Origin: a virus
IMG/VR virus record: IMGVR_UViG_3300044695_007092
Coordinates: 1-64,000 of that record
Strand: one strand, 5' to 3'
Length of the DNA: 64,000 bases
Below are positions 1-64,000 of the stretch, piece after piece; the stretch's first letter is position 1, and every line of letters starts with the position of its first letter. Both the position numbers and the translations under genes were made by a program. The notes under the pieces are model-generated. The model was not told where the DNA came from. It was given only the letters and a program-made list of their open reading frames with translations, and made no database searches.

Positions 1-255
1 GGCCCTCAAGGCCCTGAAGGACCGCAAGGAAATCAAGGCCCATTTGGCCCTCAAGGCCCTGAAGGACCGCAAGGAAATCAAGGCCCATTTGGCCCTCAAG
101 GCCCTGAAGGACCGCAAGGCCCACAAGGAAATCAAGGCCCATTTGGCCCTCAAGGCCCTGAAGGCCCGCAAGGAAATCAAGGCCCATTTGGCCCTCAAGG
201 CCCTGAAGGCCCTCAAGGGCCTCAAGGGCCTCAAGGTAATCAAGGCGTAACTGGC
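1..255 (+). repeat. Tandem ~45-bp repeat encoding Gly-X-Y collagen triplets
   Basis: The unit ggccctcaaggccctgaaggaccgcaaggaaatcaaggcccattt recurs about 4-5 times with 9-bp indels. Confidence 0.95.
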
Positions 256-1044
256 CCCGTTGCAGGATCAGCAAATCAGGTAGTTTATAAAGATGGAAGC
301 AATGCTGCTGCTGGCTCTTCGAGTTTTACTTTTGATGGCACAACAGTAGCTGTTCCTATACTTTCAGTAACTAGAACTGCCGGCACAGGAACACAAAATC
401 CTTCAGTAACTGTTACTGCTCCTGCTCACACAGCTTTGACTGCTTCTACTGAATCTAGCGATCTAAATATAAACCTAGCAAGGACAGCACAATTTGCGAC
501 TGGTGCTTTAACTCTTCAAAGGGCAGTTAGAATACAAGCCCCAACTTATAGTTTTGTTGGTGCAAGCACAGTAACTAATGCTGCAACAATTCAAATAGAT
601 TCTGCTCCTGCTGCCGGTAGTAATGCGACTATAACCAATGCTATAGCATTAAGAGTTCTAACAGGCACTACTACTGGTGTTGGTATAGTCATACAAGGTG
701 CAACTTCTCAAACTGGAGATTTGTTCGAGGTTAAAAATAACTCAGGAACAGATTTATTTTCTTTAAATAATAATGGCACTTTATTATTAAACCCATACGG
801 AACATCTACTGGTCAAACTAATGAAATACGCTTTTTAGAACTAGCAGCTAACGGAACAAACTATGTAGGGTTTAAAGCTGGGGACAGCGTAGCTGCTAAT
901 GTAGTGTGGACTTTGCCAACTGCTGATGGTACTAATGGGCAGTTTCTGTCTACAAACGGAAGTAGTGTTTTATCTTGGGGTACGCCAACTTCTAAGTCAG
1001 CAGGGAGCGATATTTTCTTAGCTAACAATTTTGGAGGTTTATAA
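1..1044 (+). CDS. Collagen-like tail fibre protein, 5'-truncated by window edge
   Basis: Frame 1 reads [15 protein letters not shown] repeats and runs open into the 436..1044 ORF. The C-terminus has typical fibre motifs ([22 protein letters not shown]). Confidence 0.85.
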
Positions 1045-1490
1045 TGCCAGTAACAGCAACACCTATATTTGCTCAAGCACCGTACTTTGTAGCAAAGACG
1101 CTAGCAGCACAAACAGCTTGTACCACTAGAGGCCCAACAGCAACAGCTAGCCTTGCAGCAGCAAACATCATCGAAGTTGTGCCAACTTCTACCAATGGGC
1201 TAAGAATTGATAGCATCCAAGTTAATGCTTGCTCTACTTCTTTTACTGCACCTACCGCTGGTAATATTGTAGGCATATGGGTATGGGATGGAACTACAGC
1301 TTTCTTATTCACGGAAATACTTGTGACTGCTGTAACTCCTTCGACTACTGTTGCTGGATTTACTACCACATTGACTTTTGCTAACCCTCTTGTTTTACCA
1401 TCTACATTTAAACTTTTTGCCTCCGTTAGTGTTACTACTACAGCTAGTACTACAGCTTTGCAAGTATGTGTAATGGGAGGGGCGTATTAA
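1044..1490 (+). CDS. Putative tail/fibre-associated structural protein
   Basis: Thr/Ala-rich, beta-rich 148 aa. TAATG-coupled to the fibre gene upstream and the collar gene downstream. Confidence 0.6.
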   Translation: MPVTATPIFAQAPYFVAKTLAAQTACTTRGPTATASLAAANIIEVVPTSTNGLRIDSIQVNACSTSFTAPTAGNIVGIWVWDGTTAFLFTEILVTAVTPSTTVAGFTTTLTFANPLVLPSTFKLFASVSVTTTASTTALQVCVMGGAY

Positions 1491-2143
1491 TGCCAGGAGC
1501 ATTTAGCTATGGAATGACTCCGACTAACTCTCCAAAGGGTTCTGCATTCCAAGCAGTTCAACCTTCTGTAATTCCTGTCGGTGTTATTGAAATGTTTGCT
1601 GGTTCTACCGCACCAAATGGATGGCTAGTATGTGACGGAAGTACTGTTAGCAGAAAGACTTATGGAGATTTATTTAAAGTAATTGGTACTACTTATGGTG
1701 CTGGAAATTCTAACACAACATTTACTTTACCAGATATGAGGGGAAGAACCCCTATTGGTGTAGGACAAGGAACTGGGCTAACAAACCGCACACTTGGTGG
1801 AACAGTTGGAACTGAAAACGAGACATTGTTATCTTCACAAATTCCCGCACATAGTCACCCTAATACAGTAAGTGGTGGAACTACTAGTGGTATGAGTGCA
1901 AACACGGTTCATAATCACTCTGTTGATCGAGCAGCTTGGACTAATAGCGGATCTGCCCCATATACATTTACTGGTGGTGGTTCTAATATTGCTTTGCAGA
2001 ATATTGGGATTAATAATTCGGCATCTTTAGACCACACACATACATTTACACCAAGTATTACAAACGCTAATAATACTGGTGGTGGTGGATCGCATAACAA
2101 TATGCAACCAAGTATTGGCTTAAATTACATCATTAAAACATAG
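1490..2143 (+). CDS. Phage tail collar domain protein
   Basis: PVGVIEMFAGSTAPNGWLVCDGSTVSRKTYGDLFKVIGTTYGAG..TFTLPDMRGR and HNNMQP..LNYIIK motifs. Start placed at ATG 1490, overlapping the upstream stop. Confidence 0.9.
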   Translation: MPGAFSYGMTPTNSPKGSAFQAVQPSVIPVGVIEMFAGSTAPNGWLVCDGSTVSRKTYGDLFKVIGTTYGAGNSNTTFTLPDMRGRTPIGVGQGTGLTNRTLGGTVGTENETLLSSQIPAHSHPNTVSGGTTSGMSANTVHNHSVDRAAWTNSGSAPYTFTGGGSNIALQNIGINNSASLDHTHTFTPSITNANNTGGGGSHNNMQPSIGLNYIIKT

Positions 2144-2151
2144 GAGAGATT

Positions 2152-2691
2152 ATGTTTACGCAAATAAGTTTGAATGCAATTGTTATAGGATCTGATTATT
2201 TATTTACATTGATGGCAACAGATGAAAACAATGTAAGTAAAAACATAAAAATGCCTGTAGACCTTAACTCGTCAGAAGGCCTGCTTATTACTAACTTAAT
2301 TGATAAAGCATGGAATTACATTCCAGATGCTGCACCCGATGAGCTATCACAAGCTAAAGCCAGAAAGCTACAAGAACTAAACAGAGAATGGACAGCCGTA
2401 GAGAAAACCGGATGGGACTCTGGTAAAGGCTATCACCTAGGTATTACTCCTGCTGATGTTGCCCTTATTGTAGGTGTGTTCTCTTTAGCTAGAGAAGCCG
2501 CAGCAATGGGCTTACCTTTGCCAGGACTAATCAGCATGGAAAACAATACGATTGAATTTGAAACCATACAAGATATGACTGTACTGCTTATGTACTATGG
2601 TAAGGCTAGATCTGATATGGCTAATGCTTTTGCTGCTAGGCGCAAAGCAGTAGAAAATGCTACTATGATTGAAGAAATACCTGTAATTTAA
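2152..2691 (+). CDS. Tail fibre assembly chaperone-like protein (DUF4376-like C-terminus)
   Basis: ELSQAKARKLQEL...AVENATMIEEI pattern, directly after the collar gene, with an AGGAG RBS. Confidence 0.6.
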   Translation: MFTQISLNAIVIGSDYLFTLMATDENNVSKNIKMPVDLNSSEGLLITNLIDKAWNYIPDAAPDELSQAKARKLQELNREWTAVEKTGWDSGKGYHLGITPADVALIVGVFSLAREAAAMGLPLPGLISMENNTIEFETIQDMTVLLMYYGKARSDMANAFAARRKAVENATMIEEIPVI

Positions 2692-2704
2692 AAAAGGAGC
2701 AGAC

Positions 2705-3526
2705 ATGCCAGTAGATCCAGATTGCGATACAGGTGATTGCGGAGACGAGCCACCAGACGCGGACCCAGGCTGTTGCGGGGCATTAACATGCGAAGAAAAC
2801 GAGACTTGTTGTAATAACACCACCTGCGTTCTAACTTCTTCATTTCAGACAGATTCAAACAATTGCGGCGGGTGTGGTATTGTGTGCGATCCAGGCGAGA
2901 CCTGCGTAGACGGAGTATGCACGAGTGAAAACTTAGGGTGCTGTCAAACTTATACATGCACTGAGAGCGGGTGGGTGCTTACCAGCAGAGTGACAACTTC
3001 AGTAAACTGTTCAACTGGAAGCTCAAGTTGCTGCGATCCTGGAAATGTAACCTGCGTTGGTGCCGAGTATAAAGTTTGGAACGGCTCAGGGCCATGCCCT
3101 GGGTGCTGTTATGATTATATATGTGACGGGGAAGGCATGTTAACGTTTACTGGAAAGAGCCCAGCCGCTAGCTCTGCGTGTGAAGATTCTTATTGTTACT
3201 ATAATTGTTACGGCGATTTAGCGTGTCGAGGCCAGACCAGCAACCTATACTATCCTGAGGAGACGTGCCCATCCGCTCTAGGAGCTCCATTAAATAAAGA
3301 AATAGTTGTGTCGGATACACCTTGCGTAGACGGAGAATGTGAAGAGCACGTAGCCACTTGGATGGCGGAGCCTATAGGCGAGCCCAATGAAGACGGCCTT
3401 TACAAAGTTAAATGGATATTGTTAGATGACTGCCCTGGAGTGTGCTGTAGTGATCAGCCTACGCAGCCTGAGTTTGTAAAGACATCGACACTTGTTGACG
3501 CACCTTGTAAGTGCGGCTGTAACTAG
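2705..3526 (+). CDS. Cys-rich acidic protein with Stig1-like repeat motif
   Basis: 37 Cys in 273 aa. Contains the DSNNCGGCGIVCDPGETCVDGVC motif. AAGGAG RBS. Confidence 0.7.
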   Translation: MPVDPDCDTGDCGDEPPDADPGCCGALTCEENETCCNNTTCVLTSSFQTDSNNCGGCGIVCDPGETCVDGVCTSENLGCCQTYTCTESGWVLTSRVTTSVNCSTGSSSCCDPGNVTCVGAEYKVWNGSGPCPGCCYDYICDGEGMLTFTGKSPAASSACEDSYCYYNCYGDLACRGQTSNLYYPEETCPSALGAPLNKEIVVSDTPCVDGECEEHVATWMAEPIGEPNEDGLYKVKWILLDDCPGVCCSDQPTQPEFVKTSTLVDAPCKCGCN

Positions 3527-3535
3527 GGACCTACG

Positions 3536-3856
3536 ATGAACAGTAAATACTTAATTTTAGACGACAAGATAGTGTTCAGTCTTCTTAAAGATAGTACTCT
3601 TGTAGAGCAGTTTTCTAGCATAAAAGCAGCGCTGGAAGCCGCTAAGAACAAAGCTGATAGCCACGTAGTGAAGCAAGGCTGTAAGCCGTGCCAAGTTAGG
3701 TCTAAGCAGATTACTATTGATATTATGGCCGTAAAGAAGGCTATAGCTAGGCTGGGCGATGACGACAAGATAAAGATAAAAGAATTATTAAAAACAGAAA
3801 AAGTGATCGTAGTCTTTAAAGGTGACAACGACATAGTTTCAAAAATAGAGTTTTGA
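3536..3856 (+). CDS. Small CxxC protein (paralogue of 6285..6605)
   Basis: GCKPCQ motif and end-to-end similarity to 6285..6605. Confidence 0.75.
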   Translation: MNSKYLILDDKIVFSLLKDSTLVEQFSSIKAALEAAKNKADSHVVKQGCKPCQVRSKQITIDIMAVKKAIARLGDDDKIKIKELLKTEKVIVVFKGDNDIVSKIEF

Positions 3857-3865
3857 AAGGCCCCT

Positions 3866-5797
3866 ATGGGCAAAAAGACGATAATAATAAGACACAATAG
3901 GGCAGCCGGAGACATACTAGTTCTAACGGCAGTCGTCAGAGATATATACAAAGCCTACTCAGATAAGTTTGATATAGGAGTAGAAACTCCTTTTATGGAG
4001 CTTTGGAATAATAATCCATATATCATAAAGCTAAAAGATAAGAGGCTAGGCGCCGGAGTATATAACCTGAGCTACGGTGATGGTATTCAAAAGGCTGGAA
4101 AAGAGCCCCTACATTTTTTACAAGCATTTCATGACGACTTTAAAAAGAAAACAGGATTAGAAGTTCCTCTTACATCACCAAAGCCTGATATACATCTTAG
4201 CGATGAAGAGAAGTCTAAAAAACTAGTAGATGGCAGGTACTGGGTTGTCCTGTCAGGTGGTAAGGCCGACTTCACGACAAAGCATCCTAGATTCTTTGAT
4301 ATCCAAGACACAGTGGATACTATAGGGCAGCTTGGAATAAAATCTGTACAAGTTGGGGCTAAAGGCGGCAAGCCTGCTAGCTTACATAGGACTTTAAACA
4401 ACGCCATAGACCTTAGAGGGCAGACATCGCTAAGGGATCTACTTTCCCTAATATATAACGCAGATGGCGTTATATGCACTATAACGTTTGCAATGCATGC
4501 TGCGGCAGCCCTAGATAGGCCTTGCGTTGTTATGGCAGGAGGAAGAGAAGAATGGTGGTGGGAAGGTTATGTAAGAGAGAATCCTGCTTTTAAAGGCTTA
4601 AGCGTAGATGTACCTCATAAGTACCTGCACACTATGGGATTGCTAGACTGCTGCCGAGGGCCTAGAGCTTGCTGGAAGAATAAGGTAACAAAAGCAGAAG
4701 GCGATAAATCGTACTGCAGCTACCCCCATACTGAACCAGAGGGCCAAATAGTTCCACTGTGTCAGCACATGATAGGGGCCAATAAGATAGTAGAATCAGT
4801 AATGTCCTATTATATCAGTGGAATGTTAACTCCTTTAGAGGCGTGGAAGGAAAACAATATGTTGCCTGCAGTAGATAAGCCCACCCATGTTATTCTCCCC
4901 GATGGGAGGAAGGCTAGGATAGAGGTTAATATAGAGTACGACCCAGACATAACTTCAAAAAGGCGCATAGAGATTCCAATAATAATTCCGCCTGCAAGGC
5001 TAGAAAATAGGGATATGGTAGTTAACTTAATGGAGACGTCTCCAAAATCTAGCCCAATAGATAATCCTCTAATAGGAGGAAAGGTTACTCTGTGTCTTTT
5101 GGTATATGGTAACTACCCAGACATGCATAAGAGATGCCTTAATGCATTATCTTCTGTGCCTAGGAGTAGGCTAGAGGTAAGGGTTTATTTAAACAACGCC
5201 TGCCAAGAAACTATAGAGCTAGCAGAAAGTATGCACAAAGATAACAGAATATCAGTACTTTATAGATCAGACTCTAATAAATTTAAATATCCATGCATGA
5301 GACAGATGTTCCACGACCCTGATAACCCAATAGATACTAACTGGACAATATGGTTTGACGACGACACTATGGCTGACGTAGATAGCTACTGGCTAGAAAA
5401 AATGTGCCAGGCCACCATAGATGCAGAGGCTTCTGACGAAAGACTTGGTATGGTGGGCCCGCGGTACTTCTACAGTATGAACAAGCCACATATAGACTGG
5501 GTAAAGCAGGCCTCGTGGTATAAAGGGCGAGAGTTTAGAGATAAGATGGGTAACCAGGCTCCTAATGGATTTAAGATACATTTTGCGTCGGGGTCCTGCT
5601 GGATGCTTAGGACATCGTGTATAAAAGAATGCGATATACCAGATATAAGGCTTAAGCATAACGGTGGTGATATATGCATAGGCGAACAAATATGGCAAAA
5701 TAGATGGAACCTTAAGAACTGGAATAGCGATAAAAGGATAGTACTGTGGTCTAGCGTACCTAGAAGGGGACACCAGGAATCTATATTTGGAATATGA
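3866..5797 (+). CDS. Two-domain glycosyltransferase: GT9 (heptosyltransferase-like) fused to a GT-A-fold domain
   Basis: N-terminal AAGDIL, IDLRGQTSLRDLLSLIYNAD, MHAAAALDRPCVV motifs and a Cys cluster. C-terminal WFDDD (DxD) and HNGGD motifs. Confidence 0.8.
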   Translation: MGKKTIIIRHNRAAGDILVLTAVVRDIYKAYSDKFDIGVETPFMELWNNNPYIIKLKDKRLGAGVYNLSYGDGIQKAGKEPLHFLQAFHDDFKKKTGLEVPLTSPKPDIHLSDEEKSKKLVDGRYWVVLSGGKADFTTKHPRFFDIQDTVDTIGQLGIKSVQVGAKGGKPASLHRTLNNAIDLRGQTSLRDLLSLIYNADGVICTITFAMHAAAALDRPCVVMAGGREEWWWEGYVRENPAFKGLSVDVPHKYLHTMGLLDCCRGPRACWKNKVTKAEGDKSYCSYPHTEPEGQIVPLCQHMIGANKIVESVMSYYISGMLTPLEAWKENNMLPAVDKPTHVILPDGRKARIEVNIEYDPDITSKRRIEIPIIIPPARLENRDMVVNLMETSPKSSPIDNPLIGGKVTLCLLVYGNYPDMHKRCLNALSSVPRSRLEVRVYLNNACQETIELAESMHKDNRISVLYRSDSNKFKYPCMRQMFHDPDNPIDTNWTIWFDDDTMADVDSYWLEKMCQATIDAEASDERLGMVGPRYFYSMNKPHIDWVKQASWYKGREFRDKMGNQAPNGFKIHFASGSCWMLRTSCIKECDIPDIRLKHNGGDICIGEQIWQNRWNLKNWNSDKRIVLWSSVPRRGHQESIFGI

Positions 5798-5808
5798 GGT
5801 AAATACTA

Positions 5809-6276
5809 ATGACATCTTCATCTATGGGATCTAGCGCATCAAACTCATCGTCACAGGTTCAATCAGATAAGCACGGCGTACGTCTTAAAAGGTTTAACCA
5901 AGAAAAGTTTGTAATTAATAGCGTTGATGGCTACAGAATGAAGATAGTAGCCTACGACGCTAATAATATGAGCAGCTACATATTTAGGTATATACGAGGG
6001 CCTTTTAGCCAAACAGCTGGGGCATACTTTGAAGAGTTCGATGGAGTATGCTCCCCTGCAGACCTAGAAGAGTTTCCGATGGATACTCCTACGCCATCCT
6101 CAAATCCTGCGTGGTTTAGGAAGGATTATATAGATCTGGTATTTAGATCTCAGACTACAGCAAATGAGTCTTGGGATAGGATAGTAAAGGACGTTGAAGT
6201 ACTTGTATCGTCCTTAGACCTTATGGACAATATAGTTGTGGAGAAGATAGTAGAAATAGGCGATCCGTTGATATAG
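5809..6276 (+). CDS. Hypothetical protein
   Basis: 155-aa ORF with GAGG RBS, in operon. Confidence 0.7.
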   Translation: MTSSSMGSSASNSSSQVQSDKHGVRLKRFNQEKFVINSVDGYRMKIVAYDANNMSSYIFRYIRGPFSQTAGAYFEEFDGVCSPADLEEFPMDTPTPSSNPAWFRKDYIDLVFRSQTTANESWDRIVKDVEVLVSSLDLMDNIVVEKIVEIGDPLI

Positions 6277-6284
6277 GAGAGGTT

Positions 6285-6605
6285 ATGGCTGAAAATAAAG
6301 TTGTAATAATTGATGATGGCCTAGCAGTCAGCATTATAACCAATACTAAGATTACTCAGGCTATTCCAGCCCTTAAGGTGGCTGCCGACAACGCTAAAAC
6401 CAGAGGCATATCCCCAAACAAAGGTGGATGTAAACCGTGCCAGCCCAAGGCTAGCAATCTGGCTATAGACCTTATGTACATAAAGCAGTCAATAGCCCAG
6501 CTATCAGACAGTGATAGAAAAAAGCTTAAAGAGTTTCTAAAGACAGACAAGATTAGGATGGTTTATAGAACCCAGTCTAACCGGCTAGTGCAGCTCACAT
6601 ACTAG
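6285..6605 (+). CDS. Small CxxC protein (paralogue of 3536..3856)
   Basis: GCKPCQ motif, IDLMYIKQSIAQL..D..KLKEFLKTDK. Confidence 0.75.
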   Translation: MAENKVVIIDDGLAVSIITNTKITQAIPALKVAADNAKTRGISPNKGGCKPCQPKASNLAIDLMYIKQSIAQLSDSDRKKLKEFLKTDKIRMVYRTQSNRLVQLTY

Positions 6606-6608
6606 CTT

Positions 6609-6634
6609 AATTCGACCCATTTTTGCGTCATAAT
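6609..6634 (+). promoter_or_regulatory. Putative phage promoter or cassette-start motif AATTCG-N10-GCGTCATAAT (copy 1)
   Basis: The same motif with identical spacing occurs at 59551-59575. Both copies are intergenic and sit at the start of a cassette. Confidence 0.6.
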
Positions 6635-6637
6635 ATA

Positions 6638-6833
6638 GTGTATCCCTTTACTTATCAGATTACTCCGGTAAAGGATATAGCCCTCCATGGCTCTGTCTTG
6701 ACGGATGACAGTATTGGAGCGCCAGCTGGATCGTGCGCATTTATACCCCATGGTTATTAGGCTTTCCATGGCGTAAATAAACGGCCAGCCTCACGGCGGG
6801 GATGCAACATAATCCTTAACTCCCCAAGCCGTG
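6638..6833 (+). ncRNA. Array of four consecutive hairpins upstream of the tRNA (putative structured ncRNA)
   Basis: Stems tatcc..tttac/gtaaa.ggata, ctcca..ctgtc/gacag..tggag, gctgg..ccatgg/ccatgg..ccagc and cacggc.gggga/tcccc..gccgtg. No ORF of 60 aa or more. Confidence 0.5.
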
Positions 6834-6837
6834 TACA

Positions 6838-6910
6838 GGGTCGCTAGTTTAATTGGAAAAACCGGGGACTCATAACCCCCAGTATCCTGGTTCGAATCCA
6901 GGGCGGCCCC
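6838..6910 (+). tRNA. tRNA with CAU anticodon (elongator Met or Ile2), atypical
   Basis: Acceptor GGGTCGC/GCGGCCC, anticodon loop CTCATAA, T arm CCTGG-TTCGAAT-CCAGG. G1-C72 pair argues against an initiator. No encoded CCA. Confidence 0.85.
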
Positions 6911-7003
6911 CTTGGCGATGCCTATGCAGGTTGCGTTAACCTGCAGTTCATGTGAGATACGAGCCTGGCATCGCCAAATTTTAAACTAAAGAAAGGAAGA
7001 TTA

Positions 7004-7411
7004 ATGCCTAGGGAATGTGTTGGGTGTTTTAAAGCAATTGAGGAGCAGATGGCCCCCACTTGCGAATATTGCTTCCAGTGCCATCAGAAGAGGCTGGAGA
7101 TAGACTGGTTAGAAACAAAGGACGACCCAGAGGTTGCCTACCAGTACAGGGGCTGGAAGGTGACCGCGTTTGCAGGCCGCTCTCTGTTTGACCGGCACGC
7201 GAACTGGGTATTTGTAGAAGGCCATATAGGGGATAAGACTATTGAAGTCTCCCTCAAAAAAAGAGAAGGGTCAGATGACGAGTTTATCGTCGTAATTGGA
7301 GATAAACAGTTGGTTGTGAAGGCCACTGACTACCCTGAATCAAGGGCTGGCCAGGGCCGGATTCAATCTTCCCATGACCACCTAGAGTGGATCGATGGCC
7401 CAGAAGAATAA
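7004..7411 (+). CDS. Hypothetical protein with N-terminal Cys cluster
   Basis: CVGC...CEYCFQC motif, AGAAAGGA RBS. Confidence 0.7.
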   Translation: MPRECVGCFKAIEEQMAPTCEYCFQCHQKRLEIDWLETKDDPEVAYQYRGWKVTAFAGRSLFDRHANWVFVEGHIGDKTIEVSLKKREGSDDEFIVVIGDKQLVVKATDYPESRAGQGRIQSSHDHLEWIDGPEE

Positions 7412-7435
7412 TCTACCTATTATATAAAGTCCATA

Positions 7436-7493
7436 TGGACTCCTTTTCTTTAATTAGAAAAGGAGTCCATTATCCCTTCTATTTTTAGCTATT
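7436..7493 (+). terminator. Hairpin followed by TTTTTAGCTATT (end of cassette 1)
   Basis: atggactccttttct-ttaatt-agaaaaggagtccat, then atttttagctatt. Confidence 0.6.
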
Positions 7494-7550
7494 GGATATT
7501 GTGTTATCTGAGAGTAAACAGTAATATTTTAAAAAGAAAGGAGGCCTAAC

Positions 7551-7823
7551 ATGATTAAGGCCGTTAAAAGCAAAAGTGAAAGAGTCGGGTCTAAGGCGAA
7601 TATCTGCGTAGAGGCTAAGAATATAGAAGAGGCCCAGTCACAAATGTCCAGGGAGGCAGCGATCGAGCATTCAAAGATGCTTGGTATGGGCAGGCCTGGA
7701 ATCTCTGGAATTCCGTGGTTAGAGTGGGTAGACGACAAAGGTGTCGCCATCCCTCAGAACGAGTTCCATAATGCGCCGGTAAAGCTGGTGCACATCAATT
7801 GGCCGATCCAAGAAGGGCTCTAA
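7551..7823 (+). CDS. Hypothetical protein
   Basis: 90 aa, strong AAGGAGG RBS. Confidence 0.7.
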   Translation: MIKAVKSKSERVGSKANICVEAKNIEEAQSQMSREAAIEHSKMLGMGRPGISGIPWLEWVDDKGVAIPQNEFHNAPVKLVHINWPIQEGL

Positions 7824-8539
7824 TGAACACGCCTCAGGGCGGAACTCATAGCCGACCAAATAAAGGTCATGAAGCTATGAGGTCCGTATGGACAAGTGAT
7901 GAATCATACGCCACTACGCTGGTGCTATGTTTTATTGACGTTTACGGGACAGAGGGGCTCGAATGGGACCCTATGACCATTAGAAAAGAAATAGAAGAAG
8001 ACTTCAATCTAAAGATGCCTCCAAAAGCTTTTAATAAGCTAATGGCAGGGATCAATGTAGCTACCACGGATCAATTCTATACCAGCCTTCCTGACTTTAT
8101 AGACCTGTGCAACATAATGTCAGGTGACACATTAGACCCTAGATGGTTTGATCCGGCTGACCCGGGGGAATGCGCTTGGGGTATAACGGAGGCTATGTTT
8201 ATATCGCCTCCTGAAAGAGAAGAAGAGAATCCTTTCGCTCAGGATATCGTGGGTTATATAGCAGAAGTAATAAAGTCGCACGGAATACAGAATCCTCCAG
8301 ACGTTCTTAAGATAGGTCTTAGAGGAGATGCGGCACAGATAGCTGAGAATGTAGCACAAACCTTTTCAGATGATCCTGAAATGTACTCAGCAATTTGGAA
8401 GGTACAACAGGAGAAGTCAGACGAGATCAGGGCCTACGTAAAAGATAACCTTAGAAGTCTTTTAGGTCAGATAGAAAAGCTTCCGTTAAATAATGGAGAC
8501 GTCTCCAATATAGTTAAAAAGATGATGGATCAAAAATAA
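7823..8539 (+). CDS. Hypothetical acidic protein
   Basis: ORF 7799..8539. Likely start ATG 7823, coupled to the upstream stop. Confidence 0.7.
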   Translation: MNTPQGGTHSRPNKGHEAMRSVWTSDESYATTLVLCFIDVYGTEGLEWDPMTIRKEIEEDFNLKMPPKAFNKLMAGINVATTDQFYTSLPDFIDLCNIMSGDTLDPRWFDPADPGECAWGITEAMFISPPEREEENPFAQDIVGYIAEVIKSHGIQNPPDVLKIGLRGDAAQIAENVAQTFSDDPEMYSAIWKVQQEKSDEIRAYVKDNLRSLLGQIEKLPLNNGDVSNIVKKMMDQK

Positions 8540-8560
8540 GAGTAGTTAATTAATCCCATT

Positions 8561-8592
8561 AAAGCCAGCAGATGTTTCTGCTGGCTTTTTTC
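8561..8592 (+). terminator. Rho-independent terminator
   Basis: aaagccagcaga-tgtt-tctgctggcttttttt. Confidence 0.8.
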
Positions 8593-8609
8593 ATTTGAAA
8601 GGACTCACT

Positions 8610-8966
8610 ATGGACTCAGTTAAAGTATTGGTGATCTGGGTAGACGGATCTACATCTTACGAAGAATTGAAAGGGGAAAACCTATTCAGTCAGATAGAGG
8701 ATCTAATTGGAGGTCCTGCAGAAAGCTTTTACTATACGGAAGGCACTATATGTTATGGAGAGAATGCAACAGAAGAGAATGAAGATGTAAATGAGCTTGC
8801 TACAGAAATAATTAATGAGCTAAGCAATGGAATCCGGAAGCGTGGTTACCTTTATGGTCCGGTAGTAGTTACTGGAGTAGAGGACGAAGACGGAAACGTA
8901 ACGTCGGTAATGAAGGAATTTGCCGATGATATAATTTGTCAGTCAAACACAAGAATAGGAGGATGA
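8610..8966 (+). CDS. DUF3846-like protein
   Basis: VLVI..DG, DLIGG..E, NELAT and LYGPVVVTG.EDEDG pattern. Confidence 0.6.
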   Translation: MDSVKVLVIWVDGSTSYEELKGENLFSQIEDLIGGPAESFYYTEGTICYGENATEENEDVNELATEIINELSNGIRKRGYLYGPVVVTGVEDEDGNVTSVMKEFADDIICQSNTRIGG

Positions 8967-8967
8967 A

Positions 8968-9612
8968 ATGGGCGTGGAAACATTTAGAAGAAGTGCTGCT
9001 ATTAAAGCAGGAGAAATGGCTGAGGATAATGCTCGTATGGAAATACGCGTAGGTTTTGCTAAAGATAAATTAATTCCTTATACAATGCGGTTTATGAAAG
9101 AGTTATCAGAGAATCTTAAGCCTCTAGTTACACGATTAAATAAAGCACAGGGGGTAGAGCTTTCTGACTTTTTAGAAGGGGCTAGGTTAAAATCTGGAGA
9201 AGTTGTAGACCCTCATTCAATTATGAATCTGGGCGGTATTACTATATACTGTAAACCAGAGTCGTCTATAAATATATTCTGCGGGTATGTTCCAAGAGAA
9301 GAACTAATACAAGTAATGGTAGGTTTTCCACCTAGAATAGAATACCCACAAGATCTGTGGGAGGCCTGCAGTATACTATCACGTAAACCAATTCCGTATC
9401 TTAAATTAAAAGATTCAAGTTTAGCAGAACAGGTTACATTTAAGATGCTTCAGTTTTATAGGCGAAAGGACGCAGTCTCATCACATATAAATAAAGAGAT
9501 AAACGTAATAAGCATAAAAGCAGGATGGCCTCTTATATGCGGAGAAGAGTTTTACAGCTACCTATCAGCAGCTTGGGCTCTGGTAGCAGACACATCATTT
9601 GACCTACTTTAA
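8968..9612 (+). CDS. Hypothetical protein
   Basis: 214-aa ORF, GGAGG RBS. Confidence 0.65.
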   Translation: MGVETFRRSAAIKAGEMAEDNARMEIRVGFAKDKLIPYTMRFMKELSENLKPLVTRLNKAQGVELSDFLEGARLKSGEVVDPHSIMNLGGITIYCKPESSINIFCGYVPREELIQVMVGFPPRIEYPQDLWEACSILSRKPIPYLKLKDSSLAEQVTFKMLQFYRRKDAVSSHINKEINVISIKAGWPLICGEEFYSYLSAAWALVADTSFDLL

Positions 9613-9621
9613 AGGATTAAC

Positions 9622-10509
9622 ATGAAAAACTTCAAAAGTAAAGAAGACCTTATAGCGTTCATGACAACAAAAATAGCAGAGATTATTGAGAAGCATAACA
9701 ATCCAGAGAATGTAAAAGAAGAAGATGACGAAGAAAATAGAATTAAACAAACCATAAAAGAGCTTGATGAGTTCCTATCTGAGCACGTAGGAGCCATCAG
9801 GTTCTTTAATCTGCAGGTTACTCAAATTATAAAGCCTTTAATGGATGCAGTTCCTTCTCTAAAAGACGATACTACTACTAGCGACAGAGGTATCACAACT
9901 AGAAAGCTGACGCTAGACGATGTAGCTATCATCGATAGAAGCGGCATTACTCTTCCTAATATACACGGCAGTGCTAAAAAGTTTATGAGCCCTTTGAAGT
10001 TCATGAACTTCTGCCTTGGGTGTCTTGTTACCATATTTCAAGACAGTTTTTCGGCTGGTAAAGGCGTAACGGAGGACTGTGATGATAGGGAGCAAGCCGC
10101 TACAGTGTCTAGAAGCTTTCACCAATTGGTGGCAGTGGGCTGCGACGATAAAGAGATAAATATAAGAGCATTAAACCTCATAGTCATAGGGGATCCTGAA
10201 AAGGCTGCGAATCAAACAAACAAATATCTAAGTAAAGAAAAGATAGTTAATAGAGGAGACACCAAAGCCATCGTTCAGATATTGCCTATTCACGATATGA
10301 AACGTATAGCCGTGATCGCGAGGTCGCAACAATTCTTTGTAGCCGCTCTGTTTAAGTATGATAAAGATTTTGTAATTGATAAAGACGGAGATAAGGACGA
10401 AATCTTCCTAACTTCGGAAGAGTTTATGGAGTACGTCGAGTCAAGGTCCGATGCATTGTCTAAGACGTCTAATAATAAATATTCATTTCCTGGCCCTTCT
10501 TTAAATTGA
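9622..10509 (+). CDS. Hypothetical protein
   Basis: 295-aa ORF, AAGGA RBS. Confidence 0.65.
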   Translation: MKNFKSKEDLIAFMTTKIAEIIEKHNNPENVKEEDDEENRIKQTIKELDEFLSEHVGAIRFFNLQVTQIIKPLMDAVPSLKDDTTTSDRGITTRKLTLDDVAIIDRSGITLPNIHGSAKKFMSPLKFMNFCLGCLVTIFQDSFSAGKGVTEDCDDREQAATVSRSFHQLVAVGCDDKEINIRALNLIVIGDPEKAANQTNKYLSKEKIVNRGDTKAIVQILPIHDMKRIAVIARSQQFFVAALFKYDKDFVIDKDGDKDEIFLTSEEFMEYVESRSDALSKTSNNKYSFPGPSLN

Positions 10510-10510
10510 G

Positions 10511-10717
10511 GTGATTATGGTAAGGGAATATTTAGAAGCAGAATACGGTAAAGTATTGAACGAGGAAGAGTTCAATAAGAAGTACGAGGGCAAGGTAATG
10601 ATAGGAGAAGACTCTATAATGGCTTACAGCAAAGAAGGAGTTGTAAGGTGTAAGCTAAATAGGGCATCCAAGCTTTACTATGATATAAAGCCCGTGCCGA
10701 ATAGAAGTAAGAAATAG
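10511..10717 (+). CDS. Small hypothetical protein
   Basis: 68 aa, in operon. Confidence 0.55.
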   Translation: MIMVREYLEAEYGKVLNEEEFNKKYEGKVMIGEDSIMAYSKEGVVRCKLNRASKLYYDIKPVPNRSKK

Positions 10718-10850
10718 GAGGTTAATCATTTTAACATGCGAAGATATTATAAAACTAAATGAGCTCTCCAAAAAAGATGGGTTCAAAAATAACCTTGATG
10801 GTTTTTATACAAGGCAGGTAAAGCTTCTTAAAGGCAAGGGAAGCTGGGTT

Positions 10851-11093
10851 GTGGAAAAAGTTGTTCCTTTGCACGTTCTTAATAATAAAGAAGTAGATAG
10901 GTACTTTAGAATATTCTTATCCATAAGTGCCTATGGAGATAACATAGACGACCACATTAAGAGTATGAGCAGTGATCAGCTAGGCGCTGTTATCACTCTA
11001 GGGTCTTTTTCGATCGATATCGGAAAAGACGTGTATGAAACTTTCTTTGGCGAATTTGATGAAATGGAGTTTGAACGTGATCAACAAGATTAA
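10851..11093 (+). CDS. Small hypothetical protein (start uncertain)
   Basis: 80-aa acidic ORF preceding the AAA gene. Confidence 0.45.
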   Translation: MEKVVPLHVLNNKEVDRYFRIFLSISAYGDNIDDHIKSMSSDQLGAVITLGSFSIDIGKDVYETFFGEFDEMEFERDQQD

Positions 11094-11151
11094 CACACGC
11101 GGTATCAGGGCTAATGACGAAGAAAATACTATCATCACAGAAAGGATTGAT

Positions 11152-12072
11152 ATGAGCGGAGAAAGCAGCTTCTCTTATTTGAACGGCACGTCTATTCCAG
11201 AGGTAGATGCATCATATGTGATGCCACCAGACACCTCTGAGCTGTTCGAAGTTCTAAATAGAGGCAGGAAAGAGATGTCCGAGAACGTTCTGTTAGTTGG
11301 TCCAACCGGATGCGGTAAGACAGAACTGGCGAAGCAATTCGCCGCAAGGACGGGTCTTCCATTACTGAAAATGGATTGTGCCAATGTGACCGAGGCGTCG
11401 CAATGGTTCGGTCGATTAGACATGAAGAACTCTTCGTTGGAGTATCTCGAAGCCCCATTCTCTAGAGTCGTAGCAAGGGGTAACCATGTTATCCTCTTGG
11501 ACGAGATAAACCGCGCCTCTCCCGAGGTGCTAAATGTTCTTCTTCCGCTTCTTGACACCACTAGAAGCTCATTTGTTCAGGAGCGAAAGCCAAGTCCAAT
11601 TCTCCGCGATGGGGGCGGCCTTATCTGGTTCGCAACTATGAACGAAGGCTCCCAGTATACTGGGACCATGAGGTTAGACCGTGCTCTTCGTGGCAGGTTC
11701 TCTAATGTAGTGGAATTGACTTATCTGTCAAAGCCAGACGAGGTAAACCTACTTGTTCAGAGAACTGGAATAGATGTAGAGAATGCAACCAAGCTTGTAG
11801 AAATTGCGGACACTATCCGCCTAAAAGCTAAGGGCATTAATAGTATCTACACTCACGTTCTCTCTACTCGAGAGTTGCTTAATGCAGCTAAGAAGTTCGT
11901 AATGGGCGGAATCAAGACTCTAAGGTTCACTGTGTTGAATCACTTCGACGGAAGCAACGGTGCAGACTCCGAACGAGGTCATGTGTTAAAAATGCTTGAA
12001 GGTAAGCTGGGTAATATTGACGGAAAGGCTGAGAAGCCAAAGTCCGCTAGCGATATGATCGCTGGCTCCTAG
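11152..12072 (+). CDS. MoxR-family AAA+ ATPase (CbbQ/NirQ/NorQ/CobS-like)
   Basis: Walker A GPTGCGKT, Walker B ILLDEINRA, FATMN, LDRALRGRF, LSTREL. Start placed at ATG 11152 after AGAAAGGA. Confidence 0.9.
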   Translation: MSGESSFSYLNGTSIPEVDASYVMPPDTSELFEVLNRGRKEMSENVLLVGPTGCGKTELAKQFAARTGLPLLKMDCANVTEASQWFGRLDMKNSSLEYLEAPFSRVVARGNHVILLDEINRASPEVLNVLLPLLDTTRSSFVQERKPSPILRDGGGLIWFATMNEGSQYTGTMRLDRALRGRFSNVVELTYLSKPDEVNLLVQRTGIDVENATKLVEIADTIRLKAKGINSIYTHVLSTRELLNAAKKFVMGGIKTLRFTVLNHFDGSNGADSERGHVLKMLEGKLGNIDGKAEKPKSASDMIAGS

Positions 12073-12085
12073 TTTAATGTTCTTT

Positions 12086-12117
12086 GGCGGCAGGGGTAGC
12101 TCTGCCGCCTACTTTTT
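12086..12117 (+). terminator. Hairpin/terminator between the AAA and vWA genes
   Basis: ggcggcagg-ggtagc-tctgccgcc, then tacttttt. Confidence 0.55.
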
Positions 12118-12128
12118 AAGGGGCTAAG

Positions 12129-14189
12129 ATGTCATCAGAGTCATCAGGATTTAATAGATGGTTTTCAAAACCAATATACGAAGTCGAGAATAATAAGACG
12201 TACTGGAACTCCTGGTCTAAATGGAGTTACCTAGACGATGGTATGGATGATTGGGGAATTGTAGATAAAGAAGGCGATAAGATAAAAGACAAGAACTCAG
12301 ATAAGAGATTATGCGAAGAGGCTCTAAGGGCTATCAGCAGATCGGCAAACGTTATCCTTAACTCCACAGAGTCACAGGAAAAGCGTCTTACTATTAAGTT
12401 CTCTGACGGTAGTGACGTCAATACGCCAGACTCTACAAATATATATTTATCTCCTGATAAGTTGGTATCCTGCAGTACTAGAGAAGAAAAAGATGAGGTA
12501 ATAGACAGTATGTCAGGGCAGTCAATGCTTACAGCTCAGCTAAAGAGGCAGATTCCTGTTGACGTGTATGATCTGTTCTCTGCGTCTGAAGACCGAGAGA
12601 TTAGGGCTCTATGGAGCGCCATCGAGACTGCCATAGCCAGAGGAGATATTATTTCTGACTGGTCAGGCTTCAAACCTTACTTTGACATTTATGCAAAGTT
12701 CTCTTCTAAGGTTACAAGCACTGTCATAAAAAGGCAGCTAAGTAAGCATAACGGATCCAGCCCAGAAAAACCTACTAGCGCCTCCGCTCTAGTTATGGGT
12801 CTCGCGTGGAATCTGTATCATTCCCATGATCCAGTTAAAATTCCAGAAGTATACAAAGATGGAAAGATGCTTATAGCAAACGCTCTAAAAGATGCAGATA
12901 CTTGCGAAAAGCGCTGGAATATGTGTTCAGAGGTAGTAACGGCGCTTAGATCAATGTACGATGCGCCCACTCCTCCAGAAGCTTCTACTCCACCGCCTCC
13001 AGGTAATCCTTACGGCGGAGATCTCGAAGAGATAGATACAACAGAGCTAATTGCCGGGCTTCAAGATATAGAAGACCAAGCAAACCCTGCTGCCCCTAAA
13101 AAGGTAGTAAGAAAAAAAGGCTTTGATAAGTTCACAGGAGTGGACGAAGCTTTATTCGGTGTCGGTGCCGTAGATAATAAAAAATGTAAGGCTGCTGCCG
13201 ATATCGAAGGTATCAGCGGCGACTCTACTACTGAGCTTAGTGACTCCGTAAGCGCACCAATGGTCCCTGGCGGTTCTGCTAGAACTACAGGAAGATCCGT
13301 AAGTAGAGGTGTGGCTTGCTGGGTAGATAAAGACTTACCTAGTAAGATGACAAAAGCTCATTACACAAAAGACAAGATCAGTGAACTTGATAAAATAGCC
13401 GAAGCTATTAAAGACAGCTTTGGGTTTACTGATAAGGTTGCTAAAAGAAAATTATACGGGCTTAAAGCAGGAAATCTTAGAATTGAATCGCTATACAAGC
13501 TAGAGATGGGGTCAGACGACGTCTTCTTTAAGAAGACTGAAGTAGACGTCGACAAGGTTTCCGTGTGCCTACTTATAGATCAGTCAGGCAGCATGAGCTG
13601 CGCTAGCGAATCAGGCGTAGAGAGAGTTATAGAAGCATCCGAAGTAGCGTACGTCCTAGCTAAGCTATGCAGGGATATTAAACATATTGACCTTTCAGTA
13701 ATAGGTTTCTCTGCGCAGGAGAGTTGTAAGGAAGCACGTGAGAAACTTAAAGGAGAGGATATTAACTCCGAAGTTAATATGCGTCTGATCTATGACTCCA
13801 TGGACGGTGCTCACAATAAAATAGAGGATATTTGCAATATCCGGTCTCACGCAAATAATCTTGACGGCTTTAGTCTATGGTTTGCAGCCAAACATATGGC
13901 GGAGACTAGAGCTGAGAGAAAGAGAAAGGTCTTGATCGTTGTTTCTGACGGATCCCCTAATGGTAGAGGATACGGCGGAGAAGAGGCAACCAAACATGTA
14001 GCTACATGCAGAAAGGATGCTAAATTTAGATTTGGAATTGATACCTTCGCTATAGGCATATCAAGTGCCTACTCACAGCGAGAGGGAGATGACATGTACG
14101 GCACCGGCAACAACATCGTTATTAGCGATGTAAAATCCAGTGTCGGTTATCTCTCTCGATTCTTAAATCAGGTATCACAGATAGCCTAA
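12129..14189 (+). CDS. vWA-domain partner protein (CobT/NorD-like)
   Basis: MIDAS DQSGSM, VIGFS, NLDG and VLIVVSDGSP motifs. Adjacent to the MoxR ATPase. Confidence 0.85.
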   Translation: MSSESSGFNRWFSKPIYEVENNKTYWNSWSKWSYLDDGMDDWGIVDKEGDKIKDKNSDKRLCEEALRAISRSANVILNSTESQEKRLTIKFSDGSDVNTPDSTNIYLSPDKLVSCSTREEKDEVIDSMSGQSMLTAQLKRQIPVDVYDLFSASEDREIRALWSAIETAIARGDIISDWSGFKPYFDIYAKFSSKVTSTVIKRQLSKHNGSSPEKPTSASALVMGLAWNLYHSHDPVKIPEVYKDGKMLIANALKDADTCEKRWNMCSEVVTALRSMYDAPTPPEASTPPPPGNPYGGDLEEIDTTELIAGLQDIEDQANPAAPKKVVRKKGFDKFTGVDEALFGVGAVDNKKCKAAADIEGISGDSTTELSDSVSAPMVPGGSARTTGRSVSRGVACWVDKDLPSKMTKAHYTKDKISELDKIAEAIKDSFGFTDKVAKRKLYGLKAGNLRIESLYKLEMGSDDVFFKKTEVDVDKVSVCLLIDQSGSMSCASESGVERVIEASEVAYVLAKLCRDIKHIDLSVIGFSAQESCKEAREKLKGEDINSEVNMRLIYDSMDGAHNKIEDICNIRSHANNLDGFSLWFAAKHMAETRAERKRKVLIVVSDGSPNGRGYGGEEATKHVATCRKDAKFRFGIDTFAIGISSAYSQREGDDMYGTGNNIVISDVKSSVGYLSRFLNQVSQIA

Positions 14190-15304
14190 AGGTAGTCTTC
14201 GACCTTAATAGCGTTGTAAGACGCTTGCTTGTAGGCGGTCTTTACACCAAGGCTGTCTACAAGTGTGTCGAAAAGATTAGCATCGCCTCTTGGCAAGGTT
14301 GCTAGTTCTTCAGCTAGCTTCTCTGCGTCTACAAATAAGCCGCCGCTGGAAACTCGGTCTGCGAAATCATTTCCAAACAAGTCTTTGATTTCGTCAAGTT
14401 TGATGCTTTCCAGCTCGGCCTTTTTATATACAGAACCACTAGTAAGTTGTACGTGGTCGTTAATTATATCACTGGCTTCTTTGACTGTAATCGTGTAAAG
14501 GTCGTTTACAGACCCAAGCGATTTAAACTTATATTGAGCGTCTACGGCGCTTATAATAGATGCAGCCTTATCAACTGTATCTGTTGAATTGCTACTAAGT
14601 ACACGTTGTGCTGTCTTTACAAGCATAGACTGGATATCAGGATCTTTTTTCAAGGTCTTAAGGGCTTTAGCCCTATCAAAAAGCATGTTTGCAACTTTAG
14701 TTCTAGAGACCATACCGTTTGCGGCATACTTCGTAATTTCAGTCTCATTAGAAAGAGCTACTCCAAACTCTGCTGCCTTATCTATGATCTTGTTTGCAAT
14801 AGTCTTTCGGTCGGTAAAATTAAGATCATTAGCGTATTTGTTCATCCAGTCTGCAGCCGCCTTTACTTCCATGGCGTTGCGAATAGGATAGGTTCTAGTC
14901 TTATGTCCTGTTTCAAACTTTACTACGATAGCGAAGTCATCATCGCTAAGGTCTTCTTCTGAATGCTTTTGCATAGAGGCGTGTTTTTCTACAAGCTGTT
15001 CTAGCTCTGGCCTGACTCCAAAGAAGTCTCCGGCCTTTAGGATTCTGTCCTTAATTACAGAAGCGACCTTGCCAAACTCATTTGCTTGGTCTAAAAAGTA
15101 AGCCATAGACATATAAGTTGAGGATGGGGTATGGCATGGAAACTTCAAAGTTCTTGGGTCAGCATAGGCTGATGATGGTAACGAGGACTCCGAGCCTACT
15201 AAATCTTCATGTGAAGCAGACTTTACGAATTCTGGGATATCGTAGAGTTTTGTAAAACTGTGTAGTTTAACCCCAGCTTTGTCATTAACCTGGTCAATAA
15301 TCAT
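14186..15304 (-). CDS. Putative head/scaffold-associated protein with two DUF6582-like repeats
   Basis: Internal repeats LPSSAYAD..KFPCHT and LSDDDFA..TYPIRN, plus about 14 K-x-A motifs. Start placed at ATG 15304 (GGAG RBS on the - strand). Confidence 0.55.
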   Translation of the reverse strand: MIIDQVNDKAGVKLHSFTKLYDIPEFVKSASHEDLVGSESSLPSSAYADPRTLKFPCHTPSSTYMSMAYFLDQANEFGKVASVIKDRILKAGDFFGVRPELEQLVEKHASMQKHSEEDLSDDDFAIVVKFETGHKTRTYPIRNAMEVKAAADWMNKYANDLNFTDRKTIANKIIDKAAEFGVALSNETEITKYAANGMVSRTKVANMLFDRAKALKTLKKDPDIQSMLVKTAQRVLSSNSTDTVDKAASIISAVDAQYKFKSLGSVNDLYTITVKEASDIINDHVQLTSGSVYKKAELESIKLDEIKDLFGNDFADRVSSGGLFVDAEKLAEELATLPRGDANLFDTLVDSLGVKTAYKQASYNAIKVEDYL

Positions 15305-17786
15305 GTCATCTACTCCAATAATGGTGCTTAACAGCAAGGTTCAATGGAACACGGTACTTGATCTGGCTAATGTCACGCCTGATTCAAACTTCCTTCCATG
15401 CAATTGCACGTGCCCTAATTGTAGCAATAATCTTACCATATATAAAGACATTACATCAACATCGACACAGTGGTTTTACTGTAAATCGTGTGAGCTGACC
15501 GGTGACACCATAGAACTACTGGCAGCATATATGAAATTAGGGCTTATGGATACGATTAATTTCCTGGTTTCCAGGGAAATTATAAGTAATGACCATGAAG
15601 ATTACCCAAAATGGGTAGCCCACTACCTGTATAGACAGGTGGGGTATAGGAATAAGGTATTATCGTTTTGGAGAAAAATAAAGGGCTGCGAGGAGCGGAT
15701 AGTAAAAGAACACATGGATATACTTTCTATTCTAAATATAAACGGTGGGCATGCCGACATAGAACCTGTTAGAAACATCTTTGGGTTTAGCAATAAGTTA
15801 GAAGTCCTAAAAAACTTAATAGTAGGTAATTCTACTGCCAGCGTAGACGGTGGGTCTAATAGGGTATTTGTAGGCAAAGCTTGGAAAAATGTTTGTTTGA
15901 TTCCATCGTTCGACATGCCAGGTAGAATAAAGTCATTTCTAATCTTTGGTAATATAGAGGCCGGAAGCGTATCGGTCATAATAAGACACATAGCCTATAA
16001 GACTTGGAACCAGTTTGATAAAGAGCCTGGGCTTCTGTTCTTGGAAGAAGCAGTTAAATACGACGATAGGTCAAAGATAGTAGTAACTGACACAGTTCAG
16101 GGGCTCAATATCATAGTAGACTATCTAGACAAGTACAAAAAGTTTCCACCTATATTAGTAACCACACCAGACAAAGATAAAATAACTAAAGCGTGGAAGA
16201 CTATTGTAGAAGAAGGTAAAGACGTAATAGTTTCAGGCCAAAGAGCTGTTGAAATTGTGTCTTTAGGCTCAGATGCTTATATAAGCGAATTTTCTGATGT
16301 GTGGGATAGCCCGTGGGTAGGTTCAAGTAAATGGATACTAAAAACTATAGAGAACAAGAAAAAACAAACGTTAGTGGAGACGTCTCCAAAATTGGATACA
16401 AGAAAGCGAGTTATATTTGATAAAAGAGTTTACGAGGAAAAGAAAGAAGGCACAACTAAAAACGACTCTATAGTCATGGATGCTATTCTTAAAATAGATG
16501 AAATATCATTAGAGCGCTCAATTAGATATTACACAGGGACACTAACAGCTGCCTCCAGTGGTATTTCTGTTAAGTTTAAAGAGAAGGCAAGAAAGCTTGA
16601 CCGTAGGTTTTGTACTTGGCTTGGAGAGATAAGTACAGAAAAAAATATGGGGCATATAATGTGCAAGCAAGGCTTTTCTCAAGTAGCTGTAAAAGTAGCT
16701 GTATTACTTAATCCTCCCAAGTCCGTAGTTTATAATAATCCGATCGAAAATCCAGACTATCCATTATATAAGTTTTCAAAATATAAAATAACAAAGAATG
16801 GAGAAGTAATAAATGTTGTAAATCCTGTTAAAGGAAGAGATGGAGAACTGTGCAGCGATGAGAGGATTGACATATTTGAAAAGGATGTACTAGGCGACGA
16901 AAACAATGGATTTGCGTGGGCAGTTATAGTTAGCTGCATTTCTAATCTTATGTCAAAGGTAACAAATAAGCCTAGGGTAGGCGTAGGTGTAGAGCCTGAA
17001 TACTTTGATGATGCTAGAAAAGTAGCACTTCTGCTAGGCTCGTACGAGATTAGGTTTGGATCAGGTAATATTAAAATGCCTGTTATAAGCAAAGTAATAG
17101 AGAACGAGTCCAGACTAAACCTCCCAGTCTTGTTGATTCCGTGCAGGCATTACGCTTCAATACATAAGTACGAGATAGAGCAAGCTCCTGGTAATAGGAA
17201 CTGCATAATAAAAATGAATGAGATGTCACTGTACGGAGCCCGAACAATAACAAGATGGGCTTATATAAGGGGCAATACGGCTCACGTATTAACTAACTTA
17301 CTTGAGTCTGCTTGTAAGAAAATAAGCATAAATTTTCTTACATGGTTAATAAAGTCTAATTACAAGCCTGAAGGCGCTGATAGTATAAAAAAGGCTATAG
17401 ATGCGCTGTCAGAGTGGTGTAGGCAAAGTGGAATAACGCTAGATGGCCTACATAAAGGAATTAACCTTATAGACCATGACCTTGATAAGACAGATGACAG
17501 GTCTAAGGCTGACGCATTTAAAACACTTATGGGTAGGTTTATGAATATGGACGGGTTTGTAAGTAATGGAAAAAACGCATGTAAAAAAGAGGTAACCTGG
17601 ATAGCGTGTAGAGACTTCTACAATATGTGTAAAAAAGGTCTAATACCTATTACCGACAGGGGTACATTAGCCAAAGCGCTGTTAGATACAAAAACAATTA
17701 AAAGCTATGAGATATATAAAGCAAACGGAAAACCAAGCTGGATGATAGCTAATTCCGAACTAGAGGCTTGGGAAAACAAAATATAA
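15279..17786 (+). CDS. Large primase-like Zn-finger protein (degenerate DnaG-like); start probably 15321
   Basis: CPNC..WFYCKSC..GDTIELL resembles a CHC2-type zinc ribbon. CLIPSFDMPGRIKSF resembles the DnaG catalytic N-domain. No clear TOPRIM EG/DxD. Confidence 0.55.
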   Translation: MSLTWSIIMSSTPIMVLNSKVQWNTVLDLANVTPDSNFLPCNCTCPNCSNNLTIYKDITSTSTQWFYCKSCELTGDTIELLAAYMKLGLMDTINFLVSREIISNDHEDYPKWVAHYLYRQVGYRNKVLSFWRKIKGCEERIVKEHMDILSILNINGGHADIEPVRNIFGFSNKLEVLKNLIVGNSTASVDGGSNRVFVGKAWKNVCLIPSFDMPGRIKSFLIFGNIEAGSVSVIIRHIAYKTWNQFDKEPGLLFLEEAVKYDDRSKIVVTDTVQGLNIIVDYLDKYKKFPPILVTTPDKDKITKAWKTIVEEGKDVIVSGQRAVEIVSLGSDAYISEFSDVWDSPWVGSSKWILKTIENKKKQTLVETSPKLDTRKRVIFDKRVYEEKKEGTTKNDSIVMDAILKIDEISLERSIRYYTGTLTAASSGISVKFKEKARKLDRRFCTWLGEISTEKNMGHIMCKQGFSQVAVKVAVLLNPPKSVVYNNPIENPDYPLYKFSKYKITKNGEVINVVNPVKGRDGELCSDERIDIFEKDVLGDENNGFAWAVIVSCISNLMSKVTNKPRVGVGVEPEYFDDARKVALLLGSYEIRFGSGNIKMPVISKVIENESRLNLPVLLIPCRHYASIHKYEIEQAPGNRNCIIKMNEMSLYGARTITRWAYIRGNTAHVLTNLLESACKKISINFLTWLIKSNYKPEGADSIKKAIDALSEWCRQSGITLDGLHKGINLIDHDLDKTDDRSKADAFKTLMGRFMNMDGFVSNGKNACKKEVTWIACRDFYNMCKKGLIPITDRGTLAKALLDTKTIKSYEIYKANGKPSWMIANSELEAWENKI

Positions 17787-19589
17787 CTAAGCGTTCCAGC
17801 CTTCTAAACCAGCCTCCTGGGCTTGCTCTCTTGTAATAGAGTACCGCTCAGTTTTAAACTCAGGCCATGCACCTGTCATGTGCCACAGGCAAAGTGCTCC
17901 GATATTTACGGACTGGGCAAAGTCGTCAGAAAGAGCTGGGTTTCTTTGTATAGTGTAAATGTCTGAGCCTGAGGCTGTTGTTGCCTTATTTTCTACTAAG
18001 GCTAAAAAATCTTGGATAAGGCCTGGATCCTCTGAGCTAACGTAGTCGTAGGCAAAGAATCTTATCTTTTTAGTTCTAATCGCCATGCATGTGGATAAAA
18101 GACTTCTGGTCTTATCTGCTCTGTAGTGCGCCCTTGGATTAGTAGGCGAAGCAGGAACATAAGTGAACATAGCCTTACTGGCTGCCCTTACGTACTGCAC
18201 TGGTAATAGGTATTTTAATGATACGCCGGATTGAACAAGGACAGTTTCCCTTATTGATCCTGCTCCGGAGTAGTCATGAGTTATAAACTCACACTTGTAC
18301 ATTCTGTAGATCTTAAGGCATTCTGCGGCCTCGGCCATATGGTCATGCGGAGTTAGAAGTCTCTTAGACCACACCACCTCGATATTACCTGTAGCGGTAA
18401 TACCCATAACTGCTAGAACAGTTAGGCTTACGCCTTTTTCTCCGCCACCACCCCAGTCCACTGCCAGTACCCTATGGGTGTACCTTCTGAGTATTTCGTC
18501 TGTACAATTTTTAGACGGATTACGGGGGTCGTTCTTAAGATCAGGATTAGAGGCGGCCTGAAGCTCTAGAAGAGATACAAGCTGAAGACCGCTACCTGAA
18601 CTTTCTCCTAATACTTCATTGAGAAACCTTTCATGTGTATAATTACCCATTCCTTCCTTCTTTGCATTCAGCTCTGCCCACTTATCTCTGCGGGCATAAT
18701 GAATATGCATAATTGGTTGAGGTATATGATAACCGGCATAGTTAAATCTTCTTTCAGGATGCTTATGTATCCATCTTCCATTTGACGGATGTATTACTCT
18801 ATCACACTTTGCGCATACTGTTCCTGGATTATTTTCTGTAATGTCGTCTCTTATCGGCCCTATCATTCTAATTAAATCATGAGATACACAGGAGATGTTC
18901 ATGTAGTTGCAGGCTTCGCAAGTAATGGCCCACTCTGCCTGTGAAGAAGACAACCACTCACGCTCAATAGTATTATCAAGAGTTTTTGGAGTACCTGCTA
19001 TCTTCATGGTGCCCCACTCACTGGCGGACATTGTCTCACGAATAACCGGAATGTGATCACCATCCATATCCTGTACTTCGTCTATAACAACTTGATCCGC
19101 CCGTATACCACGAACCCTGTCAGCGTCCAATAGGGCAAAAGAAAACTGCATCATGCTGTTGTTTCGAAAGCTTCGCTGCAAAACGCTGTTTTCTGTCTCG
19201 GGTCCGATCAATAAGGATTTGATTGGGGACTGCTCTATGAAAGGTCTTATGTAGTTGCTAGATAAACGCCTAACCTGTTCAAAGAGAGGAGTTATGTACA
19301 GGTTGCGAAAATAAGGTATCGTAGCACAGGTGATAACACCGTGCGCCGATATAACAGTGCTTTTTCCTACTTGACGCCCAGTCTTAAGGACTGTCCTTCT
19401 GGGCATGTGTATATTAAATAGAGGTTCAAACTGATAATGCTTTGCAAGCCCATAAGGCTTGCCATCGAGGTTAAGGATAGTTGGCAGGAGTGGAGAAAGG
19501 TTAGGCAACTTACCTTTCTTAAGTTTTAGAATAACCTCAGAAACAAGTTCCTGGTCTTTAGCATCAGTTTGAATATTATTGGAGTTCAT
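17787..19589 (-). CDS. terL: Terminase large subunit (GpA-like)
   Basis: GRQVGKST Walker A, RVRGIRADQVVIDEVQD Walker B, GTPKT, two CxxC pairs, NEVLGE, nuclease AVDWGGG and DDFAQS. Confidence 0.9.
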   Translation of the reverse strand: MNSNNIQTDAKDQELVSEVILKLKKGKLPNLSPLLPTILNLDGKPYGLAKHYQFEPLFNIHMPRRTVLKTGRQVGKSTVISAHGVITCATIPYFRNLYITPLFEQVRRLSSNYIRPFIEQSPIKSLLIGPETENSVLQRSFRNNSMMQFSFALLDADRVRGIRADQVVIDEVQDMDGDHIPVIRETMSASEWGTMKIAGTPKTLDNTIEREWLSSSQAEWAITCEACNYMNISCVSHDLIRMIGPIRDDITENNPGTVCAKCDRVIHPSNGRWIHKHPERRFNYAGYHIPQPIMHIHYARRDKWAELNAKKEGMGNYTHERFLNEVLGESSGSGLQLVSLLELQAASNPDLKNDPRNPSKNCTDEILRRYTHRVLAVDWGGGGEKGVSLTVLAVMGITATGNIEVVWSKRLLTPHDHMAEAAECLKIYRMYKCEFITHDYSGAGSIRETVLVQSGVSLKYLLPVQYVRAASKAMFTYVPASPTNPRAHYRADKTRSLLSTCMAIRTKKIRFFAYDYVSSEDPGLIQDFLALVENKATTASGSDIYTIQRNPALSDDFAQSVNIGALCLWHMTGAWPEFKTERYSITREQAQEAGLEGWNA

Positions 19590-19592
19590 AAA

Positions 19593-19730
19593 ATGTATAA
19601 GATTACCGAACGTGTAGAAGAAGAGTATGGTCCAGCTGATTATGGTAAAATAGCAAACGTTCTTGAACCATTTGGCATAATTTCCACTATGTCGATTGTA
19701 TTCATTATTATATACGTGTCCTTCTTTTGA
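19593..19730 (+). CDS. Small membrane protein (45 aa; not in ORF track)
   Basis: MYKITERVEEEYGPADYGKIANVLEPFGIISTMSIVFIIIYVSFF, with GGAG upstream. Confidence 0.45.
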   Translation: MYKITERVEEEYGPADYGKIANVLEPFGIISTMSIVFIIIYVSFF

Positions 19731-19786
19731 TAAGATGAGACTGGTATATAAAGTAATGTTATAGCCTAATCAGGAGGATTAATACA

Positions 19787-19996
19787 ATGCCAAGCCGCTC
19801 ATCTAGAAGGTTTTTAGAAAGATCAGGGTTAATAGTTACACAAAGGCTCCCTCAATCAAGGGTTGCGATCGGTAACTTAAATTCCCTAAAGTATCCTTTA
19901 AGCCCCCCATACCCTTCAGACCACAATCGACCTAATGAAGGCGATCCTCCACCTGATAGGGGCGTATCTAGAGAGTGGCCGTACGGAGACGCATAA
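19787..19996 (+). CDS. Small Pro/Arg-rich hypothetical protein
   Basis: AGGAGG RBS. Confidence 0.55.
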   Translation: MPSRSSRRFLERSGLIVTQRLPQSRVAIGNLNSLKYPLSPPYPSDHNRPNEGDPPPDRGVSREWPYGDA

Positions 19997-20286
19997 TGAG
20001 CTATGGAAGTTACTCAGCAGAGGATGATAAAAGAACAATAGCTTTTTGGATACTAGGAGGCGGGCTTCTTGCCTCTATAGTTCTATTATCGCCTTTTTTC
20101 TTTATCTTCGCTCTGGCGGTTACTTGTGCAATAACTAGAGGACTTGAAAATATAGATGCTAAAAGGCCTGTTTACATGCCAGGTAAGCACTATAGACATT
20201 TTCAAGATTCTGTAGAAAGAGCAGTATCCAGTAAACCTTATAGTAAAATCTATAGGCGAAGGATAAAAAAGAGCCGTTACTATTAA
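19996..20286 (+). CDS. Membrane protein
   Basis: Hydrophobic hairpin (IAFWILGGGLLASIVLLSPFFFIFALAV) and a basic C-terminus. Start placed at the coupled ATG 19996. Confidence 0.6.
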   Translation: MSYGSYSAEDDKRTIAFWILGGGLLASIVLLSPFFFIFALAVTCAITRGLENIDAKRPVYMPGKHYRHFQDSVERAVSSKPYSKIYRRRIKKSRYY

Positions 20287-20298
20287 TAAATAGAATAG

Positions 20299-20330
20299 GG
20301 CCTTGTCGCTCGTCGCGGCAAGGCCTTTTT
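20299..20330 (+). terminator. Rho-independent terminator
   Basis: ggccttgtcgc-tcgtc-gcggcaaggcc-ttttt. Confidence 0.75.
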
Positions 20331-20352
20331 GTACCTGAGCAAAGGAGTTCTC

Positions 20353-20676
20353 ATGATCGATGTTTTAATTGCAACTTTCTTGGCTGCTGTGGCAACTAAA
20401 GCGGCCTTGGATGCCTGGTTTGAAGGAAACGTGTTTGCACTAGCTAGAGCCTATGCAGAAGCATGGAAGTCTTCTGACAGAAAGGTTGTAAGCTTATTTG
20501 GAGAGTTGTTATCCTGCCGGTTCTGTTTAGGGTATCACGCTTCATTTGTATTCTCGATTATATGTTGCCTACTATTAAATAATTGGCTATTTGTACTTCT
20601 GGTTGCTTTTGCAGCCCGAGGAATGGAATACGAGATGGAAAGATACTTAAGGAGCAAATATGATCCCAAAGAGTGA
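20353..20676 (+). CDS. DUF1360-like membrane protein
   Basis: GELLSCRFCLGYH motif between TM segments. Start placed at ATG 20353 after AAGGAG. Confidence 0.6.
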   Translation: MIDVLIATFLAAVATKAALDAWFEGNVFALARAYAEAWKSSDRKVVSLFGELLSCRFCLGYHASFVFSIICCLLLNNWLFVLLVAFAARGMEYEMERYLRSKYDPKE

Positions 20677-21049
20677 CGATATCAAACCAAGACATATGGA
20701 AGTTACAGATGCCTTAAGGGATGCTGTTAACAACCTATTAGAGGGGGTCCCCGAGCTTAGATCGGTAGGGATAATACTGGACTGGAACATAGGGAAGAGC
20801 GAATTCCCGTTTGGAATGATGATAGGAAGAGAAGGCATGGTAAGGTCGGCAGATGAGCTGTTCTCTATTATGGAGCAGACTGCAAAACTTAGCGGCTTTC
20901 AGGCTAAGTCTATAGTAGAAACACTAGTAAGTATAGACGGTAAGGCTACTGAACTTACTAAGAAGGTAAAAGAAATGAAAGAGCAGATGAAAGAGTTAGA
21001 GTCTAAAAAGGATCAAATTATCAATGAAAGGAATTCAGATGAAAAATAA
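20660..21049 (+). CDS. Hypothetical protein with C-terminal coiled coil
   Basis: 129 aa, AAGGAG RBS. Confidence 0.65.
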   Translation: MIPKSDDIKPRHMEVTDALRDAVNNLLEGVPELRSVGIILDWNIGKSEFPFGMMIGREGMVRSADELFSIMEQTAKLSGFQAKSIVETLVSIDGKATELTKKVKEMKEQMKELESKKDQIINERNSDEK

Positions 21050-21257
21050 AAGGCAAGTGAAAGCAGAAAAGGTTATAATGATTTGTAGCCGAAGGATGAT
21101 ATCCAAGGTGTTGGGTATTGATCCTAAACAGATCAAGGATAATGTACTTTTTAACGACGAAGGGGCTTGTGCGATGATACGGGAGTTGTATCAGATTAAC
21201 CAAAAGCAACCTGACAGGTTGACCAGGGCGTACGACTTGGCAGACCTAGTCCGGTAA
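21039..21257 (+). CDS. Small hypothetical protein
   Basis: ORF 21024..21257, likely start at the downstream ATG. Confidence 0.5.
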   Translation: MKNKRQVKAEKVIMICSRRMISKVLGIDPKQIKDNVLFNDEGACAMIRELYQINQKQPDRLTRAYDLADLVR

Positions 21258-21268
21258 GGAAGGAGGTC

Positions 21269-21421
21269 TTGAAAAAGGCTAAAGTTACTAAGCTCGAGCT
21301 TTTGAAGTTTAATAAGTACCTTGTTAAGTTATCATGTGGTCATTTTTTCATAAATGACACAACGGTAACAAAGATAAAAGATATGGCGCAGTTTGTAACC
21401 TGCACCAAGTGTAAAGAGTAA
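21269..21421 (+). CDS. Small Zn-finger protein (50 aa; not in ORF track)
   Basis: TTG start after AAGGAGG. LSCGH...CTKC motif. Confidence 0.55.
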   Translation: MKKAKVTKLELLKFNKYLVKLSCGHFFINDTTVTKIKDMAQFVTCTKCKE

Positions 21422-21467
21422 TACAGTAAGGATACTAGCTGTTATGCAGCTAGAGATGGCAGGTAGG

Positions 21468-21499
21468 GCCGCTACTCTCGTTGAGTAGCGGCTTTTTTT
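21468..21499 (+). terminator. Rho-independent terminator
   Basis: gccgctactc-tcgtt-gagtagcggc-ttttttt. Confidence 0.85.
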
Positions 21500-21523
21500 G
21501 TTATAGTGCTAGGAGATTTAACT

Positions 21524-21682
21524 TTGAAAGTTAAAAAAAGTAAATGCCCAAAGTGTAAAAACGAGACTGCTAAAGCCCATCACTTGGCGACATTTGAAGA
21601 TAGATTATGCTTCACGTGTCTAGATAAAAGAGTTAAGAAGAAAGGAAAATTCAAAGAAATAGACATGAGCTCCGATGAGTAA
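21524..21682 (+). CDS. Small Zn-finger protein (52 aa; not in ORF track)
   Basis: TTG start after AGGAG. CPKC...CFTC motif. Confidence 0.55.
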   Translation: MKVKKSKCPKCKNETAKAHHLATFEDRLCFTCLDKRVKKKGKFKEIDMSSDE

Positions 21683-21956
21683 AAAAATTGAAATACCTAA
21701 GCATGTTATCGAGAACGTTAAGTCATTACTAGATGTTATGGAGTTTAAAGGCCTACTAGATATGTTCCTAAAAGGAATGTGCAGACATACTGTAATAGAA
21801 ACAGGAGGTAAGTTTGAGATAGTAGCTCTGTCTATAAATTGCGTTGGTGATAGACTTTTTGAGTTTAATTTTGGAATAACTCATGAATGCGAAGATGATC
21901 GTTCTTGGTGGGTGCTGGACTCAGCTATAACGGTAACAAGGAGTAGTAAACAATGA
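21675..21956 (+). CDS. Hypothetical protein
   Basis: 93 aa, coupled. Confidence 0.55.
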   Translation: MSKKIEIPKHVIENVKSLLDVMEFKGLLDMFLKGMCRHTVIETGGKFEIVALSINCVGDRLFEFNFGITHECEDDRSWWVLDSAITVTRSSKQ

Positions 21957-22207
21957 AAAAGGAGCTAACTATGGACAGGGCATGGTCGCCTACAGATAAT
22001 GATAGAAATTGGCTAAAGGGCCTATTCTATCTGATGGCAGATAGAGCTGTATGGAGTGTGCCCGCTACTGGGCAGACATTCGTAAAAAGAGGCGATGCCC
22101 TGGTTTGGACTAACGAAGAGATAGGAGATCACGCAGAGATCTTTGCGAGATCAAAGATGATAGGGCATGAAGTAGGAATAGACGTTATAAAAGAAAGTGA
22201 GCTATAG
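21953..22207 (+). CDS. Hypothetical protein
   Basis: 84 aa, ATGA overlap, AAGGAG RBS. Confidence 0.6.
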   Translation: MKKELTMDRAWSPTDNDRNWLKGLFYLMADRAVWSVPATGQTFVKRGDALVWTNEEIGDHAEIFARSKMIGHEVGIDVIKESEL

Positions 22208-22699
22208 GTGAATATATTTGTGTTGTCTCTAGAGCCAAAAGAGGCAGCGCAATGGCATATGGACAGGCATGTTGTTAAGATGCCGCTGGAGTCCGCGCAG
22301 ATGCTATGCACAGCGCTTTATCACCACGGGTACTCATCTCCTTACAAACCAGCGCATAAGAATCACCCTTGTACATTATGGGCTGCCAAGTCTAGATCCA
22401 ACTTTATATGGCTCTGCCGGCTAGGATTAGAGCTTTGCGGAGAGTACACTTTTCGATATAAAAAAGAACATAAGTCAGGAGAAGTAATAAGTTTCTGCAA
22501 GGATATGAGAATACTAATACCTGATGGCCCGCTTACAAGCTTTGCTCAAGCCATGCCTGATGAGTATAAAGATGCGTGTCCTTTGAAAGCCTACAGAGAG
22601 TATTACAGAAAAGGTAAGTCTCATCTTGCTAGTTGGAAAGATAGAGAAGAGCCTTGGTGGTACAAGGACGACAGTAAGAAAGCCGTATTAGGAGATTAG
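22208..22699 (+). CDS. Pyrimidine-dimer DNA glycosylase/endonuclease V-like protein
   Basis: MNIFVL..P..AA..H.D.HVVKMPLESAQML.TA, HKNHPC..W, FAQAMPDEYK and AYREYY...K motifs. Confidence 0.8.
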   Translation: MNIFVLSLEPKEAAQWHMDRHVVKMPLESAQMLCTALYHHGYSSPYKPAHKNHPCTLWAAKSRSNFIWLCRLGLELCGEYTFRYKKEHKSGEVISFCKDMRILIPDGPLTSFAQAMPDEYKDACPLKAYREYYRKGKSHLASWKDREEPWWYKDDSKKAVLGD

Positions 22700-22700
22700 C

Positions 22701-22991
22701 ATGGAGCTTGAACCCGATATACAGTTTATTAAAGAAGCCATAGATGAGATGAATATTGAGTCTATAGTAGAGACTATGATTAGAGGCCACGTTCTTAACA
22801 TAGCCGGAGAAGATATGGATTTAAATGCGATTATAAAATCTGTATCAGTAAGCGATACTGACGATATAAACATTAGAAAAGCTAACATAATTATAGATTT
22901 ACTAGTAAGAGTAAAGCCTGAGCTAAAGCTCAGGTCAGTGGAGCATGTTCTGTTGTACCCAAGTTATGAAAGGAATGGTAATGAAAAGTAA
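22701..22991 (+). CDS. Hypothetical protein
   Basis: 96 aa, AGGAG RBS. Confidence 0.55.
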   Translation: MELEPDIQFIKEAIDEMNIESIVETMIRGHVLNIAGEDMDLNAIIKSVSVSDTDDINIRKANIIIDLLVRVKPELKLRSVEHVLLYPSYERNGNEK

Positions 22992-23388
22992 AGTTAAAAA
23001 GACAATCAGTAAGAAAACTAAGACTGCACCTATTAAATACGTAAAGGCATTACTCACTATATCAGAGCTAAGAAAGGTTCGTTTAACTAGGTTATCTGAG
23101 ATGATGGAGATTAAAAAATATGAACCAGAAAAAATAAATAAAATGAGGATAGATAGTAAATCTATTCTTAGAAAGAAGAATGGTAAGTACCAGCTTTTAA
23201 AGTGTAATTTAGACGAGTTAATGCAGTGTCTGGTTCACCAGATACAGCTTAAAGACAGAAAATACAGCAAGCCATTAGAGATCAAGGAGTTTAGTATTGA
23301 TTTAACGTACTCCTACGGCGGTAAGGTTGATATGAGGCAAATGGTTAACGGGTCTCAAAAAGAATCATGGAAAAGGCCTGAAGATTAA
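22981..23388 (+). CDS. Basic hypothetical protein
   Basis: Lys-rich ORF. Start probably ATG 22981. Confidence 0.55.
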   Translation: MKSKVKKTISKKTKTAPIKYVKALLTISELRKVRLTRLSEMMEIKKYEPEKINKMRIDSKSILRKKNGKYQLLKCNLDELMQCLVHQIQLKDRKYSKPLEIKEFSIDLTYSYGGKVDMRQMVNGSQKESWKRPED

Positions 23389-23416
23389 TGCTAGGCGCGG
23401 TTAGTAGTTTTAACAT

Positions 23417-23451
23417 AGCCAATTGTGGAGTTGTTTCCACAATTGGCTTTT
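23417..23451 (+). terminator. Hairpin/terminator
   Basis: agccaattgtgga-gttgtt-tccacaattggct-ttt. Confidence 0.7.
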
Positions 23452-23471
23452 CTATTTAACAGGAGAATAAA

Positions 23472-23648
23472 ATGGCAATTGAAGTTAGCACGACGAATCA
23501 AGATTCATCAAAGATAGAGGTAACTAAAAACTCTAAGGGATATACATGGGTTATAAGACTGACGTGTAAGGACGGCGAAGAGCAAAATACTATCGATAGG
23601 ATTGAAGCTATAAACACTGACCTAACCAGAAGATTTAAATCAGAATAG
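23472..23648 (+). CDS. Small hypothetical protein (58 aa; not in ORF track)
   Basis: AGGAG RBS. MAIEVSTTNQDSSKIEVTKNSKGYTWVIRL... Confidence 0.6.
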   Translation: MAIEVSTTNQDSSKIEVTKNSKGYTWVIRLTCKDGEEQNTIDRIEAINTDLTRRFKSE

Positions 23649-23658
23649 GAGAAATAAA

Positions 23659-25911
23659 ATGTCAAGAGAACATGTAGTCGAGATACTAAGCGTAGCATCC
23701 GCTAAAAAATACGCAAAGAGCGCAGACAGGCACTTTAGCTTTGCAAACCTTAAAAGTCTTGAAAAGCCGGACACATTAAGATGGCTTACGTCGCATAACC
23801 CTGAGTGCTCTGAAAAGATGAGTATAGGGTTTGGAGATAGATTTACAATAACTAAAGATAATAGACTGTACATTAAGGACCTGCACACAGTAGAGCTGCG
23901 TATATGTGGAGATATAGAATTAGATTATAACGAGACGTTAGAGTTTATGCATGAGCTGGCCTGCTCTCAGATAAAATCTATTGAGTTTTGTAGGTCAGCT
24001 GCTATTCATATATTAAAGACCATAAACACCAAGCCTATAGACGACGCAGCGCTTATTGAAATGATTAGTAGGGTTCCATCTAAGAGTCCTCCTATCTACG
24101 ATAAAATTATGATCGAGGGCGCCTATAGTTTTAGATCGGGTAATGAGTGCACCATAGTAACCACTCACGACCACGCTCCGGCTATTAATAGGATACTTGT
24201 TGATGTCGCTTGTACAGGCGACGGTATGAGCATAAGACGGCATAATCATTATGCTAGCACTTCGGAGCAGGTGGTTGAAATAACTGTAAGAACAGATATA
24301 GCAGCCGCAGTAGTTGGAGACTCCCTCCTACTTACAGAAACGCATAAGTCCGTGGCTAGAGAAAAGATTAAAGGATTCTTTAATATGATAAAGCGCTCTA
24401 TCATGTTTAAAGAAATAGCTACTGGCAGGTGCTTATTTAAAACAATCGATATGGAGGACTTAGATAGGGCTTCATCGGTAGGTTCATTTATAAAAACAGT
24501 TAATACTAATAAACTAGCTTTGCATGTATCTGTCGCTTTTAATACTGAAGAGGCCTACCTCAGCTCTACGTACCTAAGGGAAGCCATGGCTGTTGAAGGC
24601 GGAGAAGACATGGTGTCAAGGTTCGTAAGGGATGCTGAGAGTATTAGAGCTCAAGCACGCTGCTATGGTGTAACCGGCAGAGACTTATTTAGAGAAAAAG
24701 GTATTAGAAAGCTAATAAGCCAAAGAATACAGGATATTAATTTTATTAATAAAGCGCTGGCAGAAGAATGTAAACTTCTTTCTGAGGATATAGAGGAGGC
24801 TGTTAAAAATAGAAGGCCGTTTAGCCATGAGCGTAATGCCTCTACCTCTGTATTTTCTTGCACAATCAACGATGATATATATGACAAAGAGTTGGTAGAC
24901 TATTTAACAAAAAATGTTACAGGCAAACTTGTTGTAAGACAGGGCTTAAGGGCTATCCCATGCTTAGACAGCGACAAGTTTACATTAATAGATGACATCG
25001 GTATAGAAGTAAAAAAGGAAGTATTGAATGGTCCTTTTAATTTTAAAGAGTTCAAAGGAAAGAATATAGTACTTGGAAATATAGACCCAAAGAAAGTAGT
25101 TCCAGGCGATCTATCTCGTTTAATATCTAACTTAAGAAAAAGCATTTATATAGTAGGAGATACGGAAGAAACTCACGGAAAAAGCGAAGGCGTGCTTATG
25201 TTCTGCGAGTACTCTACTATACCTGACTATATATTTGAAGAGCTTATGATGTCTATGGCCGGGATAGAAATTAAAGATGGAAGAATATATCCTAGCTTTC
25301 TAGACGACGCCAGAGGCTTATCTTTAAGTAAACAAAATTACAACGATATAGATATCACTATATTCATTCCTGATACATGTAAGATTAGCGCTAAGTGGGC
25401 TAATAACCTACATATGTTAAAGCTTAAAATACAAAAGTCCGTAGACGAGGCAAGAATAGTAATTCAGCCTCTAATTAACTGCTTTACTAAAAACATAGGC
25501 GTTAGCGATATAGATATAACCTCTGATATAAATAGTGGTGTGGCGTATAGTAAGAGGTGCAGGCTAACTCCTACCAGCACTTGTTCAGCAACCTTTATTG
25601 ATAGTATCTTTATGGGGTACGATGAACTAGGAATACCTTTATACGGAGCCTGCGGCCCCTCCGATGGAGTGGCTGAGACTGCTAGAGGTGGTAACCTAAA
25701 GGAGTTATATCCAGAATTAGAAGATAAAAATGGAATGTTTGGTAAAATAACGGCCGTAGGAAGAAAAAGAATTAGAAGAGGATCTCATAATATATGCATA
25801 TATATTAGAGGTTTGACTAAAGAGTCAGCGCTTATAAGGTCTTCTACTTTAGAGTTGGCTAAGATAACTGAGTCTTTAGTTCCTAGCCTAGAGGCAGCTA
25901 TGTCTTTTTAA
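23659..25911 (+). CDS. Large hypothetical protein (750 aa)
   Basis: Long ORF with AGGAG RBS. No recognisable motif. Confidence 0.75.
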   Translation: MSREHVVEILSVASAKKYAKSADRHFSFANLKSLEKPDTLRWLTSHNPECSEKMSIGFGDRFTITKDNRLYIKDLHTVELRICGDIELDYNETLEFMHELACSQIKSIEFCRSAAIHILKTINTKPIDDAALIEMISRVPSKSPPIYDKIMIEGAYSFRSGNECTIVTTHDHAPAINRILVDVACTGDGMSIRRHNHYASTSEQVVEITVRTDIAAAVVGDSLLLTETHKSVAREKIKGFFNMIKRSIMFKEIATGRCLFKTIDMEDLDRASSVGSFIKTVNTNKLALHVSVAFNTEEAYLSSTYLREAMAVEGGEDMVSRFVRDAESIRAQARCYGVTGRDLFREKGIRKLISQRIQDINFINKALAEECKLLSEDIEEAVKNRRPFSHERNASTSVFSCTINDDIYDKELVDYLTKNVTGKLVVRQGLRAIPCLDSDKFTLIDDIGIEVKKEVLNGPFNFKEFKGKNIVLGNIDPKKVVPGDLSRLISNLRKSIYIVGDTEETHGKSEGVLMFCEYSTIPDYIFEELMMSMAGIEIKDGRIYPSFLDDARGLSLSKQNYNDIDITIFIPDTCKISAKWANNLHMLKLKIQKSVDEARIVIQPLINCFTKNIGVSDIDITSDINSGVAYSKRCRLTPTSTCSATFIDSIFMGYDELGIPLYGACGPSDGVAETARGGNLKELYPELEDKNGMFGKITAVGRKRIRRGSHNICIYIRGLTKESALIRSSTLELAKITESLVPSLEAAMSF

Positions 25912-25924
25912 TTAATAGAAATAG

Positions 25925-25952
25925 AAAAGGAGGCGGTTAAGCCTCCTTTTCT
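25925..25952. terminator. Bidirectional terminator between convergent genes
   Basis: aaaaggaggc-ggttaa-gcctcctttt. Confidence 0.8.
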
Positions 25953-25972
25953 TTACTAAATACTACCGAATA

Positions 25973-26212
25973 CTAACGAAGCCTATTAAGAAGCCTGTTA
26001 GCCCTGCCGCGAATCTTCTCAGAAGCGGAACAAGAAGATTTACAAGAGGATTCAACCTTTGTTGAATTTTCAACCTTTGGGGCTGGCTTAGATTCTACTT
26101 TGGCCGGAACTGCTGAGCAGGACCCACCAGAGCAAGAACCTGACTTCTTAAAAATGCCGTCAACGGCTTCAGACCCGAAAGCAATACCTGCGATAACAAC
26201 TAACTGAAACAT
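25973..26212 (-). CDS. Small secreted/membrane peptide with Cys/Ser-rich segment and Arg-rich tail
   Basis: Hydrophobic N-terminus, CSGGSC, RGRANRLLNRLR. AGGAGG RBS, and a TTGTCG-N16-TAAACT promoter-like sequence upstream. Confidence 0.65.
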   Translation of the reverse strand: MFQLVVIAGIAFGSEAVDGIFKKSGSCSGGSCSAVPAKVESKPAPKVENSTKVESSCKSSCSASEKIRGRANRLLNRLR

Positions 26213-26371
26213 ACTAACCTCCTGTAAAGTCTATCTACCAGCCCTATTGCTGGAGATGAAAGTTTACAGATGTTAAGTACTTCGACAAGTAATCGCTTAG
26301 ATATTTATAAACACAATCTATATAAACCCTTTACATGTAAAGGTTTATAAATTTAAAAAAGAAAGGAAATC

Positions 26372-26788
26372 ATGAAAAGCAAATACAAGTACACATACCA
26401 CAAAGGCCATTACACGATCTACAAGTTCATAATGAACCATAATAATAAAGGCGTAAAAGTCACAGATTTGGATATTGAAAAAGGCACGCGCCTTGGAAAA
26501 TCTACTGTGTTAATATACCGCACTAAGCTTATGAGAGACGGCGTAATAGCAAGAGACGGCTCTGACAGTAGGTCAGGTAGGGTAAGGAAGGCATGGAAAT
26601 GCATTAAACCCTTCAAATTAGAGAGATCTGTCGCTAGTAAGGTCAAAGTACCAAAAATTAATAAAGCCTCAAATTATAGAAAAGAAAAGGTGTTCTTAGG
26701 CACCGTTCTGGAAAAGGTCTTAGCAGAGCTTAGCCTTAACAATAATCTACTGGGGCAGGTAGCAAGACTACTTAGTGTAGACTATTAA
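26372..26788 (+). CDS. Putative winged-HTH DNA-binding protein
   Basis: Basic. VTDLDIEKGTRLGKSTVLIYRTKLMRDGVI resembles a wHTH. Preceded by a near-perfect palindrome at 26321-26349. Confidence 0.5.
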   Translation: MKSKYKYTYHKGHYTIYKFIMNHNNKGVKVTDLDIEKGTRLGKSTVLIYRTKLMRDGVIARDGSDSRSGRVRKAWKCIKPFKLERSVASKVKVPKINKASNYRKEKVFLGTVLEKVLAELSLNNNLLGQVARLLSVDY

Positions 26789-26843
26789 GTAAAAGCGACT
26801 CGTAGTCGCTGCAAAAAATTAAGTGCAATACTAATGTACGGTT

Positions 26844-26897
26844 GTATACAAAAATGTTGCACTTAATTCATACTACTCCTAAAGGAGTAGTATAATA
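26844..26897. repeat. Left arm of 54-bp inverted repeat
   Basis: gtatacaaaaatgttgcacttaattcatactactcctaaaggagtagtataata is the reverse complement of 27271-27324 with 2 mismatches. Confidence 0.95.
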
Positions 26898-26922
26898 TAT
26901 TTTAAAACCAAGAAAGGTAAAA

Positions 26923-27258
26923 ATGCAGAACACAAAAATCATAAAACTATTAGTTCTTATTAATCATAGAAATAGAGAAATTGATATAAGGGCTAAAACT
27001 TCTCCTAACGTCTTTTGTGTAAGAATAAGATGCACTATTGACCAGTTCAGTAAAGGCGATCTGCACGAAAAAGCCTTATCAATAGGAAAAAAATACATTC
27101 ATACTAAGATGAATGCATCAAGCGAAGATTTTGATCTTGTATGCTTTGATAAGTATGAAGGACATTTTATTAGCAAAAAGGTATGGAAATTACCTATGTG
27201 GAAGCAATCACAAGTATACGATATCAGTAAAGACGAAGTTTCAAAACATGAAGAATGA
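26923..27258 (+). CDS. Hypothetical protein enclosed by the inverted repeats
   Basis: 111 aa, AGAAAGG RBS. Confidence 0.65.
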   Translation: MQNTKIIKLLVLINHRNREIDIRAKTSPNVFCVRIRCTIDQFSKGDLHEKALSIGKKYIHTKMNASSEDFDLVCFDKYEGHFISKKVWKLPMWKQSQVYDISKDEVSKHEE

Positions 27259-27270
27259 TAGATGTAAATC

Positions 27271-27324
27271 TATTATACTACTCCTTTAGGAGTAGTATGA
27301 ATTAAGTGCAACACCTTTGTATAC
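27271..27324. repeat. Right arm of 54-bp inverted repeat
   Basis: tattatactactcctttaggagtagtatgaattaagtgcaacacctttgtatac. Confidence 0.95.
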
Positions 27325-27460
27325 CTGCGTACACTATATACGCAGGTAATCTATTTACAGAATGCTCCAGTAATAGGACAATTGTATTAGCTACAGTTAA
27401 TGCCATCTTGTCTTGTTACTAGGAGCTTCTATAGTAAAACTTAAAAGTAAGGGAGGTATC

Positions 27461-27721
27461 ATGAAGACTTTAGACGTGGATACCGAGCAAGAAACAGAAG
27501 AGCCCAAAAAAAGCAAAGCGGATAAGCTTGCAGGAAAGATCATAACTCATCTTAGGAAACTTCATAAGTTTCCAGAAAATGTAATAAAAGTAGAAGCAAT
27601 AAACGTGTACACAACTCGATGGAGAGTAAACGTGTGGACGTGGGGAGAGAATAACGCCAAGGTAGAAGCATCTTGGTTTGTAGTAGTAGATCTTAAGGGT
27701 GATGTAGTACAGGTGTATTAG
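27461..27721 (+). CDS. Hypothetical protein
   Basis: Start ATG 27461 after GGAGG. Contains WRVNVW. Confidence 0.6.
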   Translation: MKTLDVDTEQETEEPKKSKADKLAGKIITHLRKLHKFPENVIKVEAINVYTTRWRVNVWTWGENNAKVEASWFVVVDLKGDVVQVY

Positions 27722-27732
27722 TTTTAGGAGAT

Positions 27733-28026
27733 ATGATGATTGAAAGAAAAAAAATAGAGTTTAATAATGATGACCATAGAGAAGAGGTTGTTGCTAAAGT
27801 AGTCTCTAGTTCAATAGAGGCCCTTCGTATGCTATCTCATACTCTTAATTCCGGCTCGATCAAAAGCTTTGAAGACTTTAAAAGATTAATAGAAGACCCA
27901 AAAAATACCGCTATCAGGGAGCTTCTTGATAGATCGAAGGAAGAGGTAAATAAGCATATTATAACTAAAGGCGAGTTTCTTAGAGAGACCGCTAAACAAG
28001 ACCCTAAGCTGACTTGCTTAGACTAG
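27733..28026 (+). CDS. Hypothetical protein
   Basis: 97 aa, AGGAG RBS. Confidence 0.6.
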   Translation: MMIERKKIEFNNDDHREEVVAKVVSSSIEALRMLSHTLNSGSIKSFEDFKRLIEDPKNTAIRELLDRSKEEVNKHIITKGEFLRETAKQDPKLTCLD

Positions 28027-28039
28027 TCTTGATACACTT

Positions 28040-28084
28040 AATAAAGGGGTGGGGTATTTCCCCCACCCCTTTATTTTTTTAGCT
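28040..28084 (+). terminator. Terminator hairpin followed by TTTTTTTAGCT
   Basis: aataaaggggtgggg-tatttc-ccccacccctttatt-tttttagct. Confidence 0.8.
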
Positions 28085-28117
28085 GTAAGCAAGTAAGAGT
28101 AAAAGTAAGGGGCTTCA

Positions 28118-29017
28118 ATGAAACAACAAAGGCTGGTTTATAGATTCTACAGAGCTTGCTTTTATAGACGTTTAAATGAACTAGTAAATAAAGGACCTAA
28201 GCCAGAAAGAGGGACCTTACTACAAAGCTATATCTTGCGAAGGGCTAGAAAGATAAAGCTTTTTAAAAGGCTGTTCAAGCATGACCCGGTCTTAGGCGAG
28301 AAATACAAGTATCTATGTTATTCTTTGACTAAATGTAAACTTCCAATGTACCTAAACGTTAAAGGTTACAAGAAACAATTAACTAAAAAAGACGTATCCG
28401 GTAATCCAGTATACTGCAGTAAGACAAGATTCTGCGGTCATTGCTGGATTAGAACTACGTGTAGGTCTTTTGTAAAAATGGTAAAAGCTATGCCGACTAC
28501 TGACGGTTATATTTACGCCTATAAGTCTAAAGTATCCCTAATAGACGCAGACGCAAGTACCTACTCTATAATTAATGAATGCCGTGATATGTTTACCAAA
28601 CGTCATAAGTTCTCATCTTACAAGCTAAAGAGGGCCGGTATTCTCGGTATAAGCGAGACCTTATGTGTATACCCTATAGTTGCAAATAATAAAAAGGTAT
28701 TCGCCCTAGAGCTTAGGCAAATAGCTTATTGTCATCCTGCATCAATTTTTGCTCTGGCTGCTACTTCAAAGTCTGATAAGATTTTTGGTTCAGCATCTAT
28801 AGATTTTTGCAGCTTTCCAGCAAACTATATGAAGGCAGGAGTCGCCACTCAGATTAAACTTGATACAATTTTAAAAAGGATTAGGCTTACAAGAAGATCT
28901 GGAATAATGTACAACCCCGAAGGTGCAAAAGTGGATACGTCTCCACCAATTGATATCGACGGGGCCGGTGAGCCGGGACCACTAGGGTGGGAGGGGGTAG
29001 GCCCGCTAGGGCCTTAG
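28118..29017 (+). CDS. Basic protein with Rep_1/IS91-like Cys cluster (possibly a degenerate HUH Rep)
   Basis: LTKC...YCSKTRFCGHCWIR. No H-U-H motif visible. Confidence 0.45.
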   Translation: MKQQRLVYRFYRACFYRRLNELVNKGPKPERGTLLQSYILRRARKIKLFKRLFKHDPVLGEKYKYLCYSLTKCKLPMYLNVKGYKKQLTKKDVSGNPVYCSKTRFCGHCWIRTTCRSFVKMVKAMPTTDGYIYAYKSKVSLIDADASTYSIINECRDMFTKRHKFSSYKLKRAGILGISETLCVYPIVANNKKVFALELRQIAYCHPASIFALAATSKSDKIFGSASIDFCSFPANYMKAGVATQIKLDTILKRIRLTRRSGIMYNPEGAKVDTSPPIDIDGAGEPGPLGWEGVGPLGP

Positions 29018-29054
29018 GATTGGCCAGAGTCGACTCCGACAATATTAAAACCTT

Positions 29055-29531
29055 ATGTTAAGGAAGATTAAGGAAAATAATATGGTAAAGGAAGTTAAGT
29101 TAAAGTCTTATATTATACTAGTTCCGCCTGTATTTGGATCCAAGGTATTCGTACCTTCGAAGTATCCAGCGCCAGGCGAAAGTTATAATCATAAGCAGAT
29201 GGTAGACGTTCTTACCATATTTGATAAGAGATGGAAGGCTGCGGGCTCTCCAGTAGATAGAGAGCCCTACGCCTTGTCTTCAAGTAAAGATGGTATTGTG
29301 GAAAATGATCCTTTAAGATTTACTCACGACCAGATTTATTCGGAAATGGCCGCAGACGCTTACATAGAGTCAGTTGCCGAAAAGGAGTCTTCAAACCTGC
29401 TACTTAAGGAATTACTTAGTTTAGACAACAGTTTTGATAGCGATGATGACATCGACATAGCGCCACATGGAGGTGGCAAAACGTGCGAAAGAAAAACAAC
29501 AAACAAAAGAAGTTCGATAAGGAAAAAGTAG
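29055..29531 (+). CDS. Hypothetical protein
   Basis: 158-aa ORF. Confidence 0.55.
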   Translation: MLRKIKENNMVKEVKLKSYIILVPPVFGSKVFVPSKYPAPGESYNHKQMVDVLTIFDKRWKAAGSPVDREPYALSSSKDGIVENDPLRFTHDQIYSEMAADAYIESVAEKESSNLLLKELLSLDNSFDSDDDIDIAPHGGGKTCERKTTNKRSSIRKK

Positions 29532-29722
29532 ATAAGCATAAGAAAAGATATCCTAACGGCGGTGTAAAAAAATGTTTACGCTGCGATAAAGATTTTCTTT
29601 CTAGTGACGTTATTACCAATAGGATATGCGTCGACTGCTCTAGGCATATAAGCAAAGAGTGGCTTCCAGACGTTTATAACTCTGGAGTTAATCCTTCACA
29701 GGACGTAGACGACTGGTTCTAG
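29483..29722 (+). CDS. Small Zn-finger protein
   Basis: CLRCDKDFLS....NRICVDC motif, GGAGG RBS. Confidence 0.65.
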   Translation: MRKKNNKQKKFDKEKVDKHKKRYPNGGVKKCLRCDKDFLSSDVITNRICVDCSRHISKEWLPDVYNSGVNPSQDVDDWF

Positions 29723-30382
29723 TCACCTATTGTGCCATAGGCTTTTATCAACAAGAAGACCGGCCATTGATATGGTCGTAGGGTCCTCTACTCCGCAGAA
29801 CGCTGCTATCTTACCAACGCAGTCTTTAGTGTTTGTCATAAGGTCTTCGTAGGTTACAGAAAGCGTAGGTATGCCGAGCTCCTCGGCCCACTTTAAAGAC
29901 TCTATCCTAGCTTCTTCATACCTGCTTATTATTTCGTAAGCCCTGTCGTACTCTACCTTAATTACCTTTTTCATACTCTCAGACGACAGGTGCAAAGGTC
30001 TAGACGTGCTTATTATTTTAAGTTCGCATGTTGAAGTTAAGTACTTGTGTAAGGTACTTATAAGAAACACCATTCTAGGATCTTTTACCCCCCATAGCTT
30101 CTGAACACATTTTTTTCTTACAAGGTTAATATATGCTGGTATTAGTAGGTCTTTATTTTTAGCAATAGGGTCGTCAAATAGATAAGGTATGGTTCCGTAC
30201 ATATGTCTGTGTATTTCTAGAAACTCCATATCTTCGTAAAAACCTTTTTCGTTATGCTCTCCTGCGACCATTAGTCTTGAGCCCATATTTACTCCTAACG
30301 AGTGAACAATGCCGGATAATACACTTGACCCTGACCTAGGTGTCGCTAATATAGCAAAACATGTACTGTTGTAGTCTGACAC
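29723..30382 (-). CDS. PAPS-dependent sulfotransferase family protein
   Basis: 5'-PSB loop TPRSGSS, N.KGFYED, WGVKDPR and YEDL motifs. Confidence 0.85.
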   Translation of the reverse strand: MSDYNSTCFAILATPRSGSSVLSGIVHSLGVNMGSRLMVAGEHNEKGFYEDMEFLEIHRHMYGTIPYLFDDPIAKNKDLLIPAYINLVRKKCVQKLWGVKDPRMVFLISTLHKYLTSTCELKIISTSRPLHLSSESMKKVIKVEYDRAYEIISRYEEARIESLKWAEELGIPTLSVTYEDLMTNTKDCVGKIAAFCGVEDPTTISMAGLLVDKSLWHNR

Positions 30383-30394
30383 GGGAACTCCTTT

Positions 30395-31207
30395 ATGACC
30401 TTAAAAAGAATAGCATTATTTACCATAATTCAGAACGAAGACTTCTTTCTAAACATATGGTTAGAGTATTACAAGAAGTATTTTCCAATAGAGGATATAT
30501 ACGTTCTTAATCATAACTCGACAATAGAGTCCTGTTTGAAAATTCTGAAGAGCGCAAAGGAATCAGGAGTAAACGTAATACCAGTACATAGGGACTTCAG
30601 CTTTGATCATGCTTGGCTTAGGACTACTGTTGAAAACTTTCAAAGATTTCTTCTAAAAAGTTATGACTATGTCATGTTTGTTGAGATAGATGAAATAGTT
30701 GCTCCAGACCCATCTCGTTACAAATTAGGAATACACCAGTACATATTAGACGCATTCAATGACAGTTCTGTTAATGTATTGAGGTGTGTCGGATTTAACG
30801 TAGAACACACTCCAGCTACTGAGCCTGATATGGATCTTAACTCTTTAGTATTATCTCAAAGATCAAAGTGGCGTAGGTCTTATATATACGATAAGCCACT
30901 AATATCTAATATTCCTCTTGAGTGGGTCAACGGTTTTCACTGGTTGACCACTATGAAGACACCACCAGTAAGACCAGATCTTATTCTTATTCATCTGCAC
31001 AAGATGGATTACGGCCTATGCAAGAAAAAACATGCAGAGTCTGCAAAAAGAAAATGGAGCAAGTACGATATTGAAACCTTACAAGGCGAGCATAATCGAA
31101 TCGATAGCGGGGCTGAATTTGAGCAATTCTTTTTTGGAGGTAACCGTCATCAAGAGGTTGATAACTATCTTGTAGACATACCTCCTCATTTTAAAGGAGT
31201 AGTGTAA
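30395..31207 (+). CDS. GT-A fold glycosyltransferase (GT2/GT92-like)
   Basis: FTIIQNEDFFLNIWLEYY, VLNHNST, FVEIDE, YDKP and GFH motifs. Confidence 0.8.
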   Translation: MTLKRIALFTIIQNEDFFLNIWLEYYKKYFPIEDIYVLNHNSTIESCLKILKSAKESGVNVIPVHRDFSFDHAWLRTTVENFQRFLLKSYDYVMFVEIDEIVAPDPSRYKLGIHQYILDAFNDSSVNVLRCVGFNVEHTPATEPDMDLNSLVLSQRSKWRRSYIYDKPLISNIPLEWVNGFHWLTTMKTPPVRPDLILIHLHKMDYGLCKKKHAESAKRKWSKYDIETLQGEHNRIDSGAEFEQFFFGGNRHQEVDNYLVDIPPHFKGVV

Positions 31208-32475
31208 TGGCGTCGGCATTAGACAAGGTTTTAATTTCTAACAAATGCATTGCAGGTACTCCTTTTACTTACGCGTCTCTTGTCATGCCTACATGTAGGT
31301 TAGATGCAACTGTTAACTTTTTTAGAGAGTGGTCTGAAAGCTTTAAAGATAGTCTAAACACCATACACATTGTGTACGACGGCCCCTCCTCGTCTATACC
31401 TGATAAAATTATACAGGACATAAAGTCATACAATATCAATACTTATATACACTCTTGGGACGCCTTATTCATAGGCGATAAAGTTGAAGATGATGTTGTA
31501 CGTAAGATGCCTGCAACTTTAGAAAGTCTAGAGGCCTTAGGTATTAAATGCTTTAGCAGAAAAGACTCAGCAATAAGGAGCTATGGTTTTCTCGTAGCTG
31601 CTACTTATGCAAAATTAAAGTCACATAATCGTCTACTTCCTGAAGACCATATCATATACACACTTGATGATGACTGCATGCCGCTATGTGACATCTCCGA
31701 AAATAAAACAAGTTTCTTTAATAAGCATGCAAACAACTTATTAAGTTTTGGATCCTGGTCTTCAACAGTTCCCGGAGTAAGGGTAAGAGGGCTCCCGTAC
31801 TATACTAAGAACAGATATAACTACAGTGTTAAAGATGTAGTAATGAGCATGGGTACTTGGAAGGGCATACCGGACTTTGACGCAGCTCAGAGACTATCTT
31901 TAGGAGAAGGATCTGACAAAGTCGAGCTTCCTCTGCTAATCGAATCAGTTATGGCTCACCCTGGAGTTTTATACCCTATATGCGGTATGAACCTAGCATT
32001 CAGGGCTAGCATGCTTCCTGCTGCTTTATTTGCTCCTATGGGTACGGCTTCTAATTACAAAAGATTTGATGATATATGGTTTGGTATATTTGCACAGGCT
32101 GTGTTATCGATATCTAAAAATAACTGGTGTTACGGCCAGCCTCTCATATATCATGCTAGGTTAAGCGGAGCCATGGATTGCTTGGTTGCAGAAGCGCCTG
32201 GAATAAGGCTCAACGAATCTCTATGGATGTACGTTAGGGACTCTATAGATAATTATGCAAAATGTGGTAATAGCTTTAGCTCTAATTCTATTATCAAAGC
32301 AGCTGAGTACGTAGTAAAAGCCATGTCCCATTACAAAGACACGGCTAATACTGTTTTTGAAAAATACGATAAAGAGTGCACAGACTACATAACACTATGG
32401 TGCGAGTGCTTAAGTAACTGGCTCTCTCTCACTGATAGATATGTTTTTTGTGATAAAGGCGTCATTAGCGCATAG
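31207..32475 (+). CDS. Reversibly glycosylated polypeptide / UDP-arabinopyranose mutase-like protein (GT75)
   Basis: DSAIRSYGFL, YTLDDDC, VRGLPY, GTWKGIPDFDA, PICGMNLAF and RFDDIWFG match the RGP family signatures. Confidence 0.8.
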   Translation: MASALDKVLISNKCIAGTPFTYASLVMPTCRLDATVNFFREWSESFKDSLNTIHIVYDGPSSSIPDKIIQDIKSYNINTYIHSWDALFIGDKVEDDVVRKMPATLESLEALGIKCFSRKDSAIRSYGFLVAATYAKLKSHNRLLPEDHIIYTLDDDCMPLCDISENKTSFFNKHANNLLSFGSWSSTVPGVRVRGLPYYTKNRYNYSVKDVVMSMGTWKGIPDFDAAQRLSLGEGSDKVELPLLIESVMAHPGVLYPICGMNLAFRASMLPAALFAPMGTASNYKRFDDIWFGIFAQAVLSISKNNWCYGQPLIYHARLSGAMDCLVAEAPGIRLNESLWMYVRDSIDNYAKCGNSFSSNSIIKAAEYVVKAMSHYKDTANTVFEKYDKECTDYITLWCECLSNWLSLTDRYVFCDKGVISA

Positions 32476-32613
32476 CTCTCCTCTTGCTATCCTAACGTTT
32501 TTAGGAGCAGTTATTCCTACTTTAACTTGGCTGTTACTTATCCTAGTAATAACTATAGATATATCGTTATTTATCCTTATGGTTTCTCCTAGCCGTCTTG
32601 AAACTACTAGCAT
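32410..32613 (-). CDS. csrA: Carbon storage regulator CsrA/RsmA homologue
   Basis: MLVVSRRLGETIRINNDISIVITRISNSQVKVGITAPKNVRIARGEL, AGGAGG RBS. Confidence 0.92.
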   Translation of the reverse strand: MLVVSRRLGETIRINNDISIVITRISNSQVKVGITAPKNVRIARGELCANDAFITKNISISEREPVT

Positions 32614-32710
32614 AAATCCTCCTTAATTGGTAATAGGGTTCTATATATTTTGTATCGATGTCATATAAAATTTCAACTAGTTATTTAACATATTTTTGAT
32701 TGGAGATTGA

Positions 32711-33433
32711 ATGCGTAAAATGCCAGCTAAAGCAAGACATCCTAAGCTAGACGAGGCTTGGGAAAAATACCAAAATTTGATCAGATGGTGGGCAGCTAAG
32801 CTAAATAAGTGGTACAGTAGACTAACTAGAACAAAAGTAAATGACACAGGTTCGATAATATCGTATCTGTTCTTAAAGCTAAATAATGCTCTCTGGCTAT
32901 GGGATCCTAAAAGAGGAATTAAATTCAGCACATACTTTTCAGCTCATATCCACTTTCAGTTCAGAATTCATTATCTAAGATTTGAATCAGACAAAGAAAG
33001 TGCCAGCTTTGTAAATAGATTCTCGCGTAATAAAACATCATTCAAGTGCAGAGTATACCACGAAACTTTACTACTTCGCTATTGGGGCGAGGGTAGAAAA
33101 GAGTCAGGCTTTATTTCTGCATATCTTGATATAGAGCACAAAGATAGAAAAGACTATTACAACTGGGTACACGATCTTATAGAAGAACTGGGAGGTGTAG
33201 AGAAAGCATGGAAAATCTTTACTATGACCATAAATAAAAGATCGGCAGATATACTTCATCGTAGGTTTGTACTAGGTGAAACCCTAGAACAAATAGGCAG
33301 GCATTACAAGGTTACAAGAGAAAGGATACGACAACTAGAATTCTTAGCAATGATGTCTTTAAAGGACAAATTTAAAAACAACAAAAAGCTAGAGGCTCTA
33401 GTAAAACGGTACGGTTTAGCTATCAAAGATTAA
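32711..33433 (+). CDS. Sigma-70 family RNA polymerase sigma factor
   Basis: Region 2 WDPKRGIKFSTY and region 4 TLEQIGRHYKVTRERIRQLE. Confidence 0.85.
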   Translation: MRKMPAKARHPKLDEAWEKYQNLIRWWAAKLNKWYSRLTRTKVNDTGSIISYLFLKLNNALWLWDPKRGIKFSTYFSAHIHFQFRIHYLRFESDKESASFVNRFSRNKTSFKCRVYHETLLLRYWGEGRKESGFISAYLDIEHKDRKDYYNWVHDLIEELGGVEKAWKIFTMTINKRSADILHRRFVLGETLEQIGRHYKVTRERIRQLEFLAMMSLKDKFKNNKKLEALVKRYGLAIKD

Positions 33434-33487
33434 TCCTAGTAATTGATTGTAAATACTGATATCACATACTTTTAAATTGGAGATTCA

Positions 33488-34648
33488 ATGACTGACCTTC
33501 TTAATAATATTAAGTTTACATCAAAGCCCATAGCAGTAATTAGCTCAGACTGGCACATGGCCTTAAATGCCTGGAAGAAACATCCAGGCATAAAAGGAGA
33601 TGCAGAGTTTTCTCTTTCTCAGACCGTAGACATAGCTACTCATCTTGGAGTTCCTATCATAGGGGCTGGAGATCTATTTGATGTTAAGACTCCCGATTCG
33701 TATTCCGTCAGCGCCGTAGCTAGACAGATGGCTAGAATGCACGAAAAAGGGCTTCCTGTCTATTACGTTCAAGGTCAGCATGAGATGTCTGACCCGGCAT
33801 GGATGAGCTTGTTTCCAGGCTGTCATAATGCTCATGACAAGAACTTTACGATAGGCAGTATAAGCTTTTTTGGGTACGACTACTTTTTACCAAAGTCTGT
33901 AGAGGATTCCTACAACCGGTTCAAGCCGGCTGATATATTAATAACGCATCAAGTATGGTCCGAGCTTCTTCCCAGGCACGGCCAAAGCTTTTGTTGCTCA
34001 TACAGCTTGATATCACAGAACAACACATATAAAGCGATAGTCAGTGGAGACTATCATTCCCACTTCAAAGACACCATCTACAACACAGGGTGCCTCTTTG
34101 TATCTCCTGGCAGTTCATGTCTGCAAGACATGAATGAATCCCCAAATAAAGCCATATGGGTTCTAACTGAAAGCATGGAGTTTATCTCTGTACCTATAAA
34201 GGCAAGAAGACTGACCAATGTAGTTATACAGTCTGATAACGACTTATTTGTATCTGTCAGTCTTGCCGATAGCCTTGTGGAGGACGCCTTTCCTAACGGA
34301 ATAGGTAAGCCTATCGTAAGGGTTAAATACAATACAGAAATAAAGAACGTTTACGCTGCCATGAATAATGCATACAAAGATAAAGCCTACTTAGACTTTA
34401 AGCCTATCATGGAGGACGACATCACGGACGAGCCTATTGAGCACCACCCGATAAAACTCATAACAAGCTCAGCAGATGAGATATTTTGCGAGTCTTTAGA
34501 GGAATGCCTTCCTTCTAATCATAGAGGACTGTCAGACATAGTAAGAATATGGAGGACATCTAATCTTGATGAGCTAAGGAAAGAAATATCAACAATAGCC
34601 GATGAAATAAAAAATATTGATAAAACTGAACAACTGGGGGCCAAATGA
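33488..34648 (+). CDS. SbcD/Mre11-like metallophosphoesterase nuclease
   Basis: SDWH, GAGDLFD, GQHE, THQ, GDYH and SPGS motifs. Directly upstream of SbcC. Confidence 0.88.
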   Translation: MTDLLNNIKFTSKPIAVISSDWHMALNAWKKHPGIKGDAEFSLSQTVDIATHLGVPIIGAGDLFDVKTPDSYSVSAVARQMARMHEKGLPVYYVQGQHEMSDPAWMSLFPGCHNAHDKNFTIGSISFFGYDYFLPKSVEDSYNRFKPADILITHQVWSELLPRHGQSFCCSYSLISQNNTYKAIVSGDYHSHFKDTIYNTGCLFVSPGSSCLQDMNESPNKAIWVLTESMEFISVPIKARRLTNVVIQSDNDLFVSVSLADSLVEDAFPNGIGKPIVRVKYNTEIKNVYAAMNNAYKDKAYLDFKPIMEDDITDEPIEHHPIKLITSSADEIFCESLEECLPSNHRGLSDIVRIWRTSNLDELRKEISTIADEIKNIDKTEQLGAK

Positions 34649-36780
34649 AACTTGAAAGACTAAGGCTAAAAAACTTCTGTCAGCACAGAGAACTTGATTG
34701 GTCTTTTCCAAATGGAATTGTAGCCATACTTGGGCCTAATGGTTCTGGTAAATCAAATGCGGTCAAGGCGGCTTACGCTGCCTTGACTGGTGATTTCAAA
34801 AGGAATGAAGGTGTTATAACCGACAACATAAGTAAGACTTGTCTTGAAAAAGACGAGAGCTATGTTGAATTAACGTTTTCAACTAGTGGAAACGTCGCCA
34901 CTATTACTAGGCATTTAAGACCAAACAAAAGATCTTTGGTAATAAACGGAGGAAAGCCTATAACCTCCGAAAAAGATATAGCAGTAGCTATAGAGGGTCT
35001 AATAGGAATAAACAATGACATACTAAGCGACTATATCTTCGTAGATCAGTGGAAGATGTTCGAAGTGTTTACGGCTTCAAAATCTGAGAGGATGTCAGCG
35101 CTTCAATCTTTATACGGTCTTGGCAGGGCAGAGGTATGCTATGACGAGATATCAAAGATATCTGGAAAAATAAACATACAGATGCCGTCTGAGTCCATAG
35201 AAGATATACAAGCACACATTAGAGAGAAGAGCCTGTTGCTAAGTTCTCTTCAATTATCCATAGCGCCTATAAGCCATGAGTCAATGGACGACTCGCTTCT
35301 GCAGAACCGCCTAAAGGTTATAAGGCAGGTTAAATCGGACATGACTCAGATAGTTTCTATAAAGTCTAACTTAGAAAAAGCTAGCCTAAGGGTAAAGGAA
35401 CTGGAGGACGCAGTTCTGTTAGAGTCAGCGGCATCCATTCTTGATGGCTTTGCAAATATGGATGAGTTAAACTCTGCCTTAACAGAAATAGATAACAGCT
35501 TACGCATATGGCATGATATCGATAGGAAAAACGCCAGGAGATCAGAGATAGAAGCAGCCATAGCTTACTCTACTAAGAAGCTGGAGGATTTAGGTCCTGA
35601 ACCAGCAAAGCCGATTATGTATTACCCGTCTCACGGACCCGAGTTTAATTCTTACAACTCTTTAATAGGATCGCTTGAATCCAAAGTTTCTTGTCTATCT
35701 GAACTTAAAGGTAAGAATGAATGCCCTATATGCAAGTCGTCTGGTGACGTCTTGGTAGAAGCCACAAAGCTACTTAACGATTCAATAGAAGAATTAGCCC
35801 CTATTGTTGCAGCCATGAAGAAGGCATACGAAGACAGTAGAAACTATGACTCTATACTAAGAGTCTACAGCGAAAAGCACGCAAGACTTAAAGTCAGCGT
35901 GGACCGTGATAGTGAAGACCTAGTTGAGTTATCTAAAATAGAAATAGCTGAGCCAGTAAAAAGCAAAAACCTATGCATTTCTGAGAACGTTAGACTTACC
36001 ACTATAAGAGGAAAGTACTTGTCAGCTCTAGAAAAGTTGTCAGAGCTGACATCCAATATAGCCTTTTATAAAGGGCAGGTAGACACTATGTCTGAGCAGG
36101 TAGCTAAGCTGGAGGTTGCGTGCAAAGGCTTTGATGATATCCAAGAATGCGCTGCGCTAGAGGAAAAGATAGTAGGCGATATAGCCACAGCTACGGCTAA
36201 CAAAGAAAAGTACATAAGGTCTGAGGAAGCTATAAAGGGCTGTATTGAAACAATAGATATGTTAGAGAAAAGAAGGAACAGAATATCTTTGGACCTGGAC
36301 GAGGCAAGGGTTAATATCGGTATTAAGGATCACCTAGAGACTCTAAAGGATGTTCTTCATAGATCTAACCTTCCTAGGAAGGTTGCCGTCAACTATCTAA
36401 AGCAGACCGTTGCTAAGATGAATGGTTACCTTGAAGATTTTAACGCAGTGTTCAGAGTCTACTCTGATGACGAGCTAGTATTCTGGGCTAAGTTTAATGA
36501 CGGTAGAGAGTTGCCGGCCTCAAGGTTATCTGGTGGTGAGAACGGTTTACTGTCCATGGCATTTAGATTGGCAGTACAGTTTGGTGTAGCTGCTAGTGTA
36601 AATCTTTTAGTTTTGGACGAACCCACTGTCGGACTTGATGATGATAACGTAGAATGTCTTGAGACTGCATTTAATAGACTGCGAGCTATGGCTAAATCAT
36701 CTGGCATGCAGGTGTTAATTGTCAGCCACGAAAAGGCTATTGAGAGAATGTGTGACCATACGCTATCACTATATAGGTGA
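34645..36780 (+). CDS. SbcC/Rad50-like SMC ATPase
   Basis: GPNGSGKS, coiled coils, zinc hook CPIC, LSGGE, LVLDEPT and IVSH. Confidence 0.92.
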   Translation: MKLERLRLKNFCQHRELDWSFPNGIVAILGPNGSGKSNAVKAAYAALTGDFKRNEGVITDNISKTCLEKDESYVELTFSTSGNVATITRHLRPNKRSLVINGGKPITSEKDIAVAIEGLIGINNDILSDYIFVDQWKMFEVFTASKSERMSALQSLYGLGRAEVCYDEISKISGKINIQMPSESIEDIQAHIREKSLLLSSLQLSIAPISHESMDDSLLQNRLKVIRQVKSDMTQIVSIKSNLEKASLRVKELEDAVLLESAASILDGFANMDELNSALTEIDNSLRIWHDIDRKNARRSEIEAAIAYSTKKLEDLGPEPAKPIMYYPSHGPEFNSYNSLIGSLESKVSCLSELKGKNECPICKSSGDVLVEATKLLNDSIEELAPIVAAMKKAYEDSRNYDSILRVYSEKHARLKVSVDRDSEDLVELSKIEIAEPVKSKNLCISENVRLTTIRGKYLSALEKLSELTSNIAFYKGQVDTMSEQVAKLEVACKGFDDIQECAALEEKIVGDIATATANKEKYIRSEEAIKGCIETIDMLEKRRNRISLDLDEARVNIGIKDHLETLKDVLHRSNLPRKVAVNYLKQTVAKMNGYLEDFNAVFRVYSDDELVFWAKFNDGRELPASRLSGGENGLLSMAFRLAVQFGVAASVNLLVLDEPTVGLDDDNVECLETAFNRLRAMAKSSGMQVLIVSHEKAIERMCDHTLSLYR

Positions 36781-36783
36781 TTA

Positions 36784-37785
36784 ATGACAAAGCTGATTGA
36801 TAGTTCCTACTTGAAGGTGACTTCAAACGAGGAAGGTGGTATATGGATTATAGATGGCGACAAGATGCCCAAAAAGATGGATATCAAAGTCGACGAGTTT
36901 GTAGAAGATGTTGTGGGCTCTAACAAATATAAATTTGTTAGAGTCCTAGCATCACCTGTTAACTATAACCTAATAACAAAGCTTTACACTTTGAAAGAGA
37001 AAGGACACGTCGAGTCCTTACAACTGGCCACCCCAGCTCTTATGCAGTCAAATCGGCCGGAGAGTTCTTTACTTCGAATGAGGCTGTGTACTTTACCTGC
37101 TTCTCTTGGAGGCTTTCATGAGGCTACTGATGACGACTTCACTATATACACTATGGCCCGACTAGCTCGAATTCTAAGGTCTATAGAAATAAAGATGCTA
37201 GATTGCGGCAACCACATACCATTAAAGTTAGAGAGAGAATACAAGAAGGTATGTTCTGTGATGATTGATACTTTAAATACTCATCCAGTATGGCAGTACA
37301 TTAGTTTTATAGACTCTATAGATCCTGTGATAGCCGGAGTTGTTCTAGCAAACATAGGCGACCCTAGGTGGTTTGTTAACCCAGACAAGCCAGACAGGCT
37401 ATCAAGGATGTACTCTTGGATGGGCCTGGCAGGTGAGCATAACTGCCCTGACAAGATGTACAGAAAAAATTCAACCATGCTTTGTTGGTACGGCGGTAAT
37501 TACGGTGGATTTGTTGAGTACAAGGACTTTCCAACAATAGTAAAAGATAAACTTAGCGACCCAGCCTGTTTTATATTAAAGCACGCTTATGACACTTGGG
37601 GCCCAGAACATGCGGTATGGCCTAGAGAGAAGATATCTAAGTATTTGATTAAGTTCATAAGACTAGCGTGGCTTGATTGCATATACCCCTACCCAAATCC
37701 TTGGATGGAGGGTCTGTTTGACTACCGTACTTTCTTTAAATCAAGCAAAGACCTTAAAGAGTTTACTAATTTTATTGAAAAATAA
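36784..37785 (+). CDS. IS110-transposase/Nop-domain-like protein lacking catalytic motifs
   Basis: ISFIDSIDPVIAGVVLANIGDPRWF..RMYSWMGL resembles the IS110 Transposase_20 motif (L.SIPGIG..A..LAEIGD..RF..L.AY.GL). No N-terminal GID/DEDD and no SG serine loop. Confidence 0.55.
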   Translation: MTKLIDSSYLKVTSNEEGGIWIIDGDKMPKKMDIKVDEFVEDVVGSNKYKFVRVLASPVNYNLITKLYTLKEKGHVESLQLATPALMQSNRPESSLLRMRLCTLPASLGGFHEATDDDFTIYTMARLARILRSIEIKMLDCGNHIPLKLEREYKKVCSVMIDTLNTHPVWQYISFIDSIDPVIAGVVLANIGDPRWFVNPDKPDRLSRMYSWMGLAGEHNCPDKMYRKNSTMLCWYGGNYGGFVEYKDFPTIVKDKLSDPACFILKHAYDTWGPEHAVWPREKISKYLIKFIRLAWLDCIYPYPNPWMEGLFDYRTFFKSSKDLKEFTNFIEK

Positions 37786-37901
37786 ATAGACGTAACCTGT
37801 TACGTGTACAGGCCTTTTCATCTCTTTACTAATAAACTTTAATTTCGCAGATTGACTGTTTAAATCTATCGAAATAGAATGCCAAACGAGACGAATATTA
37901 A

Positions 37902-37981
37902 AATAAAAATCCCCGACTGAAGGCAATCAGTCAGGGATCATTTAACACCGCATTACGGGGCGGTGCAGTAAACACTGCATC
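37902..37981 (-). ncRNA. Putative ~80-nt small RNA
   Basis: Upstream TTGACT-N16-TAGACT (38010-37983). Two overlapping small hairpins, then the terminator atccctgactga-ttgcct-tcagtcggggat-ttttatttt. Confidence 0.55.
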
Positions 37982-38046
37982 TAGTCTATAAACACTTTTG
38001 CCTAAGTCAATAGATAGCCCTTCTTAAAAATTTGAAAGGACAATTC

Positions 38047-39576
38047 ATGGAAGTCAATTTTACAATAGGTAATTCCCTATTGCAGGTATCTTCTCCTACC
38101 GGAGAGCTTCCCCTTGATCTAAAGAAAAGACTAGAGAGTAGGCTGAGTTATTCTCACGTATCCTTTAATCACACCGGAGCTTTCAGACGACAACCTGCCT
38201 TCTCTTCAGAAGTAAGGACAGTATTTAAATATGATCAAAAGAACAACCTTGTATGCCCTAGAGGTTTTACAAAGAGATTAAAAGCGGAGTTAAGCTCTTC
38301 TGGCATAACTGTAAACGTTATCGACCTAGATGGTGAGTATCATAGCAGCCCTGCATTTTGTATAGACTTTGAAAGGCTTAATCAAACTATAAGCCTTAGG
38401 GAAAAGCAGGACGATTGTCTTGCGTCTATTATGTCTAGCAGAGACGGCTTAATAGTAGCCCCTACAGGGTTCGGCAAGTCATTCATGTTCTCTGCAATAT
38501 GCATGGCCTATCCTGACGCTAAGATCCATATAGTTACACGTCGTGTAGACGTTATGAAAAGGCTGTATGGTTCCTTATCAAAGCTTATACCAACTGTAGG
38601 AATGGTAGGAAGCGGAAGTAACAGATGGGGCAGGGTAACTGTAATTACTGCAGACAGCATGCATAGGATAAGCCACTCAGGGGAGCAGTGCGCTGACATA
38701 CTTCTATATGACGAAGCGCATGAAGCAGTAGCCTCCTCTTACCAGTCTGAGCTAGGTAAGTACTTAAAGACAAGGAAGTTTGGATTCACGGCTTCTCCGG
38801 ACGGAAGAATGGACGGAGCTCATTTCCTTTTAGAAGCTATATTCGGTCCAAGAATATTCGAGATGTCTTACGACGAGGCTGTAGCATCTAATCTTGTGGT
38901 TCCTATAAAGGTTGAATGGATTAACGTTGATTGCGTAAATCCATGTGGCGACCTTAATGGCGTTCCAAAGGAGCGCTGGGGTATATGGCGCAATGAAGTT
39001 AGAAACCTCGCTATATCTGAAAAGGCAAAGGAATACAGCGCAGATGATCAGGTACTTATAATGGTCAAATCTGTAGAGCACGCTGTTTATCTTAAGCAGG
39101 TGTTACCTGACTTTAAGCTTTGCTATGACACTATGGATACTGATGACTATCAAAGGTATGTAAAAAAAGGACTTATAGACCCAGCCGATGAACCTCTTAT
39201 GGTGCCAGCCCGCAGAGAGAATATGCGTGTTAAGTTTGAAAGGGGAGAACTTAAAAAGGTAATTAGTACAGACGTGTGGAGCACTGGTGTGGACTTTGCA
39301 CAGCTAGCAGTTCTTATAAGAGCAGATGCTCGCGCCAGTAAGATAGTCGACATACAGGCGCCAGGTAGAGTAGCCAGAAAGCACGACCCGTCCGGAAAGA
39401 GCAGCGGTCTGGTAATTGACTGCATGGATAACTTTGATTTCTCCTTTATGAATAGAAGCAGAAGTAGACGGCTTTCATACAAGAAGATGGGATGGGAAGA
39501 AATTCAAAATAAGCTTAAGCCTCCTATGGAATCTATTGAAGGCATAGACGTTATGGAGGAGGCCTTCGATGAGTGA
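38047..39576 (+). CDS. Superfamily 2 helicase (UvsW/DEAH-like)
   Basis: APTGFGKS, YDEAH, FTASP, STGVD and QAPGRVAR motifs. Confidence 0.9.
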   Translation: MEVNFTIGNSLLQVSSPTGELPLDLKKRLESRLSYSHVSFNHTGAFRRQPAFSSEVRTVFKYDQKNNLVCPRGFTKRLKAELSSSGITVNVIDLDGEYHSSPAFCIDFERLNQTISLREKQDDCLASIMSSRDGLIVAPTGFGKSFMFSAICMAYPDAKIHIVTRRVDVMKRLYGSLSKLIPTVGMVGSGSNRWGRVTVITADSMHRISHSGEQCADILLYDEAHEAVASSYQSELGKYLKTRKFGFTASPDGRMDGAHFLLEAIFGPRIFEMSYDEAVASNLVVPIKVEWINVDCVNPCGDLNGVPKERWGIWRNEVRNLAISEKAKEYSADDQVLIMVKSVEHAVYLKQVLPDFKLCYDTMDTDDYQRYVKKGLIDPADEPLMVPARRENMRVKFERGELKKVISTDVWSTGVDFAQLAVLIRADARASKIVDIQAPGRVARKHDPSGKSSGLVIDCMDNFDFSFMNRSRSRRLSYKKMGWEEIQNKLKPPMESIEGIDVMEEAFDE

Positions 39577-40270
39577 AAGCCTTGAAACACTGGCCCTAGA
39601 AGCCCGCAGGCTGTATTGCGCTTTTATGTCAAAGCACATAAAGAACACAAGCGGTATCGTAAGCGAATACGGCCGAGGAATAATGCCGCACTATGACGGT
39701 ACGTCGACTGAAAAGCCGAAGCATGGTAAGGCCATAGTGCATAAAAGTGGAAAAGATTATAAGCCTGTATGGCCTAAGATAGCTAAGTCCGCAGTCTCTG
39801 GTACTCTTACTGTAATAGAGCTTATAAGAGCACAGTTTGATTCATCTGTAGGCGGAGCTCCGTCTGCAAATTCGTGTCACGGTAACAGGGCTGTAGGGTT
39901 AGCTCTATCTAGAAGGGAATCCGCAATACAGGAAAGCGCAAACCTATTGAATTCTTTTAAGAAGACTATAGATATTGATCTTACCAACATGCATAAGTTA
40001 CTAACATCAAAACAGGCTGTAGCAGATGTTGTTCTTCTTAGTAAAGTTCCGTCTATATGCAAAGTTAACATACTTATGCTTATGCAACTTGAAGATAGCA
40101 TACCTGATGAAGTTATCTTCGATGCGGTAGAGGATTATATGCTAAGACCAGACATATATGATGCAGCTTGGGGAGGAGCACTCCATAGTTCTTTTATAGA
40201 AAAGGCAATAAGACAAATAAAAGCCAAAAGAATTGCGCTAGGTATAAAGACAGATAAAGTAATTTTATAA
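39569..40270 (+). CDS. Hypothetical protein in the replication module
   Basis: 233 aa, between the SF2 and DnaB helicase genes. Confidence 0.65.
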   Translation: MSESLETLALEARRLYCAFMSKHIKNTSGIVSEYGRGIMPHYDGTSTEKPKHGKAIVHKSGKDYKPVWPKIAKSAVSGTLTVIELIRAQFDSSVGGAPSANSCHGNRAVGLALSRRESAIQESANLLNSFKKTIDIDLTNMHKLLTSKQAVADVVLLSKVPSICKVNILMLMQLEDSIPDEVIFDAVEDYMLRPDIYDAAWGGALHSSFIEKAIRQIKAKRIALGIKTDKVIL

Positions 40271-40282
40271 CAAGGAGGTATT

Positions 40283-41944
40283 ATGGCCAGGTTAGACAAC
40301 AATAGCTGGTCTAGAGAATCGTCATATAGGCTTGATATAGACTCTATCGATTTTATGGTCAGGCACTACGCAAACGACGAAGACCTTGTATCTGAGTGCT
40401 CCTCCCTCTTTAAAGATAACTACTTCTCAGAAGACGAAAAGCACTACATGCTTATAATTAAGTTTATAAGGCTGTACAAGTTAGACTTCGGCGATAGACC
40501 AAATCCAGAAGCCTTAAGAATAATGGTAAATGATAACGATTTAGTTCGTAACGGCTACACAATGGCCAATCAAGTTCCACTTAAGGATGCTTGCTACGAT
40601 ATTATAAAATCAATAGGTGCATTTACACCAGAAGACATAGTAAAGAACAGAGTTATCTGTAGGGAAATAATAAAAAGGTTTCTAGTAGAGAGAGGGTTCC
40701 ATGATGCGATATATAACAATATATCAACCATCAACTCAGCTCAGAGCGTAATAAAGGAACCCTCAAAATTCGTAGAAAGCATAACAAACGTTCTTAACGA
40801 GATACAGTCAGTAGAGTCCTCCGCTGTTTTCAGCGTAGTACCTGACGTGTGGAAGCCTAACATTGTGGTAGGTGATTCTATAGGAATACCTTATCTAGAC
40901 ATGTTCATGACGGGCGGGGTTAGAGCTGGCGATGTCTACGGCGTTCTTGGAGGGTTCGGTAGCGGTAAGACGTGGATAGGTATAAACGTTATTACCCACT
41001 TCTGCAAAAACGAGAACCATAGAAAGATAAAATGTAAAATGTCTGGGGCTCCGTATAAGCCAAAGATAGGTGTGCTTGCACACTACGAAGATAGCTTAGA
41101 CAGTATACGATTCCGATTACTTGCTAGCATGGCCGATATGCCCATGAAACATGTAATGGAATATATCATCAATGGCACACCTTTATCTACTAGATCAACC
41201 TATAGAGAGTATGAACTAAAAAGATATGCCAGTATATCTAACGATTCTATTAAAAGACCCGAAGTAGAAAGGTTTGAAGAAGCAAAGGTAATTTTAGCCG
41301 ATCACTGCAGGATCATATCCTTAAATGGAGAAAATCAGCAGCACAAAGGTAAAGGTTACATAGATGAGCTTACAGCCCAGCTAAACAGCTGCGTTAAGTC
41401 TTCTAGTTCGGATCTTGGTGTATGTGTTCTTGACTACGCTAAGCTTATGGCTGAGAGGCACGTAACTGGAGGAAAGGACGGCTTTCAGAACTTAAGGCAT
41501 TATATAAAGGCTATACCTGAAAGGGTATCTCTTGAGATATGCAATAAGTTTAAGTGTTACGCCGTGGTACTTCAGCAACTTAGTGGAGCCTCAACTAAGA
41601 CCAGGCCCGGCATGGCTATCCATCACTCTGAAGCTTCAGAGTGTAAGGACTTTGCTGAAAACTGCCATAGAGTGTTCTGCTTAGGTAATAAGCACCCACA
41701 AAGTGGTGTTCAGAGGTTTGACGCTTCGAAACTTAGAAATGACGAGTTTAAATCAAAGAACTATGCAGTAATAAGGTTCAATGGTGATACTTGTAATTAT
41801 GAAGTAGATGACGATTGGGTAATAGATGATCACTCTGGCTTTGCTCCTGCTGGAATAGCAGGCGCATCGATGAGTGTAGCCCCTACCAGAAAAGCATCAA
41901 CAGCAAGCCTGTCATCTCTATCAGATATGGATGATGACTTATGA
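40283..41944 (+). CDS. Replicative DnaB-like (SF4) helicase
   Basis: GGVRAGD..VLGGFGSGKT, HYE, VLDY and VLQQL motifs. Adjacent to the primase. Confidence 0.82.
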   Translation: MARLDNNSWSRESSYRLDIDSIDFMVRHYANDEDLVSECSSLFKDNYFSEDEKHYMLIIKFIRLYKLDFGDRPNPEALRIMVNDNDLVRNGYTMANQVPLKDACYDIIKSIGAFTPEDIVKNRVICREIIKRFLVERGFHDAIYNNISTINSAQSVIKEPSKFVESITNVLNEIQSVESSAVFSVVPDVWKPNIVVGDSIGIPYLDMFMTGGVRAGDVYGVLGGFGSGKTWIGINVITHFCKNENHRKIKCKMSGAPYKPKIGVLAHYEDSLDSIRFRLLASMADMPMKHVMEYIINGTPLSTRSTYREYELKRYASISNDSIKRPEVERFEEAKVILADHCRIISLNGENQQHKGKGYIDELTAQLNSCVKSSSSDLGVCVLDYAKLMAERHVTGGKDGFQNLRHYIKAIPERVSLEICNKFKCYAVVLQQLSGASTKTRPGMAIHHSEASECKDFAENCHRVFCLGNKHPQSGVQRFDASKLRNDEFKSKNYAVIRFNGDTCNYEVDDDWVIDDHSGFAPAGIAGASMSVAPTRKASTASLSSLSDMDDDL

Positions 41945-41959
41945 TATGAAAGGATTGTT

Positions 41960-43015
41960 ATGAACATGACTAGCGAGGAAGTCCTATGCCCTGAGCTTTA
42001 CTATAAGTTAAAGAAGGTATTCAGTAAAGTTTTGGTTTCAAATAGAGGCGTAGGCATGGTCCTAAGGCCAGACGGCGATGGAAGATCTGCACCGCTTGTA
42101 AGCGGGGAGCACTATAGAATATGCTGCCCCTGGTGTAATGATGACAGGTTTAGGTTGTATATAAATCATAGATGGTTTGAGAATAGGTTTATGGCAAACT
42201 GTTTCAACGAGACAGCTTGTACAAAAGGAGAGCACGGTAAGGGAAGGCTTGATCAACTCCACGTATGGCTTTTTGGTACAACAGAAAAGATATTATTACC
42301 TGTAAGGCATGTAAAGGTATCTGACTCTGAAGCTGCCGCTATGATGGAGTTTAGACCTCCGCAAGGATGTGTAGCTTTATCAAATCTGCCAGAAGAGCAC
42401 GAAGCTTTGACTTACCTTAGAGGTAGAGGTTACGACCCTAGCCAGCTTGAGAAGTTTCTCGGACTAGGCTGGATAACTGACCAAGGGCTTCCAGCCCTGA
42501 AGAATAGGATATACATACCTATATACCAGTCAGGTAAGCTTATGGGCTTCCAAGCTAGAATAGTAAAAGAAGATCCTGAGAGAGCACATCAGAAGTATAT
42601 AAATCCAATGGGTATGCGTAAATCTACGTTGTTGTACAACTTAGACAATGCAATAAACCAGGAAGTACTGGTAGTGTGTGAAGGCCCCGCTGATGTATGG
42701 TCAGTAGGGCCTTCTGGTGTTGCCATATTTGGAAGCGACTGTAGCTATAACCAGCTTACTACTATAGGTAAGCATTTTAATGGAAAGACTATAGCCGTAG
42801 CCCTTGATGCAGATGCACACGAAAAGGCTGATCAACTTGTTGTAAAGATACAGCAAGTAGTCCCAAGGTCCTTTGTAACAAAGATAGAAATGGCAGGAAA
42901 CGAAGATCCTGGAAGCCTTAAATTAGAATTGTGGAGACGTCTCTACAATAAGCTGACCAGCAGTGGATTAGAAATACCAAAAGCAACAATGGAGTGGCCT
43001 TTACACCATGCATGA
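41960..43015 (+). CDS. DNA primase (TOPRIM)
   Basis: CPWCND..NCFN..C zinc finger, RIYIPI..GFQAR, KYINP, VCEGPAD and ALDADA. Confidence 0.9.
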   Translation: MNMTSEEVLCPELYYKLKKVFSKVLVSNRGVGMVLRPDGDGRSAPLVSGEHYRICCPWCNDDRFRLYINHRWFENRFMANCFNETACTKGEHGKGRLDQLHVWLFGTTEKILLPVRHVKVSDSEAAAMMEFRPPQGCVALSNLPEEHEALTYLRGRGYDPSQLEKFLGLGWITDQGLPALKNRIYIPIYQSGKLMGFQARIVKEDPERAHQKYINPMGMRKSTLLYNLDNAINQEVLVVCEGPADVWSVGPSGVAIFGSDCSYNQLTTIGKHFNGKTIAVALDADAHEKADQLVVKIQQVVPRSFVTKIEMAGNEDPGSLKLELWRRLYNKLTSSGLEIPKATMEWPLHHA

Positions 43016-46000
43016 AAAACTAGATTTAACTAGCCACTGCACGTTTACGAATTTTGTGCAGCTTATAGAAAAATCTGGGCCTCTTTTACCGTGGCCCTTT
43101 ATTTTTCCAAGTCAAGTAACGACTATATTTAATAAACCAGGACCTGACTTCTTTCAGCTGGCCAAGGTTATGGCTAACTCTGAAGAGAAGCTAATAATAG
43201 ATGCTTATCTAGATTTCCTACACTTCAGGGCTCTTTACGACAGCAACTTTATGTTGCCTGTAATGTTTAACGGAAACATACTTGAAGCTAGGACTGTCCC
43301 TGGAAGCGGGTGGATGGCTGATTGCAGGGTAGGCCCGTTCCGAAAGTATAAGTACATGGTAGTAGGTAAAGCTCCTACTGATGAGGACATATTCAAAGGT
43401 AAGATTACTTTTGGATCTAACGCTTCTCTTCTCTGGGATATGCTATCTGTACACGGGTTTAACAAGTCAGACTTCTATCTAACCTGTGTGGTTAAACATA
43501 AGACACTAGACCCTTCGTCTAATGGATTAAAGTCTGCGTGGGTAAACAACTGCGCGGCTATATTAAAGCTTGAGATGATGCTAGCAAAGCCAGACTTTAT
43601 ATTGCTAACAGGCGACGAAGCCCTTAAAGCTGTTGCTGGAAGAGACAAGAAGCTTTCAGACGCAGTAGGAAAGGTATTTGATGTTCCTATCGCCTGTTTA
43701 GACGGTTCGGTTCATATAGCTAAAGCCGTAGCTGCTGTAAATCCTGCTTATGTTATGAGGTATCCAGAGCACTTAGACAGACTTAGGTCTTCTGTTTCTC
43801 ATTTTGCAGCTCTGTGCAAAGGAGAAGAGTTTCTTTCAAATGAAACAGATATACAGCATTTCGATATAAGATCTGGCAGTGAGCTTGAAATAATAAAAAA
43901 TGAAATACTAAAGGAAAGTAATCCAGTTATAGCCATAGATCTAGAATGGCATGGAGACTGGCCTACGGAAAAAGACGCATACGTAAGAACTTTACAGCTT
44001 TCATGGAAGCCAAAGTTTGCCTGCAGCATAGTTATAAATAAAGCTGGAGGAGGACTGGTATTTGATAGCCCATCCCCTAATGGAATGGAAACTCTTAGAA
44101 GGATTCTAAACTCCATATTCTTTCCAGAAGATGGCAGGAAGGTTAGAGTGGTAGGTCATTACCTTACTGCAGATCTTCCCTGGCTTAAGTCTTTAGGTGT
44201 AGACCTGTCTAACCTGTTCACGGCGCCAGACGACGATGACTTTAAAAATGTTAAGACTAATGCAGATATGGCTGCATATAGATTTGGTTTTGAGAAAACA
44301 GAATATGAAGGCGGATTTGATACTTTACTGGCTGCCCACGCTGTAAATGAGACGGACATATTCAATCTAGAGGAGCAGGCAGTAAGATACTGCGGCGTTC
44401 CTAGGTGGGAAGGTCCTTTAGTTGAATGGCGTAAGAGGTACTGCAAAGAGAAGGGAATAAAAGACTCAGCTCTAGGCGGTTATGGGGATTGCCCAGATGA
44501 AGTATTAATTCCTTATGGTTGCTACGATGCCGACGTAACCAGAAGGTTATTTGACTATTATAACGGCACTCCTTCAGAGGAGGGCAAGCTCAATAAAGAT
44601 AAGTACGGCAATAACTGTAGAGTTCCTTTTTGGACATCTATGAGAGCTTATCCTGCTTTTATAGAGATGAGGCAAAAAGGCATACTAATTGACCAGGCTA
44701 GAGTCAGAGAGCTTACTGAGTTGTACGAGGCTTTATATGAGAGCCTGCTTACTAAACTCAGAGTAATGATTAAATGGCCTGAGTTTAATGCTTCAAGTAC
44801 GTTTCATAAGAGAGAGCTGCTATTCGGAGAGAAGCTCTCAGGAAAAAGAGATGCGGACGGTAATCCTGTTAGGCAGAGGCCTAATGAAGCTGTATGCCTT
44901 AACATACAGCCTTACAAAAGTACCGGAACCGGATCTAAAGGAAAACTATGGGCTGAGTTAGCTGCCAGAGGTACAGAGCATCTCTATACAGCGGCTACTG
45001 ACAAGGAGTCTCTAACCATATTGTCTGAAGGAAATCCTGTCGTAACAGCGCTTAGAGACGTAAGAGCTCTACACTATTTGAAGACTACTGTCCTAAGGTC
45101 CCCAGAATGTGATAAGGATGGAATAGAGCTCGTAGATGATGACGGAGAGCAAGTGTACGAGAAAGGCTTACTATCGTATATCAACTCAGACAATAGAGTT
45201 CGTTCTATGTTTAGTCAGGCTAAGGAAACCGGAAGGGCTTCTTCATCAAGACCAAACATGCAGAATCTAGGTAAGACTATAGAGGATAGGTATAAAGCTA
45301 TCTTTTCAGCTCATGGAGCAGATCTGTCTCTTGAGTACTCTTACCCTCTCAGATCTGCCATTAGCGCTAGACCTGGGACTGTACTGGTAGAGGCTGACTA
45401 CACTGGCGCTGAGCTAGCTATTATGGCTTGGCAGTCTGGCGACAAGAATATGATTGATCATGTACGAAGGGCCAATCTTCCTGAAAATGACCCTGAGTAC
45501 TACGACATTCATAGCAATGTTGCCGTTAGCACTTTTAAACTATCATGCCCTCCTACAAAGAAAGGACTAAAGGATGCAGGAAAGGGCGGGCTACGAACAG
45601 CGGCAAAGGCTGTAGTGTTCGGATATGCTTACGGCCAAGGAGCAGAGTCTACTGCTCGAAAAGCCAAGCAAGAAGGTGTAGAGATTACAGTAGGAGAGGC
45701 ACAAGATCTTATCAACGGTCTTGTAGCCATGTATCCTGCCCTGCCTATATATTTCCAAGAGTGTAAGCTAAGGGTAAAAACTCCAGGATGGGTGTGTAAT
45801 GCTTTCGGCAGATTCAGAAGATTTGCCCCTAGTAACGACAGAGCTGTAATAGCTGAATATGAACGACAGAGCATGAATTTCCCTATTCAGTCATGCGTAG
45901 CTGACGCTGTATCGAGATCATTAGATCATATATACAACTATAGAAAAAATGCACCAAAAGGAATGACTTACGATATCATCCTACAGGTTCATGACGCGGT

Positions 46001-46235
46001 TATTTTAGAGGTTCCTTACGAATGCGTACCTTGGGTAGTAGATGAAGTGCTGCCTACGTGCATGAGTAAGAACGTTAGTATATATTCTTGTAAATTAGAC
46101 GGAACTAAGAGGCCAGGAGACAGCGGTCCTTATAATCTAGGTATAGCGACTGAAGTATTTACCAAGTGGTCGATACCGCTTACAAAGAAGGACTGTGAAA
46201 TTATGGGTATACCCGAGAGGTTTGCTCAACATTAG
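43008..46235 (+). CDS. Family A DNA polymerase with N-terminal UDG-like domain and 3'-5' exonuclease
   Basis: UDG4-like VVGKAP/LTCVVK/LLTGDEA/NPAY. Exonuclease DLE, FDT, YGCYDAD. Polymerase TGRASSSRPNMQN, ADYTGAEL, RTAAKAVVFGYAYG, QVHDA. Confidence 0.93.
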   Translation: MHEKLDLTSHCTFTNFVQLIEKSGPLLPWPFIFPSQVTTIFNKPGPDFFQLAKVMANSEEKLIIDAYLDFLHFRALYDSNFMLPVMFNGNILEARTVPGSGWMADCRVGPFRKYKYMVVGKAPTDEDIFKGKITFGSNASLLWDMLSVHGFNKSDFYLTCVVKHKTLDPSSNGLKSAWVNNCAAILKLEMMLAKPDFILLTGDEALKAVAGRDKKLSDAVGKVFDVPIACLDGSVHIAKAVAAVNPAYVMRYPEHLDRLRSSVSHFAALCKGEEFLSNETDIQHFDIRSGSELEIIKNEILKESNPVIAIDLEWHGDWPTEKDAYVRTLQLSWKPKFACSIVINKAGGGLVFDSPSPNGMETLRRILNSIFFPEDGRKVRVVGHYLTADLPWLKSLGVDLSNLFTAPDDDDFKNVKTNADMAAYRFGFEKTEYEGGFDTLLAAHAVNETDIFNLEEQAVRYCGVPRWEGPLVEWRKRYCKEKGIKDSALGGYGDCPDEVLIPYGCYDADVTRRLFDYYNGTPSEEGKLNKDKYGNNCRVPFWTSMRAYPAFIEMRQKGILIDQARVRELTELYEALYESLLTKLRVMIKWPEFNASSTFHKRELLFGEKLSGKRDADGNPVRQRPNEAVCLNIQPYKSTGTGSKGKLWAELAARGTEHLYTAATDKESLTILSEGNPVVTALRDVRALHYLKTTVLRSPECDKDGIELVDDDGEQVYEKGLLSYINSDNRVRSMFSQAKETGRASSSRPNMQNLGKTIEDRYKAIFSAHGADLSLEYSYPLRSAISARPGTVLVEADYTGAELAIMAWQSGDKNMIDHVRRANLPENDPEYYDIHSNVAVSTFKLSCPPTKKGLKDAGKGGLRTAAKAVVFGYAYGQGAESTARKAKQEGVEITVGEAQDLINGLVAMYPALPIYFQECKLRVKTPGWVCNAFGRFRRFAPSNDRAVIAEYERQSMNFPIQSCVADAVSRSLDHIYNYRKNAPKGMTYDIILQVHDAVILEVPYECVPWVVDEVLPTCMSKNVSIYSCKLDGTKRPGDSGPYNLGIATEVFTKWSIPLTKKDCEIMGIPERFAQH

Positions 46236-46245
46236 GAGGTTAGTC

Positions 46246-46743
46246 ATGGAGTATCGTAAAATAGCAACTGGAATGATTGAGGCTACATATGAGGCTTTTA
46301 AGGAGTGGAAAAACCCTACTCGTAAAGCTACAATTTTTGATAACGATAGTGACCTAGAGTATGAGCTTAATAAGCACGGCGATATACCTGTATGGTCTAA
46401 GATGGACACCGATAGCAAGTGTGCGGCAATAGAGTACGTTTATAAAAATAGAGATACCCTAGAGCTGCACTCTGGTTGCGTGTCCAGTATGGTTCAGGCC
46501 ACTGCTTACTTTATGATATACGATTTTGTTACAAACATAATTTTCTCAAAAGACGACTCAGGCATTCCAGAGATAGAGATGTTCTTTGATGATTTAGATT
46601 TTATGAGCCACGATGAATATAATACCGAGGAAGTTCTTGTCTTTCCAGCAGACGGGTCAAAAGCAGGACCGGAGGCTAACAACTTTGACTCTAGTATGTC
46701 TAAGTTGTGTGATAAGGCTGTGGCTGAAGACCACCCAAGCTAG
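46246..46743 (+). CDS. Acidic hypothetical protein
   Basis: Start ATG 46246 after AGGAGG. Confidence 0.6.
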   Translation: MEYRKIATGMIEATYEAFKEWKNPTRKATIFDNDSDLEYELNKHGDIPVWSKMDTDSKCAAIEYVYKNRDTLELHSGCVSSMVQATAYFMIYDFVTNIIFSKDDSGIPEIEMFFDDLDFMSHDEYNTEEVLVFPADGSKAGPEANNFDSSMSKLCDKAVAEDHPS

Positions 46744-46766
46744 TGCCAATATTGGCTGTTTTGCCT

Positions 46767-46796
46767 ATGATCACGAAAGCAATTTCGTGATCATAT
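46767..46796. promoter_or_regulatory. Perfect 13-bp hairpin with GCAA tetraloop
   Basis: tatgatcacgaaa-gcaa-tttcgtgatcata. Confidence 0.6.
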
Positions 46797-46879
46797 CTTT
46801 AATTAATTTAACTAGGAGATGAGTACTCTAAGGTATCTAGTTGCTTAATTCATGATAGTTTAGACTGCTTTAGGAGAAG

Positions 46880-47200
46880 ATGATGGAGACTAGAAAGTGT
46901 AAGTTTTGTAATGAAGATGTTATCTATAATAACATCTCAGGCAGGCATATGAACATAGATGGAAAATCATATCATTCTAAAACTTGCAAAAACTCTATGG
47001 AATACCATAAAGCACGAGCAGCAGAAGTAGCAGAAACTAAAAGAAAATCTAATACTAAAAAGGCTAAACGCAGAAAACCCCAAGATGAGATTGACCGACT
47101 AATATGGGAGGGTGATAGAATAATCGACGGACACGCCGCTGACTGGGGGCTAGTAGAGGACTCAGACGATTATAATGCTGGCTGCAGGGACGACTATTAG
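46880..47200 (+). CDS. Small Zn-binding hypothetical protein
   Basis: CKFC...H...C motif, AGGAG RBS. Confidence 0.6.
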   Translation: MMETRKCKFCNEDVIYNNISGRHMNIDGKSYHSKTCKNSMEYHKARAAEVAETKRKSNTKKAKRRKPQDEIDRLIWEGDRIIDGHAADWGLVEDSDDYNAGCRDDY

Positions 47201-47222
47201 GACTTTTTTGTAAGGATACTAT

Positions 47223-47411
47223 ATGAACTTCTCAAAGCATATAACAGCATTTCTATTAAGGCAGAGAGGGCAGAACGGCCCTCTCTGTGCAGAGATAGAG
47301 GAAAAACTGTCGCCAGAAGGACAGGAGAGACTATTTAAAATATTACAGGATATGGACTTAGAAATAGGTAGAGCAAAACGCAGGCAACCTTGGCTGCCGG
47401 GGCAAGTGTAG
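47223..47411 (+). CDS. Small hypothetical protein
   Basis: 62 aa, AAGGA RBS. Confidence 0.5.
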   Translation: MNFSKHITAFLLRQRGQNGPLCAEIEEKLSPEGQERLFKILQDMDLEIGRAKRRQPWLPGQV

Positions 47412-47452
47412 CTAACATAGCTAGTGATTACCTTATAGATAGGAATTATAAG

Positions 47453-47932
47453 ATGATAGCTTTTTGCGGTCATGGCAGGTCTGGAAAAGATACTGCGGCT
47501 TTGATGTTCTCTAAACTAACTGGCTTAGCGTACTCCGGAAGCATGTCTTGGTCAGGTAAGGGTGTTGTAGCTAAAGCTCTGGGTATACCAGAGCAGATAG
47601 CATGGGACACCCGACATCAGAGAAGGTTAGAGTGGTATAACATACTTAAGGACTGTAGAGATAACGATCCTACTTGGCTGGTTAAGTTATGCCTTAGCCA
47701 AGCTGAAGTAATATCTGGAATAAGAGATCTTATAGAATTAAAGTCTAGTCTAGAAAAGGGTTATGTCAAATACGCTATATGGGTTGATAGACCGGGTATT
47801 GACCCTGATCCGACAGTCACATACAATTCCTCAGACTGCACGCATATCTTGAAAAATTCTGGTGATTTAAATTTTTTAAATAATCAGATTTATCAGTTGG
47901 CGGAAGAGCTCAATTTAATAAAAAGAGCATAG
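47453..47932 (+). CDS. Deoxynucleoside monophosphate kinase-like P-loop protein
   Basis: IAFCGHGRSGKDT, GIRD..E, IWVDRPG and ILKNSG.L motifs. Confidence 0.75.
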   Translation: MIAFCGHGRSGKDTAALMFSKLTGLAYSGSMSWSGKGVVAKALGIPEQIAWDTRHQRRLEWYNILKDCRDNDPTWLVKLCLSQAEVISGIRDLIELKSSLEKGYVKYAIWVDRPGIDPDPTVTYNSSDCTHILKNSGDLNFLNNQIYQLAEELNLIKRA

Positions 47933-47992
47933 TGTTAATTTTTCTTTGTGGCCAGGTCGGTTATCCGACCGAAATTTTACTTGGAGGTTTTT

Positions 47993-49342
47993 ATGCAAGG
48001 TTTTCGAATGCCCAGTGAAAATGCATCCCGTGAGTCAAATCGCGGAGATCATATTTTGAAGCCGGGCTCTGGTATGGTTAAACGCCCATCGTGGGCCAAG
48101 TCTGATCCCACTGTGATACGTATCTTTCCCTGTATCCAAGACGGTAATTTTCAACCTACTCGGTACACCGATACGGATTTTAGTGGATGGTTCTATGCAG
48201 CATCTATGGTATTGGGCTTTGGTAATCCACAAAAGTCTTGGATCGCATACGATCCAGAAGACCGACATTACGATACTCGTAATAATCCTGCTGTAATTGT
48301 ATACGATTTGGCTAATCAAGTAGCTAATGGTAAGGTACGAGGACCTCAGGAATGGGCTCTTATGCTAAAAGGCGGGCAGGGCAGATCTGCGCTTATTTCA
48401 AGGCCAGACACTGCGCTTATTGTTAGGTGTGCTGTTTATGAAAATAAAGGGCAGCCAAACAACCCACCAGACGGGTTAGCTCCAAACCATCAGACTGTCT
48501 TTATGCTTTTAAAGAAGTCAGCTTGGTCAGCTATGAATAAAGAGATTAATTCCTCAAGTGGAGTTAGTTCTGAAAACTCTAATCTAAGGTTTAAGCACGG
48601 AGACGTGGTAAGCCTAGCCGACGGTTCTTACTTTTTATTCTACGAAATGGGGTTCCCTCCTAGAGGCTATGAACACCTAAAAGATGCACCAGCTATGGCT
48701 TCTTATTCTTCAAAGATGAAGCCCATCGGATATGACTGCATCGTAAGCAAAACGTATAGAGGCCAGCCAGCTACGTTTAGTCAGGAAGAAGTAGGCATGA
48801 TCGCCAGGAGAGTAGCTTCTCCTATTAGGGACTGCCTTAATTTTCCTACAGACGAAGAGCAAGTGCGCTTCATAGTGGACAGCATGAGAGATAACTCAGC
48901 TTCCGCAGGGCTTGTAGTACATGCCCTCAGAGACAGATACGAAAGAAGCATCCCAGCTGACTTCGTGAACTTTGGCAATGAATTCTTGAGACAGGTTGGT
49001 CTTATGGCCACCTCTGTATCCAATCCAGGATTCACTCAAGCTTTGCCTACGTATCCTATGCCTACGTACCAGCAAAATACTGCCGGCCTAGCTCCTGTAG
49101 TAGCACCAGTAGGAGTTCCTGTACCTCAGGCTATTCCTTCTAACTACCCACAGGTAGCGGCTCCAGCTATTCCTCAGCCGGTGCCTAGCCCTAATCAGGT
49201 TCCCATGATGCAGAATATGGCTGATATCCAAAGTATGATCAGCAAAAACATATCTGAAGTATCTGAGAACCCAGACAAGATTAGAGACGAGCTTAAAGAT
49301 ATGCTTGCAAGAAATAGAGCAGGTCACAACGTACCTGAGTAG
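47993..49342 (+). CDS. Putative single-stranded DNA-binding/recombination protein with Pro/Gln-rich tail
   Basis: VIRIFP motif near the N-terminus recalls gp32-like SSBs. Directly upstream of the RecA-like gene, strong GGAGG RBS. Confidence 0.45.
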   Translation: MQGFRMPSENASRESNRGDHILKPGSGMVKRPSWAKSDPTVIRIFPCIQDGNFQPTRYTDTDFSGWFYAASMVLGFGNPQKSWIAYDPEDRHYDTRNNPAVIVYDLANQVANGKVRGPQEWALMLKGGQGRSALISRPDTALIVRCAVYENKGQPNNPPDGLAPNHQTVFMLLKKSAWSAMNKEINSSSGVSSENSNLRFKHGDVVSLADGSYFLFYEMGFPPRGYEHLKDAPAMASYSSKMKPIGYDCIVSKTYRGQPATFSQEEVGMIARRVASPIRDCLNFPTDEEQVRFIVDSMRDNSASAGLVVHALRDRYERSIPADFVNFGNEFLRQVGLMATSVSNPGFTQALPTYPMPTYQQNTAGLAPVVAPVGVPVPQAIPSNYPQVAAPAIPQPVPSPNQVPMMQNMADIQSMISKNISEVSENPDKIRDELKDMLARNRAGHNVPE

Positions 49343-49433
49343 TAATTAATAATTGATATGCCTCTTGTTAAGGCGAGAGGCATGTCTATCTTCACGTATT
49401 TACAATAATTTACATATACATATAGAGGGCATC

Positions 49434-50624
49434 ATGGCCAAGAAGAAAGTAGACTTAGCACAGAGCACATTCACTGATTTTTTCTCCACACAGATTAGTT
49501 CATCTCAGAACAATATAGGAAGAAGCGACATATACATGGGCGACGAGTCCCAAGCTGTCGTAATAGGTATTCCTCTTAAGGCTTTTAGCCTTAGGTACTT
49601 CTTTCAAAATGATTGTTTTCCTTTGTCCAGAATGACCGAGCTGTATGGGCCTAGCGGTTCATGCAAGACGGCATTACTGTTTGAGATGTTCAAGTGGCAT
49701 GTGGATTTTTCTGGAGGTTATGTCTACAACCTTACTGAAGCCAGGGATACCCCTGACCTTAGATCAAGTATAATAGGTCATGAAAAAGATAAAGGGTTTC
49801 CAACAAACCTATGCGGGTCTGTAGAAGAGTGGCAGAGAAGTATTACCTTGTGGCTGAAGCAGGGTAGAAAACTATGGCCTAATCTTGGAGGCTGTCCTTT
49901 TCCAGTTGCTATTGGGGTAGACTCCTTGACCGGAGTAACAACCGAGTCAGACATCAGCGACATATGGGAAAAGAACCACGCCTCTATCGGATTTGCAAAA
50001 GGTGCTAATCTTATTAACACTTACTGCAAGTTCCTATTCAACGAGCTAAGAGTATGGCCGTTCAGCTTCATAGGCATTAATCACGTAAAGGTATCTAAGG
50101 ATGCAAGAGGGTTTACCATAAAAAGGGTACCCGGCGGCGATGCCTTGACATACCATGCCACCATGAAGATATATACAAATCTTAAAGATAAGATAGAAAA
50201 GCTTAAAGAGTCTGTAAGAGTTGTAGAGCTCTCTATGGAAAAGAACTCCTTAAGCAACGCAGGAGAAAACAGAGTCATAACCGTATCCATGAAATGGAGC
50301 GTTGATGATGAAGGTAAGCAACATACTTTATGGGATTGGCACGAGGCTACAATAGCAACCATACTCTCTATGTCAGCTACCTTGAAAGGTAAAGCTTGCG
50401 ACCTCCTAGGTCTTGATAACATAGACAAGTCTAGGAAAACAGCAGACTGCTCAGCTCTAGGCCTTACTAAGGCTAGCTGGACAGAGATAGGACAAGCTAT
50501 AGAAGACAACAATGATTTAAGAGAAGCGTTAGATAAGATGCACGGTATCAGAAAAAGAACTCCATTTAAAATTGGAGTTCCATACTGTGATCAGATGTCT
50601 GGCGATTACGAAAGGGATGAGTAA
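49434..50624 (+). CDS. RecA/UvsX-like recombinase
   Basis: TELYGPSGSCKT, IGVDSLT, FIGINH, PGGDALTYHA and MEKNS motifs. Confidence 0.85.
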   Translation: MAKKKVDLAQSTFTDFFSTQISSSQNNIGRSDIYMGDESQAVVIGIPLKAFSLRYFFQNDCFPLSRMTELYGPSGSCKTALLFEMFKWHVDFSGGYVYNLTEARDTPDLRSSIIGHEKDKGFPTNLCGSVEEWQRSITLWLKQGRKLWPNLGGCPFPVAIGVDSLTGVTTESDISDIWEKNHASIGFAKGANLINTYCKFLFNELRVWPFSFIGINHVKVSKDARGFTIKRVPGGDALTYHATMKIYTNLKDKIEKLKESVRVVELSMEKNSLSNAGENRVITVSMKWSVDDEGKQHTLWDWHEATIATILSMSATLKGKACDLLGLDNIDKSRKTADCSALGLTKASWTEIGQAIEDNNDLREALDKMHGIRKRTPFKIGVPYCDQMSGDYERDE

Positions 50625-51183
50625 TATGTTAGACGAAAAGAATGAATTCTTTAAAGACAGGCCATTCGGCATAGACTCAGAGGACACGTCCTCTGAGCTT
50701 GCCGTAAGTGTTCTTCTTAAAAGATTTCCTACAATAGGTTCCCTCAAAGAGTTAAAAACCGCCTGTAAATCCCAAACGTCATCCTCTAGGGTGACGTTAT
50801 CATGGCTTTCTGAAGAGTTTCCTAGTTTCCCAGTAAGGATGGCTTATAAGAAAGTTCCGTGGGTGAGGGATATGTGGGATGGTCTTTATAATAGGTTTAA
50901 AAAGACAGATCTTTATTCATCATGGAAGGAGGAAGAAGATAACTGGAAGTTATTGTCTGAAGAAGAATACTTGGTCAAACCGATGGCTGTAGTTTTTAAT
51001 TGGCCAAAATGGAAGATGTGTTGTATGCATAACTGCGAATCAACAAGATTCGGCGGTGTTTTATTAAACTCTTCCTATGGCAAGACAAGCGACGTCCTAA
51101 AGATAGTCAGAGTAATATCTGGAGAAACCTTTGTTATCGAGCCGTTCGATCAGTTTCTCGGAAATGTAAGTTGGTCTAAGTGA
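50617..51183 (+). CDS. Hypothetical protein
   Basis: ORF 50572..51183, likely start near 50617. Confidence 0.6.
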   Translation: MSNMLDEKNEFFKDRPFGIDSEDTSSELAVSVLLKRFPTIGSLKELKTACKSQTSSSRVTLSWLSEEFPSFPVRMAYKKVPWVRDMWDGLYNRFKKTDLYSSWKEEEDNWKLLSEEEYLVKPMAVVFNWPKWKMCCMHNCESTRFGGVLLNSSYGKTSDVLKIVRVISGETFVIEPFDQFLGNVSWSK

Positions 51184-51198
51184 CTAGAAAGGTCAATC

Positions 51199-51591
51199 AT
51201 GCAAGACAATAAGAATCTATCAGTGCAGCTTTATAAGTCTCTTCATCTACCCTGCACGGCTGATAGCTCGCAGACTACTAACGTTACTAACTCAGATCGA
51301 TACCTAGAAGTTCAGGTAGTTTATCTTCCTGACTGCTGCCCCAAGCTTTCTTCAGAAGAAAGGCTGAGACGGGAAAACGTAGATAGGGACTGGTTTAAAA
51401 CATTGATGGATCTCAATCCTAATATTGATAATCTATCAAATGTTGTAGACGCAGCTGCTAAGGCCTTCATAGAAACCGTTAAGCCTATTAACCTAGGTAT
51501 CTCGGTGGTGCTTAGCGGCACTGCTGACAAGAATGAGTTTTGTACTAAGTCCGTTACCTATAATTGGGACAGGGATGTAACAGATGCATAG
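51199..51591 (+). CDS. Hypothetical protein
   Basis: 130 aa, AGAAAGG RBS. Confidence 0.6.
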   Translation: MQDNKNLSVQLYKSLHLPCTADSSQTTNVTNSDRYLEVQVVYLPDCCPKLSSEERLRRENVDRDWFKTLMDLNPNIDNLSNVVDAAAKAFIETVKPINLGISVVLSGTADKNEFCTKSVTYNWDRDVTDA

Positions 51592-52756
51592 ACCAGACGG
51601 AAGTAACTCGGATTCCTTAGCTGTTTCAGTAAAAGGACTTATGTTCAATAGTACTGAATACAATAAGCTTTTAGATTTCCTAGCAGATCAGGAAAGGGTT
51701 ACTGAGTCTTGGCTTATAGACGACGAGTCTCAGATAGCTCTTACTCGAAAAGGTAAGACTGTAGGAGGCGATAAGATGTCCTGGTTGGCGCTACGCCAGA
51801 TCTGTAAGAATCTATCTTCAGGTCTGGCGTCTTCTTTATCCGATCTTATAGGCCTTAAAAGGGCCGTAGACGATATGGATAGGCCTCCCAAGATGATAGC
51901 AGACCCTGATGATGACTTCACAATAGGTGAAGCGGCTACTCTTTACAACCTTGCTCTGAAAAAGAGATTTGGAAGGCTCTTCGGCTTCCAGGTAGTCAGG
52001 AATACAGAGACAAAGGTAATAGAGGCAGTTGTAGGTGCAAAGTATAGACGAATATCCAATAACGACTTTCTATCTGCCGTTTCTAACATCATAGAGTCTT
52101 TGGACCTCAAGTTTCAATTCAGGTCTGCGTCTATGTACGACAGAAAAATGTCTATGATATATACGTTAAAAGATTACGAAGACTGCGCCCTAACTCCAGG
52201 CCTGCTAATAAGTAACAGCGAAATAGGTGATGCGGCTATAAAGGCAACTATAGTACTGATCGACAGTACAGATGCTATTATGTCAGCACCCTATGGTAAA
52301 CTTGGTCGTGTGGCTCATTCAGGAAGAGATTTATTAGGTAAGCTGTCTCAACTCATAACTGGTGTAACATCCAGACTCACTAATAACACTTTTACCAAAG
52401 ACGGCCTTAATAAGCGTGTGGAAAGCAATAAGGCTAAGTCTTTAGGGTTTAAGGGAGAAGGCGAGGACGAGGAAAGATTTAAACAGCTAATAGAATTCCT
52501 AACTGATAGATGTGACATGAATTATATGACGGCCAAGAGGTGTCTTGCTAAGACCCTTGCTGGAACTGATTTGGAGAAAGGCACATTCTCCATGTTAGAA
52601 CGGTCTACGACTTGGCCAAAGAGGTCTACTATGTGCTTGGTTGAGGTAATTACCAGAGAATGCAGAGATCATCTACTTTTGGGCTTCTTTCCTAAGGAAA
52701 GACTTGAAAGGCTAGCCTGGTCTCTGTTTTTCAATAAATTATCCGTACCGGATTAG
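51584..52756 (+). CDS. DUF932-like protein
   Basis: AVVGAKYRRISN, PGLLISNSEIG..A and RVAHSG pattern. Confidence 0.6.
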   Translation: MHRPDGSNSDSLAVSVKGLMFNSTEYNKLLDFLADQERVTESWLIDDESQIALTRKGKTVGGDKMSWLALRQICKNLSSGLASSLSDLIGLKRAVDDMDRPPKMIADPDDDFTIGEAATLYNLALKKRFGRLFGFQVVRNTETKVIEAVVGAKYRRISNNDFLSAVSNIIESLDLKFQFRSASMYDRKMSMIYTLKDYEDCALTPGLLISNSEIGDAAIKATIVLIDSTDAIMSAPYGKLGRVAHSGRDLLGKLSQLITGVTSRLTNNTFTKDGLNKRVESNKAKSLGFKGEGEDEERFKQLIEFLTDRCDMNYMTAKRCLAKTLAGTDLEKGTFSMLERSTTWPKRSTMCLVEVITRECRDHLLLGFFPKERLERLAWSLFFNKLSVPD

Positions 52757-52790
52757 CCGGATGGTAACTTTTTTCACATTGAGGTGTAAC

Positions 52791-53705
52791 ATGACAGATA
52801 AATTTGTGGCCTTAAGTAAAACAACTACAGCAGCAGTTAACCCCCATGATATTGAGGATAAACTGAGCGAAGATGTATCAGAGCTTACAAAAGCTGAGCT
52901 TGATTTAAGAAAGAAAGCAATAGATGGCATGGATGAAAATCTAAAGTCTATCTACGAAGAAGAGATGGAAGCGTATAAGAACCATAGGGGTGATATCGTT
53001 AGCTTCAACTATGATCGCGGCTTGGTAGCTGCAGAAGTAAATCGCAATCCCTCTTATGGCGCCGCAGCAGTTGATCTCTTATCCACTGCACTAGGAGTAG
53101 ATCGTTCTACGGTTTATAAAACCATTAGATTCAGCAATATGTACAGCACCAAGAACGACTTGGATAGCGTATTGAAAAAGGCTGAGGGTAATGGCATTAC
53201 TCTTACATGGTCTCACTTTGCCACTGTCTTACATATTCCAGAGACAGAAGATTCGACAGATCCTCACGAAGATCGTCGTAAGATGATTGATACTGCTATA
53301 GAAAATAAGCTTTCTGTAAGGGCACTCGCTGCTGAAGTAAAGCTTGTTTACGGTAATAAGACCTCTAAGAAGGCAAGCACTGCTAGAGCTAATGTAAAAT
53401 CTTTGTTTAAGCAGCTTGAGGGCGGTAACACAAGGTTTGCAGTAAAGATTAAGAAAAAGGCAGAAGAGCTCATTAATGACTTTGATGAAGCGGTAGAGAC
53501 AGGCTCAGCTGAAGATATCAAGTCTTATCTTGAGAGGTCTGAAGGCCTTAGATCTAGCTTAGAAGGTTTAATAGACCTATTGGAAAGGGTAAAGTCCTTT
53601 ATAGCAAAGTTTCCAGCCAAGATTCATGCCACAGCCTCCGATCGTAAAAAGATCGCTGATACAAGGGATGAGTCTGACACAAAGAAACATAAGATCTCAA
53701 AGTAA
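52791..53705 (+). CDS. YhcG/DUF1016 N-terminal-like helical DNA-binding protein
   Basis: YG..AVDLLS..LG....YKTIRF..Y, LTWSHF and LSVRAL, followed by a coiled coil instead of a nuclease domain. Confidence 0.55.
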   Translation: MTDKFVALSKTTTAAVNPHDIEDKLSEDVSELTKAELDLRKKAIDGMDENLKSIYEEEMEAYKNHRGDIVSFNYDRGLVAAEVNRNPSYGAAAVDLLSTALGVDRSTVYKTIRFSNMYSTKNDLDSVLKKAEGNGITLTWSHFATVLHIPETEDSTDPHEDRRKMIDTAIENKLSVRALAAEVKLVYGNKTSKKASTARANVKSLFKQLEGGNTRFAVKIKKKAEELINDFDEAVETGSAEDIKSYLERSEGLRSSLEGLIDLLERVKSFIAKFPAKIHATASDRKKIADTRDESDTKKHKISK

Positions 53706-54397
53706 TGTCAACCACCATATGCTGTTTAATTTACGGCGATTATCCAAAGCTCGCTGATAGGTGCCTTAGGCCTATCAGCGAGCTTTATAAACATGGCGTC
53801 GAAGTTAGGATTGGATGTAATGACATGTCCAAGGCCACTGAAGACGTAATTAACCAACTGTTCTCTCCATCAGATAATCTAACGGTAATAAAGAACAGCC
53901 CTCAGATATATAAGTACCCAATGATGAGAAAGCTATTTAATTGCAAGCCAATAGTGACCGACAAGGTTATGTGGTTTGATGATGATAGCTATATAAAAGA
54001 CCCTAATCCAGTAGCCTGGCTCAAGTCTGTAGAGTCCCTAATGATAGACAAGAAGGCTGATATGATAGGGTCGCTATACCATATACCTGTATCCCCTAAA
54101 CAAAAAGAGTGGAGACGTCTCCACTGTTCTTGGTTTAAGGTAGGCATGCATACCGGCAAGACATTGTTTGCTACTGGCGGATGGTGGGCAATAAGTACTA
54201 ATGTGTTAGTACAGTACGACTGGCCACATCCACTTTTAAAGCATAGAGGCGGTGATGTATTGCTAGGAGAGCTTATGAGGCACGCATCTTTGAACTTGGT
54301 AAAGTTCAACAACGGTGTAGCCATAAACGCGGATAACGACGGAAAAGAGTCAGCATCTAAAAGACGAGGATACGACGAGCCTCCAATAGGTTCCTAA
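53705..54397 (+). CDS. GT-A fold glycosyltransferase-like protein, paralogue of the C-domain of 3866..5797
   Basis: LIYGDYP..RCL, YKYPMMR, WFDDD, FATGGWW and HRGGD, versus LVYGNYP..RCL, FKYPCMR, WFDDD, FASGSCW and HNGGD. Confidence 0.75.
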   Translation: MSTTICCLIYGDYPKLADRCLRPISELYKHGVEVRIGCNDMSKATEDVINQLFSPSDNLTVIKNSPQIYKYPMMRKLFNCKPIVTDKVMWFDDDSYIKDPNPVAWLKSVESLMIDKKADMIGSLYHIPVSPKQKEWRRLHCSWFKVGMHTGKTLFATGGWWAISTNVLVQYDWPHPLLKHRGGDVLLGELMRHASLNLVKFNNGVAINADNDGKESASKRRGYDEPPIGS

Positions 54398-54414
54398 TAT
54401 GATTGGAGTTAATC

Positions 54415-55356
54415 ATGGCAAAAAAGGATTTAGAGCATGAAAAGATTAAAGTGTCTATCAGGAAGATACAGGACGTGCGTCAACGAGTTATTGATTGTCT
54501 TCGTCCTTTTATTGGCGGCACTATTACTGGCGATATGTTTGATAGGGCTGTTGCTGCTTTATCGTTCTCTGTTCCAAAGTCCTGCCTCAACATTACCTGC
54601 AGTCAGGATATGCTATCAAAGTTCACAAGACAGCCTATTACTTCAAAAGATGTAAGAATGATGTCTGCAAGGATAGCCGGAAACCTAGACTTTATAATGC
54701 AGGGCAACCCCTTATACGATAACGACTGGAAGTCTAGATCTGATTGGGGTCTTATGCAGGTATTTGGTGTAGAGAAGGCTGTGCGAACGTTTAAAGATGG
54801 TAACAGTCAGGCAGGGGCCTGGATGGATATAGACATACACTCTGGGCCAGCCAGCGGTCATAAGATAAAAAAGTTCTGGTCAAATGATATGTTTAGCTTT
54901 GCTAGATATAGACTTGGCTTCAGTTACCCTATTACATCTCCAACCTCTAGAGCTGTATGTAGTTATCCTTTTTTAGATGAGTCCTATGTATTCGGCTTAT
55001 ACTTTCTAGGCTACTTTGACCATCTAGCGCTTAGAGGGGATAGACCAGAGTATACTAAATTTGTATGCACAGACTATTTAGTAGAGGCTAATAGAAAGCT
55101 TTTGAGGAAAAGGTTAAGGGCTATTCATAACGATGGAGACTTTAAATGCCCTATGAATATGCCTTCTTCAACTCATTGCCATAAGTGCCCTGCTGGAGTA
55201 GATAGGTGTGAAGCTGCGGTAAAACGTAAGTCATATATATCTGGAGACTGCAAAAAATGCGGGAAGTTATCATGGATAGATCCTGATAAGCCTGACTCTT
55301 GCATTAATTGTGTTTACTCGTTAAGCTTACACGTAATTCATAAGTCAAAAGACTAG
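54415..55356 (+). CDS. Hypothetical protein with C-terminal multi-Cys Zn-binding region
   Basis: CP..HCHKCP...C..CKKC..CINC. Confidence 0.65.
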   Translation: MAKKDLEHEKIKVSIRKIQDVRQRVIDCLRPFIGGTITGDMFDRAVAALSFSVPKSCLNITCSQDMLSKFTRQPITSKDVRMMSARIAGNLDFIMQGNPLYDNDWKSRSDWGLMQVFGVEKAVRTFKDGNSQAGAWMDIDIHSGPASGHKIKKFWSNDMFSFARYRLGFSYPITSPTSRAVCSYPFLDESYVFGLYFLGYFDHLALRGDRPEYTKFVCTDYLVEANRKLLRKRLRAIHNDGDFKCPMNMPSSTHCHKCPAGVDRCEAAVKRKSYISGDCKKCGKLSWIDPDKPDSCINCVYSLSLHVIHKSKD

Positions 55357-55399
55357 AAAGACAGTATGCATCACTTTATAAGGAAAGGGACTACATAAC

Positions 55400-55897
55400 G
55401 TGGCTACCAATATATTGGGTCATGTGGACAAGAGAAGGTATAACCCAAGCCGAGACATAGCTTATTGCTGGCCCTGGATAATGAGGGCATCTATGGATAG
55501 GGTTACATCTGGAACAGGAGAGCCTTGGGCATTAAAGGTAATAGAAAAGTACAATATCAGTAATGAAGAGCTCGTAAAAGTGGCCAAATGCCTGGCCTCT
55601 TTTATGGCGCTATGCAATAAACCAGAAGAATCTCCATCCAATCCAAAAGATGCAGTCGAGGCCAGCGGCCTTTTCGATTGCAGCGAAGAAGCCAGATTAC
55701 TAGTTTTATCAGCCATGGGTGAAACCATGTTGGCTGCTTTCTTTTTAGCTATCAGAGACGTTCTGGTTGAGGATGAACCATCGCCTCTTAATGATAAAAG
55801 GTTTGCAGAACTAGTACAGGCTTCTATGGATAAACTTTGTTTAAGGAACGAATCATTTTTCAGACGTACTCTGAGAAAGATAAGGTCCTGGTTCTAA
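55400..55897 (+). CDS. Hypothetical protein
   Basis: 165 aa. Confidence 0.65.
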   Translation: MATNILGHVDKRRYNPSRDIAYCWPWIMRASMDRVTSGTGEPWALKVIEKYNISNEELVKVAKCLASFMALCNKPEESPSNPKDAVEASGLFDCSEEARLLVLSAMGETMLAAFFLAIRDVLVEDEPSPLNDKRFAELVQASMDKLCLRNESFFRRTLRKIRSWF

Positions 55898-55912
55898 TAT
55901 GATTGGATAGTC

Positions 55913-56689
55913 ATGGATGACGGTAGTATATGGTTATTGCAGACGATTTCTAAATTAGGCCCTCTACCTGTAAACTATTTAGTATTTGATATAGAGTCCA
56001 CAGGGCTAGATCTCAAAAACGACATAGTCGTTCAGCTTGGTTATGCAGTCGTAGTGGATAAGAAGCTTGTAGACTGCTCTTATTACATACCAGACTGGAC
56101 GCACGACAGGGATCATCACTTCTGTGAGTGGCTTGAAAATAGAATGCTATCTACAAAGAAGAGCATGGACGCCAGAGCCCCTGGCCAGCCGTCTATGTAT
56201 AAGCACAGCACTGCCAGAATGAAGTCACACGGCGTCCCCGTACAGGAGGCCTTTAATAACTTCATGGATATCGTAAGGATATGCAAATCCCACAACTTCA
56301 GCCTTATAGCCCACAATGGTTTAAAGTTTGACCAACCTATGCTTAATAATAATATTAAGCAAGTACTTGGAGATCATGAGTCATTTGAGTTTGAAAAAAT
56401 GGGAATAGGCTACTTTGATACCATGGGCCTCGAAAGAGGGCTATATAGCAGAATACAGCCTTATCCTGAAGATAGTTGGATGAGCTTCACAGGGCGGCTT
56501 GTAAAAGAAGGAGGAAAAATATATTCTTCTTTGGATAGGCACTGTGCGAATAAGTACAATTTAATAAATAAATATAATATGAGTGGTAGTGCTCATGAAG
56601 CTGACTTTGATTGTAAACTTACACACTATCTTTTTGAAGAATATAGAAGCATGTGCGAAAAGGCCAAAAGTAACTTACTGAAAGCATAG
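55913..56689 (+). CDS. DEDDh 3'-5' exonuclease (DnaQ-like)
   Basis: FDIESTG, AHNG.KFD, FDT and AHEADFD motifs. Confidence 0.88.
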   Translation: MDDGSIWLLQTISKLGPLPVNYLVFDIESTGLDLKNDIVVQLGYAVVVDKKLVDCSYYIPDWTHDRDHHFCEWLENRMLSTKKSMDARAPGQPSMYKHSTARMKSHGVPVQEAFNNFMDIVRICKSHNFSLIAHNGLKFDQPMLNNNIKQVLGDHESFEFEKMGIGYFDTMGLERGLYSRIQPYPEDSWMSFTGRLVKEGGKIYSSLDRHCANKYNLINKYNMSGSAHEADFDCKLTHYLFEEYRSMCEKAKSNLLKA

Positions 56690-56691
56690 AC

Positions 56692-57333
56692 ATGAAATTA
56701 AATGTAGAGAAGTACCCAGAAGAACTAGGCGAAAAGGTTTCTAATGGAAGAGTAGAAGGTACTAAGACCGTACTGGGATTAGACCTTGGAACAAACTGTG
56801 GTTACTCTTATTGCTTCATACATAATAAGCTTGGTGATAAGCCTAGAATATATGCGGGGCAGCTAGACCTATCAGCCGGCCCTTATGACTCTGGAGCTAT
56901 AAGGTTTCTAAGGCTAAGGCATTTCTTATCAGCAATTAAGCCCGATCTTATAGCTTATGAAGATGTAAGATATACTCCTTCGGTAAAGGGGTTTATGAGC
57001 GCAGGTGCTCTACTAGCAAGAGCTGCTCCAGCTTGCGAGTGGTTCGGTGCATTAAAGGCTACCGTAAGCACATGGGCAGAAGAAAACGGAGTTCCGTGCA
57101 CAGGTATACCTATTGGATCAATAAAGAAAAGGGCCACAGGAAAGGGCAATGCTAATAAGGTAGATATCATCAAGGCCTGTAATAATGAATTCGGATTTGA
57201 TTTTGATCACGAAGGCTATGAGTCCTCTGGTGCAGACAACGTAGCCGATTCTGTATACGTATGCACTCTTGCAGTAGAGTCATATGGTTTAGGGTTTAAC
57301 CCAGAAAGAGAGAATGAGGATGCACGTCAATAA
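56692..57333 (+). CDS. RuvC-like Holliday junction resolvase
   Basis: LGLDLGT, AYEDV, IKKRATGKGNANK and DNVADS motifs. Confidence 0.85.
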   Translation: MKLNVEKYPEELGEKVSNGRVEGTKTVLGLDLGTNCGYSYCFIHNKLGDKPRIYAGQLDLSAGPYDSGAIRFLRLRHFLSAIKPDLIAYEDVRYTPSVKGFMSAGALLARAAPACEWFGALKATVSTWAEENGVPCTGIPIGSIKKRATGKGNANKVDIIKACNNEFGFDFDHEGYESSGADNVADSVYVCTLAVESYGLGFNPERENEDARQ

Positions 57334-58270
57334 TAGTAAGGTATCTCACGCAGTAAAAGATTCTTTAAGATCAGTCCTTATCGAGCAAGCTAACGGTCCC
57401 GGCAGCCTATACTTTATGGATGCTCTTAAGCTGGCTAGAATGTTAGAGAAGGCCGCACTAGATGACATACAAGCTAAAGCTACGGCTATGGGCGCTAGTG
57501 CGGAGGCTGTTGATAAGCTAAAGCGCGATATAGTTTACATGGCTAAGTCGAATCCCATAGAAAACTATAGGATATCCAAAGCTTGTAGCAAAGCTTCAAA
57601 GTATCTATCCGACTCAGCTAGCAAAGAAGACGACATTGAAAAAGAAATTCCAAAGTGCAAGCCCCTGTATAACAGAGAAAAGTACATGCAGAGGTTTGAT
57701 GCCGGGTTTGACAACGAAGAGCTGATTAGCTCTAGCGTACCTAATTTGTTTGTGGGTAAGAGAGAAGACTTAGATGTAGTTATCAGTTACATATTAGACA
57801 GGTGCGAGATCAACGAGAACTGTTGTCTACATCTTAGTCTTAAGAGTTTCAACAAGAAGCTTAATAAGAACTACAAAAAGCTAAGGCCAGAGGAGTGGGA
57901 GGGTAAGCTAAAATCTAGAAACTCATCAGGAATGAAAAGCCTACTTGCTATTGGTAGTAAGCTTAAACCTTTAGAAGTACTTGTAGTGGACGAACTGAGC
58001 GTAGGCTACGGCCCATCAGAAAAAGAATACTCTAATCTTAAAAAAGCACACATGTGCTATAACAATTGCAGCCTTAGCACCTGCGCTAGAGGGGTTGTTC
58101 TTTTGGCTTTCCAAGAAGCAGACTCAGCTGATAAGGTTAAAGATGCTGCAGCCATTACCTCAATGGTTGATAAGTCTAGATACTACGAATGCCTGTCAGA
58201 CGGCAAGAATGTATTTTTGAGAGATAAAAACTGTAACGTAGTCCTGACAATATGTAAGGATAAGGAATGA
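57314..58270 (+). CDS. Hypothetical protein
   Basis: 318-aa ORF. Confidence 0.65.
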   Translation: MRMHVNNSKVSHAVKDSLRSVLIEQANGPGSLYFMDALKLARMLEKAALDDIQAKATAMGASAEAVDKLKRDIVYMAKSNPIENYRISKACSKASKYLSDSASKEDDIEKEIPKCKPLYNREKYMQRFDAGFDNEELISSSVPNLFVGKREDLDVVISYILDRCEINENCCLHLSLKSFNKKLNKNYKKLRPEEWEGKLKSRNSSGMKSLLAIGSKLKPLEVLVVDELSVGYGPSEKEYSNLKKAHMCYNNCSLSTCARGVVLLAFQEADSADKVKDAAAITSMVDKSRYYECLSDGKNVFLRDKNCNVVLTICKDKE

Positions 58271-58932
58271 AAAACCAAAGATTATCTCAAGAGATAGTAG
58301 AGAGCTACTTAGAATCTATACCAGATGTAGAGCTCACAGGCAAAGTACCAGTCGAAGAAGGTATAAAAGACGTGGGGCTTGACTCTCCTTCCATGGAAGA
58401 GCTCAAGAAGATGCCCGCCCTTAAAAGGGTAGACCTTTCTGATTCTCTGTCTAGCCTGTCTAACGACTTTGTATTTTTTAACCATACTATGCTCTTTTCG
58501 AAAGGTGGGTTAGACTTCGATCCGCTTACTGAATATCAGGGCTGGTGCGGAAAGGACAGTGTCGTAAATTACATGGTGTTCAATAGGCAGATATTTGATA
58601 ATTTTGACTTTCCAGATAGAAGCGGAGGTCATGATAAACTGTTAGCTTTCACCTCCATTGAGCACTGGCCTGTAATAGAAAGGGCCATTGGTCATTTAAC
58701 TATTCTTAACCGAAGTAAGGATTACATGTTTCTTTGTGAGGCGGTTAAGGTTAAGATACCTGACCCTAAGAAGCCTACTATGTTCATAGAGCCTTATGTA
58801 TGGAATCTAAAAGGATCGGTATGCAGTTGGACGTGTTCTGGATATCCAGTACCTCGGCTGGTTAAAAAACCAGCTGATTATGAAGCAAAAAGATTAATGA
58901 GAGCTATAAATAATGAACCACTTGACCCCTGA
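58267..58932 (+). CDS. Hypothetical protein
   Basis: 221 aa, ATGA overlap. Confidence 0.65.
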   Translation: MKNQRLSQEIVESYLESIPDVELTGKVPVEEGIKDVGLDSPSMEELKKMPALKRVDLSDSLSSLSNDFVFFNHTMLFSKGGLDFDPLTEYQGWCGKDSVVNYMVFNRQIFDNFDFPDRSGGHDKLLAFTSIEHWPVIERAIGHLTILNRSKDYMFLCEAVKVKIPDPKKPTMFIEPYVWNLKGSVCSWTCSGYPVPRLVKKPADYEAKRLMRAINNEPLDP

Positions 58933-59212
58933 AAGAAGACTGTTAAAGACGAAGACCTTCGTAGAGGAGCGTATCTACGAAAGGCCAGCTGGAGCGGCGC
59001 CAGACGATTGGCGTCTTGTAAAAGTCACTGATCCTATAGATGACACTATAAACGAATGGGTAGCAAATAATAGAGTTACCATCGTTAGCACCTCTCCACC
59101 GGGTATTAATAGCAGGTGGCTGGACAAGGACATGACTAGCAGGGCAGTTTTGATAGCCCTGACAATCATCTATGAAGGCGACAACAATGCACAATGGCCA
59201 GAACGAGTCTGA
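58913..59212 (+). CDS. Hypothetical protein
   Basis: 99 aa, overlapping operon structure. Confidence 0.55.
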   Translation: MNHLTPERRLLKTKTFVEERIYERPAGAAPDDWRLVKVTDPIDDTINEWVANNRVTIVSTSPPGINSRWLDKDMTSRAVLIALTIIYEGDNNAQWPERV

Positions 59213-59531
59213 GCCCAGTCAGGAAGATATTACTGATAAAAAGTTTTATCTTATGATTGTGCCTGCGCACGGAAAGCCGGAATGCAAGGAGTTTACTTTA
59301 AAGGACGACCTTGTTTCCGAGCTTAGGGCCCTATCTAAGAAGAGGGTGTCCTGTCACGTATTTGAAGGTCAAAGGTGGCACATATCTTTGCCTCCAAGAA
59401 AACTCATTTCTCCAGACGGTACGGTAGATGCGGACCTGTCGCACAACCCAGAGACGGTATCAATCGATATTGAAGGGTACCTTTTTGACGACCCAGAAGT
59501 AATCGATGACGACGAAGACTTTGATATTTAG
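59187..59531 (+). CDS. Hypothetical protein with acidic C-terminus
   Basis: ORF 59172..59531. Confidence 0.6.
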   Translation: MHNGQNESEPSQEDITDKKFYLMIVPAHGKPECKEFTLKDDLVSELRALSKKRVSCHVFEGQRWHISLPPRKLISPDGTVDADLSHNPETVSIDIEGYLFDDPEVIDDDEDFDI

Positions 59532-59549
59532 AGACAATTCTTAGCCCTA

Positions 59550-59575
59550 AATTCGGGCCAAAAACGCGTCATAAT
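59550..59575 (+). promoter_or_regulatory. Putative phage promoter or cassette-start motif AATTCG-N10-GCGTCATAAT (copy 2)
   Basis: aattcg-ggccaaaaac-gcgtcataat, versus aattcg-acccattttt-gcgtcataat at 6609. Confidence 0.6.
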
Positions 59576-59618
59576 TATATGTTGTCTTATATATGACAAC
59601 AAGAAAGGAAAGGGTGCC

Positions 59619-59864
59619 ATGGAGATACTAGGTCTCGCCCTGTTGTTAACCATAGCTTGGGCTGCTTATAGCATCCTCAAGCGGGGTAGAGGTCCAATGC
59701 GGCCTTACCTCAAGATAGACGGACGACTTAGAGAAGTCGTCCACAGAAAGCGGATAGGCTCTTCGGTCGTGTGTACCGTAAAGCCTTTAGAGAAGGGGTC
59801 AAGTAGGCCCCGAGTAATCGTCCCTGCTGAAGGGGGCGATATTGTCTGGTTACCTAAAAGGTAA
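59619..59864 (+). CDS. Small membrane-anchored basic protein
   Basis: N-terminal TM helix followed by an Arg/Lys-rich beta domain. Confidence 0.6.
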   Translation: MEILGLALLLTIAWAAYSILKRGRGPMRPYLKIDGRLREVVHRKRIGSSVVCTVKPLEKGSSRPRVIVPAEGGDIVWLPKR

Positions 59865-59885
59865 CCCATAAGGAGGAGTGGCACG

Positions 59886-60611
59886 ATGCTGCAGATAGAA
59901 GGAATTATCGAAAAGGGCGCTCTCGTTGAAGGCGCCGCTAAGACCCTATTTGGGGGTAAGTTTGACAATAACAGTTGGATGATGTGGTTACCCGACGACG
60001 GTCGGGAATTAACATTTAAAAGCGGAGATATATACTACGAAGAAGGGCTGCTAGCCCTAATAAGATATGGTAATAAAACCATATCGGTTTGGAAGGTAAT
60101 AGATGGGGTCTTAGAGCCCCAGGTGGTGTTCATTCCAGCCAAGTTCGGGTTTGGAAAAAACAGAATAATTCCCACTGCCTCGGCGTACGCCGAAGTAGTG
60201 ATGCAAAACGCAGAAGCTTCTGACATCTTGGATTTCCTTCCCCTTCCTAGAAGGGTGCTAGGCTTCCGAGAGGCAGATCTGCCAGACGTGGCGGATTTAG
60301 ATCAAAAGGCCTTGGCCGGCATGGCTAGATCTAGCGACCCCTCCAAAATGGAGGCGGCGTACAAAAAGTTCAAGAGGTCTGGGGACCTGGTATTCGTACC
60401 AGAAAGTCTGCTACCAGCGGACTTTGTGGCTGATTACAATCAGCCATGGTGCCTCGACTTAGAGGGTTTTATAGACAGCGAGCGGTACCCAGTACCGCAG
60501 CTTGTATACCAAACCTCCCTGACGAAACACGGCCTCCATTACAGCGCCGCCACAAATGGCGCCCGTAAGGTAGGAGGAGGCCCAAAAACAAGGAAGAACG
60601 GACGCCCTTGA
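59886..60611 (+). CDS. Hypothetical protein immediately upstream of the structured RNA
   Basis: 241 aa, AGGAGGAG RBS, basic C-terminal tail. Confidence 0.7.
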   Translation: MLQIEGIIEKGALVEGAAKTLFGGKFDNNSWMMWLPDDGRELTFKSGDIYYEEGLLALIRYGNKTISVWKVIDGVLEPQVVFIPAKFGFGKNRIIPTASAYAEVVMQNAEASDILDFLPLPRRVLGFREADLPDVADLDQKALAGMARSSDPSKMEAAYKKFKRSGDLVFVPESLLPADFVADYNQPWCLDLEGFIDSERYPVPQLVYQTSLTKHGLHYSAATNGARKVGGGPKTRKNGRP

Positions 60612-61099
60612 TCAAGGCGGCTCGTTCTTTCAAGTTGGTGGTAGAGCGCACTCAACTCTACCGCGACGTCTAGGCCCGTTAAGACTATGTAATTCCTACT
60701 GCTAGCAAAAACGTATTAATACCTGCACTTGTAATAGGCGCCGTCTAGGTAGCCTATTAATTGCACGCGTATTTCATGGGATTATGCGACGCAAGGGTGT
60801 TAGATTCAGACGGGTCGAAACAAAAGCTTGCCCTCACAAGCAAGTGCGTCAGAGTGGCCTAAACGGTACCCCACTCTTGTATATACCGGGTAACTGTTCG
60901 GTCTCAGGACCATGCACTCCCAGGAGTAGCGGGTTGTCTGGGCGGGTTACTGCCCCAAGAATATTGGGGAAAAAGAAGAGCGTTGTGCGGCTACAGCCGT
61001 GTTGCCATTAAATCCCCAGGGAGAGAATGGGATGACGGGTCTGTGCGGGCGTTCTTCTCCAACCAGGGCCGGGCCTAGCAATAGGCCTGGCTTTCTTTT
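60612..61099 (+). ncRNA. Putative large (~480-nt) structured non-coding RNA
   Basis: Nearly continuous hairpins with many G-U pairs, long-range 5'/3' complementarity, and an intrinsic terminator at 61068-61099. Confidence 0.55.
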
Positions 61100-61112
61100 A
61101 GGAGGAAGCTTT

Positions 61113-61298
61113 ATGCAAGGGATTCTGCAAGCAGAAGTTATCAGCGAGTGGCTTATCGACAAAGCTGTCGAAAGACAGTGTGTGTTGATGGCCCTTAAAG
61201 AGGCAGATAAAAAGGGCTGTGGAGACTTCAGAGTCTTCACGGCAACTGGAAATAATAATAATATAGAAGTGGTATACGTAAAAGTTTACCACGCATAA
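61113..61298 (+). CDS. Small hypothetical protein (61 aa)
   Basis: ATG 61113 after AGGAGG, just past the terminator. Confidence 0.55.
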   Translation: MQGILQAEVISEWLIDKAVERQCVLMALKEADKKGCGDFRVFTATGNNNNIEVVYVKVYHA

Positions 61299-61303
61299 TA
61301 CAT

Positions 61304-61353
61304 AAATCACAGTTAGCCTAGTTATGGCTATCTGTGATTTTTTTTTAGCTATT
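61304..61353 (+). terminator. Hairpin followed by TTTTTTTTTAGCTATT (end of cassette 2)
   Basis: aaatcacag.tagcc-tagttat-ggcta.ctgtgattt-ttttttagctatt. Confidence 0.65.
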
Positions 61354-61584
61354 AGATATCTTTCTTTAATATTTCGTCTATTAAAAGTGGTATGCCGTAG
61401 CCCATCATATATACTGAGCATACAATTAAAAACATATGATAGTAGATGTTTGTAAACAAGAAGTACCCTATGTGATCTAGGATACACAACATATCTTCTT
61501 CTAATCTCATGTTGCTTATTGCTCCAATAAACAGTAGAAAGTTACATTATAAGATATTGTCTCCATGTAAGCGAAAGGATAATC

Positions 61585-62343
61585 ATGAGCGGATACAGCG
61601 GATTGCAGTCAGTCACAAGCGGTTCAAACATAGACCCAAACAGAAAGACCACTAAAATAGTAGTAGACCCACACGAGCTGGACTCGTTTACTATAGATCT
61701 GAACGCTATGAAAGCTTCTGCTAACAAGTACTCTTTAAAGAATGATACCAGTGCCGAGCTAAGGTCTTTAAATGAGACTGATAGATCAAAAGTAATATCT
61801 AATAACCTAAGAAAGCTATCAAGTGATAAAGCAAATGAGGCTCCACCTAATCTAGGTACTGTTGCTGCTACCCTAGACGGAGCTAACCACGTACATCCTG
61901 CCGCCGCCTTACCTGAATCAGCTGTAACTCCTCCATCTGTAAGGGTTTACTTTGATATGCCAGGACTGGCCACACTGAATTCAAAATACCACGGTGTAAC
62001 TGTTGTGCCAGGGTACTTAGTACTTACAACAGACCTAAGATACGCCGGATCAGGCGAGTTCTACCCTTTTACAAGTAAGCTTGCTAATGAGTCATCAGCC
62101 TATATTGGCGTGATGGTAGAAGGCATAGATAGCCTATTTCTAATCAGGCCGCCAGCTATTACTCACAAGTTTGGGCCCTATGAACACTGCCTAGTTCCAA
62201 TAAGCCAAGAAAAAGATCTACCAGAAGAGATTAAGAAGAACGTAGACGAGGTAGATAAAGAAGTGGAGACGTCTCCACAAACAGGTTATGATAATTATGA
62301 AGAATACACCAGCCCGCCTAGTGCCGATAGCGGTGTACTTTAA
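61585..62343 (+). CDS. Hypothetical protein upstream of the portal
   Basis: 252 aa, AAGGA RBS. Confidence 0.65.
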   Translation: MSGYSGLQSVTSGSNIDPNRKTTKIVVDPHELDSFTIDLNAMKASANKYSLKNDTSAELRSLNETDRSKVISNNLRKLSSDKANEAPPNLGTVAATLDGANHVHPAAALPESAVTPPSVRVYFDMPGLATLNSKYHGVTVVPGYLVLTTDLRYAGSGEFYPFTSKLANESSAYIGVMVEGIDSLFLIRPPAITHKFGPYEHCLVPISQEKDLPEEIKKNVDEVDKEVETSPQTGYDNYEEYTSPPSADSGVL

Positions 62344-62387
62344 TATATATAAGTATAGTACTATTTAAGCCTTAGGAGGCATATTGC

Positions 62388-64000
62388 ATGTCAGATTATT
62401 CAGAAGGAGCCCTAGGGCGCGGATGGGCCTTGAACAGCAGGGGTGACGAGCCTTTTCCAGATCCTTTCATGGACTATGCCTCTACGGTTATGCCTGAGAA
62501 CATCAGGGACGCCTTGCGGTATTGCGAATTTATTTTTCACTCAAACTCTATGATCAGAGAAGCAGCTAGAAGAGTTCTTAGTTACTTCATAACAGAAATT
62601 GAGATCAGAGCCGTCAACGGCAAGAATATGGGCGATGACGAAAAGCAAAAGTATTTGTCATTCCTCAACGACACTTTAGACATAAAAACCGTACTACATT
62701 CGGTCGGTCTGGATTTTCTATGCTATGGTAATAGCTTCACAACTCTTATTATTCCTTTTAGACGTTATCTTTATTGCCCTAAGTGCTCTCTTGATGTGCC
62801 ACTGAAGCAAGTAATCAATAATCCTGCTTTTGGATTTAAATGGAAGATGCCTGATTTCCAGGCTAATTGCCCTAGATGTAAATACACAGGTACGTGGAAA
62901 AGAGTAGATAGACGTACTAATGAACCAGAAGAGGTTAGAGTTCGTAGATGGCCTGCAGTCGAGATGGAAGTAAGATACGATCCTGTTAGGGATAACCGTG
63001 ACTATCTATGGCGTATACCTGAAGACTACAGGATGCAAGTGCGTAGAGGAGACCCCCAAGTTTTAGAAACTGTTCCCTGGGAAATAATAGAAGCTATATC
63101 ATCCAATGGCTTTTTATTATTCGATAAGAAGGCGGTTCATCATATGTATGAGCCGACTCTGTCAGGGGTAAGATCTAGAGGTTGGGGTATCTCACGTACT
63201 TTAATTAACTTTCGTCATGCATGGTATGTGCAGGTTCTTCACAGGTATAACGAGGCTATTGCCTTGGACTATGTGATACCATTTAGGGTTTTGACACCTG
63301 CTCCGCAGTCTAGCTCAATGCCAGAAGCAGGCGATCCTTTAATGAATATGGATCTAGGCGGGTTACGTGGTCAGGTGCAGGCTATGCTTAGAAAGAGACG
63401 AAGAGATCCTGCTGCTTGGCACTTCTTAAGCACACCTATTCAATATAATATGATGGGCGGAGAAGCTAGAAACCTAGCCCCTACTGACTTACTTGAATCA
63501 GGCGTCAACATGCTCTTAAACGGCTTTGGTATGCCAGCTGAATTATACAAAGGCACCCTAAGCCTTCAGGCAGCATTACCTGCTATTAGGTTATTTGAAT
63601 CGAGCTGGCAGTATTTGATACATTGCTTGAATAACTTTCTTACCGAAACAACTAAAGCAGTAGGTGACGCATTTGGCTGGGAGCCTGCCACTTGCCGTCT
63701 TATCAAACCTTCAATGCTCGACGATGTTCAACTTATCATGTCCAAGATGCAGCTTATGCAGGCTCAGCAGGTCAGCCAGACCGGAGTTCTCAGAAGCATG
63801 GGTATGGACTTCAAAGAAGAACAAAGGCAAATCCTCGACGAGCAAAGGTTTATGCAGGAAGAGCAGGCCAAGATGCAGAAGAGTATGGAAGACTCTTCTC
63901 TCATGGAACAGATGGCTCCTTCTGTCACCGGCCAGTTCATGCAGAATATGCAAGCGCAGGCTCAAGGCGGGCAGCCCGCGCCCCAGGGAGCTCAGCCTCC
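62388..64000 (+). CDS. Probable portal protein, 3'-truncated by window edge (absent from ORF track)
   Basis: Open frame from ATG 62388 (AGGAGG RBS): MSDYSEG..PFPDPFMDYAS..DFLCYGNSF..RGWGIS..GFGMPAELYKG..Q/M-rich tail. The YGN.F, .G.S and G.P..L motifs occur in portal order. Confidence 0.7.
   Translation, partial: MSDYSEGALGRGWALNSRGDEPFPDPFMDYASTVMPENIRDALRYCEFIFHSNSMIREAARRVLSYFITEIEIRAVNGKNMGDDEKQKYLSFLNDTLDIKTVLHSVGLDFLCYGNSFTTLIIPFRRYLYCPKCSLDVPLKQVINNPAFGFKWKMPDFQANCPRCKYTGTWKRVDRRTNEPEEVRVRRWPAVEMEVRYDPVRDNRDYLWRIPEDYRMQVRRGDPQVLETVPWEIIEAISSNGFLLFDKKAVHHMYEPTLSGVRSRGWGISRTLINFRHAWYVQVLHRYNEAIALDYVIPFRVLTPAPQSSSMPEAGDPLMNMDLGGLRGQVQAMLRKRRRDPAAWHFLSTPIQYNMMGGEARNLAPTDLLESGVNMLLNGFGMPAELYKGTLSLQAALPAIRLFESSWQYLIHCLNNFLTETTKAVGDAFGWEPATCRLIKPSMLDDVQLIMSKMQLMQAQQVSQTGVLRSMGMDFKEEQRQILDEQRFMQEEQAKMQKSMEDSSLMEQMAPSVTGQFMQNMQAQAQGGQPAPQGAQP

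What the first reader, a model, noticed from the sequence alone, without database searches (positions are those of the whole stretch)
60612..61099. ~480-nt highly structured RNA with mutually exclusive long-range pairings and a terminator/antiterminator choice
Seen: consecutive stems ggtagag/ctctacc; aatac-tgca-taataggc/gcctatta-tgca-gtatt; gacgca..tgcgtc enclosing gcttg/caagc; agagtgg/ccactct; ggtc/gacc; ccccaa/ttgggg; and a long gaagagcgtt..ccgt..ccatt/aatgg..acgg..ggcgttcttc arm. There are two long-range options. 60634-60649 (gttggtggtagagcgc) can pair with 61049-61063. 60670-60678 (ctaggcccg) can pair with 61070-61078, which is the 5' arm of the terminator gccgggccta-gcaa-taggcctggc-tttctttt. 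I see no tmRNA, RNase P or group I/II intron signatures. Inference: a new large phage ncRNA class, or a switch controlling read-through into the 61-aa gene.
Basis: partly seen in the sequence, partly recalled or inferred. Interest (0 to 1): 0.8.

Follow-up and report, generated by a model that had tools for sequence, protein, structure and literature searches.

The report
New structured RNA in lake phages

Summary
The + strand folds far better than shuffles (z -4.2) and the - strand does not (z -0.45). No Rfam family matches the window or five relatives.

A counterpart of 300-640 nt sits at the same place, between p241 and a 61-aa gene, in every related lake-phage record that has the 61-aa gene. 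It is absent from five related records that lack that gene. Overall sequence is not alignable between lineages, but a core is shared:
- a hairpin with a conserved loop and fully compensated stems (60851-60877);
- a 12-bp bulged long-range helix, GUUCG/UGRGC plus a covarying outer part (60889-60900 with 60939-60951). It pairs in 95% of cells, 5 of 12 pairs change on both sides, and 0 of 500 shuffles reach its covariation score.

In two near-identical phages the RNA core is 96-98% identical while neighbouring genes are 50-86%. An RNA-library contig covers only 60859-61015.

The antiterminator pairing (60670-78 with 61070-78) is real but found only in this phage. It costs 13 kcal/mol. In one lineage a strong terminator and a separate promoter lie between the RNA and the gene.

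Verdict: a new, clade-restricted structured ncRNA of unknown function, probably linked to p61. The scan has not met it on other DNA.

The parts
59548..59575 (+). Phage promoter-like motif TAAATT-N16-CATAAT. It is the likely start of the transcription unit p81-p241-RNA-p61.
   Evidence: This is one of only two exact matches to TWAATT-N16-CATAAT in the 64 kb; the other lies before tRNA-Met at 6607. The same motif precedes the p61-like gene in L007/L010. Its function as a promoter is inferred.
59886..60611 (+). p241, an upstream gene of unknown function. Its last codons form the 5' arm of the RNA's first hairpin.
   Evidence: ORF list. No Pfam or PHROG family. The family is small. The AF2 model has pLDDT 80 and no fold match.
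60592..60631 (+). Boundary hairpin GGAAGAACGG...UCGUUCUUUC, with the p241 stop codon UGA (60609-60611) in its loop.
   Evidence: Folds. Hairpins of unrelated sequence also hold the stop codon in the loop in L002/L018/L020 and L003, and one overlaps the stop in L007.
60638..60850 (+). Lineage-specific 5' domain: hairpin 60638-60664; closing helix 60665-69 with 60846-50; helix 60673-80 with 60809-16; long hairpin 60714-60778; hairpin 60826-60845.
   Evidence: MFE and constrained folds. The 60673-80/60809-16 pairing has probability 0.99. There are no alignable counterparts in other lineages, so covariation gives no support here.
60851..60877 (+). Conserved-loop hairpin: stem AGAGUGG/CCACUCU, loop CCUAAACGGUACC.
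   Evidence: The stems are fully compensated in three lineages (AGAGUGG/CCACUCU, CUUAGGGG/CUCCUAAG, AAUGCU/AGCAUU) around the loop C(C/A)(U/C)AAA(C/U)(G/C)GU. Pairing probability 0.70.
60864..60888 (+). Possible H-type pseudoknot: loop CGGUA 60864-68 with UACCG 60884-88.
   Evidence: There is a 5-bp complement in the window. Only 3-4 bp are possible in the other lineages. Tentative.
60889..60951 (+). Core long-range helix: 60889-60895 with 60945-60951 (variable, covarying), 60896-60900 GUUCG with 60939-60943 UGGGC (conserved), and G60944 bulged. It encloses small hairpins at 60901-60938.
   Evidence: 95-96% of cells are paired, 5 of 12 pairs change on both sides, and the covariation score is 0.58-0.60 against 0.19-0.21 for shuffles (0 of 500 reach it); slid controls reach at most 0.25. 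Enforcing the helix costs 0.1-0.2 kcal/mol. It is the only such motif in the 75-kb genome on either strand.
60953..61058 (+). Lineage-specific 3' domain: hairpin CCCCAA/UUGGGG 60953-60969 and the long arm 60974-61058.
   Evidence: Folds. There is no counterpart in other lineages.
61068..61099 (+). Intrinsic terminator: GCCGGGCCUA-GCAA-UAGGCCUGGC followed by UUUCUUUU.
   Evidence: Sequence. Stem probability 0.99. L003 and L007/L010 have terminators at the same place. The scan did not list this hairpin.
61113..61298 (+). p61, a 61-aa gene with AGGAGG at 61100-61105. It is always found together with the RNA.
   Evidence: 21 protein clusters. AF2 model with pLDDT 84 and a beta-alpha-beta-beta layout, with no fold or family match. 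Co-occurrence with the RNA.
61309..61355 (+). Terminator at the end of the unit (hairpin plus T9) followed by AGCTATTAG.
   Evidence: Sequence. Motif search. Conserved in L002.

Best explanation
The stretch is a gene for a stable, structured non-coding RNA read from the + strand. It is about 520 nt here and runs from roughly 60592 to 61099.

Shown:
- It has no conserved ORF.
- It folds strand-specifically.
- Its core is kept by compensatory changes in four phage lineages. The core is a hairpin with a conserved loop, directly followed by a 12-bp bulged helix with the invariant, wobble-rich inner part GUUCG/UGRGC.
- The peripheral arms are replaced freely between lineages.
- It is present exactly where the p61 gene is present.

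Inferred:
- It is transcribed with p81 and p241 from the phage promoter at 59548.
- Its 5' limit is the hairpin that carries the p241 stop codon in its loop, a likely processing or insulating site.
- Its 3' end is made by the intrinsic terminator at 61068-61099.
- Leakage through that terminator, or a separate promoter in one lineage, expresses p61.
- The invariant helix with its bulged G and two fixed G-U pairs is a recognition platform for a protein. The small p61 protein is the most plausible partner, so RNA and p61 would act together as a ribonucleoprotein, or p61 would be titrated by the RNA. The setting is a fast-evolving accessory cassette of the phage.

The cellular target is unknown.
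For: - Fold: z -4.19 on + against -0.45 on -. Relatives fold at z -3.6, -4.7 and -7.7.
- Known families: no Rfam family at E <= 10 in the window or in five relatives.
- Synteny: an ORF-less gap of 326-642 nt lies between p241 and p61 homologues in L002, L003, L007, L010, L018 and L020.
- Core helix: covariation; inner hairpins; loop hairpin.
- Specificity: there is one motif in the 75-kb genome and none outside the RNA loci in 175 kb of relatives. Pattern scans of IMG/VR and of 185,579 prokaryote genomes found only this clade plus hits with no flanking helix (L055's 7 bp lies inside a coding gene).
- Constraint: between L007 and L010 the RNA core is 96-98% identical, against 50-79% for p81/p241 and 75-86% for p61, with flanks at 96-99%. 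In a variant lake population the listed differences fall in the p241 coding part and none in 60702-61083.
- Expression hint: the only contig of an RNA-seq library that lies on the 1.3 kb covers 60859-61015.
- Link with p61: model R2 hits all 5 records that have p61 and none of 5 related records without it, one of them 92% complete.
- Independence from p61 translation: in L007/L010 a U8 terminator and a promoter motif separate the RNA from p61.
Against: - There are only about 7 distinct sequences in 4 lineages, so just one long helix, one hairpin and two small hairpins have real covariation. About 80% of the window's own fold rests on thermodynamics alone.
- The core helix has an ensemble probability of only 0.04 in the window.
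- A model built from two lineages (R1) did not find the window or L003. Homology of the window's copy therefore rests on synteny, shared motifs and model R2, which was trained with the window's copy included.
- p61 is not basic and has no recognisable RNA-binding fold, so the RNA-p61 partnership is inferred from co-occurrence only.
- DNA carried over in the RNA library cannot be excluded.
- No transcript ends have been mapped.
Confidence: 0.6

Rival explanations
1. A cis-acting leader or attenuator of p61. The conserved core senses a ligand or protein and sets how many polymerases pass the terminator at 61068-61099 into the 61-aa gene.
For: - The RNA always lies directly upstream of a p61-family gene and is absent where p61 is absent.
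- In the window, L002 and L003 the 3' hairpin is followed within 15-25 nt by a Shine-Dalgarno sequence and ATG.
- In L020 the core helix itself is followed by a U-rich run.
- The window has a 9-nt complement to the terminator arm, and only 11 of 500 shuffles do as well.
Against: - The antiterminator is absent in the three other lineages.
- It costs 13 kcal/mol, and its 5' partner is already paired with probability 0.99.
- In L007/L010 a U8 terminator and the phage promoter motif lie between the RNA and the gene.
- A length of 300-640 nt with freely exchanged arms is unlike known leaders.
Confidence: 0.2
2. The conserved bulged helix is a reusable 3'-end module, meaning a specialised terminator, a processing site or an mRNA stabiliser recognised by a phage or host factor. 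The long RNA is then mainly an elaborate 3' untranslated tail of the p241 message.
For: - A second, stand-alone copy in the L007/L010 phages sits 13 nt after the stop of a 167-aa gene. It has a 13-bp outer helix and a U-rich tail.
- The L020 copy is followed by UUUUAUUUU.
- The RNA begins in a hairpin that overlaps the p241 stop codon.
Against: - In the window, L003 and L007 the helix is internal. It is followed by further structured domains and a separate canonical terminator.
- Related phages without the RNA end p241 with an ordinary terminator.
- A tail function does not explain the co-occurrence with p61.
Confidence: 0.1
3. A DNA-level element, such as a replication origin or packaging site next to the replication module, rather than an RNA.
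For: The stretch lies at the end of the replication and recombination gene block, upstream of an AT-rich stretch at 61300-61580 with 30-34% GC.
Against: - The fold signal is on one strand only.
- The conserved helix contains two invariant G-U pairs, which would be A-C mismatches on the other strand.
- There are no iterons or tandem repeats.
- The stretch ends in a transcription terminator.
Confidence: 0.04
4. A protein-coding or decayed coding region, for example ORF 60784..61011 of 75 aa.
For: An ATG-started 75-codon frame exists.
Against: - The frame has no tblastn counterpart in any related locus.
- The relatives' gaps hold no + strand ORF of 40 aa or more at a matching place.
- The conserved parts follow base-pairing rather than a reading frame.
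Confidence: 0.03

Closest known systems
Large ornate bacterial and phage ncRNAs of unknown function (GOLLD, ROOL, OLE, raiA; Rfam)
   Same: It is several hundred nucleotides long and phage-borne. GOLLD is likewise known from lake metagenomes and phages (title and abstract of 10.1101/2024.12.08.627333, listed). It has a conserved core with variable peripheral arms, no coding capacity and no known function.
   Different: It matches none of their covariance models even at E <= 10. It is shorter than GOLLD. It is restricted to one small phage clade. It is tied to a small protein gene rather than to tRNAs.
Transcription-attenuating leaders and riboswitches with a terminator/antiterminator choice
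   Same: A structured RNA ends in an intrinsic terminator directly ahead of a gene.
   Different: The alternative pairing is not conserved and is energetically poor. One lineage has its own promoter after the terminator. The RNA is far larger than known leaders.
Autoregulatory RNA operators bound by the product of the adjacent gene (ribosomal-protein leaders, phage T4 translational operators; from general knowledge)
   Same: A conserved, wobble- and bulge-containing helix lies next to the gene of a small protein and is always inherited with it.
   Different: No binding has been shown. p61 is near-neutral and has no known RNA-binding fold. The RNA carries much more structure than an operator needs.
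Type III toxin-antitoxin antitoxin RNAs (ToxI-like)
   Same: An RNA, then a terminator, then a protein gene in one unit, on a mobile or variable island of phage-host conflict.
   Different: There are no tandem repeats at all. The protein has 61 aa, not the ~170-aa endoribonuclease, and has no PADLOC-type or Pfam relationship; Pfam was tested, PADLOC was not.

Membership tests
Any Rfam 15 family (including ROOL, GOLLD, OLE, HEARO, raiA, tmRNA, RNase P, group I/II introns, known ribozymes and riboswitches) | A match to the family covariance model at its gathering score | tested here: not met
   Across the whole window, only tRNA-Met at 6838 passes. On 60300-61500 with relaxed filters and E <= 10, there are only three chance-level hits outside or at the edge of the RNA. 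Five related loci gave nothing in the RNA. ARAGORN found no tmRNA.
Structured non-coding RNA gene (generic) | Strand-specific thermodynamic stability above shuffled controls | tested here: met
   z -4.19 on + against -0.45 on -. Relatives fold at z -3.6 to -7.7.
Structured non-coding RNA gene (generic) | Base pairs kept by compensatory changes among homologues | tested here: met
   This holds for the core only. The long-range helix is covered, the two inner hairpins and the loop hairpin. The window's peripheral domains could not be tested because no close relatives were retrievable.
Structured non-coding RNA gene (generic) | A discrete transcript | tested here: inconclusive
   One 157-nt contig from an RNA-seq library covers 60859-61015 and nothing else of the 1.3 kb. 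Contigs show neither ends nor strand, and DNA carry-over is possible.
Terminator/antiterminator attenuator or riboswitch | An intrinsic terminator ahead of the regulated gene | tested here: met
   61068-61091 stem plus UUUCUUUU, with stem probability 0.99.
Terminator/antiterminator attenuator or riboswitch | A conserved, competitive alternative pairing that disrupts the terminator | tested here: not met
   The 9-nt complement occurs in the window only. In L002, L003 and L007 the best complement is 4-5 nt, which is chance level. Forcing it costs +13 kcal/mol and its probability is about 0.
Terminator/antiterminator attenuator or riboswitch | The RNA and the regulated gene share one transcript in all members | tested here: not met
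   L007/L010 carry a U8 terminator followed by TTAATT-N16-CATAAT between the RNA and the p61-like gene. This is a sequence inference, not a transcript map.
Type III antitoxin RNA | Tandem direct repeats processed by the adjacent toxin | tested here: not met
   Tandem Repeats Finder returned 0 rows on 60400-61500 at minimum score 30.

The most novel reading that the evidence does not exclude
The RNA and p61 form a previously unknown phage ribonucleoprotein, or an RNA decoy with its handler. It would be carried in a hypervariable accessory island and act on a host function such as a defence system or the RNA-processing or translation machinery. The invariant GUUCG/UGRGC bulged helix, which also occurs as a stand-alone copy in some of these phages, would be its recognition signature.
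Probability: 0.25. Interest if true: 0.75.

Novelty: new member of a known kind. Interest (0 to 1): 0.6.

Why it matters
Structured non-coding RNAs longer than about 300 nt with no known function are rare, and the few solved so far turned out to have unusual architectures or chemistry. This one comes from uncultured jumbo-type lake phages, whose gene content is almost wholly unannotated. It is the best-conserved element of a fast-evolving accessory cassette, and it is strictly coupled to a tiny protein of unknown fold. That gives a concrete two-component RNA-plus-protein system to test. It also gives a short signature for finding more copies: GUUCG, then 38-117 nt, then UGRGC-G, with complementary flanks.

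Tried and rejected
- BLASTN of 60500-61300 against 50,697 phage records found no match.
- Pfam and PHROGs gave nothing for the ten neighbouring proteins except a RuvC-like resolvase at 56692. Pfam on the 21 p61 relatives gave nothing.
- Fold searches with the p61 and p241 models gave no match above Z 4.5 or below Foldseek E 0.08. The protein atlas gave no usable lead.
- Model R1, built from two lineages, found only its own training sequences, even with filters off. It was too narrow, so this is not evidence against homology.
- MAFFT of the whole gaps misaligned the lineages. An apparent shared UGAUGC motif proved to be coincidental.
- I considered a local GUUC/GAAC hairpin as the partner of the GUUCGG motif. 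I dropped it in favour of the long-range helix, which is the only pairing present in all lineages.
The Logan and ENA contigs encoding P0004-P0021, including the window's only close relative P0004, could not be fetched.
- Laid runs gave no variation inside the RNA, and so no population-level covariation.
- Exact-pattern scans of IMG/VR and of GTDB genomes added no new member. The one IMG/VR extra, L026, lies inside a levivirus-like replicase ORF. The one GTDB hit with a flanking helix, L055, lies inside a coding gene.
- The supplements of PMC10690425, a catalogue of about 10,000 phage RNA candidates of 29-151 nt, are not held, so overlap could not be checked.
- No complex prediction was run, because the tool takes no RNA.

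Full report
**Setting.** The window is the first 64 kb of a 75-kb IMG/VR virus record that is estimated to be 36% complete. It comes from lake water: 19 DNA runs of lake or unspecified metagenomes hold the stretch. Nearly all genes lie on the + strand. Upstream of the finding lies a replication and recombination block with an SbcC-like protein, helicases, DnaB, DNA polymerase, a UvsX-like protein and a RuvC-like protein. The finding occupies the ORF-less gap between a 241-aa gene (p241, 59886-60611) and a 61-aa gene (p61, 61113-61298). Neither protein, nor any of the other eight neighbours tested bar the RuvC-like protein at 56692, has a Pfam or PHROG family.

**Checking the observation.**
- The + strand folds at -185.4 kcal/mol against -161.5 +/- 5.7 for shuffles (z -4.19).
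- The - strand is no better than shuffles (z -0.45). The signal therefore belongs to a + strand RNA, not to the DNA.
- GC content is 47-57% here against about 40-45% in most of the surrounding region. This enrichment begins inside p241, and also covers p81 (51-52%).
- No Rfam family matches at gathering scores or at E <= 10 with relaxed filters.
- ARAGORN sees no tmRNA.
- There are no tandem repeats.

**Relatives.** The gene downstream of the unit (61585-62343) recovers ten related viral loci. The p61 family has 21 protein clusters in public data. Further loci came from viral and metagenome contigs.

An ORF-less, structured gap lies between the p241 and p61 homologues in these loci:
- L002, 326 nt
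- L018 (identical to L019), 375 nt
- L020
- L003 (identical to L022), 642 nt
- L007 and L010, about 480-500 nt

These gaps fold at z -3.6, -4.7 and -7.7. L004-L006 and L008-L009 lack both the gap and p61, and there the p241 homologue ends in an ordinary terminator.

By BLASTN the gaps fall into four lineages that cannot be aligned with each other: A is the window; B is L002, L018 and L020; C is L003; D is L007 and L010.

**The shared core.** Reading the lineages side by side shows one element in all of them. It is GUUCG, then 38-117 nt, then UG(A/G)GC. A bulged G follows, and the two motifs are flanked by 6-8 nt that are complementary within each lineage but differ between lineages:
- window: GGUAACU/GGUUACU
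- B: GCCCCU/GGGGGC
- C: GAGAAGGU/AUCUUCUC, with a second tandem copy ACGCC/GGCGU
- D: GUCGGGU/ACCCGAU

On an alignment whose ends are in register (A13), 95.8% of cells pair and 5 of 12 pairs change on both sides. The covariation score is 0.60 against 0.205 +/- 0.044 for shuffles, and 0 of 500 shuffles reach it. Partners slid by one to three columns reach at most 0.25. With two further copies added, the figures are 95.0% and 0.58.

The inner five pairs are nearly invariant (three invariant pairs: G-C, U-G, C-G; U-A/G varies and is unpaired in the two added copies; then an invariant G-U). G-U pairs again mark the + strand. In the window the helix is 60889-60900 with 60939-60951. Enforcing it costs only 0.1-0.2 kcal/mol, although its ensemble probability is only 0.04.

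In B, C1 and D the helix closes a three-way junction, G-CUA(A)-[hairpin]-(U)GAACA-[hairpin]-RG. Both hairpins covary between B and D. The window's interior instead resembles the second copy in L003 (GUUCGGYCUCAGG...UGUCUGGGCGG).

Directly 5' of the helix, A, B and C have a hairpin with the loop C(C/A)(U/C)AAA(C/U)(G/C)GU and fully compensated stems. In the window this is 60851-60877. Its loop can pair with the linker just downstream (CGGUA with UACCG in the window). Support from the other lineages is only 3-4 bp, so I rate this pseudoknot as tentative.

**Specificity.**
- The motif occurs once in the whole 75-kb genome.
- In 175 kb of related loci it occurs nowhere outside the RNA. However, a loose version of it turns up about 0.5 times per 75 kb of shuffled sequence, so position and helix length matter.
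- Exact-pattern scans of IMG/VR returned only this clade plus one chance hit inside a levivirus-like replicase gene.
- A scan of 185,579 prokaryote genomes returned 29 hits, none credible: 28 have at most 4 bp of flanking helix, and the one with 7 bp (L055) lies inside a coding gene.
- Model R2, built from all lineages, finds one copy in the window's record, one in L002's record and two tandem copies in L003's record.
- R2 also finds an additional stand-alone copy elsewhere in each of the two D-lineage phages. This copy was not in the training set (E 8e-6 and 4e-3). It has a 13-bp outer helix and a U-rich tail directly after a 167-aa gene.
- R2 finds nothing in five related records that lack p61, one of them 92% complete.

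**Constraint and expression.**
- L007 and L010 are 96-99% identical in their flanks but only 50-79% in p81/p241 and 75-86% in p61. The RNA core between them is 96-98% identical. A milder version of this pattern holds for L002 against L018.
- In lineage B one hairpin carries a 47-nt insertion or a replaced tip, while the rest of the RNA is nearly invariant. This is the pattern of a modular RNA with exchangeable peripheral arms.
- In a divergent lake population (run X11), the listed differences fall at 60338-60530 in the p241 coding part. The contig covering 60702-61083 has none.
- One RNA-seq library from an estuary holds a single 157-nt contig on the 1.3-kb stretch, at 60859-61015, inside the core. 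This is a hint of an abundant RNA, not proof.

**Boundaries and transcription.**
- TWAATT-N16-CATAAT matches the window exactly only twice: at 6607, before tRNA-Met, and at 59548, before p81. This agrees with earlier notes of this scan on "cassettes".
- The unit ends in a hairpin plus T9 followed by AGCTATTAG at 61309-61355.
- The RNA starts in a hairpin whose 5' arm is the end of the p241 coding sequence. Its loop holds the stop codon (60592-60631). Hairpins of unrelated sequence do the same in B and C, and one overlaps the stop in D. I infer a processing or insulating site.
- The RNA ends in an intrinsic terminator in A, C and D.

**The proposed switch.** The 9-nt complement between 60670-78 and the terminator's 5' arm is real. 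It has no counterpart in B, C or D. It costs 13 kcal/mol, and its 5' segment is already paired with 60809-16 at probability 0.99. In D the RNA is followed by a U8 terminator and then the promoter motif ahead of the p61-like gene. A conserved terminator/antiterminator mechanism is therefore not supported. A lineage-specific one cannot be excluded.

**What it most likely is.** It is a stand-alone structured ncRNA whose conserved, wobble-rich bulged helix is a recognition platform. The strict co-occurrence with p61 makes p61 the leading candidate partner. p61 has a confident beta-alpha-beta-beta model (pLDDT 84) with no known relatives. It is not basic, so this link is inferred from co-occurrence alone and has not been shown. 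The position in a hypervariable accessory island suggests a role in phage-host conflict or takeover, which is speculation. Rival readings are scored separately: a leader of p61, a 3'-end module of p241, a DNA element, and a coding remnant.

**Limits.**
- There are few sequences.
- About four fifths of the window's own fold is therefore untested by comparison.
- The scan has noted this same stretch twice in this genome but has not met it on other DNA.

Noticed in passing
window 1-236: A 9-nt period repeat, GGCCCTCAA, runs for about 26 copies (Gly-Pro-Gln triplets) inside the open-ended ORF 1..1044. This is a collagen-like repeat protein, possibly a fibre. Model R1 gave spurious hits here.
   Followed up: partly
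window 6607-6634 and 59548-59575; L007 about 3390-3417: The phage-specific promoter-like motif TWAATT-N16-CATAAT matches exactly before the tRNA-Met unit and before the p81-p241-RNA-p61 unit. It also lies between the RNA and the p61-like gene in L007/L010. Units end in a T-run followed by AGCTATTAG.
   Followed up: partly
L007 2100-3700 against L010: There is a hypervariable island. The p81, p241 and p61 genes are 50-86% identical between two phages whose flanks are 96-99% identical, which suggests diversifying selection or cassette exchange.
   Followed up: partly
L063 1497-1580 (record of L007) and L064 (record of L010): A stand-alone second copy of the GUUCG/UGNGC bulged helix lies directly after a 167-aa gene. 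It has a 13-bp outer helix and a U-rich tail.
   Followed up: partly
L063 1600-2060: About 460 nt of strongly G-rich, imperfect 5-nt and 10-nt period repeats (GGCGA/AGGCG) follow that element, with only overlapping, untested ORF calls on both strands. Unexplained.
   Followed up: no
L018 about 2195-2241 and L020 about 135-190: One hairpin of the lineage-B RNA carries a 47-nt insertion in L018 and a replaced tip in L020, while the rest of the RNA is nearly invariant.
   Followed up: partly
window 61031-61298: A public gene call (P0004, 86 aa, 80% identical to p61) starts inside the RNA's 3' arm and reads through the terminator. It is most likely an over-extended call of p61, but it shows that a close relative of the window's RNA exists in Logan assemblies.
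   Followed up: partly
L026: A 4-kb contig filed among DNA viruses has three genes of 496, 117 and 555 aa. This looks like an ssRNA levivirus layout. It matched the search pattern by chance.
   Followed up: no
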